A DNA stretch of 64,000 nt from an uncultured Pseudomonadota bacterium (GCA_949290295.1 CASERH010000003.1:650-64649); one strand, 5' to 3'. Counted from the first letter of the stretch, positions 1 to 64,000 are shown. Numbers and translations: made by a program. The notes: generated by a model from the sequence alone, not told the origin.

Positions 1-94
1 CCACGTCAATACATTTTTTTAAAAAATATGTTTTTTTATCACAACTTTGTTATATGATGGCAAAAGTTGTTGAAATAGGAAAAGGATTTGTATC

Positions 95-523
95 ATGAAT
101 ATTGCTATTGCCTCTGATCATGGTGGTTTTGAACTCAAGGGACAACTAATTGAATATTATGCAAAAAAAGGTATTAATTTGCAAGATTTGGGAACGCATT
201 CAACCGAATCTTGCGATTATCCTCTTATTGCTCGCAAGATGACAGATGCCATCTTGAATAAACAGGCAGATCTCGGAATCCTTATCTGCGGAACGGGAAT
301 CGGTATCTCTATTGCTGCCAACAGAGTTAAAGGAATCCGCGCCGCTCTTCTTTATAATGCGGAAGTTGCTCGTTTGGCTAAACAACACAATAATGCTAAC
401 ATTGTCGTCTTTGGTGGCAGAACCCAAAAATTTGGAGATGTCGTATCATATCTTGATGCTTTCCTTAAGGCCGAGTTTGAGGGGGGTAGACACTTGCGCA
501 GAATCGGCGAATTGGATGAATAG
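95..523 (+). CDS. rpiB: Ribose-5-phosphate isomerase B (RpiB/LacAB family)
   Basis: 142-aa ORF with family-typical ICGTGIGISIAANR segment; immediately upstream of glyA. Confidence 0.9.
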   Translation: MNIAIASDHGGFELKGQLIEYYAKKGINLQDLGTHSTESCDYPLIARKMTDAILNKQADLGILICGTGIGISIAANRVKGIRAALLYNAEVARLAKQHNNANIVVFGGRTQKFGDVVSYLDAFLKAEFEGGRHLRRIGELDE

Positions 524-532
524 GAGGAAAAT

Positions 533-1786
533 ATGGATTTTACAGAAAATTTGAAGCAGGAAGATCCGCAAATCTTTAAGGCGATTGAAGATGAACTTAA
601 TCGCCAGCAAAATCAAATTGAACTCATTGCTTCTGAAAATATTGTTTCAAAAGCGGTCTTGGAAGCTCAGGGCTCCATTCTTACCAATAAATATGCCGAG
701 GGCTATTCAGGGCGACGCTATTATCATGGCTGTGAATTTGTTGATGTGGTTGAAAATTTGGCTATTGAGAGAGCAAAACAGTTGTTTGACTGCAAGTTTG
801 TCAATGTTCAGCCCCATTCCGGCAGCCAGGCCAATACCGCCGTGTATGTCGCTTTGCTTCAGCCTCATGATACAATCTTGGGTATGAGCCTTGATGCCGG
901 CGGCCACTTGACCCACGGAGCCAAAGTTTCAATTTCCGGCAAATGGCTCAATGCCGTTTCTTATGGTGTATGCAAAGATAGCGGGTTGATTGATTATGAA
1001 CAGGTCGAAAAACTTGCATTAGAACATCAACCAAAATTAATTATTGCCGGTGGTTCTGCTTATCCGCGCCAGATCGATTTTGCAAAGTTTAGAGCTATTG
1101 CCGACAAAGTTCATGCTTATTTGATGGTGGATATGGCACATTTTGCAGGTCTTGTGGCCGGCGGTGTACACCCGAATCCGCTTTCTTGGGCCGATGTGGT
1201 TACTACAACAACGCATAAAACTTTGCGCGGGCCTCGTGGCGGAATGATCTTGACCAATAACGAGGAAATTGCAAAAAAAATAAACTCCGCCATTTTCCCG
1301 GGGACTCAAGGTGGACCGTTGATGCACGTGATTGCAGCCAAGGCTGTCTGCTTTAAGGAGGATTTGACGCCTCAGTTCAAGGAATATGCCGCACAAGTTT
1401 TGAAAAATGCCAAGGCTTTGGGCGAAACTCTGCAAAAAAGAGGGCTTAACTTAGTTTCCGGCGGGACGGATACTCATTTATTGTTGGTTGATTTGCGGCC
1501 TAAAAACGTGACCGGTGATGTTGTGGCCACCGCTCTTGATAAAGCTAAAATTACTTGCAATAAAAATGCTATTCCGTTTGATCCAATGCCGCCCAAAATC
1601 ACATCGGGTATCAGAGTGGGGACACCGGCTGGAACAACCCGCGGATTTAAGGAGGCTGAATTTGAGCTTATCGGTAACTGGATTGCCGATGTGATAGATG
1701 CCATATCTGCCGGCACGCAAGAGAAGGTTATTGCCGAGACAGCGCAAAAAGTTGTGGCTTTGTGTCAGAAATTTCCGATTTATTGA
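533..1786 (+). CDS. glyA: Serine hydroxymethyltransferase
   Basis: 417 aa; PLP-lysine motif [14 protein letters not shown]; full-length SHMT-like sequence. Confidence 0.97.
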
Positions 1787-1808
1787 GAGGTATACAGAAA
1801 ACTAAGGA

Positions 1809-3131
1809 ATGCAAAAAATAAATTCTCAAAAATTGTGTGAAGTTGTACATTCTTCTTCAAAAGTTGTTGACACGGACATTGTTAATGTCGTGACTGACAG
1901 CCGAATTGCCAAAGAAGGTGATTTGTTTATAGCCATTAGGGGTGAGAAAAATGACGGGCATCTGTTTGTCGCCGATGTTTTAACAAAAGGTGCTAATTTG
2001 GCTATTGTTGACCACTTGGTTGAAGGCGTACCTGAAAACCGTCAGATTGTTGTTTCCGATACAATAAAAGCCTATGGGCAAATCGGAGCTTATAATCGCT
2101 CTTTATTTAAAGGAGTTGTTATTGGTTTAACCGGGAGTGCCGGCAAGACAACCACCAAAGAAGAAATAAAATTTGCTCTTTCTAAATTTGGCAAAGTCTA
2201 TGCAACCAGCGGCAATTTTAACAACCATATCGGGGTGCCGGCAACTTTATGCAATATGGATATGAGTGCTGATTATGCCGTGGTTGAAATGGGTATGAGT
2301 GCCAAAGGCGAAATTGAAAATTTGGTTTCTTATGTCGAGCCTGATGTGGCCATTGTTACCAATGTTTACCCGATGCATATTGAATTTTTTCCAAATTTTG
2401 AAGGGATTGCCGAGGCAAAAGCCGAGATTTTCAAACACCTTAAAAAAGGGGGCTTAGCCATCATCAATGAGGATACAAATTTTGCCTCTCTGCTTGAAAA
2501 AAGAGCGCTTGAAAACGGTGCCAGGGTTGTAAAATTCGGCAAAGGAAATCATCCGGATGTGGAACTTAATTTACAAGATAAGGGAGAGCACAATTATTAT
2601 AACGCCTGGTGTGTTTTGGCTCTTATCAATGCATTAGGGCTTGATGTTAATGTAACGGCTGAATATTTATCAGGCTTTGGAGCTTTGCCAGGGAGAGGAG
2701 CTAAGCATGTTTTAGGGCTTCCCGGTGGTGGAACGTATACCTTAATAGATGACAGCTATTCGGGCCAGCCGGAGGCTATGAAAATCGCAATTGAAACTTT
2801 GAGCAATACGCCGGCAAAAGGGCGCAAGATTGTGGTGCTTGGCAAAATGGCCGAGCTTGGCAATACCTCAAAGGCCATACACGAGGAAATCGGAAAAGTC
2901 TTGGCTACAAGCACAATAGATATTGTCATTGGGGTTTGCCCGGAAATGAAAGATATGTTGGCTCAACTGCCGAAAGAAAAAGAGCAGTATTATTTTGAAA
3001 ATAAGGATGGTTTGGATGAATTTCTTGTAAATAAGCTCTTGCAAAATAATGATATTGTCCTTATAAAAGGGGCAAGATATTCTTCAAAAATGTATCAGGT
3101 GACTGATGCCTTGTTGGAAAAAGGAAAGTAA
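1809..3131 (+). CDS. murF: UDP-N-acetylmuramoyl-tripeptide--D-alanyl-D-alanine ligase
   Basis: 440 aa Mur ligase with P-loop [13 protein letters not shown] and MurF-like N- and C-terminal regions. Confidence 0.85.
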
Positions 3132-3136
3132 AATCT

Positions 3137-3613
3137 ATGAAATGCCCGTTTTGCGGATGTGATGATACGCAGGTTAAAGATTCTCGCGATACCGATGATA
3201 ACACTGCTATCAGGCGCAGGAGAGAATGTTCAGAGTGCGGCTCGAGGTTTACGACTTTTGAGCGGGTGCAGTTGCGTGATTTGGTCGTGGTTAAGAAAAA
3301 CGGCGAGAAGGTTATGTTTGACCGTGATAAATTGGCTCGCTCTATCTATTTGGCAGTGCGCAAACGGCCGGTCAGCTCCGAGAGAGTGGAAAAGGTTGTC
3401 AACTCCATCCAACGCCGTTTGGAGGCCTCTGGTGAGGCTGAGGTGACATCTACTCAAATCGGCGAATATGTTATGGAAGCTCTCTCAACCCTTGATCATA
3501 TCGCTTATATCCGCTTTGCTTCTGTTTATAGGGATTTTAAGGAGGTCAGCGATTTTGAAGATTTTGTGGAGACTATTGATAGAATGGCTAAGCCTAAAGG
3601 AGATGAAAACTAA
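3137..3613 (+). CDS. nrdR: Transcriptional repressor NrdR
   Basis: N-terminal zinc ribbon (CPFC...CSEC) followed by ATP-cone-like region; 158 aa. Confidence 0.95.
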
Positions 3614-4116
3614 TGGCAAAATTTGTTTCAGAAAAAATCAGAATGAAATCTGCCGCACGTTTGGCTGCTGTGCAGGCTACTTATATGATTGAGTTTGGTC
3701 AGCTCTCGATTGATGAGGTGATTAAAGACTTTATCAATGGCGAGGTTGGCCGCTATGTGATTGATGATGAAAGCACCGAATTTGAGCAGAAAGAAGAACT
3801 CGTTGAAGTCGAGCAGATGGACACCTCTTATTTTGCCGAGCTTACCCGCGGTGTGCATAAAGAAAAAGAGCAGCTTGAGAGATCTTTGGCACATTATCTG
3901 CGCGAGGGTTGGTCTTTTGACCGTTTTGACGGAACCTTGCGGGCTTTGCTGCTTTGTGCCGCTTATGAGTTGGTGCATACAACAGATGTTGATGCCGCTG
4001 TTATTGTTAAAGAATATGTTGATTTGGCTTATGCTTTCTTTGCTAAAAACGAGCCCAAGATGGTGAATGCTTTGCTTGACCAGATTGCAAAAGAAATTCG
4101 CCCTTCGGGTAAATAA
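3613..4116 (+). CDS. nusB: Transcription antitermination factor NusB
   Basis: 167 aa; NusB-like helical protein (RLAAVQATY, LLLCAAYEL); start overlaps nrdR stop by 1 nt. Confidence 0.82.
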   Translation: MAKFVSEKIRMKSAARLAAVQATYMIEFGQLSIDEVIKDFINGEVGRYVIDDESTEFEQKEELVEVEQMDTSYFAELTRGVHKEKEQLERSLAHYLREGWSFDRFDGTLRALLLCAAYELVHTTDVDAAVIVKEYVDLAYAFFAKNEPKMVNALLDQIAKEIRPSGK

Positions 4117-4128
4117 GTTTGATGGTGT

Positions 4129-4656
4129 GTGCGTAAAATGGCAAAACTTAAATTATACGAATATCCGCATCCAATCCTCAAAAAAAAGGCTGAGAAGGTC
4201 GAAAAGGTTGATGATGAACTGCGCCGTTTTTTAGATGATATGTTGGAGACAATGTATGCTGACAACGGGTGTGGTCTGGCCGCACCGCAAGTCGGGGTTT
4301 CTAAAAGAGTGGTGGTGATTGATATTGCTCACGAAGGAGAAGAGCCACAGCCTTTGTATATGGTAAACCCGGAAATTACTTGGAAATCTGATGAAACAGA
4401 GGTTTGCGAGGAGGGATGTTTATCTTTGCCGGAGCTGAGGGCAGAGGTGGAGCGCCCGGCCAGTGTTAAAATCAGCTATCTTGATTATGACGGCAAAGCT
4501 TGTGAGCTTTTGGCTGAGGGTTTTTTGGCTGTGGCGGCTCAGCACGAATTGGACCATTTGGACGGGATTTTGTATATTGACCATTTGAGCCGGCTTAAGC
4601 GACAAATGCTGGTGAAAAAGCTGGAAAAAAACAGAAAAGAAAAAGCTCATCAATAA
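4129..4656 (+). CDS. def: Peptide deformylase
   Basis: Three canonical motifs GCGLAAPQVG, EGCLSLP, HELDHL; true start may be the ATG at 4138. Confidence 0.95.
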   Translation: MRKMAKLKLYEYPHPILKKKAEKVEKVDDELRRFLDDMLETMYADNGCGLAAPQVGVSKRVVVIDIAHEGEEPQPLYMVNPEITWKSDETEVCEEGCLSLPELRAEVERPASVKISYLDYDGKACELLAEGFLAVAAQHELDHLDGILYIDHLSRLKRQMLVKKLEKNRKEKAHQ

Positions 4657-4675
4657 GATGAGCTTTTTCTTTTAG
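4640..4675 (+). terminator. Intrinsic terminator of def
   Basis: Stem AAAAAGCTCATC / GATGAGCTTTTT with 5-nt loop, spanning the def stop codon and followed by a T-rich tract. Confidence 0.7.
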
Positions 4676-4703
4676 AGAGAATTTTAAAATAGACAAAAAA
4701 TAC

Positions 4704-4732
4704 TTGTATAGGGGTTGATTTTGTGGTATTAT
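4704..4732 (+). promoter_or_regulatory. Candidate sigma70-type promoter for the inserted gene
   Basis: TTGTAT - 17 nt - TATTAT; would give a roughly 260-nt leader before the ATG at 4999. Confidence 0.3.
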
Positions 4733-4998
4733 AATATTTGCTAAGTGCGATATGTCTATTATTAACTTTTTTGTATCATATGTAAGAAAAAGATTCGTTT
4801 TGAAAGAATGTTTGGACAAATTTGAGAGTTGCAAAGCTAGCAACCGCCCAGTGAGTGAAGTATAGTAACCTAGGGACCAGAAAACAAATTTGTAGAGCAT
4901 TGTGAGTAGAACGAAAGCCTTTTTCCCAGGGATGGTGCAGATTTAAATACATAAACTCCGGCTGAGTTCCGAAAGGAAGTAAGGTTTGGAGATTAGTT

Positions 4999-5961
4999 AT
5001 GGCAAACATTACCATAGCTTATTCGAAAGATGTTGAAAAGGTCGAGGGTTATGTCGCCGCAGGATATTGTCCCGTGGAGTGCTCTTTCGGGGGTGTTTCT
5101 GTGGTGGATGAACTGGAGCTCGACCATCATGGCGAGAAAAGCGGTCTTGAGTCTGTAGCAATACGGGCTTACCGCGATTTCTTTGGTGCTCGGGCTGAGG
5201 ATCCGCGCTTTGTGATCAACCATATTGATGCTGACAGCATCTTTGCGGTTGCATCTCTGGCCGGACTTCTGCCGCACCCGAGTCAGGCGGATAAGGTAAA
5301 GCCGTTCCAGGTGAAAACTTGGACGCAAGACCTTCTGCCGCTGGCCGAGACGATCTCCGTCGTCGACACAGATCCTATCGGACGGGACGTGCTCTCGATG
5401 CCGATGGGGGATATCCTGACGACGTGGAACGCGCTTTTCAGCGCTAACGCCGATGACGAGCTGGCTGCATACGCCGCCGTTGAGGGGTGGAGACGCCTGT
5501 TGACGCAGCCCTCTGCGCAGGTATTCGTATCTGCTGCTGAGGAATCTGAAAAACAGCGCCAGGTATCGGCCCTCGCTGATCTCAGTGAGAGAAGCGAGAA
5601 AGTCGGGGATGTGCTGGCCATTCGTCAGAGCCGAATGTTCGGCTTTGATATATGGTACCAGCGTCGTCCCGAATCAGGTGCTCCGACGGAGGCGCGCGGT
5701 TGGGCTAACCCTATGGTGGTTTCCTGGCTTGAGGGGCCTGAAAATATTACCGTGGCCTGCCCGAATCAGAAAGTAGCCGAAGAGCTGCTGGGTGAGGGTG
5801 GTTTGCGGAATGTTTTCCGTGAGCTTAATGCTCACTATGGCCTCGCTGAGACGTCAGGCTTTGGCGGCCGAGAAACTATAGGAGGTTCGCCCCGAGGTCA
5901 GAAAATGACCGAGGAGGATCTTCAGGTGGTTATTGCCATCATCCAGAGGATGATGAAATAA
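4999..5961 (+). CDS. Hypothetical protein, GC-rich foreign-looking gene; weak DHH-phosphoesterase-like motifs
   Basis: 320-aa ORF with GGAG RBS 7 nt upstream; G/C-ending codon usage unlike its neighbours; motifs LDHHG, NHIDADS, VVDTDP, GGRETIGGSP. Confidence 0.7.
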   Translation: MANITIAYSKDVEKVEGYVAAGYCPVECSFGGVSVVDELELDHHGEKSGLESVAIRAYRDFFGARAEDPRFVINHIDADSIFAVASLAGLLPHPSQADKVKPFQVKTWTQDLLPLAETISVVDTDPIGRDVLSMPMGDILTTWNALFSANADDELAAYAAVEGWRRLLTQPSAQVFVSAAEESEKQRQVSALADLSERSEKVGDVLAIRQSRMFGFDIWYQRRPESGAPTEARGWANPMVVSWLEGPENITVACPNQKVAEELLGEGGLRNVFRELNAHYGLAETSGFGGRETIGGSPRGQKMTEEDLQVVIAIIQRMMK

Positions 5962-5979
5962 TCATCTTTTGTTTCAAGA

Positions 5980-6007
5980 GAGAGGTGTTTTGCACCTCTC
6001 TTTTTTT
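5980..6007 (+). terminator. Intrinsic terminator of the inserted gene
   Basis: GAGAGGTG / CACCTCTC stem with 5-nt loop, followed by TTTTTTT. Confidence 0.8.
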
Positions 6008-6075
6008 GTTTTTGTGCTTGCTTATTTGTACAAAGTTTTTACAATGGGGCAAATTAATAAAGGAGATTAAATAAT

Positions 6076-6975
6076 ATGAAAATTGTGTTTTTGGGAACGC
6101 CGGATTTTGCTGTACCGACTTTGGAAGCTTTGTGCAAACATCATGATGTGGTGTGTGTTTATTGTCAGGCACCAAAAGAAGCCGGGCGCGGGCAGAAGAT
6201 TATTAAATCTCCGGTGCAGGTTTTCGCCGAAAGCAAGGGGATAGAGGTGCGCACGCCAAAGACTTTGCGCACGTCCGAGGAGCAAGAAAAATTTGTTGCA
6301 CTCCACGCTGATATCTCTGTTGTGGCTGCATATGGGCTTATTTTGCCAAAGGCGGTGATTGAGGCTTTTCCACTTGGGTGTTTGAATGTGCATGGTTCTC
6401 TCTTGCCAAGGTGGCGGGGGGCTGCGCCTATCCAAAGAGCGATTGAGGCCGGTGATGATAAAACCGGAATCACCATTATGCAGGTGGTGGAGGCTTTAGA
6501 TGCCGGGGCTATGTATAAAAAAGGCGAGATTAAGATTGATGAAAACACAACTGGCGGTTCTCTGCACGATGCAATGGCGGAGCTTGGGGCTAAGTTGATT
6601 GTGGAAGTTTTAGGCGATATCAAAAACATCACGCCTCAACCGCAAGATGAAAGCTTGGTGACCTATGCCGCCAAGATAGACAAGGCTGAGGCAAAGATTG
6701 ATTTTAATCAGCCGGCGCAAGTGTTGGAGCGCAAAATCAGAGCTTTTAACCCATATCCGGGCTGCTATTTTGAGCATGAAGGGGAGCGTTTTAAAATCTT
6801 GCGGGCAAAAGTGGTGCCAGAATGTGCCAAACCCGGGGAGATTTTGCCGGGCGAGGGCTTGAAGATTGCTTGCAAAGAGGGAGCGCTTGAGGTTTTGGAG
6901 ATTCAGCGCCAGGGTAAAAAAGCAATGCCGATCGGCGAGTTCTTAAAAGGGTATCATTTTTCCTCTTGCTTATAA
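6076..6975 (+). CDS. fmt: Methionyl-tRNA formyltransferase
   Basis: 299 aa; motif HGSLLPRWRGAAPIQRAI; N-terminal MKIVFLGTPDFAVP. Confidence 0.95.
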   Translation: MKIVFLGTPDFAVPTLEALCKHHDVVCVYCQAPKEAGRGQKIIKSPVQVFAESKGIEVRTPKTLRTSEEQEKFVALHADISVVAAYGLILPKAVIEAFPLGCLNVHGSLLPRWRGAAPIQRAIEAGDDKTGITIMQVVEALDAGAMYKKGEIKIDENTTGGSLHDAMAELGAKLIVEVLGDIKNITPQPQDESLVTYAAKIDKAEAKIDFNQPAQVLERKIRAFNPYPGCYFEHEGERFKILRAKVVPECAKPGEILPGEGLKIACKEGALEVLEIQRQGKKAMPIGEFLKGYHFSSCL

Positions 6976-6983
6976 AAACGAGA

Positions 6984-7009
6984 AACCCCGCATGTGAAAA
7001 TGCGGGGTT
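6984..7009. terminator. Bidirectional intrinsic terminator between convergent genes
   Basis: Perfect 10-bp stem AACCCCGCAT / ATGCGGGGTT with 6-nt loop, A/T-flanked. Confidence 0.8.
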
Positions 7010-7015
7010 CTTCGT

Positions 7016-7963
7016 TTATTTGTTGGGATTGAATATTTCCACCAACTTCAAGATATTCATTTCTGAAGCTGACAGTTCTGAAATTTTCTTTCCTTCAAGT
7101 CCAAGGCTATCTGCCAATTTCTTGGCTTTTGAGTATACTAAGATACTCATTCCTTGCTCTTTGATGTATTTTTCAACATCGAGGAAGAGCTGGAAGGCTC
7201 TGTCGCTGATGAAGTCGTTCTTGAAAACATAATCCATCAGCGAGACATGGAAGTATCCGGCGTAGGGGATGCTTTCTTTGATAAACTCAAAGCAAACATC
7301 CTTGATGTCTGCAGGAACGTCTTCACCTTCCGTGTAGGTGCCAAGCACCAGATTGATCTGTTTTTGGTACAAATCACTGTTGGCGGCAAATCTGGGATCC
7401 AAGGCCTGGTAGTACTCAGGAGCTGAAGCTTCGCAGCCTAAAGACATTAGCTCTTTTATGTGCTTGATGCTTTGAATTGTATAAAGAAGATATTCTGCTT
7501 TTATTTTGTCCTCTTTACCAAGCTTCTCTGCCACTGTTTTCATGGCCTCAACAGGAGAAGAGCTTTTCATTAGCTCAAGGCTTTGTCGATAGAAAGTTTT
7601 TTCTTTGTCAGCCAAGCGTTGAATCTTTGAGATTATTTTACCAATATGCTTCTGCCGGGCGGCAAAAGCTTTATTGGTATAAAATTTTCTCGCCAGCTTT
7701 AGTGCCTGAATGACGCTGACCTTGGGGTCTGATACCTGAGAGAAAAGTTCCGGCACACTCAGGTGCAGTTTCTCTTTTCTCATTTCATCGAGACAGTCTT
7801 TATGCCAAGTGGCATAGATATTGGCTTCGATGCTGTCGACTGCGAAGATTCTTTCTTCCGGAATCTCAAGTCCTTGCTGGAGCGCTCCGTACAGCCATTT
7901 TTTTACAATTGGCTGAAGCATTGACTGGAGAGTCTTTTCTTCTGGTGTTAATTTTCGTGTCAT
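7016..7963 (-). CDS. Hypothetical protein (orphan, helical, K/E-rich)
   Basis: 315-aa ORF with plausible coding composition; no family recognised; no signal peptide. Confidence 0.6.
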   Translation of the reverse strand: MTRKLTPEEKTLQSMLQPIVKKWLYGALQQGLEIPEERIFAVDSIEANIYATWHKDCLDEMRKEKLHLSVPELFSQVSDPKVSVIQALKLARKFYTNKAFAARQKHIGKIISKIQRLADKEKTFYRQSLELMKSSSPVEAMKTVAEKLGKEDKIKAEYLLYTIQSIKHIKELMSLGCEASAPEYYQALDPRFAANSDLYQKQINLVLGTYTEGEDVPADIKDVCFEFIKESIPYAGYFHVSLMDYVFKNDFISDRAFQLFLDVEKYIKEQGMSILVYSKAKKLADSLGLEGKKISELSASEMNILKLVEIFNPNK

Positions 7964-8076
7964 GGTAATTTATTTTTTAGTTTATTAATAATTTTTGTTC
8001 TCATAACTCGTCATTTTAGGGTATTTTGAAGGAGATGGCAAGATTTTTTTGTCTAAAATTTGGTTTTTATAAAAAA

Positions 8077-8107
8077 ATCCCCTTAAATCTTTTGGATTTA
8101 AGGGGAT
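8077..8107 (-). terminator. Intrinsic terminator of the 8120-8941 gene
   Basis: 13-bp stem ATCCCCTTAAATC / GATTTAAGGGGAT followed by a T-run on the minus strand. Confidence 0.75.
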
Positions 8108-8119
8108 AAGTGCTTTTTC

Positions 8120-8941
8120 TTATTCCGCCGTGCAATACTTTTCGGCCGCGCAATATTTTTCAGCAGCGGCAATCAAGATGTTGAACGCATTGAGCCTTTT
8201 CAGCTTGCGGGCGACCTGCCTTTCATCGTCACGATCGTCTCGCATCATTGCTAATTTGAGGCGCATAACCTCTTTATCTCGTTGAGCCTCAAAATAAGGC
8301 ATCAACGTTTTGATGAAAGTCTTTTCAAAGCGAGAATCTATAATAAATTCTTCGCCTTCTTTCTGTCCCATCAGACGGATGGCGTCCAACGGCACTAAAT
8401 CGCCATCTTCCCACAACAACCCCCAAAAATGGTGGTCATAGTAGTAGTTTTTACCAAAAGAGAGCGAATCTCCACGTATCCAGTTGACGCAGAACTCGTT
8501 GAGCTGTTTGTCCGGATAGCGAAGCCCGATAATCAGTAGGCGGGAGACTTTTGCGGGATAAACTATGCAGTAATTTATAGTGTATCTTTTGAATTTTTCT
8601 ATCTCCCTCTTTGTCAGACTGGCTACGTTCGGGTTGCGGTTGGTTATATAAGACCTTATATTTCCGCGCAACCGCTCCAGAAATGCTTGAATTTCTCCTT
8701 CAACAACTGAGCGAGGGCAATCTCTAGGAAGGTTATCTTCCAAAGAACCTGATGCGCCCAAAGGGTTTTGCGCCTTTCTGCTCGCTTTGTTAATTAGTGC
8801 ATTTGAAAGAGCCTCGAAGGTTTCTTTGCTAATTTTTCCTTCGATGTACCATTTGTGAAGTTGTTCCAGTTTTTGCTGGAGGTTCAATCCTCTAAGAGCC
8901 AAATTTTGCTCTTGAGACAGCTTGGGTTTTGATGTTTTCAT
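8120..8941 (-). CDS. Hypothetical protein (orphan) with tandem AAEKYC C-terminal repeat
   Basis: 273-aa ORF; no family recognised; C-terminus ...AAEKYCAAEKYCTAE is encoded by a short DNA tandem repeat. Confidence 0.6.
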   Translation of the reverse strand: MKTSKPKLSQEQNLALRGLNLQQKLEQLHKWYIEGKISKETFEALSNALINKASRKAQNPLGASGSLEDNLPRDCPRSVVEGEIQAFLERLRGNIRSYITNRNPNVASLTKREIEKFKRYTINYCIVYPAKVSRLLIIGLRYPDKQLNEFCVNWIRGDSLSFGKNYYYDHHFWGLLWEDGDLVPLDAIRLMGQKEGEEFIIDSRFEKTFIKTLMPYFEAQRDKEVMRLKLAMMRDDRDDERQVARKLKRLNAFNILIAAAEKYCAAEKYCTAE

Positions 8942-9095
8942 AAAAATAGGAATTTAATTATTTTATTAAACTTAAAAAAGCTGTCAGTTACTATAACATA
9001 ACTTCGTACTTTTTCAACCTTTTTTATTTTTTTTAAACTTTCAGGTGCTATATTACGTTTTAAAGTGTGTAGTTTGATTGTAAAAGGGTTGGATA

Positions 9096-10253
9096 ATGAA
9101 AAAACTTATAAAAATTTTGCTTATTTGTGTCTTGCTTGGCGGAGCAGGTTGGTGGTTTTCGCAAAAAGACGCTAAAGAAGATGCTTATAAAACCCAAAAA
9201 ATTATTAAGGGCGATATTACGCAGAAAATTACCGCCTCTGGTATTATTAACCCTATTTCTACCGTTAATATCGGCACCCAGGTTTCCGGTACCATTGCCG
9301 AGATTTTTGTTGACTATAACACCTTGGTAAAACAAGGACAGCTCTTGGCGCAGATTGATCCCTCCCTTTTCCAGGCTACCGTTGACCAGCGCCGCGCTGC
9401 TCTCAATATTGCCAAAGCAGAGGTCAATGTGGTGAAAAATGATATCGTCTATTATAAGAAAAATCTGGACCGTATCAAAAAACTTAATAAATCTCAGTAT
9501 ACTGCTGATAAGGATTTGGAATCTGCCCAGAGAGATTATGACAATGCCATTGTTCAAAAAGCTTTGAAGGAAGCCCAGGTCTTGCAAGCAGAGGCCTCGC
9601 TCGAACAAGCGGAAATTGACTTGCGCTATACTAAGATTATCTCTCCGGTGGATGGAATTGTTGTCTCTAAAGAGGTGGAAGTGGGCCAAACCGTGGCGGC
9701 CAGTTTCCAGACCCCAACGCTGTTTAATGTGGCGGAAGATCTGACTAAAATGCAAATTGAGGCCTCGGTTGTTGAAGCTGATATTGCCAAGGTTAAAGAA
9801 GGCCAAACCGTAGAGTTTAGTGTTGATAGTTTTCCTGATGAAATCTTTTACGGTATTGTGACACAAGTGCGCAATAATCCAATCACGACCTCAAACGTGG
9901 TTACCTATGAGGTGATTATTGAAATTGATAACCGCGACCTTAAACTCAAACCCGGTATGACCGCTAATGTTAATATCATCACGGCTGAAAAACAAGGCGT
10001 TTTGCTGGTGCCCAATAAGGCCCTCCGTTTCTATATTACCGATGAAAACGGCGAAACCAAACGCTATGCTGACAAAGGATTGTGGATTCTGAAAAATAAC
10101 AAGCCCGAAAGAGTGACTATCTGGACAGGTGTCTCCGATGATGACTTTACGGAAGTGGAGGGCAAGGGCTTGGATGAAAATACTCAGGTTATTCTTGAAA
10201 GTGCGGACTCTGCCGCTAAGGCCAGAGAAATGAGATTGAGGATGCCCAGATAA
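9096..10253 (+). CDS. Efflux periplasmic adaptor (HlyD/MacA family)
   Basis: 385 aa; N-terminal TM anchor, coiled-coil hairpin region, barrel-sandwich-like ISPVDGIV; precedes ABC ATPase and permease genes. Confidence 0.82.
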   Translation: MKKLIKILLICVLLGGAGWWFSQKDAKEDAYKTQKIIKGDITQKITASGIINPISTVNIGTQVSGTIAEIFVDYNTLVKQGQLLAQIDPSLFQATVDQRRAALNIAKAEVNVVKNDIVYYKKNLDRIKKLNKSQYTADKDLESAQRDYDNAIVQKALKEAQVLQAEASLEQAEIDLRYTKIISPVDGIVVSKEVEVGQTVAASFQTPTLFNVAEDLTKMQIEASVVEADIAKVKEGQTVEFSVDSFPDEIFYGIVTQVRNNPITTSNVVTYEVIIEIDNRDLKLKPGMTANVNIITAEKQGVLLVPNKALRFYITDENGETKRYADKGLWILKNNKPERVTIWTGVSDDDFTEVEGKGLDENTQVILESADSAAKAREMRLRMPR

Positions 10254-10942
10254 TGCCGCTGATTGAACTCGAAAATATTACTAAATCTTATCCTCTTGAT
10301 GGATTTGATCTTAAAATTCTCAAAGGTATCAGCCTGACAATAGAAAATGGTGAGTTTGTCGCTATTATGGGACCTTCGGGTTCTGGTAAGTCTACGTTGA
10401 TGAATATCTTGGGCTGTCTTGATAAGCCGACTTCCGGCAGATATAAACTCGATGGCCAAAGAGTGGATAAACTCTCTGCCGATGAATTGGCAGAAATCAG
10501 AAATAAGAAAATCGGCTTTGTTTTTCAAGGCTTTAATCTGCTCTCTCGAACATCTGCGCTTGAAAATGTGGAGCTTCCCATGGTTTATGCCAATGTGCCG
10601 GAAGCTCAAAGAAAAGAACGTGCCGAGGCTGCCTTGGCTAAAGTGGGGCTAAAAGAGCGAATGTACCACCAGCCCAACCAGCTCTCAGGCGGGCAGCAGC
10701 AACGTGTGGCTATCGCCCGTGCCGTGGTTAATGAGGCGCCGATCATTTTTGCTGATGAACCAACCGGAAACCTTGATACCAAAATGAGTATCGAAATTAT
10801 GGATTTGTTCACCAAGCTCAACCAAGAACTCAAAAGAACAATCATTTTGGTTACTCACGAGGAGGATATTGCCCGCTACGCCGACAGAATTATCAAAATC
10901 GTCGATGGTGAGATTCATTCTGATGAGAGGGTGGTAAAATGA
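10253..10942 (+). CDS. ABC transporter ATP-binding protein (MacB/LolD-type)
   Basis: Walker [10 protein letters not shown], signature LSGGQQQR, Walker B IIFADEPT. Confidence 0.93.
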
Positions 10943-12168
10943 TTGATTTTAAAACCATATTCAGCATCGCTATCAGAGCTATCAGAGCTAATAAAATGCG
11001 CTCCATTTTAACCAGTCTCGGTATCATCATCGGAGTGGCCGCCGTGATTGTAATGCTCTCTATCGGCCACGGAGCGCAGGTTTCGATCCAAAACGAGATG
11101 AAAACCATGGGCTCAAACCTTATCATCATTCGCTCCGGTGTGGCAACTTCCAGCGGAGCTCGCGGCGGACATGGTTCTCAGCCGACAATGAAGGCCAGCG
11201 ACGGTGATGCCATCCAGGAAAAAATCAGCAAAATTCGTCTGGCGGCTCCGGTCTTGGAGGAGACAACCCAAATCGTCTATGGAAACGCTAACTGGTCTAC
11301 CGGCGTGACCGGAACAGACAGTCGAATGTTTGAAATTAAGGAGTGGGATTTGGCCTATGGGAGAATGTTTTCTCCGGCCGATGTTAAAAACTCCAATAAA
11401 GTTGCCATTTTAGGACAGACTGTGGTGAACGAGCTTTTTGGTGATGTGGACCCCTTAGGCAAAACTATCCGCATTAAAGGTATGCCGTTCCAGGTTATCG
11501 GGGTGTTGGTGGCCAGAGGGCAGAGCGGTATGGGTATGGACCAAGATGACGTGGTCTATATTCCTATTACTACCGCCCAGAAAAAAGTGATGGGTATCAG
11601 TTTTCCTGACCAAGTCAAATTTATTATGTTGCAAGCTGTTGATGCCGAGAGCACCTACACCGCGCAGGAGGAAATCACTCAGCTTTTGCGTCAGCGCCAC
11701 AATCTGGGCGCTAATAAAGAGGATGACTTTGTTATCCGCAACCTGACCCAGATGATGGAAATGATGGAAAATTCAACTAAAATCATGACAATTTTGCTTG
11801 GCGCCATTGCCTCTATCTCTCTTTTGGTCGGCGGTATCGGTATCATGAACATTATGCTGGTTTCAGTAACCGAGAGAACCAGAGAAATCGGAATCAGAAT
11901 GGCAATAGGGGCCAAGGCTTGGGATATTCGTTGGCAATTCTTGATGGAATCACTCGTGCTTTCTCTTATCGGTGGGCTGGTCGGAGTGATTATCGGTTTG
12001 GTCGGTTCTCAGATGGTGAGTATGTTTACCTCGCTTTCGGCAAAGGTCTCGCTTCTTTATGTCTTGCTGCCGTTTTCTTTTGCCGGTTTGGTTGGCCTAT
12101 TCTTTGGCTTTTATCCGGCTTATAAGGCCTCGCTTCTGAACCCGATTAATGCTTTGCGCTATGAATAA
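10939..12168 (+). CDS. ABC transporter permease (MacB periplasmic domain + FtsX domain)
   Basis: 409 aa; N-terminal TM, large periplasmic domain, C-terminal 3 TM; 4-nt overlap with the ATPase gene. Confidence 0.85.
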   Translation: MIDFKTIFSIAIRAIRANKMRSILTSLGIIIGVAAVIVMLSIGHGAQVSIQNEMKTMGSNLIIIRSGVATSSGARGGHGSQPTMKASDGDAIQEKISKIRLAAPVLEETTQIVYGNANWSTGVTGTDSRMFEIKEWDLAYGRMFSPADVKNSNKVAILGQTVVNELFGDVDPLGKTIRIKGMPFQVIGVLVARGQSGMGMDQDDVVYIPITTAQKKVMGISFPDQVKFIMLQAVDAESTYTAQEEITQLLRQRHNLGANKEDDFVIRNLTQMMEMMENSTKIMTILLGAIASISLLVGGIGIMNIMLVSVTERTREIGIRMAIGAKAWDIRWQFLMESLVLSLIGGLVGVIIGLVGSQMVSMFTSLSAKVSLLYVLLPFSFAGLVGLFFGFYPAYKASLLNPINALRYE

Positions 12169-12175
12169 TCTATTC

Positions 12176-13117
12176 TTATTTATGCTCTTGCAAAAAGCGG
12201 TCTGCTTCCAAGGCGGCAACACAGCCTGAGCCGGCGGCAACAATGGCTTGTCTGAATTCCGGATTTTTGACATCGCCGGCGGCAAAAACACCGGCAATGT
12301 TGGTGCGGCTGCTACCCGGGCGGCAGGCAATATAGCCTTCTTTGGTGAGCTCTATTTGGCCTTCGAAAATTTCGGTGTTGGGATGGTGGCCGATAGCCAC
12401 AAAGACACCGTCTACCTTAATTTCTTTTGTTTGGTCGGTCTTGACGTTTTTGAACCTTAGTCCGGTGACGGAAAGCGGATTCTCGGTGCCTAAAACTTCT
12501 TCAACAACAGAATCCCATTCAACTTGTATCTTTTTGTTTTTGCTCAGCCTTTCTTGCATGGCTTTGTCTGCTCTTAGGGCATCGCGTCGATGAATGAGTG
12601 TTACGCTATGGGCAAAGTTGGTTAAATACAGAGCTTCCTCTACCGCCGTGTTGCCGCCGCCGATAACGGCAACATTTTTGTTGCGGTAAAAGAAACCATC
12701 ACAGGTGGCACAGCCCGAGACGCCGAAACCTCTGAACTTTTTTTCGCTTTCCAATCCCAGCCAGCGGGCAGAGGCTCCTGTGCAGATAATCACCGTTTCT
12801 CCGCAAAATTGGTGGTGGTTTTCTGAACTGCAGATAAAGGGACGATGTTTGAAATCTACCTCAACAATTTTGTCATCAACAATCTCGACCCCCAAATTTT
12901 CTGCTTGTTTGCGCATTTGCATCATTAACTCGGGGCCGGAAATGGCTTCGGGAAAGCCCGGAAAATTTTCAACCTCTGTGGTGATTGTCAGCTGGCCGCC
13001 GATTTGCTCGCCGGAGACCAAGATTGGTTTTAGGCCGGCGCGAGCCGCATATATTCCGGCCGTGTAGCCTGCCGGACCGGAACCAATGATTAATACAGGG
13101 GTTTTATATTCAGCCAT
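12176..13117 (-). CDS. trxB: Thioredoxin reductase
   Basis: FAD motif GSGPAGYTAG, redox centre CATCDG; start set to the ATG with a GGAG RBS (the track ORF extends to 13147). Confidence 0.94.
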   Translation of the reverse strand: MAEYKTPVLIIGSGPAGYTAGIYAARAGLKPILVSGEQIGGQLTITTEVENFPGFPEAISGPELMMQMRKQAENLGVEIVDDKIVEVDFKHRPFICSSENHHQFCGETVIICTGASARWLGLESEKKFRGFGVSGCATCDGFFYRNKNVAVIGGGNTAVEEALYLTNFAHSVTLIHRRDALRADKAMQERLSKNKKIQVEWDSVVEEVLGTENPLSVTGLRFKNVKTDQTKEIKVDGVFVAIGHHPNTEIFEGQIELTKEGYIACRPGSSRTNIAGVFAAGDVKNPEFRQAIVAAGSGCVAALEADRFLQEHK

Positions 13118-13150
13118 GATGTTATACTCCAAGAATTTTTTGCTCACAAA

Positions 13151-13173
13151 AAACCACCCCGAAAGGGTGGTTT
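13151..13173 (-). terminator. Intrinsic terminator of greA
   Basis: AAACCACCC / GGGTGGTTT stem followed by TTTTTT on the minus strand. Confidence 0.8.
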
Positions 13174-13183
13174 CTTATATAAC

Positions 13184-13666
13184 TTAAATATATTTAATTT
13201 CAAGAATCTCAAAAGATTTGCGGCCGCCGGGAGCCATATAATTGGCCGAATCTCCGACTTCTTTGCCAATCAGGGCTTTGGCCAATGGAGAGGAGAGTGA
13301 AATCTTGTTCTTTTCAATATCAGCCTCATAATCACCAACAATTTGGTATGTCTTTTCTTCATCGGTGTCTTCATCGGCAACGGTGACAGTGGCTCCAAAA
13401 CGGATGACATCATAGTTGGCTTTGGCAACATCTATAACCTGAGCGCGGCTCAAAACAGCCTCCAAATCCTGAATCCGGCCTTCAATGAAACTCTGTTTTT
13501 CTTTGGCGGCGGAATACTCAGCGTTTTCTGACAAGTCGCCATGTGAGCGCGCCTCATCAATGGCGGCAATGATGTTGGGGCGTTCTACGCCTTTTAGATT
13601 TTTTAACTCTTGCTCAAGGGCCTCAAACCCTACTTTGGTTAAAGGGAATTTTTCCATTTTTTTCAC
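13184..13666 (-). CDS. greA: Transcription elongation factor GreA
   Basis: 160 aa; GreA coiled-coil N-terminal domain (HGDLSENAEY) plus C-terminal domain. Confidence 0.94.
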   Translation of the reverse strand: MKKMEKFPLTKVGFEALEQELKNLKGVERPNIIAAIDEARSHGDLSENAEYSAAKEKQSFIEGRIQDLEAVLSRAQVIDVAKANYDVIRFGATVTVADEDTDEEKTYQIVGDYEADIEKNKISLSSPLAKALIGKEVGDSANYMAPGGRKSFEILEIKYI

Positions 13667-13875
13667 CTGTTGTTAAAAATTATTAGAGTTAGAAAAAACG
13701 AACTGCGAGGGAGGGGTGCTCCATCACAGCTCGTGTTTGTTTTGATGTTTCTTACTCTACCACCAATAAAAAATAAATCAAGCAAATTCTTTGTTGGAAA
13801 ACTTTTGTTTGTTCTATACTTTTGGCGAGAATATGTTAAAGTTATTTCGTCTTTTATTAATTTCGGAGATTGAAA

Positions 13876-14334
13876 ATGAAGAAAATTTATCTTGCTTCTT
13901 TACTGATTGGCGGTGCTTTGCTGGCTGCTGCTCCTTCTTATGCCGTTGACAGCACCGGTTGCGGTCTGGGTTCAATGGCCTGGCGCGGACAAAGCGGAAT
14001 CGGTCCTCAAGCTTTGGCGGTGACAACTAACGGAATCTTTTCTACTCAAACTTTTGGTATTACCTTTGGTACATCCGGATGTGATCCTAACGGAAGAGTT
14101 TCAGGCGGAACAGGCAGAATGGTTTTGGCCTTTGTTGAAAACAACATGGAGCAGTTTGCTATGGATGCTGCCGCCGGACATGGTGAAACCATTGATACTT
14201 TGGCCGGTATCTTGAATGTTGACAGTGAGGAATTGGGAGCTAAGACCAGCGCTCAATTTGCCTATTTGTTTGACAATGAAAATGTTGACGCGGTCGATGT
14301 TACCTTAAAATTGTTAAACATTGCCCAAGCTTAA
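13876..14334 (+). CDS. Secreted DUF3015-family protein
   Basis: Signal peptide; GCGLGS and TFGTSGC motifs recalled for DUF3015; start set to the ATG after a GGAG RBS. Confidence 0.7.
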   Translation: MKKIYLASLLIGGALLAAAPSYAVDSTGCGLGSMAWRGQSGIGPQALAVTTNGIFSTQTFGITFGTSGCDPNGRVSGGTGRMVLAFVENNMEQFAMDAAAGHGETIDTLAGILNVDSEELGAKTSAQFAYLFDNENVDAVDVTLKLLNIAQA

Positions 14335-14340
14335 TTTTTT

Positions 14341-14376
14341 AGCCACTCTTAAAGTTCTTTAAGAGTGGCTTTTTTC
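14341..14376 (+). terminator. Intrinsic terminator
   Basis: AGCCACTCTTAAAG / TTTAAGAGTGGCT stem followed by a T-run. Confidence 0.8.
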
Positions 14377-14392
14377 TTTTTTGTGATAATTG

Positions 14393-16225
14393 ATGAATTT
14401 GTGGCGGTATTTGTATAAGCGGGGGCTTTTCTCGCTTTTCTTTTTGTTAATCTCTGCTTATCCTTTGCGGGCTGAAGATGATTTTGCCTATTCTCCCGAA
14501 TGGCTTGCCGTTGGCCACTACCAGCCCAAAGGCAAGGGTTATGAAAGTACGATTGATACGCCGAATTTCTTTTTGAGCAAAAACGGAAAAGTTAATCCTA
14601 AAAGTGAACTTGAGGCAACTATCGCCTTGTTCCAATCCAATGATGACAAAACCAAATGTTTTTTCCCCTCCCGCTACAAACTTTTGACCAAAGCCGGAAT
14701 TATTGACTATGAATTTCCCTCTTGCAGTGAATATGAAAAATTTTATGATGATTTGCGGCCGGCCGGTGTAACATTTCTCTTTACCGATGCTTATATGAAC
14801 AACCCATCTTCTTTGTTCGGGCACACACTTCTTAGAATCGACACTGCCAGAAAAGGAACTCAGCTCTTGGCGCACGGGGCTAACTATGGTGCTTTTACCG
14901 AGGGAAAAGAAAACAGTGTCCTTTTTGCCGTTTATGGCTTGATTGGCGGATATTATGGCGGATTTACCGTAAAACCTTATTATGATATCATCAACACTTA
15001 TAACAATATCGAAAACCGTGATATTTGGGAATTTAATCTTGATTTTTCTCCTCAAGAGCTTGATTTCTTTGTGGCCCATTTGTGGGAAGTGGGGCAGGCG
15101 CAATCTCGCTACTACTTCTTCTCTCGCAATTGTTCTTATATGTTGATGGAGGTTTTGGATGCCGTGCGGCCATCTTTAGAGCTGGCCAAACAATTTCCTG
15201 TTCAGGCTATTCCCCTAGATACGGTTAAGGCCGTGTATCGGACTCCCGGTTTGGTTAAAAGCATTAACTACCGGCCATCTCGGCAAAATAAAATCAGGCA
15301 TCGTTATAAGTTGATGAATGAAACCGAGCGCCAGGCTTATTTGCGGGTTATTCTTGAACAAGATTATGATATTGCCGCTTTAGATGAAACAGCCAAAGCC
15401 AATGTGACGGAAACGGCCTACCAATTTGTGCAATATCAATATGTGGCCAAAAAATTAGAGCTGGCTGATTATCGTAAGCAAAGTTTTGCTCTGCTGCGCA
15501 CCAGAAATTCACTTAAAAATCCAGGCAATATTGAAGAGCTCAAAGAAGGCAAAAAGCCTTTTGACGCTCATGAATCTATGCGCGCAACGGTTGGGTTAGG
15601 GTTCAGAAACGGCGAGGCTTTTCAGGAAATTTCTTATCGGCCGGCTTATCATTCATTAACTGATGATACTTATGGCTTTTTGCGGGGGGCAGAAATCAAT
15701 TTCCTTAATGCTGCTTTCAGGCACTATGACAGCTCTGATAAATATGTTTTGCAAAATTTTGACTTGGTCGGTATTCGTTCAATTTCGCCGATAGATGAAA
15801 TGTTTGCGCCGCTTTCTTTTCAAGTCTTGGCCGGGGTTTCAAGGGACTTTAACCCCAAAACGCAAGAGGAGGGATATGCAGCTCATTTGACCGTGGGCGG
15901 AGGTGGAACTTATGCCCTGACAGATAATATCTGGTTGTTTGCTTTGGGCAACACTCATGGCGCCTATGGCGGATTCCTACCCAACAATCAATGGCTCGGT
16001 TTGGGGGCAAATTTTGGTGCTTTTGCCGATTTTGGCAGATGGCGTTTGTTGGCCGAGGCTGAAAAAATCTATGCAACCGCTAAAATCGGCTCAAAAATGG
16101 TTTATAAGTTGGAAACTTCTTTTACTCTTGCAACCAACTGGGCCGTGGCTTTGCACTATAAATATGAGCAAAACTACGGCCATGATGTGGATGAGAGCCT
16201 TATCTCCTTGCGCAGCTATTTTTAG
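14393..16225 (+). CDS. DUF4105-domain periplasmic/outer-membrane protein
   Basis: About 610 aa; signal peptide; NNPSSLFGHTLLRID segment typical of DUF4105; aromatic C-terminus ...SLRSYF suggests an outer-membrane barrel. Confidence 0.7.
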   Translation: MNLWRYLYKRGLFSLFFLLISAYPLRAEDDFAYSPEWLAVGHYQPKGKGYESTIDTPNFFLSKNGKVNPKSELEATIALFQSNDDKTKCFFPSRYKLLTKAGIIDYEFPSCSEYEKFYDDLRPAGVTFLFTDAYMNNPSSLFGHTLLRIDTARKGTQLLAHGANYGAFTEGKENSVLFAVYGLIGGYYGGFTVKPYYDIINTYNNIENRDIWEFNLDFSPQELDFFVAHLWEVGQAQSRYYFFSRNCSYMLMEVLDAVRPSLELAKQFPVQAIPLDTVKAVYRTPGLVKSINYRPSRQNKIRHRYKLMNETERQAYLRVILEQDYDIAALDETAKANVTETAYQFVQYQYVAKKLELADYRKQSFALLRTRNSLKNPGNIEELKEGKKPFDAHESMRATVGLGFRNGEAFQEISYRPAYHSLTDDTYGFLRGAEINFLNAAFRHYDSSDKYVLQNFDLVGIRSISPIDEMFAPLSFQVLAGVSRDFNPKTQEEGYAAHLTVGGGGTYALTDNIWLFALGNTHGAYGGFLPNNQWLGLGANFGAFADFGRWRLLAEAEKIYATAKIGSKMVYKLETSFTLATNWAVALHYKYEQNYGHDVDESLISLRSYF

Positions 16226-16950
16226 AGCTCTATTTGGCGGCGGCTGTTTTTGATGAAGTTGCGCGCCCGCGCCAGAGCATCAGGGCCGGAGGTCTGCACT
16301 CTGATGATGATATTGTTCTCGGCAATGCCGGTGATGTAGCAATAGTTGTCTCCGTCATCATATACCAGGTAGTTTCTACCATCAATAAACTCTATTTTGA
16401 AATCTTTGCCTTTTAGGCGTTGTTGTTTGAAATCGGTAATGCTGAAATCTGCCGCTTGGTCGGGGGCGGTTTTGGCGTTGAAAGCCTTTTGCAGCTCTTG
16501 CAAGCGTTCCTCATTTTGGCTAAAAGAAAAGTCAAGCGTCTTGCCGTTATCATTCTTGCTGCCGGCAACCATAAACTTATCCTGTTCATTACTTTTTTGT
16601 TGCTCTTGGTAGGCTCTGAAATCTTTGAAAGTGCGGTTGGCTTCTTGAATTTGAGTATTTATCTCTTTGTTCATTTGCTCTGCGGCTTTGCTCAGAACCT
16701 GATTTTCCTCAATCGATTTCATCAGCGGCGGGAGAGTTCTGAAAAAATCTTGCATCATCTGCGCCATGCTTTCTGAGAGGGCCGGCATCACTTTTTGCAT
16801 ATGTTGGTCTATCTTTTCAATTGATTGCTGCATGCTTTTTTGCGTTTGCTCAAAGCTTTTTTGAACATCGGCGTTGATGACCTCTGTTTCTTGTGCGGCG
16901 GCATTGGCGGCGATGCTCATGATGGCAAGAATGCTTAAAAATTTTTTCAT
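16222..16950 (-). CDS. Secreted Q/E/K-rich hypothetical protein
   Basis: Start set to MKKFLSILAIMSIAANAAAQE (signal peptide) with a GGGAGG RBS; no family recognised. Confidence 0.65.
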   Translation of the reverse strand: MKKFLSILAIMSIAANAAAQETEVINADVQKSFEQTQKSMQQSIEKIDQHMQKVMPALSESMAQMMQDFFRTLPPLMKSIEENQVLSKAAEQMNKEINTQIQEANRTFKDFRAYQEQQKSNEQDKFMVAGSKNDNGKTLDFSFSQNEERLQELQKAFNAKTAPDQAADFSITDFKQQRLKGKDFKIEFIDGRNYLVYDDGDNYCYITGIAENNIIIRVQTSGPDALARARNFIKNSRRQIEL

Positions 16951-17071
16951 CTTTATATCCTCCCTGGCTGGTTTTAAAATAGTGCAGGATGTGCAGAAAG
17001 GCAATTGATTTTTTTGAGATAGACGTGTAAAGTAAATGCCAATCTATGTAAAAAGCTAAAGGAGAATATAA

Positions 17072-17524
17072 ATGTTGCGTGAAGAATTACAAAAAGCTCT
17101 GAAAGAATCTATGTTGGCTCATGATGCGGCCACCACCAGTGCCGTGCGTTTGATTATTGCCGGCCAAAAGGAAAAAGATGTTGAAGCCAGAGGTAAGGGA
17201 GCTAAAGAAGCCACCGATGCCGAATTAATGGCAATGATGCAATCCATGATTAAACAACGCAATGACTCCATCAAAATGTATTTGGATGGAAAGCGTCCGG
17301 ATTTGGCTGATAAGGAAAAAGCCGAAATTGCCGTTATTGAGCGCTTTTTGCCAAAACAAATGAGCGAAGAAGAGGCAACTGCCGCCATTAAGGCCATTAT
17401 TGCCGAAACCGGGGCTTCCTCCATGAAAGATATGGGCAAAGTTATGGGAGCTTTGAAATCTAAGTATGCCGGCCAGTTGGATATGGGCAAAGCCAACGGT
17501 ATTATTAAGGGATTGCTCTCTTAA
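17072..17524 (+). CDS. GatB/YqeY domain protein
   Basis: 150 aa; YqeY-like sequence; classical position upstream of dnaG-rpoD. Confidence 0.85.
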   Translation: MLREELQKALKESMLAHDAATTSAVRLIIAGQKEKDVEARGKGAKEATDAELMAMMQSMIKQRNDSIKMYLDGKRPDLADKEKAEIAVIERFLPKQMSEEEATAAIKAIIAETGASSMKDMGKVMGALKSKYAGQLDMGKANGIIKGLLS

Positions 17525-17543
17525 GTTTTGAAGATGGTGGAAA

Positions 17544-19346
17544 ATGGCCACAACCGAACTGCAAAGATTTTGTGACGAGCTGCGGGCAAAGATTTCTATT
17601 GCCGACGTGGTTGGTCAAAAAGTTAAACTCACGCGTAAAGGGCGTGAGTACACCGGTTTGTGCCCGTTTCATAATGAAAAAACGCCTTCTTTTACCGTTA
17701 ATGAAGCTAAAGGTTTCTACCATTGTTTTGGCTGCGGCGCGCATGGTGATATCATCAAATTTGAGATGGATGCCAACGGCCTTACGTTTATGGATGCTAT
17801 TGAAAAACTCGGCCACAAGGTGGGAATGGCGCTGCCAAAACTTTCGCATGAAAGCAAAGAGCAGGTCGAGAAGCGTAATTCTGCCTATGATATTATGGAA
17901 ATGGCGTGCAAATTTTTTGAGAAAAATTTGCGCCTGACCGGTGGGCAGGAGGCCTTAAATTATCTTTATGGCCGTGGGTTTGATGATGCGATTATTGCTA
18001 AATTTCGCCTTGGGTTTGCACCCAACAACAATGGGCTTAAGGCCCAGCTTTCTTCTAAGGGAATCAGCGAAAAAGAAATGGCAGAGCTCGGGCTTTTGAC
18101 TATTCCAGAGGGGCGCAGACCTCATGACTTTTTCCGCAACAGAGTCATGATTCCCATTATTGATAAACGCGGCAAAGTTATTGCTTTTGGCGGCCGCGTG
18201 ATGGACGGAAGCCAACCTAAATATCTGAACTCGCCGGAAACACCGGTTTTTAATAAGCGCCGAGTGCTCTATAACCTCAATAACGCTCGGGATGCCGGCT
18301 ATGAGGCCAAGAACCTCATTATCTGCGAAGGGTATATGGATGTTATTGCCATGGATAAGTATGGCATATCTTATGCCGTGGCGCCGCTCGGAACAGCTCT
18401 GACCGAAGACCAAATTGCTGAGGCCTGGAAAGTGGTGCAAGAGCCTATTTGTTGCTTTGACGGTGACAGCGCCGGGGTGAGGGCTGCTATTCGCTCGGTG
18501 GATAGGGTTTTGCCGATTTTGAAACCTGGATATTCTCTGAAGTATGCTTTTTTGCCTGACAAGCAAGATCCAGATGAATTTCTCAAGGCTCACGGACAAG
18601 AGGAATTTCTTAAGGTGGTTAATGATACAATGCCGCTTAAGGACTTGTTATGGAAGAAAAATGTCGACGGGCAGCCGCTTAATACGCCGGAGCAAAAGGC
18701 TTTGCTTGAGAAAAATATCAGAGAAGAGGTGGCTAAAATTACCGATGAAACCGTGCGCGGCTACTATACGCAGGATATGAAAAACAAAATTTATCATGAA
18801 ATCGGTAGAGGGGCTTGGCGCCAACAAGATAAAAATACTCATTTCGGCAAAACGGAGAAAACTACAATCTCTCTGGCCTCAAGTGTCAGAACCAATCTGG
18901 ATGATTTGGTGGCGGAGTTTGTTGTTTCGGCCTTGATTGCTTATCCTCAGTTGATTGAGGAATATGAGGAAAAATTGCTCAATTTTGAGATAAAGTCATC
19001 AAAACTTAAGGTGTTGTTTGAGACCTTATGCGAGATGGTGCATGACGGTGCGGAATTTGAAAATACCGATGATTTGTTGCAGTCTCTGAAAGATAAAGGA
19101 TTTGCCGATGTCTTACAAAAAAACATTGAACTGAAAATGCTTAAAAAACAATGCCCTGATGTGATAAAAATGCGCCAAAATCTAGATGAAAGAATTTTAG
19201 AAGTGCAGCTAAAACAGATTGAAAGCGATATTAGAGAGTGTGCAAGGCAAATGGAAAATGACGAGTCGTTTTCGGAGGCTTATAGTCGGTATGAAACCTT
19301 GAAAAAAGAGCGCGATTCTTTGCTCTCATCGCAGGGGGCTGATTGA
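17544..19346 (+). CDS. dnaG: DNA primase
   Basis: Zinc-binding CPFHNEKTPSFTV...CFGCGAHGD; TOPRIM EGYMDV...DGDSAG. Confidence 0.96.
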   Translation: MATTELQRFCDELRAKISIADVVGQKVKLTRKGREYTGLCPFHNEKTPSFTVNEAKGFYHCFGCGAHGDIIKFEMDANGLTFMDAIEKLGHKVGMALPKLSHESKEQVEKRNSAYDIMEMACKFFEKNLRLTGGQEALNYLYGRGFDDAIIAKFRLGFAPNNNGLKAQLSSKGISEKEMAELGLLTIPEGRRPHDFFRNRVMIPIIDKRGKVIAFGGRVMDGSQPKYLNSPETPVFNKRRVLYNLNNARDAGYEAKNLIICEGYMDVIAMDKYGISYAVAPLGTALTEDQIAEAWKVVQEPICCFDGDSAGVRAAIRSVDRVLPILKPGYSLKYAFLPDKQDPDEFLKAHGQEEFLKVVNDTMPLKDLLWKKNVDGQPLNTPEQKALLEKNIREEVAKITDETVRGYYTQDMKNKIYHEIGRGAWRQQDKNTHFGKTEKTTISLASSVRTNLDDLVAEFVVSALIAYPQLIEEYEEKLLNFEIKSSKLKVLFETLCEMVHDGAEFENTDDLLQSLKDKGFADVLQKNIELKMLKKQCPDVIKMRQNLDERILEVQLKQIESDIRECARQMENDESFSEAYSRYETLKKERDSLLSSQGAD

Positions 19347-19404
19347 GATTTGCTTTAGGAAGAGCGAATCGGCAGAAATTTTGCGAAAAATTATCGGGAA
19401 ACTC

Positions 19405-19433
19405 TTGACAATTGATTCAAAAATTATTACAAA
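19405..19433 (+). promoter_or_regulatory. Candidate sigma70 promoter of rpoD
   Basis: TTGACA - 17 nt - TACAAA, about 55 nt upstream of the rpoD ATG. Confidence 0.35.
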
Positions 19434-19488
19434 ATGCTCTAGCTCGAAGTTTATGCAAAAACCGGTTTTGTAATAATAAGGAACGTTA

Positions 19489-39475: not shown

Positions 39476-40034
39476 GTTTGGTCTCCTTGTTATTTTTGGA
39501 CCCCAGTTTGCGCGGCTGCCAAGCCGAAACCATAACCGGTCCGTTTTGTGAAATCAGAATCTTGCGGCTGCCGGAGGCGCCCGCTTTTGAAAATGATCGA
39601 GGATTGAGGCTCGATTTGAATTTTTGTGCCATGTCTTCCAGAGCTACAATATTTTTCTTTCCGGTTTGATAGTTATCAAGGTAAGAATCAGAACTCTTTA
39701 TGAAATCAGCCAGTTCTCGGCAACTCATCGGGGAGTATTTTTGCCAGATGAGTTCTAAAAAAGAATTTATTTTTTCTGCAAATGTTGGGGCTTCCATCAA
39801 AGGCATGCCGTAATTTAGTATTTTGGCCAAATTGGGCTCAAAAAATCCCCTTTCATCACATACAAACAGTGACGGAATAAGATATTCCATGTTGTTGTTG
39901 AGGGCAAAATGAACCTGTGCCAAGAATAAAAGTTGGTGTAATTTATCGTTTTCCAAATAGTGATCGTCTTTGTCGGCACGGCGGAAAAACCAGTTGGCGG
40001 CTTCTAATGATGAACTGATGGCAGGCAGGGACAT
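39468..40034 (-). CDS. Hypothetical protein, Panacea/DUF4065 (SocA-like)-like
   Basis: 188 aa; ANWFF...NDKLHQLLFLAQVHF...FVCDERGFFEPNL pattern resembles the DUF4065 consensus as recalled; stop overlaps the DUF192 start by 8 nt. Confidence 0.5.
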   Translation of the reverse strand: MSLPAISSSLEAANWFFRRADKDDHYLENDKLHQLLFLAQVHFALNNNMEYLIPSLFVCDERGFFEPNLAKILNYGMPLMEAPTFAEKINSFLELIWQKYSPMSCRELADFIKSSDSYLDNYQTGKKNIVALEDMAQKFKSSLNPRSFSKAGASGSRKILISQNGPVMVSAWQPRKLGSKNNKETKHA

Positions 40035-40230
40035 TTAAAAGCTCCTCGAGTTTGTCGTTATTGAAACTTAATCTGCATTATAATATAACCATTTTGAATT
40101 ACAAATAAATATTCAAAAATAGTCACGGATAAATTAATCTGCTGAAAAATTTGTTTTTGCTCTTGTGTTATGAAGAGGAATAAGATATTTTGTTAGCAGT
40201 TTGCAAAGTTTTTTAATCAAGGACAGGTCA

Positions 40231-40974
40231 ATGTTAGAGTTAAGAAGATTGGTTTTGGGTGCAGGCCTACTTATGTTAACTGCTTGTGCCAGCGCCGTTT
40301 TTCCGGATTTTGATGATAATGAAGAAGATGTGGTGGTCTCTGAGGGCGGCCGTGTGGTACGCCAGATGCCCGAAGAGGGATCCTCTTTGAGGGCTGATAC
40401 ACAAAATGCTGCTTATGAAGGAGAGGAAGATGCCGAAGAAGCGGAAATGAGTGATGAACCTCAGGAAGACGATGTTGAAGAGATTGTTGAGGAAGAAACG
40501 GTGACTGCGGCAGAGACCGTGCCGATGAAAGAAGAGAATCTGGAAGAGCCTCAGGAAGAAGATGTGGAGGCCGCCGAGGTGGTCGAGGAACTGACATCTG
40601 AGCCCGCCGGACCAAGTGTCAGCTACCGTGTGGATACTTTCTACTTTGACAATGGTAGTGCTTATCTGAGCCCTAAGTATAATCCGAATTTGCGTAAAAT
40701 TGCCAAGATGGTCAAGGAAAACAATGCCAATGTGGTTGTTTACGGGCATTCGTCCAGTCGCACCCGCGATACAGACCCCGTCAGCCACAAGTTGGCTAAC
40801 TTTAAGGCCTCTTTGGAAAGAGCCCAAAATGTGGCTGCGGCTTTGAGAAGGGCCGGTGTTCCTTCTGGTAAGATTTCTATTCAGGCTATGTCTGATTCTG
40901 CTCCGGCTTACCAAGAGGTTATGCCTGAAGGCGAACGTTTGAACCGCCGTGCGGAAGTTTATATTTCTTACTAA
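40231..40974 (+). CDS. OmpA-family lipoprotein with acidic linker (Pal-like C-terminal domain)
   Basis: Lipobox LTAC after MLELRRLVLGAGLLM; C-terminal OmpA-like FDNGSAYL...NRRAEVYI; start set to the ATG after an AGGA RBS. Confidence 0.85.
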   Translation: MLELRRLVLGAGLLMLTACASAVFPDFDDNEEDVVVSEGGRVVRQMPEEGSSLRADTQNAAYEGEEDAEEAEMSDEPQEDDVEEIVEEETVTAAETVPMKEENLEEPQEEDVEAAEVVEELTSEPAGPSVSYRVDTFYFDNGSAYLSPKYNPNLRKIAKMVKENNANVVVYGHSSSRTRDTDPVSHKLANFKASLERAQNVAAALRRAGVPSGKISIQAMSDSAPAYQEVMPEGERLNRRAEVYISY

Positions 40975-41064
40975 CGCCCGGTTTTGTGATATCTTGTGAA
41001 GTGAGATGCAACTTGGCTTTAGTGGCAAGCCTGTGGTTGGTCTCACTTTTTGTTAGAGGAAAAA

Positions 41065-42837
41065 ATGTCGAACCAAAATACTGAGGATAAGTCGCTGGGA
41101 GGAAATTTGTGGCAGATTTCTTCTGTTGATGAATGTGCGGCAGAGTTGATGGTTCAAAAGTGTAATCTTCCTTATATTATTGCCAGAGTTTTGGCTTTGC
41201 GTGGTATTAGTGCAGATGAGGTGTCTGCTTATTTGGAGCCTAAAATACAAAATCTGATGCCGAATCCTTCCGTGCTTAGAGATGTTGACAAAGCGGCAAA
41301 GAGAATTGCCGATGCAATTGTTGGTGAGCAAAAAATTGCCATTATCGGAGATTATGATGTGGATGGGGCAACATCTTCAGCCGTGTTGCGCTTGTTTTTG
41401 GAGGCGGTGGGGGTTGTTCCGGATGTTCATATTCCTGAAAGAGAGGAGGGTTATGGTCCGAGTGTTGCCGCAATAGACGACTTTAAGGCAAAGGGGGCGG
41501 AGCTTTTGATTACCACCGATTGCGGAACAACGGCTTTTGAGCCGCTTGAATATGCAACGGCTCAGGGAATGGATGTGATTGTGATTGATCACCATGAGGC
41601 AGAAGTGCAATTGCCAAGGGTTTATGCCGTTGTGAATCCGAAGCGTTTGGATGAGGAAAACGATTATCCTTATCTCAAATATATGGCTGCTGTCGGTGTG
41701 GTTTTTATGGTTGTGGTGGCCATTAACAGAGAATTGCGCGAACGTAAATTTTATACGCCAGAATTGCCAGAGCCAAATCTTATGCAATGGTTGGATTTGG
41801 TGGCTTTGGGGACTGTGTGTGACGTGGTGCCGCTCAAAGGTCTCAACCGTGCCTATGTGCGTCAGGGATTGAAAATCATGGCCAACAGCCAAAATACGGG
41901 CTTGAAGGTTTTGCTTGAAAAGGCTGGTTTGAGCGGTGCACCAACGGCTTTTCATCTCGGTTTTGTGTTGGGCCCCAGGATTAATGCCGGCGGCAGAGTC
42001 GGCGCCTCTGATATTAGCCATCGGCTTCTTTGTTGTTCTAAGGAATATGAGGCTCAGCTTTTGGCAGATAAGCTCAACGAGTATAATGTTCAGCGCAAAG
42101 ATATTGAAAATTACGTACTTTTGCAGGCAATAGAGATACTCGAGGGGAGCCCTCAAGAATATCCGATTGCTTTTGTCGCCGGAGCCGATTGGCACCAAGG
42201 GGTGGTCGGAATCGTGGCCGGAAAACTCAAAGAACGCTACAACCTTCCGGCTTTTGTGATGTCTATTGAGGCAGACGAGGTCAAGGGTTCGGCGCGTTCT
42301 ATTCCGCAGGTGGATTTGGGGGCTTTGGTGATGGCAGCCAAAGAGAAAGGTCTTTTGACCAAAGGCGGCGGGCATACCATGGCGGCCGGCTTCTCTTTGG
42401 AAGAAAGCAAAATCGAGGATTTTAGAAAATTTGTGGGAGAATATGTGGTTTCTAGGATTGGCAACGAGGCTATTACTCCCGTTTTGGAAATAGATGCCGT
42501 GTTGGATGCCGCCGGAGCTACAAAGGAATTGGCTAAAGCGTTAGAGGAACTTGAGCCTTATGGCGCCGGTAATCCGGAGCCGAAGCTAATGTTGAAAAAT
42601 GTGCATATTATTAAGCCTTGTCTGGTTGGAATTGGACATGTGCGTTGTATATTGTCTTCTGATACGGGGGCTAGTCTCAAGGGAATGGCTTTTCGGGTCG
42701 GAGATAATGATATCGGCCAGGCTATGCTTAATGCTAAGGGCGAGAGGTTTGACGTGGTTGGTGTTTTGCGCAGAGATTGTTGGCAGGGCCGGGACGATGT
42801 CCAGTTTATTATAGAAGATGTCAAAAAATGTGCTTAA
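41065..42837 (+). CDS. recJ: Single-stranded-DNA-specific exonuclease RecJ
   Basis: DHH motifs GDYDVDG, TDCG, VIDHHE; DHHA1 GGGHTMAAG. Confidence 0.95.
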   Translation: MSNQNTEDKSLGGNLWQISSVDECAAELMVQKCNLPYIIARVLALRGISADEVSAYLEPKIQNLMPNPSVLRDVDKAAKRIADAIVGEQKIAIIGDYDVDGATSSAVLRLFLEAVGVVPDVHIPEREEGYGPSVAAIDDFKAKGAELLITTDCGTTAFEPLEYATAQGMDVIVIDHHEAEVQLPRVYAVVNPKRLDEENDYPYLKYMAAVGVVFMVVVAINRELRERKFYTPELPEPNLMQWLDLVALGTVCDVVPLKGLNRAYVRQGLKIMANSQNTGLKVLLEKAGLSGAPTAFHLGFVLGPRINAGGRVGASDISHRLLCCSKEYEAQLLADKLNEYNVQRKDIENYVLLQAIEILEGSPQEYPIAFVAGADWHQGVVGIVAGKLKERYNLPAFVMSIEADEVKGSARSIPQVDLGALVMAAKEKGLLTKGGGHTMAAGFSLEESKIEDFRKFVGEYVVSRIGNEAITPVLEIDAVLDAAGATKELAKALEELEPYGAGNPEPKLMLKNVHIIKPCLVGIGHVRCILSSDTGASLKGMAFRVGDNDIGQAMLNAKGERFDVVGVLRRDCWQGRDDVQFIIEDVKKCA

Positions 42838-42850
42838 AAAAGGAGCTTAT

Positions 42851-43552
42851 ATGATGGGCAAACATGCTGAGGTAAAAAAAAGAGCTTTGAAAATTCATAA
42901 AATTCGGTTGGAGAGAGAAAGAGCCGTGTTTATGAAACTTGGCGGAAAGTTGAGGGCCTATCTTTTTACAGGAATCTTGGTTACGGCTCCGGTGGCCATT
43001 ACGTTGTATTTGGCTGTAAAGTTTGTGTTGTGGATGGATGCCTTGGTTAACCAGATGCTGCCGCCGCAATACAAGTTTGATAATATGCCATATACTATTC
43101 CGGGGTTGGGACTGGTGGTGGCAGTTGTGGTGCTGACACTGATTGGGATGTTCGCTGCTGGATTTTTGGGACGTTTCTTTCTCAAATTAGGAGAGTGGAT
43201 TGTTTACAAAGTTCCACTTGTGTCTAGCGTATATTCTGTTCTAAAACAAGTGTTTGAAACGTTTTTTTCAAGTAAAACTCAAGCTTTTAGAAAAGTCGTT
43301 ATGTTAGAGTATCCGCGCAAGGGAATCTGGATTTTGGGTTTTGTCAGCTCTGATTTGCAGGGTGAGTTGAAAGAGAAATGTCCAACCAAAATGCTTAGTG
43401 TGTTTATTCCTACAACGCCGAACCCAACGTCGGGTTTTCTTATCTTTGTTCCTGAAGAAGACTGTATCGAGCTTGATATGAGTGTAGAACAAGGTCTGAA
43501 ATTTGTTATATCTGGGGGATTGGTTGAACCAAAAGAAAAAAATCGCGTCTGA
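42851..43552 (+). CDS. DUF502 membrane protein
   Basis: 2 TM plus conserved PGLGLV...SSVYSVLKQV region; start set to the ATG after an AAGGAG RBS. Confidence 0.8.
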   Translation: MMGKHAEVKKRALKIHKIRLERERAVFMKLGGKLRAYLFTGILVTAPVAITLYLAVKFVLWMDALVNQMLPPQYKFDNMPYTIPGLGLVVAVVVLTLIGMFAAGFLGRFFLKLGEWIVYKVPLVSSVYSVLKQVFETFFSSKTQAFRKVVMLEYPRKGIWILGFVSSDLQGELKEKCPTKMLSVFIPTTPNPTSGFLIFVPEEDCIELDMSVEQGLKFVISGGLVEPKEKNRV

Positions 43553-43705
43553 CACTTAACTAATATAGGTTTGCTAATCGTTTGTTTTTGTTTTGAATTG
43601 TGTCATCTTGGGAAAAAATGCCAAAATATTTTCCTTGGGGGCTAAAAAATACTTGATTTATTTTTATTTGTGATTTATTTCTAAGCACAGCTTTATTGGC
43701 AATAT

Positions 43706-43792
43706 GCGGCCATGGCGAAATTGGTAGACGCGCAACCTTGAGGTGGTTGTGGGAGTTCTCCCGTGAAGGTTCAAGTCCTTTTGGCCGCACCA
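43706..43792 (+). tRNA. tRNA-Leu (GAG)
   Basis: 87-nt class II cloverleaf with long variable arm, anticodon loop TTGAGGT, encoded CCA. Confidence 0.93.
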
Positions 43793-43877
43793 TTCCTCTG
43801 CTTTAATAAAGCTTTTTTTTGTTTTTATAGGGTGTTCTTGTCCGCTAGGACAGTGTAAAGACAAGGGAGGAGAGGTT

Positions 43878-45302
43878 ATGAGCAAACGTTTTAAACGTGA
43901 TTTACTTCCCAAGTCTAAAATCATCAAGAAGAAAAAGAAAAATCTCGAAAAGCATCAAACTCTCGGTTTGGGGCCGAAATTTATCGAATCTGTCAGCTCT
44001 GCCCTGCGTGATGGTGACACTATTCATGTGCGCAAATTGGTAGAGGGGCTTTCTGAATATGGATTGGCTAACTTAATTGAGGCTTTGAACCACTCTGAGC
44101 GGACAAAGCTTGTTAAAATTTTGGGGGATAAAATCAACCCTGATGTTTTTCCTGAGTTAAATGATGTTGTTCAGGAACAGGTACTCGAAAGCCTCCAGGA
44201 AAAGCAAATTGTTAAAATCGCTAATGAACTCGATTCAGATGAAGTTGTCGAGATTTTGGAGCATATGGATGAGGATGAGCAGAAAAGCATCATCAAAAAA
44301 TTGGATCCGGAACTCCAATATCAGGTTCAATCTTCTCTTTCTTATCCTGAAGATTCGGCCGGGCGTATCATGTCAAGAGAGTTTGTGAGTATGCCTGATT
44401 GGTGGACTGTCAAGGAAGCAAAAGCTTTTTTGCTTAAAAATGAGGAATTGCCAGAGGACTTTTATGAAATCTTCTTAACCGATGAGAAATTTCATCCAAC
44501 CGGGCAAATCGCTTTGGATAAACTCTTGCGCGCCAAACCCAGCGAGAAGCTTTTTGATATTATGGATGGCGAGATTGTGCCGATAGATGTTTTGACCGAC
44601 CAAGAGGAAGTGGCTCATATGTTCCGCGAATATGGCTGGCGCTCCGCTATGGTGGTGGACAATAAAGAGCACCTCATCGGCGTGATTACCATTAATGATG
44701 TGGTCGATGTTATTCATGAAGAGGTTTCCGAAGATATCATGCATTTGTCGGGAACAGAAGAAGGTGATGTTTACAAGTCTGTCTTTTCTATCTTTCGTTC
44801 CAGAGTGGCTTGGTTGATTACGAATCTTTTTGCTACAATTATTGCGGCTTCAGTTGTCAAGGGGTTTCAAGATATAATTGCTCAGGTCTCGATTTTGGCT
44901 GTGTTGATGCCGATTGTGGCCTCTATGGGCGGTACTACCGGCAACCAAACACTCGCAGTGGTGGTGAGAGCCCTGGCAACCAAGGAGCTTACCTCTGCCA
45001 ATACACTGCGTATGATTTTGAAAGAATTTTTGGTTGGTCTCAACAATGGTATTTTGTTTGCCGTATTAATTGCTCTTATTACCCATTTTTGGTTTCCGGA
45101 GTATAAGGTTATCAGTTTGATTATCGGGATTGCCATGCTGATAAACCTTACCATTGCCAGCTTGGCGGGAATACTTATTCCTCTGGCATTGAACCGTTTG
45201 AAGGTGGATCCGGCGGTTTCTTCAGGTGTGTTTTTGATTGCCATTACCGATTCCGGTGGATTTTTTACTTTCTTGGGGTTGGCAAAGCTCTTTTTGTTGT
45301 AA
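43878..45302 (+). CDS. mgtE: Magnesium transporter MgtE
   Basis: 474 aa; MgtE N-domain, CBS pair, 5-TM domain with MPIVASMGGTTGNQ. Confidence 0.93.
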   Translation: MSKRFKRDLLPKSKIIKKKKKNLEKHQTLGLGPKFIESVSSALRDGDTIHVRKLVEGLSEYGLANLIEALNHSERTKLVKILGDKINPDVFPELNDVVQEQVLESLQEKQIVKIANELDSDEVVEILEHMDEDEQKSIIKKLDPELQYQVQSSLSYPEDSAGRIMSREFVSMPDWWTVKEAKAFLLKNEELPEDFYEIFLTDEKFHPTGQIALDKLLRAKPSEKLFDIMDGEIVPIDVLTDQEEVAHMFREYGWRSAMVVDNKEHLIGVITINDVVDVIHEEVSEDIMHLSGTEEGDVYKSVFSIFRSRVAWLITNLFATIIAASVVKGFQDIIAQVSILAVLMPIVASMGGTTGNQTLAVVVRALATKELTSANTLRMILKEFLVGLNNGILFAVLIALITHFWFPEYKVISLIIGIAMLINLTIASLAGILIPLALNRLKVDPAVSSGVFLIAITDSGGFFTFLGLAKLFLL

Positions 45303-45386
45303 CTTTGTTTATATCTCAAAGTTAGGACTTTTGATTTGTGCATTATCGGTTATAATCAGGCCCAGTGTTAAAAAAATTTTTGGGAG

Positions 45387-45869
45387 TTGTTTGTGCTTTT
45401 GGGATTAAGTATTGCTCTTGCGGCGGTCTTGTTGGACCAACTCAGCAAATATTACATATTAAATGAAATTTTGGGGCAAGGCGCCGTTATTGTTATCTCT
45501 CCGGTGTTTAACTTGGTGAGGGCATGGAATACCGGCGTGAGTTTCTCCATGTTTAATAATTACGGCAGTTTGGGGGCCATTTTGCTCTCCGGCGTGGCTC
45601 TTGTGATTGTGGGATTCTTGTTTTATTGGCTCAAAAATGAGACCAGCCGGTTGGCTCAGGTTGCTCTGGGCATGATTATCGGCGGAGCTGTCGGTAATGT
45701 GATTGATCGGGTTCGTCTGGGCGCGGTGTTTGATTTTTTGGATTTTCATATCGGGGAGAACCATTGGCCGGCTTTTAATCTTGCCGATAGTTTTATTTGT
45801 ATTGGTGCGGCAATCTTGATTCTGCAAAGTGTCTGCCATTATCTGAAAAAAGAAGAAGGGAAAAATTAA
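45387..45869 (+). CDS. lspA: Lipoprotein signal peptidase II
   Basis: 160 aa, 4 TM; NTGVSFS and GGAVGNVIDR...DF motifs. Confidence 0.9.
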   Translation: MFVLLGLSIALAAVLLDQLSKYYILNEILGQGAVIVISPVFNLVRAWNTGVSFSMFNNYGSLGAILLSGVALVIVGFLFYWLKNETSRLAQVALGMIIGGAVGNVIDRVRLGAVFDFLDFHIGENHWPAFNLADSFICIGAAILILQSVCHYLKKEEGKN

Positions 45870-46115
45870 ATGAGAAAATTTATTATCGGACTTGTAGCTA
45901 TGACTGCAGCTTTGAGTGCCTGCAGCAACTTAACTAAAGAAAAACTCGGTTTGAGCAACAAAGCCCCCAATGAGTTTATGGTTACAACCAGACCGCCTTT
46001 GTCTTTGCCGCCGGAGTATGATTTGCGTCCGGTGGTGGAACCTGTTGAGGCAGAGCAGGAAAATCTGTCTCAAGCTGATGAGGCCTTTGTTTCTGAAATA
46101 GAGGAATCTAAATAA
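45870..46115 (+). CDS. DUF3035 lipoprotein (BamF-like)
   Basis: Lipobox LSAC; PNEFMVTTRPPLSLPPEYDLRP segment recalled for DUF3035. Confidence 0.7.
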   Translation: MRKFIIGLVAMTAALSACSNLTKEKLGLSNKAPNEFMVTTRPPLSLPPEYDLRPVVEPVEAEQENLSQADEAFVSEIEESK

Positions 46116-46121
46116 GCTTTT

Positions 46122-47459
46122 ATGGGCAGAAATTTTATCTACATGTTGTTGTTTTTGGGCTTGTTACCGGTTTCGGCATCAAGAGCCGAGCTTTTTGGAG
46201 CAAAAGAGTTCTACCTTGATAATGGCTTGAGGGTGATTGTGGCGGAAAACCACAGAGCGCCGATTGTTAAGCATATGGTATGGTATAAGGCCGGTGCCGC
46301 TGACGAGGTGCCAGGCAAGGGTGGCTCAGCTCATTTGCTGGAGCATTTAATGTTTCGCGGAACATCTAGGGTTCCAACAAATGAGCTTAATCGTTTGTTG
46401 GAGGCAAACGGGGCAGAAAGCAATGCCTTTACCGGGCAAGATATGACGGCGTATCATCAGCTTTTGGATATCAGCCGTTTGGAGTTGGCAATGTTTTTGG
46501 AAGCAGACAGAATGCAAAACTTAAACATTAGGCCAGATGATTTTGAAACGGAAAGAAGCATCGTTTTTCAGGAACGTAAAGAACGGGTGGATAATAATCC
46601 TTTAGGAAGTTTCAGAGAGGCAATAAACAGAGCTTTGTGGCAGGAACATCCTTATGCCAGGCCGGTTACCGGGGTTGATGCCGAGATAAAAAATCTCAAG
46701 AAAGAAGATTTAATCGAGTTTTATCAACGTTATTATGCTCCCAACAATGCGGTCTTGGTGCTGGCCGGAGACATTGACGTGCCAACAGCTAGACAATTGG
46801 CTGAAAAATATTATGGCGATATTCCCACGGCAAAGGTTATTGAAACAGAAATGCCAAAATTGCAGCCTGAATTTAGAGCTACAATTACAATGAGCAAGCC
46901 GGATATTAGGGGCGGCCGTGTTTTGGTGATGTTTGCGGCTCCTTCCTACCAAGTTGAGTCTGAATGTGTTTATGGTTTACAAGTTTTGGCTGCATATATG
47001 GGTGGCGGAGAAACCTCTAAACTGTATAAAAAGTTGGTGCTTGAAGATAAAAAAGCTTTAAGTGTCAGTGTCGATTATAACCCAATATCAAGAAGCTATG
47101 GGCAGTTTGTGATTGCCATGATTCCGGCAGACGGGGTGAGACCGCAAGAATTGGTGAAATCCTTTGAAAGTGCTTGGAATGAGGCAATGAGCGAATTTGA
47201 TATTGATGAGCTTGAGAAAATTCGCAAAAAAATGTTGGCGGGTCTTGTTTATCTGAAGGATAATCCCGAAGATGCCGCTTATATTATCGGGTCTATGGCG
47301 GTGGCCGGAGTGTCTTTGGATGAAATTGAATCTCAAGAGGAAAAACTTAAGGCCGTGCGTCTTTCGGAAGTGCGTGAGGCGGCAGAAAAGCTTATAAACT
47401 CTGCTCCTGAAGTTGTTGGTATTTTGCAGCCGCTTGAAAAGAATGGAGAAAAGCGATGA
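46122..47459 (+). CDS. M16 family zinc peptidase (active subunit)
   Basis: Inverted zinc motif HLLEH; signal peptide. Confidence 0.88.
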   Translation: MGRNFIYMLLFLGLLPVSASRAELFGAKEFYLDNGLRVIVAENHRAPIVKHMVWYKAGAADEVPGKGGSAHLLEHLMFRGTSRVPTNELNRLLEANGAESNAFTGQDMTAYHQLLDISRLELAMFLEADRMQNLNIRPDDFETERSIVFQERKERVDNNPLGSFREAINRALWQEHPYARPVTGVDAEIKNLKKEDLIEFYQRYYAPNNAVLVLAGDIDVPTARQLAEKYYGDIPTAKVIETEMPKLQPEFRATITMSKPDIRGGRVLVMFAAPSYQVESECVYGLQVLAAYMGGGETSKLYKKLVLEDKKALSVSVDYNPISRSYGQFVIAMIPADGVRPQELVKSFESAWNEAMSEFDIDELEKIRKKMLAGLVYLKDNPEDAAYIIGSMAVAGVSLDEIESQEEKLKAVRLSEVREAAEKLINSAPEVVGILQPLEKNGEKR

Positions 47460-48868
47460 GAGCGCCGAGATATCGTAAGAATCCAGCTCGCAAGTGGTGC
47501 GTCGGCTTGGTGCTTTCGGCGGCTGTGGTTTGGAGTGTGTGGAACTGGGGGGCGCGAGTATTTGCCCTGTTTAGCTCTGATCCGCAAGCAATTGTTGAAA
47601 ATTCGGTTTTGAAAGCTAAGAATTTTTCAACGCCGGTGGTGGAAATCATTTCACCTAAGGCTAAGCTAAAGGCTTATCTGCTTGAAGATGATACAAACCC
47701 GATTATCAGTTTGAATTTCAGCTTTAAAAATGCCGGTTATGCCAGTGATGATGAAGATGAGCAGGGAATTGCCCAAATGACAGCAGCTCTTTTGACTGAG
47801 GGAGCCGGTGATCTGGATGGACAAGCCTTGAAAGAGGCGTTGGAGGGTTTGGCCATTAAAATAAGTTTTGCCGCCGGTAAAGATGATTTTTCCGGTTCTA
47901 TGCTTACTACCAAGGCCAATGCCAAAGAAGCTATGAAGTATCTGAATTTGATGCTCACTTCTCCCAGATTTGATGAGGTAGACATCAACAGAGTTAAAGC
48001 TCAAATGAAAGAGGCTCTCAAGCGCCAAGATGAATATCCGGCTAAAAAGTTGGAACTTGAGTTTATTAAGGAACTTTATGGTGAGCATCCTTATGGTAGG
48101 AATCCTCTTGGCAAAATTCAGGATATTGACAAAATATCTGCGGTGGATTTGCGGCGATTTGTTAAAGATAATTTTAGCCAAAACAACTTGATTATCGGTG
48201 TTGCTGGAGATCTTAACGCTGAGGAGGCCGCTGAATTTATTGATGGTGTTTTTGCTAACCTGCCGTCTAACGGGCAAATTAATTTTGTGAAAGAGGCTGA
48301 GATTGATTTTGACGGGCGTGTGCGCCAAATTGCAAGAGACAGTGGGCAAAATATGGTTTTGAAAGCTTTGCCGGGGGTTTCTCGCAATCATGAAGACTTT
48401 TATCCGTTGTTTGTTGCCAATTATATTTGGGGAGGAGCAGGGTTAACATCAAAACTTTCTCAACAACTGCGTGAGAAAGAGGGGCTAACCTATGGAGTAT
48501 ACTCTTATTTGTCCATAGATGATAAATCGCCTTTGCTGGTGGTGGCGTTTTCTTCCACGGCAGATAAATTTAATAAAGCTGATGCGTTGCTCAAGGAACA
48601 AACAAGGATTTTTAGGCAGCAAGGTGTCTCAAAAGTTGAGCTTAAAAATGCAAAAAACTATCTAATTGCCTCTTATAACTTGAGATTTGCATCAATCGAA
48701 AATATTGCCGAGATATTGACAGCTATGCAAAAATATAATTTAGGGCTGGATTTTTTGCAAAAAAGAAACGATTATATTGCTAATATCAGCTTAAAAAAGG
48801 TAAATGAGGCTGCTCAAAAATATTTTGATGACAGCAAGATGATTAGTGTTGAGATAGGCAAATTCTGA
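47456..48868 (+). CDS. M16 family peptidase-like protein (no HxxEH, probably the non-catalytic partner)
   Basis: 470 aa M16-like; 4-nt overlap with the upstream M16 gene; no HxxEH motif seen. Confidence 0.82.
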   Translation: MRAPRYRKNPARKWCVGLVLSAAVVWSVWNWGARVFALFSSDPQAIVENSVLKAKNFSTPVVEIISPKAKLKAYLLEDDTNPIISLNFSFKNAGYASDDEDEQGIAQMTAALLTEGAGDLDGQALKEALEGLAIKISFAAGKDDFSGSMLTTKANAKEAMKYLNLMLTSPRFDEVDINRVKAQMKEALKRQDEYPAKKLELEFIKELYGEHPYGRNPLGKIQDIDKISAVDLRRFVKDNFSQNNLIIGVAGDLNAEEAAEFIDGVFANLPSNGQINFVKEAEIDFDGRVRQIARDSGQNMVLKALPGVSRNHEDFYPLFVANYIWGGAGLTSKLSQQLREKEGLTYGVYSYLSIDDKSPLLVVAFSSTADKFNKADALLKEQTRIFRQQGVSKVELKNAKNYLIASYNLRFASIENIAEILTAMQKYNLGLDFLQKRNDYIANISLKKVNEAAQKYFDDSKMISVEIGKF

Positions 48869-48892
48869 CCAATTAACAAGGAGATAACAAAA

Positions 48893-50545
48893 ATGTTTGG
48901 AAAAAAGCCGGAAGCAAATAAGTCAAGAGCTTGGAAAAAGCTGGAAAAGCATTATAAAAAGATGCGCGATGTTGAGATGCGCGACCTATTTCGCAAAGAT
49001 CCTCAGAGAGCAGAGCGTTACACCATTAATCTTGATTCTATGATGTTGGATTATTCCAAAAACCGCATTACTGACAGGACTATGGCTTATTTGCTGATGT
49101 TGGCTAAAGAATCTAAGCTGGCCGAAAAAGTAGAGGCTATGTTTAAGGGAGATAAAATTAATTCAACCGAGAATAGGGCTGTTTTGCATGTTGCTTTGCG
49201 TAATCGCGAGAATTCTCCGATTTATGTGGATGGCAAGAATGTTATGCCGGAAATCAATGCCGTATTGGCTAAAATGCGCAAGTTTTCTGAAGATGTGCGT
49301 TTGGGAAAATTTGTTGGGCAAACAGGCAAAAAGTTAACCAATATCGTTAATATTGGTATCGGAGGCTCTGATTTGGGGCCGAAAATGGCAACGGAGGCTT
49401 TGCGCAAGTATTGGGGCAAAGATATCAAATGTTATTTTATCTCTAATATTGACGGAACGGCTTGCAGTGAGGTTTTGAATAAGGTTAATCCTGAAGAGAC
49501 GCTCTTTATTGTTTGTTCAAAGACTTTTACGACAATTGAGACACTCACCAATGCCAAAACCTGCCGCAAGTGGTTGGTTGATGCTTTGGGCGAGCATGCC
49601 GTGGCCAAGCATTTTGTGGCTGTTTCCACCAATGCCAAGGAAGTTGAGAAATTTGGCATTAACACTGAAAATATGTTTGAATTCTGGGATTTTGTCGGCG
49701 GGCGTTATTCTGTGTGGTCGGCCATCGGGCTATCTATTGCCATTGCCGTTGGAATGGATAATTTTGAGAAAATGTTGGATGGTGCTCACGAAATGGATAT
49801 GCATTTCAAATATACCGAATTTTCTAAGAATATTCCGGTTATCCTTGGCTTGCTTGGAGTTTGGTATAATGATTTCTTCCACTTCAACAACACGGCGGTT
49901 GTTCCCTATGATCAGTATTTGCAGTATGTTCCTGCTTATTTGCAGCAGTTGGTGATGGAAAGCAACGGAAAATTTGTCTCTAATGATGACACTTTCATTA
50001 AATATCAGACTTCTCCGGTTATATTCGGCGGGGCGGGGACAGATGTTCAGCACTCTTTCTTTCAGATGATTCACCAAGGAACATCTATTGTTCCGGTCGA
50101 TTTTATTGTTCCGGCTATTTCGCACAATGAAATCGGGGAGCATCATGAGATTTTGCTTGCTAATGTTTTGGCGCAAGGTGAGGCTTTGATGAAAGGAAAG
50201 ACCGTCAAAGAAGCCTATGATGAAATGCGCAGAGCCGGCAAACCCAAAGAAGAGGCTAAGAGACTTAAGAAATACAAGAGTTTTCCGGGAAATCGTCCTT
50301 CCAATACCATCATCTTTAAGAAAGTTGATCCCTATACGCTCGGAATGTTGATTGCCATGTATGAGCATAAGACTTTTGTTGAAGGTGTGATTTGGAATAT
50401 TGATTCCTTTGACCAAATGGGCGTTGAACTTGGTAAGCAGATGGCTTTGAGTATTTTGCCGGAGTTGCAAAATAATGCTTCAGGTATCAGCCACGATGCA
50501 TCTACTGCTAATTTGATTGCAACAATTCGTCGTTTGCGCAATTAA
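48893..50545 (+). CDS. pgi: Glucose-6-phosphate isomerase
   Basis: 550 aa; IGIGGSDLGP, GGRYSVWSAIG, VMESNGK motifs. Confidence 0.97.
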   Translation: MFGKKPEANKSRAWKKLEKHYKKMRDVEMRDLFRKDPQRAERYTINLDSMMLDYSKNRITDRTMAYLLMLAKESKLAEKVEAMFKGDKINSTENRAVLHVALRNRENSPIYVDGKNVMPEINAVLAKMRKFSEDVRLGKFVGQTGKKLTNIVNIGIGGSDLGPKMATEALRKYWGKDIKCYFISNIDGTACSEVLNKVNPEETLFIVCSKTFTTIETLTNAKTCRKWLVDALGEHAVAKHFVAVSTNAKEVEKFGINTENMFEFWDFVGGRYSVWSAIGLSIAIAVGMDNFEKMLDGAHEMDMHFKYTEFSKNIPVILGLLGVWYNDFFHFNNTAVVPYDQYLQYVPAYLQQLVMESNGKFVSNDDTFIKYQTSPVIFGGAGTDVQHSFFQMIHQGTSIVPVDFIVPAISHNEIGEHHEILLANVLAQGEALMKGKTVKEAYDEMRRAGKPKEEAKRLKKYKSFPGNRPSNTIIFKKVDPYTLGMLIAMYEHKTFVEGVIWNIDSFDQMGVELGKQMALSILPELQNNASGISHDASTANLIATIRRLRN

Positions 50546-50561
50546 TTATACCGAGAGACTA

Positions 50562-52382
50562 ATGCCGATTAGAATTCTGCCATCAAATCTTGTGAACCAG
50601 ATTGCCGCCGGAGAGGTGGTTGAGAGGCCGGCGTCTGTTGTCAAAGAGCTGGTGGAAAACTCCATAGATGCCGGCGCCACCAGTATTGAGGTGCGCTTGA
50701 ATGAAGGGGGTAAAACTTTAATTACCGTAACCGATAACGGCAAAGGGATGAGCAAGGAGGAGCTTGCTTTGGCTGTTGAACGCCATGCAACCTCCAAGTT
50801 GCCGGATGACAACCTTTTTAACATCAATTTTTTAGGTTTTCGAGGGGAGGCGTTGCCCTCTATTGCCTCAGTTGCCAGGCTTTCTATCATCAGCAGAATA
50901 AAAGATGCCGACAGTGCCTGGAAAATTGAGGTTAACGGCGGCCAAAAGTCTGAGGTTGTTCCCGCTGCGCAATCTCAAGGTACCAGAATCGAAGTGCGTG
51001 ATTTGTTTTTTGCCACGCCGGCTCGTTTGAAATTTTTGAAAACAGCTGCGCATGAGGCTGCTCAATGTTCGGATATTTTGCAAAGAATCGCTCTGGCTAA
51101 TCCTTCTATTGCTTTCAGCCTCTATGAAAATGATCGTAAAAAATTTTCTTTGCCGGCTTGCAACGGTGATTTGTTTGATGCCAGATTGGCCAGAATATCG
51201 GCTATTATGGGGCGCGAGTTTGGCGAAAATTCTATTCTTATCAGCGCAGAACGAGAAGGTGTTAAGATTAGCGGTTATATCTCCTTGCCGACACTTAATA
51301 AGGCAAATTCTCTTTCACAGTTTTTGTTTGTTAATAATCGGCCGGTGCGGGATAAATTGTTGCTTGGTGCCATCCGTGGTGCATATCAGGATGTTTTGGC
51401 TGCGGGCAGATATCCGCTTTGTGCATTGTTTTTTGATGTGGAGCCGCAACTTGTAGATGTAAACGTTCATCCGGCCAAAGCAGAGGTGCGTTTTTATGAT
51501 AATGCGTTGGTCAGAGGGCTATTGGTTTCATCCATCCGCAATGGGCTTAATCTTCATGCCAACAAGACTTCTAATGTTTTGAATCTGGAGCAACTTGTTA
51601 ACGATAAAATCCCCAATTTTCAAAGTCCTTTGTCGGAAGAGAATAGATTGGAAGAGAGTGTTTCTTTGGGAGAGTTTTTGCCGCGTCAGGCTATGAATTT
51701 TGCTTATCGGCCTCAGCCTAAACGTCAGGCAGAATTGCCGGAATTAGAGCATAAGTTTTCCATTAGGGTAGAGGATGTTCAGGATGAAATTTCGCGCAGT
51801 GATGTTGGACCTTTAGGCCTAGCAAAGGCGCAATTTCATGATACTTACATCATCTCACAAAGTGAAGACAGTATTATCATTACTGATCAGCATGCTGCCC
51901 ATGAGCGAATTGTAATGGAAAAACTCAAGGCAGGCCTGAACTCTGGCCATGTGGCTGCCCAAATGCTTCTTATTCCTGAGGTGGTTGATTTACCTGCGGC
52001 GGAGAAAACGAGAATTTTGGATGCTGCTGAGGATTTGGCAAAACTTGGACTCGTGCTAGAAGAATTTGGCACCACAGCGGTTATCGTGCGTGAAATTCCG
52101 GCACTTTTGGGGAATACGGATGTTAAAAAACTGGTTGAAGATGTTGCCGAGCAAATGGCAGAGTGGGGCAGTGGCTTTGAGTTAACCGAAAAACTCCATT
52201 TGGTTTGTGCGACAATTGCTTGCCATGGCTCGGTTAGAGCCGGTAGGCGCTTGAATGTTGAGGAAATGAACCAACTTCTGCGCGATATGGAGAAAACACC
52301 ACATTCGGGCCAATGCAATCATGGGCGTCCAACTTATGTGGAATTAAAAATTACAGATATTGCAAAATTGTTTGATAGGTAG
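50562..52382 (+). CDS. mutL: DNA mismatch repair protein MutL
   Basis: GHKL ATPase ELVENSIDAGA, DNGKGM; C-terminal dimerisation domain; start set to MPIRILPS. Confidence 0.96.
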   Translation: MPIRILPSNLVNQIAAGEVVERPASVVKELVENSIDAGATSIEVRLNEGGKTLITVTDNGKGMSKEELALAVERHATSKLPDDNLFNINFLGFRGEALPSIASVARLSIISRIKDADSAWKIEVNGGQKSEVVPAAQSQGTRIEVRDLFFATPARLKFLKTAAHEAAQCSDILQRIALANPSIAFSLYENDRKKFSLPACNGDLFDARLARISAIMGREFGENSILISAEREGVKISGYISLPTLNKANSLSQFLFVNNRPVRDKLLLGAIRGAYQDVLAAGRYPLCALFFDVEPQLVDVNVHPAKAEVRFYDNALVRGLLVSSIRNGLNLHANKTSNVLNLEQLVNDKIPNFQSPLSEENRLEESVSLGEFLPRQAMNFAYRPQPKRQAELPELEHKFSIRVEDVQDEISRSDVGPLGLAKAQFHDTYIISQSEDSIIITDQHAAHERIVMEKLKAGLNSGHVAAQMLLIPEVVDLPAAEKTRILDAAEDLAKLGLVLEEFGTTAVIVREIPALLGNTDVKKLVEDVAEQMAEWGSGFELTEKLHLVCATIACHGSVRAGRRLNVEEMNQLLRDMEKTPHSGQCNHGRPTYVELKITDIAKLFDR

Positions 52383-52395
52383 GGCAGGTGGTTAA

Positions 52396-53235
52396 ATGTT
52401 TGGCGCTGTTATTGGTGATATTGTTGGTTCAGTTTATGAATGGAATAATGTTAAATCTAAGGATTTTGATTTTTGGCCGTCTAATGCCCAGTTTACAGAT
52501 GATACAATACAAACCATGGCTTGTGCAGATTGGCTAATCAATGGCGGAAATCCAAGAGATTATCTGAAAAAATGGGGAAAAAGATATTGTAAGGGAGATG
52601 TGTTCGGACATAGTTTTTTTTCTCCCGGATTTATGAAGTGGTTGGAGGAAGATAATAATTATACTTATCACGCTCATACAAATGGAGCTGTAATGAGAAT
52701 AAGTCCTGTACCGTTTTTGAATAGAAATAATGATTATGCCTTAAAACAGGCAATGGAAATAACAAGTATAACACATGATCATGAAGATAGTTATAAAGCA
52801 GTTAATGCTTATGTAAAGACAATGTTGTGTTTATTTGATGGTGTTAGCACTGATAAAATAAGAAACAGGATAGAAAATGATTTTGGATATGATATGAATA
52901 GAAATGTTGATCAAATTAGATTAAATAATAATAAATTTTATTATTCTTGTGAGAAAACTGTTCCAGAAGCAATTATATGTGCGTTGGAAGCAACTGATTT
53001 TGAAGATGCAATTCGTAATGCAGTTTCTTTGGGTGGTGATAGTGATACACTTGCTTGTATGAGCGGAGCTTTGGCTGAAGCCCGTTTCGGAATTCCAGAG
53101 CAAATAGCTGAAAAAGCCATTACATATTTAGATAATAATGTAAAATTGATGTTAAAAAAAATGTATGATGTTGCGCCAAAATCAAAAGATTTTTTGAAAA
53201 TAAGATTAAACTTAAAGGATAATTGTAATGGGTAA
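52396..53235 (+). CDS. ADP-ribosylglycohydrolase family protein
   Basis: 279 aa; metal-site motifs GDIVGS, FTDDT, GGDSDTLACMSGAL; markedly AT-rich gene. Confidence 0.85.
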   Translation: MFGAVIGDIVGSVYEWNNVKSKDFDFWPSNAQFTDDTIQTMACADWLINGGNPRDYLKKWGKRYCKGDVFGHSFFSPGFMKWLEEDNNYTYHAHTNGAVMRISPVPFLNRNNDYALKQAMEITSITHDHEDSYKAVNAYVKTMLCLFDGVSTDKIRNRIENDFGYDMNRNVDQIRLNNNKFYYSCEKTVPEAIICALEATDFEDAIRNAVSLGGDSDTLACMSGALAEARFGIPEQIAEKAITYLDNNVKLMLKKMYDVAPKSKDFLKIRLNLKDNCNG

Positions 53236-54007
53236 TCAGCAACTTATTGAAGGGTTTGAGGCAGCCTTAATTGCCGGACTTATTACCGGGGTAGGTGGTT
53301 TTTGTATTTTCTTAAAAAAGAAATACCTGAAATCAGAAATTAATTTGTTGCTTAATGCCGCTGCGGGAATCATGCTGGCCGCGTCTTTTTTCTCCTTGCT
53401 GGTTCCGTCCATGCATGAGATTATAACTGAAGCCCAAAATATATATTTAAGTGCTTTTGAGTATGCCTTTGCTGTCTTTGTCGGCGTTTTGTTGGTGTGG
53501 ATTTTGAATATTGTTATTCCGCATGAACATAATTCCATGGGGCACCATGGACCACATTTTGATATCCGGAAGGCTTGGCTATTTATTATCGCCATTACTT
53601 TGCATAAGTTACCGGAAGGTTTGGCTGTGGGTGTGGCTTTCGGGGCTGAGGAGTTCGTTAATCCGCTTTCCTTGGTAATTGGAATTGCCGCTCATAATAT
53701 TCCGGAGGGGTTGACAATAGCCATTTCTTTGGTGGCAGCAGGAAATTCAAGGCTGCGCGCCGCTCTGACGGCTTGTGCTATCGGTTTGGTCCAGCCGTTG
53801 GGAGCAATTGTCGGTTTGTTCTTTATGGGAATCAGCTTCAATATTGTTCCTTATGGTATGGCTTTGGCCGGAGGAACACTCTTGTTTGTGGTAGTAAACG
53901 AGATTTTGCCGGAAACCTATGGTACCAAAGAAACAAGTCGCTCGGCAGCCGCCGTATTCTTGGGCTTTATCGCTATGACATATCTTACCATTGTCTTTGG
54001 TGAGTAG
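53228..54007 (+). CDS. ZIP family metal transporter (ZupT-like)
   Basis: 259 aa, about 8 TM; HKLPEGLAVG and HNIPEGL motifs; 8-nt overlap with the upstream gene. Confidence 0.88.
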   Translation: MGNQQLIEGFEAALIAGLITGVGGFCIFLKKKYLKSEINLLLNAAAGIMLAASFFSLLVPSMHEIITEAQNIYLSAFEYAFAVFVGVLLVWILNIVIPHEHNSMGHHGPHFDIRKAWLFIIAITLHKLPEGLAVGVAFGAEEFVNPLSLVIGIAAHNIPEGLTIAISLVAAGNSRLRAALTACAIGLVQPLGAIVGLFFMGISFNIVPYGMALAGGTLLFVVVNEILPETYGTKETSRSAAAVFLGFIAMTYLTIVFGE

Positions 54008-54089
54008 TTTATCTTTACTTGCTCTTTTTTTGAAAAAAGTTATTGACGATAACTTAAAGTTCGGATAAATATATCTGCGTTGCTTTGCT

Positions 54090-54177
54090 GGAGAGTTGGC
54101 AGAGTGGTAATGCAGCGGATTGCTAATCCGTCATCGTGAATAACGATGCACAGGTTCGAGTCCTGTACTCTCCGCCA
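54090..54177 (+). tRNA. tRNA-Ser (GCU)
   Basis: 88-nt class II cloverleaf, anticodon loop TTGCTAA, long variable arm, encoded CCA. Confidence 0.93.
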
Positions 54178-54181
54178 CTTC

Positions 54182-54212
54182 AAACCGCCTTCGAAAATCG
54201 AAGGCGGTTTTT
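54182..54212 (+). terminator. Intrinsic terminator of tRNA-Ser
   Basis: 12-bp stem AAACCGCCTTCG / CGAAGGCGGTTT with 5-nt loop, then TT. Confidence 0.8.
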
Positions 54213-54215
54213 GTA

Positions 54216-54244
54216 TTGACGTTTTTTCTTGAACTACATAATAT
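54216..54244 (+). promoter_or_regulatory. Candidate sigma70 promoter of a short unit preceding the three-gene operon
   Basis: TTGACG - 17 nt - TAATAT, near-consensus. Confidence 0.4.
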
Positions 54245-54331
54245 ATTATGTCGATAGCTCTGTTTGTGATGGAATTTGGCTTTTCTCTGTTTTTCTCTGT
54301 GAGTTTACCAGCCGGGGTCTTTTATAATTAA

Positions 54332-54360
54332 GCCTTAGCTTTTATATGCTAAGGTTTTTT
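54332..54360 (+). terminator. Terminator-like hairpin + T-run 22 nt upstream of the operon start (terminator or attenuator)
   Basis: GCCTTAGC / GCTAAGG(T) stem, 8-nt loop, then TTTTTT. Confidence 0.45.
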
Positions 54361-54381
54361 GATCATTGTTGGTGGTGAACC

Positions 54382-55623
54382 GTGCAAAAACGTAAAAAAT
54401 ATAAAACTTTTGAACAAACTAAAGGCGGAATTGTTTTTGTCAGAAACCATGCTAAAAGAGTGAAAATTGCTTTGGAGGTGGCTAAAAGATACCAAAAGCA
54501 ATGGGATTATCTTTTGTGGTTGGCTTCAGCAACTTCTTTGGATGTTGAGATTTATAAAAATAAAATTATTTCAAAAATTGAAAATGGAGCCAAAAGATGT
54601 AAGTTTTTTTCTTTTGAAGAAATATCTTTGCAGGATCAACCTTATTTGCAGCTTTATGATCTGGCATCTGAAAATAGGGTCTTTTGTGTGATCGATGATT
54701 GCCTGAATGTTAAAAACATGGCTTCAGGCAGAACAAAAAGGTTGCTTTCCATGCAGGCTAAATTTGATTTTAGGCTTTTGCTTTCTGAAAATCCGGTGTG
54801 CAGAGGATTGAGAGATGTTTATGCTTTGATGCAGTTTATGGATACTTCCATTTTGAATATGACGGAAACTCAGTTTTCTAATTTGTTTATGCCTTTTTAT
54901 ACTGATGATTTTGATGTTTCTAAGCGTTGGTCTAAGCCTAAATTTGAGCGCCAGGCCATGAAACTCTTAAGGCCATATGTTTTGTTTTGTGACTTGAGCG
55001 ATAATCTTAAAATTAATTATCATGAATATTGGTTTGATTTGACTGATAAAGAAAAAAAGGCTTATCAGGAGGATAAAGAACGTTTTTTGCAGGGAAAAAT
55101 GAGAGTGTTGTTTCTGCAGGCAATTCAAGAGTTTCAATATCTCTACACAATTTGCAGTGCAAAGGTTAAAAAATTGGCTGAATTGCTTAATGATTTTCAG
55201 CAAAAAGGTGAAAAGGTTATTATTTATACCAAATATTTGGGCGAAATTAAATTTTTAAGAGAATCAGGCCTGTTGAGGGGTAAAAAATATGTGATTATGT
55301 CGGGGATGAGTGACAGAAAAAAAGCTGCCCAGCGGTTTGAGGCTGATTATGATATTATGATTTGCACATATAAGGTTGAAATTTCAAGACTGGTCTTGAA
55401 AGGTTGTGCAAATTTGGTATACTTCTCTCAGACTTTTGACTATAAAGATAAGACTCGGGTGTTGTCTAGGTTTTATTGTGATGATGAGTTGTCCCTGAAT
55501 GTTTTTGATTTTTGGGTGAATACCAGATTAGAAACTTTGATGAAGGATAATCTGTCTCGCAAAAAAGAATTGTTGAAAAGTGTTTGTAAATTAATGTCTG
55601 CTGGCGAGGTTGACTGTTTATGA
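54382..55623 (+). CDS. SNF2-family helicase-like protein with degenerate catalytic motifs
   Basis: 413 aa, GTG start. SNF2 layout is recognisable: VIDDCLNVKN (DEAH box position), RLLLSENPVCRGLRDVYALMQFM (LTGTP-x-QN position), EKVIIYTKY (motif IV). Walker A, motif V and motif VI are not conserved. Confidence 0.65.
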   Translation: MQKRKKYKTFEQTKGGIVFVRNHAKRVKIALEVAKRYQKQWDYLLWLASATSLDVEIYKNKIISKIENGAKRCKFFSFEEISLQDQPYLQLYDLASENRVFCVIDDCLNVKNMASGRTKRLLSMQAKFDFRLLLSENPVCRGLRDVYALMQFMDTSILNMTETQFSNLFMPFYTDDFDVSKRWSKPKFERQAMKLLRPYVLFCDLSDNLKINYHEYWFDLTDKEKKAYQEDKERFLQGKMRVLFLQAIQEFQYLYTICSAKVKKLAELLNDFQQKGEKVIIYTKYLGEIKFLRESGLLRGKKYVIMSGMSDRKKAAQRFEADYDIMICTYKVEISRLVLKGCANLVYFSQTFDYKDKTRVLSRFYCDDELSLNVFDFWVNTRLETLMKDNLSRKKELLKSVCKLMSAGEVDCL

Positions 55624-56921
55624 AGATATATCATGATCAGAATGTTTATGATGCAACACAAGAAAGGCTTAAATTCGCTTTTGAGAATTTTGATAATATT
55701 TATGTTTCTTTCTCCGGAGGAAAAGACAGCGGTCTTTTGTTGAGTTTGGTTTTGGATTATAAACGCCGTCATAACATAAAGAAAAAAATAGGTGTTTTTC
55801 ATCAGGATTTTGAGGCGCAATACCAACTGACATCAGAATATGTTTCAAAAATGTTTGATGATAATATTGATGATATAGAGCCTTATTGGGTTTGCTTGCC
55901 GATGGGATCTCGTTGCGCGGTAAGTAATTATCAGATGTATTGGTATCCGTGGGATGATGAAAAAGAAGCTCTTTGGGTTAGGCCTATGCCGGACAAACCA
56001 TATATTATTAATTTAAAAAATAATCCGTTTGAGTTTTATCAATATAAAATGCCGCAGGAGGATTTGTATGCCGAGTTTGCAAAGTGGTATGCCAATCATC
56101 ATGAAGGTACAACCATTTGTATGGTCGGAATCAGGGCTGACGAATCTATTAATCGTTATCGTGCCTATGCCAATGTTCGTAAAACGTTGATGAAAAATTC
56201 TCAATGGACGACCCAACGGGCACCAAATCTTTATAATGCTTACCCGATTTATGATTGGACCACTAAAGATGTTTGGATTGCCAATGCTAAGCAAGGCTTT
56301 GAGTATAACAAAATTTATGACCTTTTTTATCGGGCCGGTGTGCCTATTAGCCAAATGCGGGTTTCCAGTCCTTACCATGAAACGGCAAAGGAAAGCCTTA
56401 ATCTTTATCGAGTGTTGGAGCCTGCCACCTGGGTTAAGGTTGTTTCTCGTGTTCATGGTGCTAATTTTGCTGCAATGTATGGCAATACCAAGCTTATGGG
56501 TGTGGGAAAGATAACTTTGCCAAAAGGGCATACCTGGCGCAGCTATGTTAAATTTTTGTTGGCTACTTTGCCAGATAATATCAGGCAAAACTATATTAAC
56601 AAGTTTAAAACCTCTATCCGTTTTTGGTGGAAAAAGGGGGGGGTTGTCAGCCCAGAGGCTATTGAAGAGTTGGAACAGTGCAATTATCATATTCTGAATA
56701 ATGGCAAGAGCAATTATCATTCGGTTAAAGATAGAATCAGATTTTTGGGAACGCCGGATGACACAGATGATATTAAATCCACGATTGACATTCCTTCTTG
56801 GAAGAGAATGGCTATTTGTATATTGAAAAACGATCATTTGTGCAAATATATGGGCTTTTCCCAGACTAAAAAACAAACTATGCGTGAGAAGGAATTGATT
56901 GAAAAGTATAAAAGTCTATAA
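55620..56921 (+). CDS. PP-loop PAPS-reductase-family enzyme with DUF3440-like C-terminal half (IbrA-like)
   Basis: 433 aa; PP-loop SFSGGKDS near the N-terminus; C-terminal MRVSSPYHE...LYRVLEPATWVKVVSRVHGANFAAMYG resembles DUF3440/IbrA as recalled; ATGA overlap with the upstream gene. Confidence 0.8.
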   Translation: MKIYHDQNVYDATQERLKFAFENFDNIYVSFSGGKDSGLLLSLVLDYKRRHNIKKKIGVFHQDFEAQYQLTSEYVSKMFDDNIDDIEPYWVCLPMGSRCAVSNYQMYWYPWDDEKEALWVRPMPDKPYIINLKNNPFEFYQYKMPQEDLYAEFAKWYANHHEGTTICMVGIRADESINRYRAYANVRKTLMKNSQWTTQRAPNLYNAYPIYDWTTKDVWIANAKQGFEYNKIYDLFYRAGVPISQMRVSSPYHETAKESLNLYRVLEPATWVKVVSRVHGANFAAMYGNTKLMGVGKITLPKGHTWRSYVKFLLATLPDNIRQNYINKFKTSIRFWWKKGGVVSPEAIEELEQCNYHILNNGKSNYHSVKDRIRFLGTPDDTDDIKSTIDIPSWKRMAICILKNDHLCKYMGFSQTKKQTMREKELIEKYKSL

Positions 56922-56930
56922 AAGGATATT

Positions 56931-57449
56931 ATGATGAAGAAATTTACCAGCCCTGTTTATAATGTTATAGCCGTTCCCGTAGAGAAGGTACGGGCTAACG
57001 ACTACAATCCAAACCGGGTGGCCCCGCCGGAAATGCGCCTTTTGGAGCTTTCTATTTGGGAAGATGGTTTCACCCAGCCGGTTGTGTGTTATTATGATAA
57101 AAATGCCGATGAATATATTGTGGTGGATGGTTTCCATCGTTATACCATTATGAAAACGAGCGAGCGTATTTATGCCAGAGAGAGAGGAATGCTGCCGGTG
57201 GTGGTTATTGATAAAGATTTGGGCGAAAGAATGGCTTCTACCATCAGGCATAACCGTGCCAGAGGGAGCCATAGTGTGGATCTGATGAGCAATATCGTGG
57301 CTGAGCTCTTGGAAATGGGCAAAAGCGATGGATGGATTTGTAAAAATATCGGAATGTCTGCCGATGAGCTCTTGCGTCTTAAACAAGTGACCGGGTTGGC
57401 CGCTCTGTTTAGGGATGAAGAATATTCTCACAGTTGGACCGTAAAATAA
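56931..57449 (+). CDS. ParB/Srx-domain protein (IbrB-like)
   Basis: 172 aa; RANDYNPNRVAPPEMRLLELSI...GFTQPVV...VVDGFHRY ParB N-terminal-type motifs; 9 nt after the PAPS-reductase gene, with an AAGGA RBS. Confidence 0.8.
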   Translation: MMKKFTSPVYNVIAVPVEKVRANDYNPNRVAPPEMRLLELSIWEDGFTQPVVCYYDKNADEYIVVDGFHRYTIMKTSERIYARERGMLPVVVIDKDLGERMASTIRHNRARGSHSVDLMSNIVAELLEMGKSDGWICKNIGMSADELLRLKQVTGLAALFRDEEYSHSWTVK

Positions 57450-57524
57450 TTTTTTTCCCCTCTCTTTAAGAGTTGTTGTCTTACGTTTATATTTTGTATG
57501 CTGTAAACGTGAGAGGAGAATTTT

Positions 57525-58448
57525 ATGAAAAACGTAGTATTGAATAATGATGTAAATATTCCCATTTTGGGACTCGGCACTTGGCTTGCAAAGCCCGGTG
57601 AGGTTTATCAGGCCGTGCGTTGGGCCATTAAAATCGGTTATCGTCATATTGATTGTGCCGCGATTTACGGCAATCAGTCAGAAATCGGACAGGCTATCTT
57701 TGATGCCATTCACGAGGACAATATAAAAAGAGAAGAACTTTTTATTACCTCAAAGCTTTGGAATGATTCCCATGCACCGCAAGATGTGCGCCCGGCTTTT
57801 AAGAAAACTCTGGAAGAGCTGAAGCTTGATTATCTTGATTTGTATCTAATCCATTGGCCGGTGGCTCAAGCTAAAGGTACGCAAATGCCGCAAACCGACC
57901 AAGATTGGGTGCCTTTGTCTCAACAGCCTTTGGAACTTACTTGGGCAGAGATGGAACATCTTTATAATGAAGGACTTATTAGGGCCATCGGCGTTTCTAA
58001 TTTTAACCAGGAACATATTGATAATCTGATTAAAAAGGCTGAAATTGTGCCCGCTGTTAACCAGGTTGAATGTCATCCATTCTTGCAACAAAACGCTCTG
58101 ATTGAATATTGCCGCGCCAATAATATTGCGGTAACGGCTTATTCGCCGCTTGGAGCTCAGCCCAAAGACGGGAAAGAAAGTGTCTTGCAGAATCCTCTTA
58201 TTGTTGAAATTGCAACTAAATTAAATGCGACGCCGGCTCAAGTCGTTTTGGCTTGGCAGATGCAACGAGGTATTATTGTTATTCCTAAGTCTGTTCATGA
58301 GGCTCGCTTGAGAGAAAATTTTGCTTCATCGGTTCTTGTTTTAGATGAGGACGATATGAGGCAAATTGCTTCACTCGACAAAGGGTATCGCTTTATTGAC
58401 GGGAAAAGTTTTCTAAATCCCGCAGCTGGATATTCGCAAATTTGGTAG
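57525..58448 (+). CDS. Aldo/keto reductase (DkgA-like)
   Basis: 307 aa; GYRHIDCAAIYGNQ, LWNDSH, IPKS motifs. Confidence 0.9.
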   Translation: MKNVVLNNDVNIPILGLGTWLAKPGEVYQAVRWAIKIGYRHIDCAAIYGNQSEIGQAIFDAIHEDNIKREELFITSKLWNDSHAPQDVRPAFKKTLEELKLDYLDLYLIHWPVAQAKGTQMPQTDQDWVPLSQQPLELTWAEMEHLYNEGLIRAIGVSNFNQEHIDNLIKKAEIVPAVNQVECHPFLQQNALIEYCRANNIAVTAYSPLGAQPKDGKESVLQNPLIVEIATKLNATPAQVVLAWQMQRGIIVIPKSVHEARLRENFASSVLVLDEDDMRQIASLDKGYRFIDGKSFLNPAAGYSQIW

Positions 58449-58450
58449 TA

Positions 58451-59398
58451 TCAGCGCAATAAAAAGTTGGCTAACTCTGCCGGATTTTCCCATTCAATGG
58501 TAATTTCCAGCACTTTGAATTTGCTTTGCAGGCGAGGCGGTATCTTTACAAAGTCTTTGGCGGTGGTATAAACGGGAGCCTTGTGCTTCTTGCCCAAGTC
58601 CAACAGTTCTTGTAGTTCTGCCTCGCTGTAAAAGTGATGATCAGGAAAGTCTTTGGTGGCAACAATCTTAAAACCGCAGTCCCTTAAGGACTGGTAGAAT
58701 TTCTCCGGGCGGCCGATGCCGGCAAAGGCAACGACATCATAAGTCAGCGGAGAGGGAGAAACTGCTACGGTCTTTCCTCTAAAAACAGGAAGTTTTCCAA
58801 AACTTCCGCTTAAATTATGTTTATCTTCTCCCAAAATAATAACCGCATTAGCTCTTTTTAGTCCCAAGCCCTTAAATTCGCGCAAGGGGCCGGCCGGGAT
58901 GCAAAAGCCGTTTCCAAAGCCAAAATTTCCATCAACGACGATGAAAGAAAAATCTTTGTACAAATACGGATTTTGGAAGCCGTCATCCATAATGATATAG
59001 TCTGCACCTTCTTGTTCGGCTAAGAGAGCCCCTTCATAACGCTGCGGATTAATCACAACTTGTGCCTGACGGGCCAAGAGCAGGGGTTCATCCCCAACAT
59101 CTGCGGCAGTGTGGCGCTTGGGGTCGACCAAAACATCTTTAAGTTTTCCGCCATAGCCGCGGCTGACGAAGTATGGATTTTTGCCATTTTGCTGCAATAG
59201 AGCCGCTAAAGAAACGGCGACCGGGGTTTTGCCTGTGCCGCCGGCGGTTAGGTTGCCAACACAGATGACTTTGGCATCAACCTTTTGAGGGGTGTGTAGC
59301 CACAAGCGCAAAGCTGTCGCAAGGCCATAAATCCAGCCTAGCGGTATAAGTGCTATCGATAAAATATTCTTTGTTTTCCAATATGTTGGCGTTTTCAC
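58451..59398 (-). CDS. lpxK: Tetraacyldisaccharide 4'-kinase
   Basis: 315 aa; P-loop GNLTAGGTGKTP. Confidence 0.92.
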   Translation of the reverse strand: MKTPTYWKTKNILSIALIPLGWIYGLATALRLWLHTPQKVDAKVICVGNLTAGGTGKTPVAVSLAALLQQNGKNPYFVSRGYGGKLKDVLVDPKRHTAADVGDEPLLLARQAQVVINPQRYEGALLAEQEGADYIIMDDGFQNPYLYKDFSFIVVDGNFGFGNGFCIPAGPLREFKGLGLKRANAVIILGEDKHNLSGSFGKLPVFRGKTVAVSPSPLTYDVVAFAGIGRPEKFYQSLRDCGFKIVATKDFPDHHFYSEAELQELLDLGKKHKAPVYTTAKDFVKIPPRLQSKFKVLEITIEWENPAELANFLLR

Positions 59399-60658
59399 TT
59401 AAATATATCCTTTAACTTTATCCATGATGCCATCTAAGACTTTGGCCTCACTGTTAGCCCAATTATAGGCCAAGGAAGCTTTTGCCTCTAGGAGCTCTTT
59501 GTTGCTTAGTAATTGGCTCAGCAGTTCTTCTAGTTCTTGTGTGTCTGTTACTTGCATAATGGCGTCGGCTTTTTTGGCTCTGTTCATTGCATCTGTAAAA
59601 TTATGCATGTGAGGCCCAACAATAACAGCATCTCTTACTCTGGAGGGTTCTATGAAGTTTTGTCCGCCGTGCGGAATGAGTGAGCCGCCGATGAAGACTA
59701 TTTTGGCAATATCATACCAAATTCCCATCTCACCAATGGTATCAGCAATGTAAATATCCGTTGATGGGGATATTTTTTCATTGGCTGAGCGCAAAGATCC
59801 TTTGAGTTCTAATTTTTCTATTTGTTCTTTTATTTCTTTGCCTCTTTGCGGATGGCGCGGGGCAATGAGCGTCAGTAGGTCTGGAAATTTCTCTTTTAGC
59901 CGTTTGTGAATTTTGGCTATGCGGATTTCTTCATCGCTATGGGTGGAGCTAGCAAGCCAAAATTGACGTTTGCCAATTTGTTTTAATATGGCATCTCTTT
60001 TTTCTTCATCTATCGGCAAGGGCAAGCCTGCGTATTTGAGATTACCTAAGCACATACTGCTCTTGGCGCCCAAAACCTGCAGGCGGTAGGCATCTTCCTC
60101 TGACTGGCCGAGGCACAGGCTAAAACAAGCTAACAACTCTTTACTGATAAAATCAAATTGTTGCCACCGCTTGAACGATTTGTTTGAGATTCTTCCATTG
60201 ATGAGAATTAAAGGTATGTTTTTACGTTTGATGCTAGAAAGCATGGCTGGCCAAAATTCAGATTCAAACCACAATGCAACATCGGGATGCCAGTGTTTGA
60301 CAAAGCGGGTGGTGAAAATGGGGTTGTCTATGGGAATAAATTGATGAAAGGCCCTTTCCGGCAAACGTTTGTTCATAACATCGGCAGAGGTGACGGTACC
60401 GGTTGTGACCATAACATGGGCATCCGGATATGTGTCTAATATCTTTTGGATTAGCGGCAGCATGGAGACAGACTCGCCGACAGAGGCTCCGTGCAACCAC
60501 ACAAGTTTTCCTTCCGGACGGGGAAGTTTGGGACGGCCTACACGCTCATTGAAACGTTGTTTATCCTCTTTGCCGTTGTTTAGGCGCTTCTTTATATATC
60601 TCTTAATAACCAAGGGGTAGAGAATCGTGATGAGCGTATTGTAGATCTTTATAAACAT
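59399..60658 (-). CDS. waaA: 3-deoxy-D-manno-octulosonic acid (Kdo) transferase
   Basis: 419 aa; WLHGASVGE motif and GT30-like C-terminal domain; abuts lpxK. Confidence 0.92.
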   Translation of the reverse strand: MFIKIYNTLITILYPLVIKRYIKKRLNNGKEDKQRFNERVGRPKLPRPEGKLVWLHGASVGESVSMLPLIQKILDTYPDAHVMVTTGTVTSADVMNKRLPERAFHQFIPIDNPIFTTRFVKHWHPDVALWFESEFWPAMLSSIKRKNIPLILINGRISNKSFKRWQQFDFISKELLACFSLCLGQSEEDAYRLQVLGAKSSMCLGNLKYAGLPLPIDEEKRDAILKQIGKRQFWLASSTHSDEEIRIAKIHKRLKEKFPDLLTLIAPRHPQRGKEIKEQIEKLELKGSLRSANEKISPSTDIYIADTIGEMGIWYDIAKIVFIGGSLIPHGGQNFIEPSRVRDAVIVGPHMHNFTDAMNRAKKADAIMQVTDTQELEELLSQLLSNKELLEAKASLAYNWANSEAKVLDGIMDKVKGYI

Positions 60659-60661
60659 AGC

Positions 60662-61414
60662 CTATTTCCTGTGGTGTTTTATGTTAACGGCGTTTTTGTC
60701 CGGCAAAACAGGGGAAAGCCCCATTTCTTGGTCGCACTCAATGCTGATTTGGTTGAGGCGGTTTTCCATCTCTTGACGGTATTTTTCCAACTCTTCTTCA
60801 GAGGCATCTGCCGGGACATATAAGGGCTCTGAAATTTTGCAAACTCCTTTTGAAAAGGGAAAAGGAATCATCATTTTGTCCCAAGCTTTTTCTATTATTT
60901 TACTGCTTTTGATGCTGTAAGCTCCGCCAACAATCGGTTTGCCTGTTTTTTGCGCGTAATAAATCGGGGAGCGCCTCATTATCATCCTGGGGCCTCTGGG
61001 GCCGTCCGGAATGATGCAAATAGATGTTTCTTTCTTTAGGGTTCTCATCAAATCCAGGGCACCACCTTTGGCGTTTTCATTGGAGGAGCCGCCAATAATG
61101 CCAATGCCAAAGCGTTTGAGAAGCCCGGCTATCATTCGGCCATCGCGGTGCAGAGATACAAGAGCGTCTAGGGGCAAATTCCTTTGTTTGAAAAAAGGGA
61201 GCATTAATGCTCGGCCGTGCCAAATTACCAAGATGACACCGCCTTTTTCTCTGGCTAATTGGTGAAACTCTTCAACCCGTTCGGTTCTCCAGCGAGTGGT
61301 GAGGCCGACAAATTTGGCATAGAGATAAAAAACAAGAGATATCAGCCACATAACGGCAGATGTTTCTCCGAGTTTCTTTAGTGGTTTTTTGACTAGTTTT
61401 TTATAAAGGCTCAT
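60662..61414 (-). CDS. DUF374 (lysophospholipid acyltransferase-like) protein
   Basis: 250 aa; WHGR...DGPRGPR motifs recalled for DUF374; 3 nt upstream of waaA. Confidence 0.8.
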   Translation of the reverse strand: MSLYKKLVKKPLKKLGETSAVMWLISLVFYLYAKFVGLTTRWRTERVEEFHQLAREKGGVILVIWHGRALMLPFFKQRNLPLDALVSLHRDGRMIAGLLKRFGIGIIGGSSNENAKGGALDLMRTLKKETSICIIPDGPRGPRMIMRRSPIYYAQKTGKPIVGGAYSIKSSKIIEKAWDKMMIPFPFSKGVCKISEPLYVPADASEEELEKYRQEMENRLNQISIECDQEMGLSPVLPDKNAVNIKHHRK

Positions 61415-61424
61415 TGTTTTTCAC

Positions 61425-61676
61425 TTAGCTACCGGAAACAAGTTTGGTGACGCTGATGCCGATTGTTTCGTTATCGGTGACAACAACTTCTCCGTGGCCG
61501 ATTAAGACATCGTTGGCGTAGACGTCTACATAATCATTAATACTGCGGTCAAGCTCAACAACCGCACCGCGCCCGAGCTTTAACAGCTGGTGTACACGCA
61601 GGTCCGCTGTGCCAAGGGTGACGGAAATATCGACCGAAATGTCTTCGTTGGACAAGAAATTTTTATTAATCGGCAT
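61425..61676 (-). CDS. FliN/SpoA-domain protein (stand-alone, 83 aa)
   Basis: VTLGTADLRVHQLLKLGRGAVVELDRSINDYVDVYANDVLIGHGEVVV matches the FliN/SpaO C-terminal domain pattern; 10 nt upstream of the DUF374 gene. Confidence 0.8.
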   Translation of the reverse strand: MPINKNFLSNEDISVDISVTLGTADLRVHQLLKLGRGAVVELDRSINDYVDVYANDVLIGHGEVVVTDNETIGISVTKLVSGS

Positions 61677-61835
61677 TTTTTACTCCATATGGTTATTTGT
61701 GCCTATTATATATATTTTTTTTAATCTGCAAAATCTTTATTATCACTTATCACAATGAAAAAAATCTTTTTTGTGGATTAAGCAGTTTATAATTGCTTAT
61801 GGAAAAGCATTGTGGCAAAAAAATTAGATGTGAAT

Positions 61836-61864
61836 CTTGCAGAAGCAAATAGCTTTTCTTATAT
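61836..61864 (+). promoter_or_regulatory. Possible RpoH (sigma32)-type promoter of lon
   Basis: CTTG - 18 nt - CTTATAT, close to the alphaproteobacterial CTTG-N17-CYTATNT pattern as recalled; about 35 nt upstream of the lon ATG. Confidence 0.25.
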
Positions 61865-61897
61865 AAGTTGTATAACTTTCTTTATTATAGGTGTGAA

Positions 61898-64000
61898 ATG
61901 GCTTTGAAAAAAGAAAAATATCCGGTGTTGCCTTTGCGCGATATCGTTGTTTATCCAAAAATGATTGTTCCGCTTTTTGTCGGAAGAGAAAAATCTATTC
62001 GCGCGCTGCAAGAAGTGGTCGATAACGACCAAAATATTGTTCTTGTTACCCAAAAAGATGCCGCAGTGGAAACGCCAAATGGTGATGATGTCTTCCATGT
62101 GGGAACTTTGGGGACGGTTTTGCAGCTTTTGAGATTGCCGGACGGGACTGTCAAAGTTCTGGTCGAGGGGCTGGAAAGAGTTAAACTCAATAAAATCTAC
62201 GATGAACCTGAGTATTTATCGGCCAATATCACTTTGATGCCGGAAGTGGAAGAAAAAAATCCGGAATTGGAGGGAATCGTTCGTGCGGTTTTGTCCCAGT
62301 TTGAGGAATATGTGAAGTTGTCTAAGAAAACAGCGCCGGAAGTGTTGGTCGCTGTTAACCAAATTGACGACTACAGTAAGCTTGCAGATACAATTGCCTC
62401 TCATTTGGCTCTTAAAATCAGCGATAAACAGGCTTTGTTGGAAGGAGCTACTCTCTCTGAGAGATTTGAAAAAATCTTGGGCTTCATGGATTCAGAAATT
62501 ACTTTGCTTGAGGTGGAAAACAGAATCCGTAACCGTGTCAAAAAGCAAATGGAAAAAAGCCAGAAGGAATATTACCTCAATGAGCAGATGAAGGCTATTC
62601 AGAAAGAACTCGGCGACGGTGAGGAGGACGCTGAGATATCTGAATATATGAAGAAAATTGAAAAAACTAAACTTTCTAAAGAAGCAAAAGAAAAGGCTTT
62701 GGCAGAGGTTAAAAAGCTCAAAAATATGAGCGTGATGTCGGCTGAAGCCACCGTGGTTCGTAATTATCTTGATTGGCTTTTGGATATTCCTTGGAAAAAA
62801 CGTTCTAAAGTTAATAAAGACCTTTCAAAAGCTGTGGAGATTTTGGAGGCTGATCACTATGGTTTGGACAAGGTCAAAGAACGCATTGTTGAATATTTGG
62901 CCGTGCAAGCCAGGGCTGACAAGGTTAAAGGGCCGATTTTGTGCTTAGTCGGGCCTCCGGGAGTTGGTAAGACCTCTTTGGGAAAATCTATTGCTAAGGC
63001 AACCGGGCGTGCTTTTGTGCGGGCCTCTTTGGGCGGCATGCGCGATGAGGCCGAGATAAGGGGGCACAGACGTACCTATATCGGGTCTATGCCGGGCAAG
63101 ATCATAAAGGGCATGAAAAAAGCCGGTACGTCTAATCCGTTGTTCTTGCTCGATGAAATCGACAAGATGGGGAATGACTACCGTGGTGATCCGGCTTCTG
63201 CCTTGTTGGAGGTTCTTGACCCTGAGCAAAACTCCGCTTTTAACGATCATTATCTGGAAGTGGATTATGACTTGTCGGATGTGATGTTTGTGACAACCGC
63301 AAACTCTTTGGATATGCCGCGGCCTTTGATGGATCGTATGGAAATTATCAGACTTTCGGGATATACGGAAGATGAAAAAATCGAGATTGCCAAGCGCCAC
63401 CTGATTCCCAAGATTTTTGTGGAAAATGCGGTTACACCTAGTGAGCTTGAGATTTCTGAAGATGCTGTGCGCTCCATTATCAGGTATTATACCAGAGAGG
63501 CCGGGGTGCGCAATCTGGAAAGAGAGTTGGCCACCATTGCCAGAAAGGCTGTTAAAGAGACGCTTTTGGCCAAGAAAAAACAAAAAATCACCGTCACGGC
63601 CAAGAATATAGATAAGTATCTAGGGGTTATCAAATATCGCTACGGCGAGGCTGAGGAAGAAGACCATGTCGGGGTTACGACCGGTTTGGCTTGGACTGAG
63701 GTCGGCGGAGATATCTTGTTTATTGAGGCGGTTGATATGCCGGGTAAAGGAGTGGTCAAACAAACAGGTAAGCTGGGTGAGGTGATGAAGGAATCCATTG
63801 AAACAGCTTATTCGGTTGTGCGTTCTCATTCTAAAGACTTGGGTATTGACCCGAAAGTTTTTGAAAAAACAGACATCCATGTTCATGTGCCGGAAGGTGC
63901 AACGCCAAAGGATGGCCCATCTGCCGGTATCGCCATGTATACAACTTTGGTTTCGGTTTTGACTAAAATTCCGGTACGCAAGGATGTGGCCATGACCGGT
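61898..64000 (+). CDS. lon: ATP-dependent protease Lon (3'-truncated by the window end)
   Basis: My own translation: MALKKEKYPVLPLRDIVVYPKMIVPLFVGREKSI..., Walker A GPPGVGKTS near 62950, catalytic PKDGPSAG near 63910. The frame is open to 64000, so it is absent from the ORF track. Confidence 0.97.
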   Translation, partial: MALKKEKYPVLPLRDIVVYPKMIVPLFVGREKSIRALQEVVDNDQNIVLVTQKDAAVETPNGDDVFHVGTLGTVLQLLRLPDGTVKVLVEGLERVKLNKIYDEPEYLSANITLMPEVEEKNPELEGIVRAVLSQFEEYVKLSKKTAPEVLVAVNQIDDYSKLADTIASHLALKISDKQALLEGATLSERFEKILGFMDSEITLLEVENRIRNRVKKQMEKSQKEYYLNEQMKAIQKELGDGEEDAEISEYMKKIEKTKLSKEAKEKALAEVKKLKNMSVMSAEATVVRNYLDWLLDIPWKKRSKVNKDLSKAVEILEADHYGLDKVKERIVEYLAVQARADKVKGPILCLVGPPGVGKTSLGKSIAKATGRAFVRASLGGMRDEAEIRGHRRTYIGSMPGKIIKGMKKAGTSNPLFLLDEIDKMGNDYRGDPASALLEVLDPEQNSAFNDHYLEVDYDLSDVMFVTTANSLDMPRPLMDRMEIIRLSGYTEDEKIEIAKRHLIPKIFVENAVTPSELEISEDAVRSIIRYYTREAGVRNLERELATIARKAVKETLLAKKKQKITVTAKNIDKYLGVIKYRYGEAEEEDHVGVTTGLAWTEVGGDILFIEAVDMPGKGVVKQTGKLGEVMKESIETAYSVVRSHSKDLGIDPKVFEKTDIHVHVPEGATPKDGPSAGIAMYTTLVSVLTKIPVRKDVAMTG

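Follow-up and report, generated by a model that had tools for sequence, protein, structure and literature searches.

A domesticated phage-derived IbrA-IbrB operon with an SNF2-like partner that has lost its motor

Introduction

What does a compact operon for an SNF2-like protein, an IbrA-type PP-loop protein and an IbrB-type ParB/Srx protein do among the housekeeping genes of a bacterium? The question is raised by a stretch of 64,000 nucleotides from an uncultured Pseudomonadota bacterium (GCA_949290295.1 CASERH010000003.1:650-64649; hereafter the window, in whose coordinates all positions are given). An initial annotation, made from the sequence alone, described the three genes as a self-contained DNA-targeting unit beside a tRNA gene, a candidate DNA-modification or anti-mobile-element system, and knew of no function assigned to this architecture. 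Our search of the literature likewise found neither an assigned function nor a biochemical characterisation of the triad. For the IbrA-IbrB pair of E. coli we know only of a genetic function and of no biochemistry: the two proteins reportedly activate eib prophage genes, a phenotype said to come from E. coli ECOR-9 only.

Results

The operon and its surroundings

The operon consists of three co-directional open reading frames on the + strand. Gene 1 (54382-55623) starts at a GTG codon and encodes a 413-residue SNF2-core protein with degenerate ATPase motifs; gene 2 (55620-56921) encodes a 433-residue IbrA-type PP-loop protein, made up of a PAPS-reductase-like N-terminal domain and DUF3440; gene 3 (56931-57449) encodes a 172-residue IbrB-type protein with a ParB/Srx N-terminal domain and a helix-turn-helix. 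The junctions are those of the initial annotation, namely a 4-nt ATGA overlap between genes 1 and 2 (55620-55623) and a 9-nt spacer between genes 2 and 3, with an AAGGA ribosome-binding site ahead of gene 3. Gene 1 is indeed richer in A+T than the core, at 34.0% G+C against 43.3% for the window; genes 2 and 3 stand at 37.8% and 45.5%. The flanks are unrelated and of housekeeping type, as had been noted, with MgtE, LspA, M16 peptidases, PGI, mutL and Zip on one side and an aldo-keto reductase, lpxK, waaA, DUF374 and FliN on the other. For about 10 kb around the operon there is no gene for a desulfurase, methyltransferase, nuclease or integrase. No sulfur-assimilation genes are linked to the triad, nor is any gene for a nucleophile donor or a reader or effector linked to it in the window, and no phage genes other than the triad are left at the locus.

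A tRNA-Ser(GCT) gene (54090-54177, + strand; called by ARAGORN, 62 bits to the Rfam tRNA model) ends 204 nt 5' of gene 1, matching the earlier estimate of about 200 nt. It is followed by a terminator-like hairpin (54182-54210, + strand; a 13-bp stem with seven GC pairs, then a T-run), which closes the tRNA transcription unit. A second hairpin (54333-54354), which the hairpin scan placed on the - strand, has TTTTTT after it on the + strand and lies about 25 nt 5' of the gene 1 start codon; it matched no Rfam family, and may act as a leader or attenuator, or as a terminator in both directions. The adjacency of tRNA-Ser is not a sign of integration, and we reject a tRNA-integrated genomic island: no integrase is present, and the 3' end of the tRNA is not repeated downstream as an att site would be. 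The tRNA belongs instead to a synteny block, mutL-Zip-tRNA-triad-lpxK-waaA, common to genomes whose lpxK genes are only ~58-65% identical, and its adjacency to the operon was inherited with that block. The same tRNA lies 5' of the triad in the related loci L001, L015, L017, L021 and L023, and is inverted in L019. tRNA-Ser is the left edge of a divergent-allele block: just past it, nucleotide identity to L023 falls from 95-98% to 69-83%, the spacer between the tRNA and gene 1 being poorly conserved (69-80%), and genes 1 and 2 form a divergent allele within a near-identical backbone (95-97%).

IbrA and IbrB families

Profile searches upheld the three domain families that had been proposed. Gene 2 scores above the Pfam cut-offs for both IbrA domains (DUF3440, PF11922, 264.3 bits against 25; PAPS_reduct, PF01507, 47.3 bits against 22.5), matches phrog_2302 at E=3e-112 and is 35% identical over its full length (424 columns, E=2e-81) to the E. 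coli IbrA type, sequences of which are named 'Co-activator of prophage gene expression IbrA' in their sources. Its PP-loop (SFSGGKDS) and RxDES motif are intact; across 159 IbrA sequences S32, G34, K35, D36 and S37 are invariant, as is RxDES, and no cysteine is universally conserved in the alignment. The fold matches of IbrA are to CysH, APS reductase, FMN adenylyltransferase and CysD, and next to TtuA, NcsA and TilS. The gene 2 product is predicted to be the catalytic subunit, an ATP pyrophosphatase or adenylyltransferase. DUF3440 was modelled poorly (pLDDT 35-60) and thus gives no hint of the IbrA substrate. In virome studies IbrA-type genes are commonly read as cysH auxiliary metabolic genes.

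Gene 3 falls under the Pfam cut-off for ParB_N (20.5 bits against 26.3) but matches phrog_2159 at E=2e-80, and is 48% identical over its full length to an E. coli IbrB-like protein (E=3e-51). It has the features by which the IbrB family was recognised, a ParB/Srx N-terminal domain, DGxHR, a helix-turn-helix and a position directly 3' of ibrA. Its motifs read NDYNPN, DGFHRY and RHNRARGSH, and NxxNPN, DGxHR, RHNxARG and the helix-turn-helix are invariant among 145 IbrB sequences. It aligns to residues 22-160 of Spo0J (1vz0), helix-turn-helix included, and is predicted to be the NTP-binding and DNA-binding subunit. We rejected a partition ParB that forms a CTP clamp: DGFHRY aligns at the GERRY of Spo0J, the protein stops after the helix-turn-helix without a C-terminal dimerisation domain, and it scores 14 bits to TIGR00180 against a cut-off of 58.

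An SNF2-like protein without a motor

Pfam SNF2-rel_dom matches gene 1 at 30.5 bits over profile positions 128-255 of 290 only, beside a weak Helicase_C match and partial PADLOC matches to the SNF2-type ZorD and DpdE. The gene 1 family profile finds the Sulfolobus Snf2 core in the PDB (1z63, E=3.5e-31), and the AlphaFold2 model (pLDDT 88, pTM 0.85) has two alpha/beta, RecA-like lobes. The word 'eroded' in the initial annotation proved accurate and specific: motif I reads NHAKR for the expected GTGKT, motif II IDDC (DDC for DES), motif III SENP for NGTP and motif VI SRFYCDDE for HRxYRxGQ, and motif V is also degenerate. Motifs I and VI are missing in all 22 of the 22 alphaproteobacterial genome copies of the SNF2-like gene. 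Because motifs I, II and VI, on which ATP hydrolysis depends, are missing, gene 1 is derived from SNF2 but is not a functional SNF2 ATPase. Its SNF2 structural blocks are kept, and its product probably serves as a subunit for DNA binding or scaffolding, not as a motor.

Distribution and phage relatives

A survey of IbrA neighbourhoods covered 160 loci. The constant pair is IbrA-IbrB, found in this order in 158/160 loci where there was room for both, and directly 5' of it the SNF2-like gene recurs as an optional partner. Co-localisation beyond this genome, on which the earlier reading had been made to depend, was found: SNF2-IbrA-IbrB recurs in the same order and on the same strand in 54 independent loci, so the adjacency is not due to chance, and the start/stop overlap is conserved among triad loci. 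The SNF2 partner is present in 23/24 related alphaproteobacterial genomes (the 24th ends at a contig edge), in about 32 of 80 viral contigs, in Listeria (lmo1309-1311) and in Streptococcus, Clostridium and Flavobacterium phages; E. coli ibrAB and ybdNM lack it, as do the Klebsiella plasmid locus that was examined and the majority of Firmicutes loci. The triad is a real, recurrent and translationally coupled unit, in which the SNF2-like gene is an optional partner of IbrAB.

The IbrAB module is mainly borne by phages and plasmids. In its full phage form it has four genes, the first for a small protein that is variable but has a conserved acidic tail and the others for an active ATPase of SNF2 type, IbrA and IbrB, as in S. 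thermophilus phage CHPC877 (genes 0026-0029), Clostridium phage phiCs5676-1 (genes 0028-0031) and L. monocytogenes (lmo1312-lmo1309); we found no experimental study of these three loci in the literature. In Streptococcus and Clostridium phages the module occupies an accessory slot, and in Listeria a SAM methyltransferase lies directly 3' of it. Phage early operons with the module also hold Lar, N6/N4 and C5 methylases, Tad2-like and ART-polyvalent proteins. Chromosomal copies have housekeeping-gene flanks in at least three contexts, and no defence-island context was seen around them. ybdNM occurs in 5415 of 5426 complete E. coli genomes.

Capture, inactivation and selection

All 111 ATPase-dead SNF2 copies, gene 1 among them, fall in one clade, and the sister clade (28 tips) is ATPase-intact, which shows that the module was captured once and its SNF2 motor inactivated once, in one uncultured lineage of gut Alphaproteobacteria. 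All four sister members that we examined come from phage genomes or from gene sets of phage type; three of these occupy early regions of temperate phages, with Lar, orphan methylases and a Tad2-like protein as neighbours. Neither the upstream fourth gene nor the ATPase motifs of the SNF2 protein survive in the window's clade, and the operon is a domesticated copy of a mobile-element, phage-derived module with IbrA-IbrB as its core.

The dead SNF2-like copies (>100) have kept their full length of 405-432 residues and are free of stop codons. Gene 1 encodes the fastest-evolving protein at the locus, with a dN/dS of 0.07-0.11 against its closest relatives and of at most 0.36 against more distant ones, for which synonymous sites approach saturation; the values for genes 2 and 3 are ~0.03 and 0.04-0.06. 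IbrA (82-85% identity among relatives) and IbrB (86-90%) are more conserved than the neighbouring housekeeping genes mutL (~78%) and lpxK (58-65%). All three proteins have thus been retained under purifying selection, despite the dead SNF2 motor.

Discussion

A proposed mechanism

We suggest, tentatively and with somewhat less than even confidence, that the operon encodes a domesticated DNA-bound complex with adenylating or modifying activity, the mechanism of which we infer as follows. The SNF2-like protein, IbrA and IbrB would assemble as a single complex on DNA, an arrangement suggested by the 4-nt and 9-nt junctions of their genes. IbrB would bind DNA by its helix-turn-helix, with the nucleotide pocket of its ParB/Srx domain as a switch or cofactor site, and the SNF2-like protein would hold duplex DNA. 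In phages, translocation by the SNF2 protein would let the complex scan the genome, whereas the domesticated protein could act only as a static clamp or scaffold. IbrA would cleave ATP between the alpha and beta phosphates at its PP-loop and adenylate a group carried by DNA or by a ligand bound to it, giving a covalent mark or an activated intermediate. The outcome would be an altered reading of the marked DNA, which in phages may serve restriction protection or early-gene control and in the host may control a fixed set of loci. Such host control would fit the sole known genetic phenotype of IbrAB, prophage eib activation.

In favour of this mechanism are the recurrence of the SNF2-IbrA-IbrB order, the single capture and inactivation, the retention under purifying selection, the intact catalytic core, with its invariant IbrA PP-loop and RxDES and IbrB motifs, and the company that the module keeps in phage early operons, the latter being an argument from guilt by association. 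The descent of the SNF2 partner from a family of duplex-DNA translocases suggests that the working surface is DNA, not RNA or a small molecule. There is precedent for ParB-like NTPases as partners of DNA-modifying enzymes, DpdB with DpdA and DndB with DndC (PMC12839542, PMC10853773), and for an inactive SNF2 C-terminal domain that binds DNA, in DndH (PMC10853773). Against the mechanism, the nearest folds to IbrA are small-molecule enzymes, followed by tRNA-modifying PP-loop enzymes, and the poorly modelled DUF3440 offers no clue to the substrate. Most IbrAB loci, moreover, are without an SNF2 partner, so that DNA translocation is not essential for the core activity, and the window has no linked gene for a nucleophile donor, reader or effector. 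That the triad acts as a DNA-modifying module, as was first suggested, is likewise something that we infer.

Alternative explanations

A non-covalent role is unlikely in our judgement. The complex would be a transcriptional co-activator or anti-silencer in which IbrB clamps DNA in the manner of VirB, the SNF2-like protein acts like RapA on DNA or RNA polymerase, and IbrA supplies or consumes a nucleotide ligand. VirB is a ParB-family anti-silencer, a nucleotide-dependent DNA clamp that opens silenced regions; this analogy and that with RapA are drawn from general knowledge. 'Co-activator of prophage gene expression' is the sole phenotype tied to the Ibr name (annotations; PMC5736727), a regulator gene of the PerC family comes after ibrAB in E. 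coli O157, and ybdNM is tightly repressed by YbdO (PMC9068703). IbrB combines a helix-turn-helix with a ParB nucleotide pocket, and a chromosomal copy that is fixed and whose SNF2 scaffold is static would suit a locus-specific regulator. However, IbrB has DGFHRY where clamp-forming ParB and VirB proteins have the GERRxR CTP box, a regulator has no obvious need of an invariant PP-loop enzyme as an obligate partner across the 160 loci, and the carriers, virulent as well as temperate phages of very different hosts, have no apparent target genes in common. It seems improbable that the operon, brought in by prophages and plasmids and retained by the host, serves to defend against phages or plasmids or to exclude superinfection, for example by depletion of ATP or nucleotides through the PP-loop and ParB/Srx enzymes or by the marking and attack of incoming DNA. 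The fast evolution of gene 1 and the divergent allele of genes 1 and 2 are as expected for conflict genes, there is a weak PADLOC likeness to ZorD, DpdE, DndC and BrxP, PAPS-reductase and ParBc proteins are predicted effectors of NAP-based defences in a 2026 preprint (bioRxiv 10.64898/2026.04.06.716658), and ParB/Srx proteins have been proposed as nucleotide-degrading effectors (PMC10853773). Yet no PADLOC model matched over its full length, no nuclease or effector is linked, the chromosomal copies sit amid housekeeping genes, virulent phages are carriers too, and long vertical retention, with IbrAB above mutL in conservation, is atypical of defence genes. We do not favour the anti-mobile-element system first envisaged, the module being mainly phage- or plasmid-borne and its ATPase-intact relatives sitting in phage early regions amid genes of counter-defence type.

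More doubtful still is an enzyme pair directed at RNA or a small molecule, in tRNA base modification (as with TilS, TtuA or NcsA) or in sulfur or flavin nucleotide metabolism. The fold neighbours of IbrA would accord with it, and the ParB/Srx fold includes small-molecule kinases, with weak matches here to SbnI and SerK. The CysH, CysD and TilS models all score far under their cut-offs, however, no sulfur-assimilation genes are linked, and IbrA is accompanied by proteins that handle DNA, the ParB-helix-turn-helix protein as an obligate partner and the SNF2 protein as a recurrent one. CysH has a C-terminal catalytic cysteine motif of ECG type, which is absent from the gene 2 translation, and IbrA conserves no cysteine throughout. 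We give hardly any credence to a decaying cryptic-prophage remnant or a toxin-antitoxin pair with a gene 1 that is now functionless. Gene 1 is AT-rich and has lost every ATPase motif, and TASmania lists Listeria lmo1309/lmo1310 as a putative toxin-antitoxin pair (PMC7020466); that call was made by neighbourhood, as guilt by association only, and more than 100 full-length dead copies, the low dN/dS of gene 1, its preserved structural blocks with a confident structure model and a locus with no further phage genes all speak against decay.

Comparison with known systems

The earlier statement holds that the locus is of none of the standard Dnd, Ssp, BREX or R-M types. Known anti-phage systems in PADLOC-DB v2 gave only partial matches of at most 40 bits (ZorD, DpdE, DrmD, DndC, BrxP), and gene 3 matched none. 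In Dnd phosphorothioation, the ParB-superfamily protein DndB is paired with DndC, a PP-loop enzyme of the PAPS-reductase family that acts on DNA, and an ATPase scans the DNA (PMC10853773); members of the same two families are paired here. The kinship with DndC and BrxP that had been suggested did not hold as a specific affinity. DndC itself is rejected (TIGR03183, 23.6 bits against 290.4), IbrA lacking the DndC cysteines for an Fe-S cluster and persulfide; gene 3 matches no PADLOC DndB model, and no DndA, DndD, DndE or DndFGH lies near the triad. Gene 2 matches BrxP, a fusion of a PAPS reductase with DUF4007 in the DNA-marking BREX type 4 system (PMC12839542), only in part (24.2 bits, residues 164-234). 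Both have a PAPS-reductase-family enzyme, but the accessory domain here is DUF3440, and housekeeping neighbours stand in place of BrxC, PglZ, BrxL and a desulfurase. CysH PAPS/APS reductase was likewise rejected (TIGR00434, 21.6 bits against 165.1; TIGR02057, 15.4 against 254.2), DUF3440 replacing the CysH C-terminus with its ECG-type motif.

The 7-deazaguanine system Dpd also brings together a ParB-like NTPase, DpdB, an obligate helper of the transglycosylase DpdA, and an SNF2 helicase, DpdE, in its restriction part (PMC12839542). The likeness of gene 1 to DpdE is weak and partial (~17 bits), and the triad, unlike Dpd, has neither transglycosylase nor preQ0 genes, its catalytic enzyme being a PP-loop protein. 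DndH likewise retains an ATPase-dead SNF2-type module for DNA binding (PMC10853773), but keeps only lobe 2 within a large multidomain protein, whereas gene 1 is a stand-alone protein with both lobes. Among the closest known systems are the four-gene loci of phages and Listeria, with homologous proteins in the same order and with overlapping junctions; unlike the window's clade, they keep GTGKT or GSGKT, DES and RxxRxGQ as well as the upstream fourth gene. E. coli IbrA/IbrB (ECOR-9 island) and the core paralogues YbdN/YbdM share the same two families and gene order and, like the Klebsiella plasmid locus and most Firmicutes loci but unlike the window, do without an SNF2-like gene. With an SNF2 partner that has lost its motor, the operon is a natural dissection of this widespread IbrAB module.

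Results

Three co-directional open reading frames, read in the initial annotation as an operon for an SNF2-like protein (gene 1), an IbrA-type PP-loop protein (gene 2) and an IbrB-type ParB-like protein (gene 3), were placed by ORF translation at 54382-55623, 55620-56921 and 56931-57449. The sequence bears out the overlap of genes 1 and 2 through an ATGA at 55620-55623, and gene 3 has its own ribosome-binding site, AAGGA, within the 9-nt spacer that follows gene 2. Gene 1 had also been described as AT-rich, and it has a GC content of 34.0% against 43.3% for the window (gene 2, 37.8%; gene 3, 45.5%). The gene for tRNA-Ser(GCT), at 54090-54177, lies 204 nt upstream of gene 1, where about 200 nt had been estimated. 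Within the 204-nt leader upstream of gene 1 a hairpin, CCTTAGC...GCTAAGG followed by TTTTTT, is found at 54333-54360, some 25 nt upstream of the GTG start and separate from the tRNA terminator at 54182-54210; an Rfam search of this leader returned the tRNA only, with no known RNA element and no match for the hairpin.

As previously proposed for the genes that follow the operon, the neighbours within approximately 10 kb on both sides are housekeeping genes only: MgtE, LspA, two M16 peptidases, PGI, mutL and Zip on one flank, and an aldo-keto reductase, lpxK, waaA, DUF374 and FliN on the other. The clade nearest to the window keeps one gene order, mutL-Zip-tRNA-Ser-triad-(reductase)-lpxK-waaA. 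We considered tRNA-Ser as an integration site and rejected this, since the locus has neither an att-like repeat of the tRNA 3' end nor an integrase and the synteny is ancestral; the adjacency to the tRNA is therefore inherited and is not an insertion scar. An ADP-ribosylglycohydrolase gene (PF03747; 52396-53235; 32% GC, 20% GC3) separates mutL from Zip and shares 8 nt with the start of the latter. The relative L023 lacks this gene, its mutL-Zip gap being 29 nt and the rest 94-97% identical to the window, and the gene looks like a recent strain-specific insertion. The segment 61600-64000 may be another strain-variable stretch; it is AT-rich (31% GC at 61600-62000) and carries minus-strand ORFs of 78, 211 and 87 aa without Pfam matches, and the syntenic relative L001 has a Lon protease gene at the matching position.

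Comparison with L023 also revealed a divergent block within the operon. Nucleotide identity is 95-97% in the flanks, 69-83% in gene 1 and 84-89% in gene 2, and the drop (54151-57000) begins directly after tRNA-Ser and recovers inside gene 3. Synonymous divergence (dS) is 1.2-1.6 in genes 1 and 2 and 0.2-0.3 in the flanks. This pattern, read from the alignment, suggests that the gene 1-gene 2 block arose through allele replacement by recombination. A similar but milder drop was seen across waaA (59250-60750).

Profile searches confirmed the proposed family of gene 2 (DUF3440, 264 bits; PAPS_reduct, 47 bits; PP-loop SFSGGKDS), which matches phrog_2302 (E=3e-112) and, aligned over its whole length, shares 35% identity with the E. 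coli IbrA type. The ParB assignment of gene 3 held as well: its Pfam ParB_N score of 20.5 bits is sub-threshold, but the assignment is upheld by a match to phrog_2159 (E=2e-80). Gene 3 is 48% identical to E. coli 'IbrB-like' and aligns with Spo0J over the N-domain and helix-turn-helix, with DGFHRY replacing the GERRxR of partition ParBs. The IbrA family comprises 674 clusters (50% identity, E<=1e-30); among the best 150 of these, a search for informative domain fusions found few long proteins and no recognisable added domain, except for one partial ABC_tran match (cluster P0442). Residues 1-250 of IbrA return a generic PAPS-reductase, FMN-adenylyltransferase and CysD fold, and the AlphaFold2 model of DUF3440 (pLDDT 35-60) is too poor to read a fold.

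The view that this is not a standard Dnd or BREX locus was upheld. DndC, BrxP and CysH were each rejected as the identity of IbrA because it scores far under the cut-offs of the curated models, the PADLOC matches to DndC and BrxP being partial and at most 28 bits; the curated CysD and TilS models likewise score far under their cut-offs, and IbrB has no match among the PADLOC models. Cysteine-based sulfur chemistry was rejected because C92 and C408, although 97% conserved in the subfamily sampled, vary in the wider family: the enterobacterial clade has Ala in place of C92, and the Clostridium and Flavobacterium phage copies carry other residues at both positions. IbrA-type genes of phages are widely annotated as 'phosphoadenosine phosphosulfate reductase' and placed in the PHROGs category 'moron, auxiliary metabolic gene'. 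Since IbrA lacks the CysH C-terminal catalytic motif and the phage genes always occur with a ParB-like gene, the sulfur-metabolism reading, judged from these sequence features, is probably a misannotation.

To place the operon we surveyed 160 IbrA loci (80 species-representative genomes and 80 IMG/VR viral contigs), a sample biased to the sequences nearest the query. The window's organism, an uncultured gut alphaproteobacterium, has 'Alphaproteobacteria bacterium E40__bin9' as its closest genome and counts CAG:495 and 'Ca. Scatocola' among its relatives. IbrB directly follows IbrA on the same strand essentially everywhere the contig permits. The triad is no chance adjacency: an SNF2-like gene lies directly upstream of IbrA in 23 of the 24 alphaproteobacterial loci, the 24th being cut at a contig end, and upstream of IbrA in 2/56 Firmicutes genome loci and about 32 of the 80 viral loci. 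No conserved neighbour takes its place in the pair-only loci of the survey. Elsewhere, the triad is annotated in phages of Streptococcus thermophilus and S. equinus, in one Clostridium scindens phage and one Fusobacterium phage, in the order SNF2-ParB-PAPS in Flavobacterium columnare phages, and in the Listeria monocytogenes core genome as lmo1311-lmo1310-lmo1309, which already appears in comparative tables (PMC5736727). IbrAB without SNF2 forms the ybdNM operon, present in 5415/5426 complete E. coli genomes, about half of which carry a second, island copy; IbrAB is also found on 725 plasmids, and the Klebsiella plasmid locus examined has no SNF2 gene. The pair on Klebsiella plasmid pTK421_2 (IncFIB/IncR; L172:8977-10838) directly adjoins the iroBCDN salmochelin locus, and the E. 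coli O157:H7 island copy (L174:6980-9183) is preceded by a 722-aa AAA protein and followed by a PerC-family regulator.

The gene 1 family (approximately 405-432 aa) matches the Sulfolobus Snf2 core 1z63 by profile (E=3.5e-31), and the predicted structure has two RecA-like lobes (pLDDT 88, pTM 0.85). Phage, Firmicutes and Listeria copies keep motifs I (GTGKT/GSGKT), II (DES), III (NGTP) and VI (RxxRxGQ), at which gene 1 of the window reads NHAKR, DDC, SENP and SRFYCDDE. Motifs I and VI are missing from 22/22 alphaproteobacterial genome copies, 7 of which have also lost the Asp-Glu of motif II. The initial annotation had called gene 1 eroded, a term that is accurate for the motor motifs, lost clade-wide, and does not extend to the gene itself, whose length and purifying constraint are kept: more than 100 members of the motif-less ('dead') clade are full length, dN/dS against the closest relatives is 0.07-0.11 (dS being saturated in deeper pairs) and the SNF2 structural blocks are still conserved, so that gene 1 is not a pseudogene. 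It is nonetheless the fastest-evolving protein of the neighbourhood, at 42-53% identity against 82-85% for IbrA, 86-90% for IbrB, approximately 78% for mutL, 58-65% for lpxK and 61-70% for the reductase in the same genome pairs.

Neighbour-joining of 171 SNF2-like sequences placed the 111 dead copies together in a single exclusive clade, with 28 intact copies as its sister. All four sister-clade members looked up (P0117, P0089, P0104 and P0108) are in phage genomes or phage-like gene sets, with hosts assigned indirectly. These sister copies, three of them in temperate-phage early operons directly after the integrase and HTH regulators, have among their neighbours Lar restriction-alleviation proteins, DNA methylases of the N6/N4 and C5 types, GapR, a Tad2-like protein and an ART-polyvalent protein. 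The accessory slot between the lysis genes and the lysogeny/early genes is where the module is found in Streptococcus and Clostridium phages. Distant dead-clade members occupy two further ordinary chromosomal contexts, NUDIX/adh_short...cold-shock genes and MsrAB/HD...citrate transporter/rmlACD. None of the dead-clade chromosomal contexts retains phage genes or has defence genes next to the module. Genes for DNA or SAM-dependent methyltransferases repeatedly adjoin intact copies (Listeria; the flanks of L175, L177 and L007), including a class I SAM methyltransferase directly after lmo1309 (L173:9834-10565) and, in phage early regions, N6_N4 and C5 methylases together with Lar and Tad2-like genes.

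Wherever the SNF2 start could be resolved in an ATPase-intact locus (42 loci), it is abutted or overlapped by an ORF of 67-437 aa on the same strand, for example at L175:8751-9017, L176:8769-9017, L177:8751-9017, L007:5769-6017, L173:6445-6819, L009:7406-7792 and L010:6440-7609. These ORFs have variable bodies (phrog_27058, phrog_5809 and phrog_16123 among them) and share an acidic tail, roughly ...EVEIIDELER (median leave-one-out matrix score, 6.9; 95th percentile of the background, -4.7); the signal could stem partly from the overlapping ribosome-binding region, and the motif spans more than 10 residues. Only 6/29 dead-clade loci have any ORF at this position, all six scoring like background, and tblastn detected no remnant upstream of gene 1 in the window. 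This upstream ORF is likely to encode a fourth subunit or adaptor of the intact module.

Discussion

IbrA and IbrB constitute an obligate pair of PP-loop and ParB/HTH proteins with a recurrent, translationally coupled SNF2 partner. The module is of phage origin, and a single domestication, during which motor and adaptor were lost, gave rise to the chromosomal form with its strongly constrained enzyme pair. The IbrAB modules themselves were already known, though uncharacterised; new is the motor-dead, adaptor-less and chromosomally fixed locus of the window. Full-text searches of the literature turned up nothing experimental, whether biochemical or phenotypic, on the triad or on IbrAB apart from annotation, and a prior computational mention is possible. 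Iyer and colleagues reportedly predicted phage PP-loop DNA-modification systems in 2013.

Such pairs count as some of the more widespread 'known unknowns' in the genomes of bacteria and phages, ranging from a core E. coli operon through hundreds of Klebsiella and E. coli plasmids and dairy, gut and fish-pathogen phages to the core genome of Listeria sensu stricto, and they are routinely mislabelled as partition proteins, cysH sulfur-metabolism genes or toxin-antitoxin pairs. The locus indicates that the full module would comprise four genes including an active SNF2 motor, that its home is in phage early, counter-defence-type regions, and that in one bacterial lineage the enzyme pair has stayed under very strong constraint, with the motor inactivated and the adaptor dropped. 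Core needs (IbrA, IbrB and an SNF2-shaped scaffold) are thus separable from parts needed only for a mobile lifestyle (translocation and the adaptor).

A model for how these proteins act can be put forward tentatively, its chances as a whole being somewhat below even. According to the model, IbrB, with its HTH and nucleotide pocket, and the SNF2-shaped protein would hold IbrA on duplex DNA in one complex, and ATP consumed at the PP-loop of IbrA would drive the adenylation of a group carried by the DNA or by a ligand bound to it, yielding either a mark or an activated intermediate. The phage complex would scan the genome with the help of its active motor and adaptor, for restriction protection or early-gene control, and the window's host would have a static version working at fixed places. 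A bolder form, in which IbrA-IbrB, with an optional SNF2 motor and tail-motif adaptor, is a DNA-marking machine spread through phages, over 700 plasmids, nearly every E. coli (as ybdNM), Listeria and gut bacteria, whose PP-loop enzyme, guided by ParB/Srx, adenylates DNA and introduces a modification of a new kind, and which in the window has been turned into a motor-dead, adaptor-less, fixed epigenetic or regulatory device, we consider doubtful.

The main rival is that the complex serves non-covalently as a co-activator or anti-silencer; this would fit the only known genetic phenotype of IbrAB, activation of the prophage eib genes in E. coli ECOR-9, and is rather unlikely in our estimate. A role in defence is improbable. 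Chemistry on RNA or small molecules is a still slighter prospect, and that the locus is a mere remnant or a toxin-antitoxin pair is scarcely credible, the latter label having been assigned to Listeria lmo1309/1310 by neighbourhood only (PMC7020466). For the DNA-bound adenylating complex, Listeria lmo1309-1312, S. thermophilus phages and E. coli ybdNM are tractable systems for direct tests of the chemistry, and its arrangement has precedents in known systems, namely DpdB with DpdA (PMC12839542), and DndB with DndC and the inactive SNF2 domain of DndH (PMC10853773).
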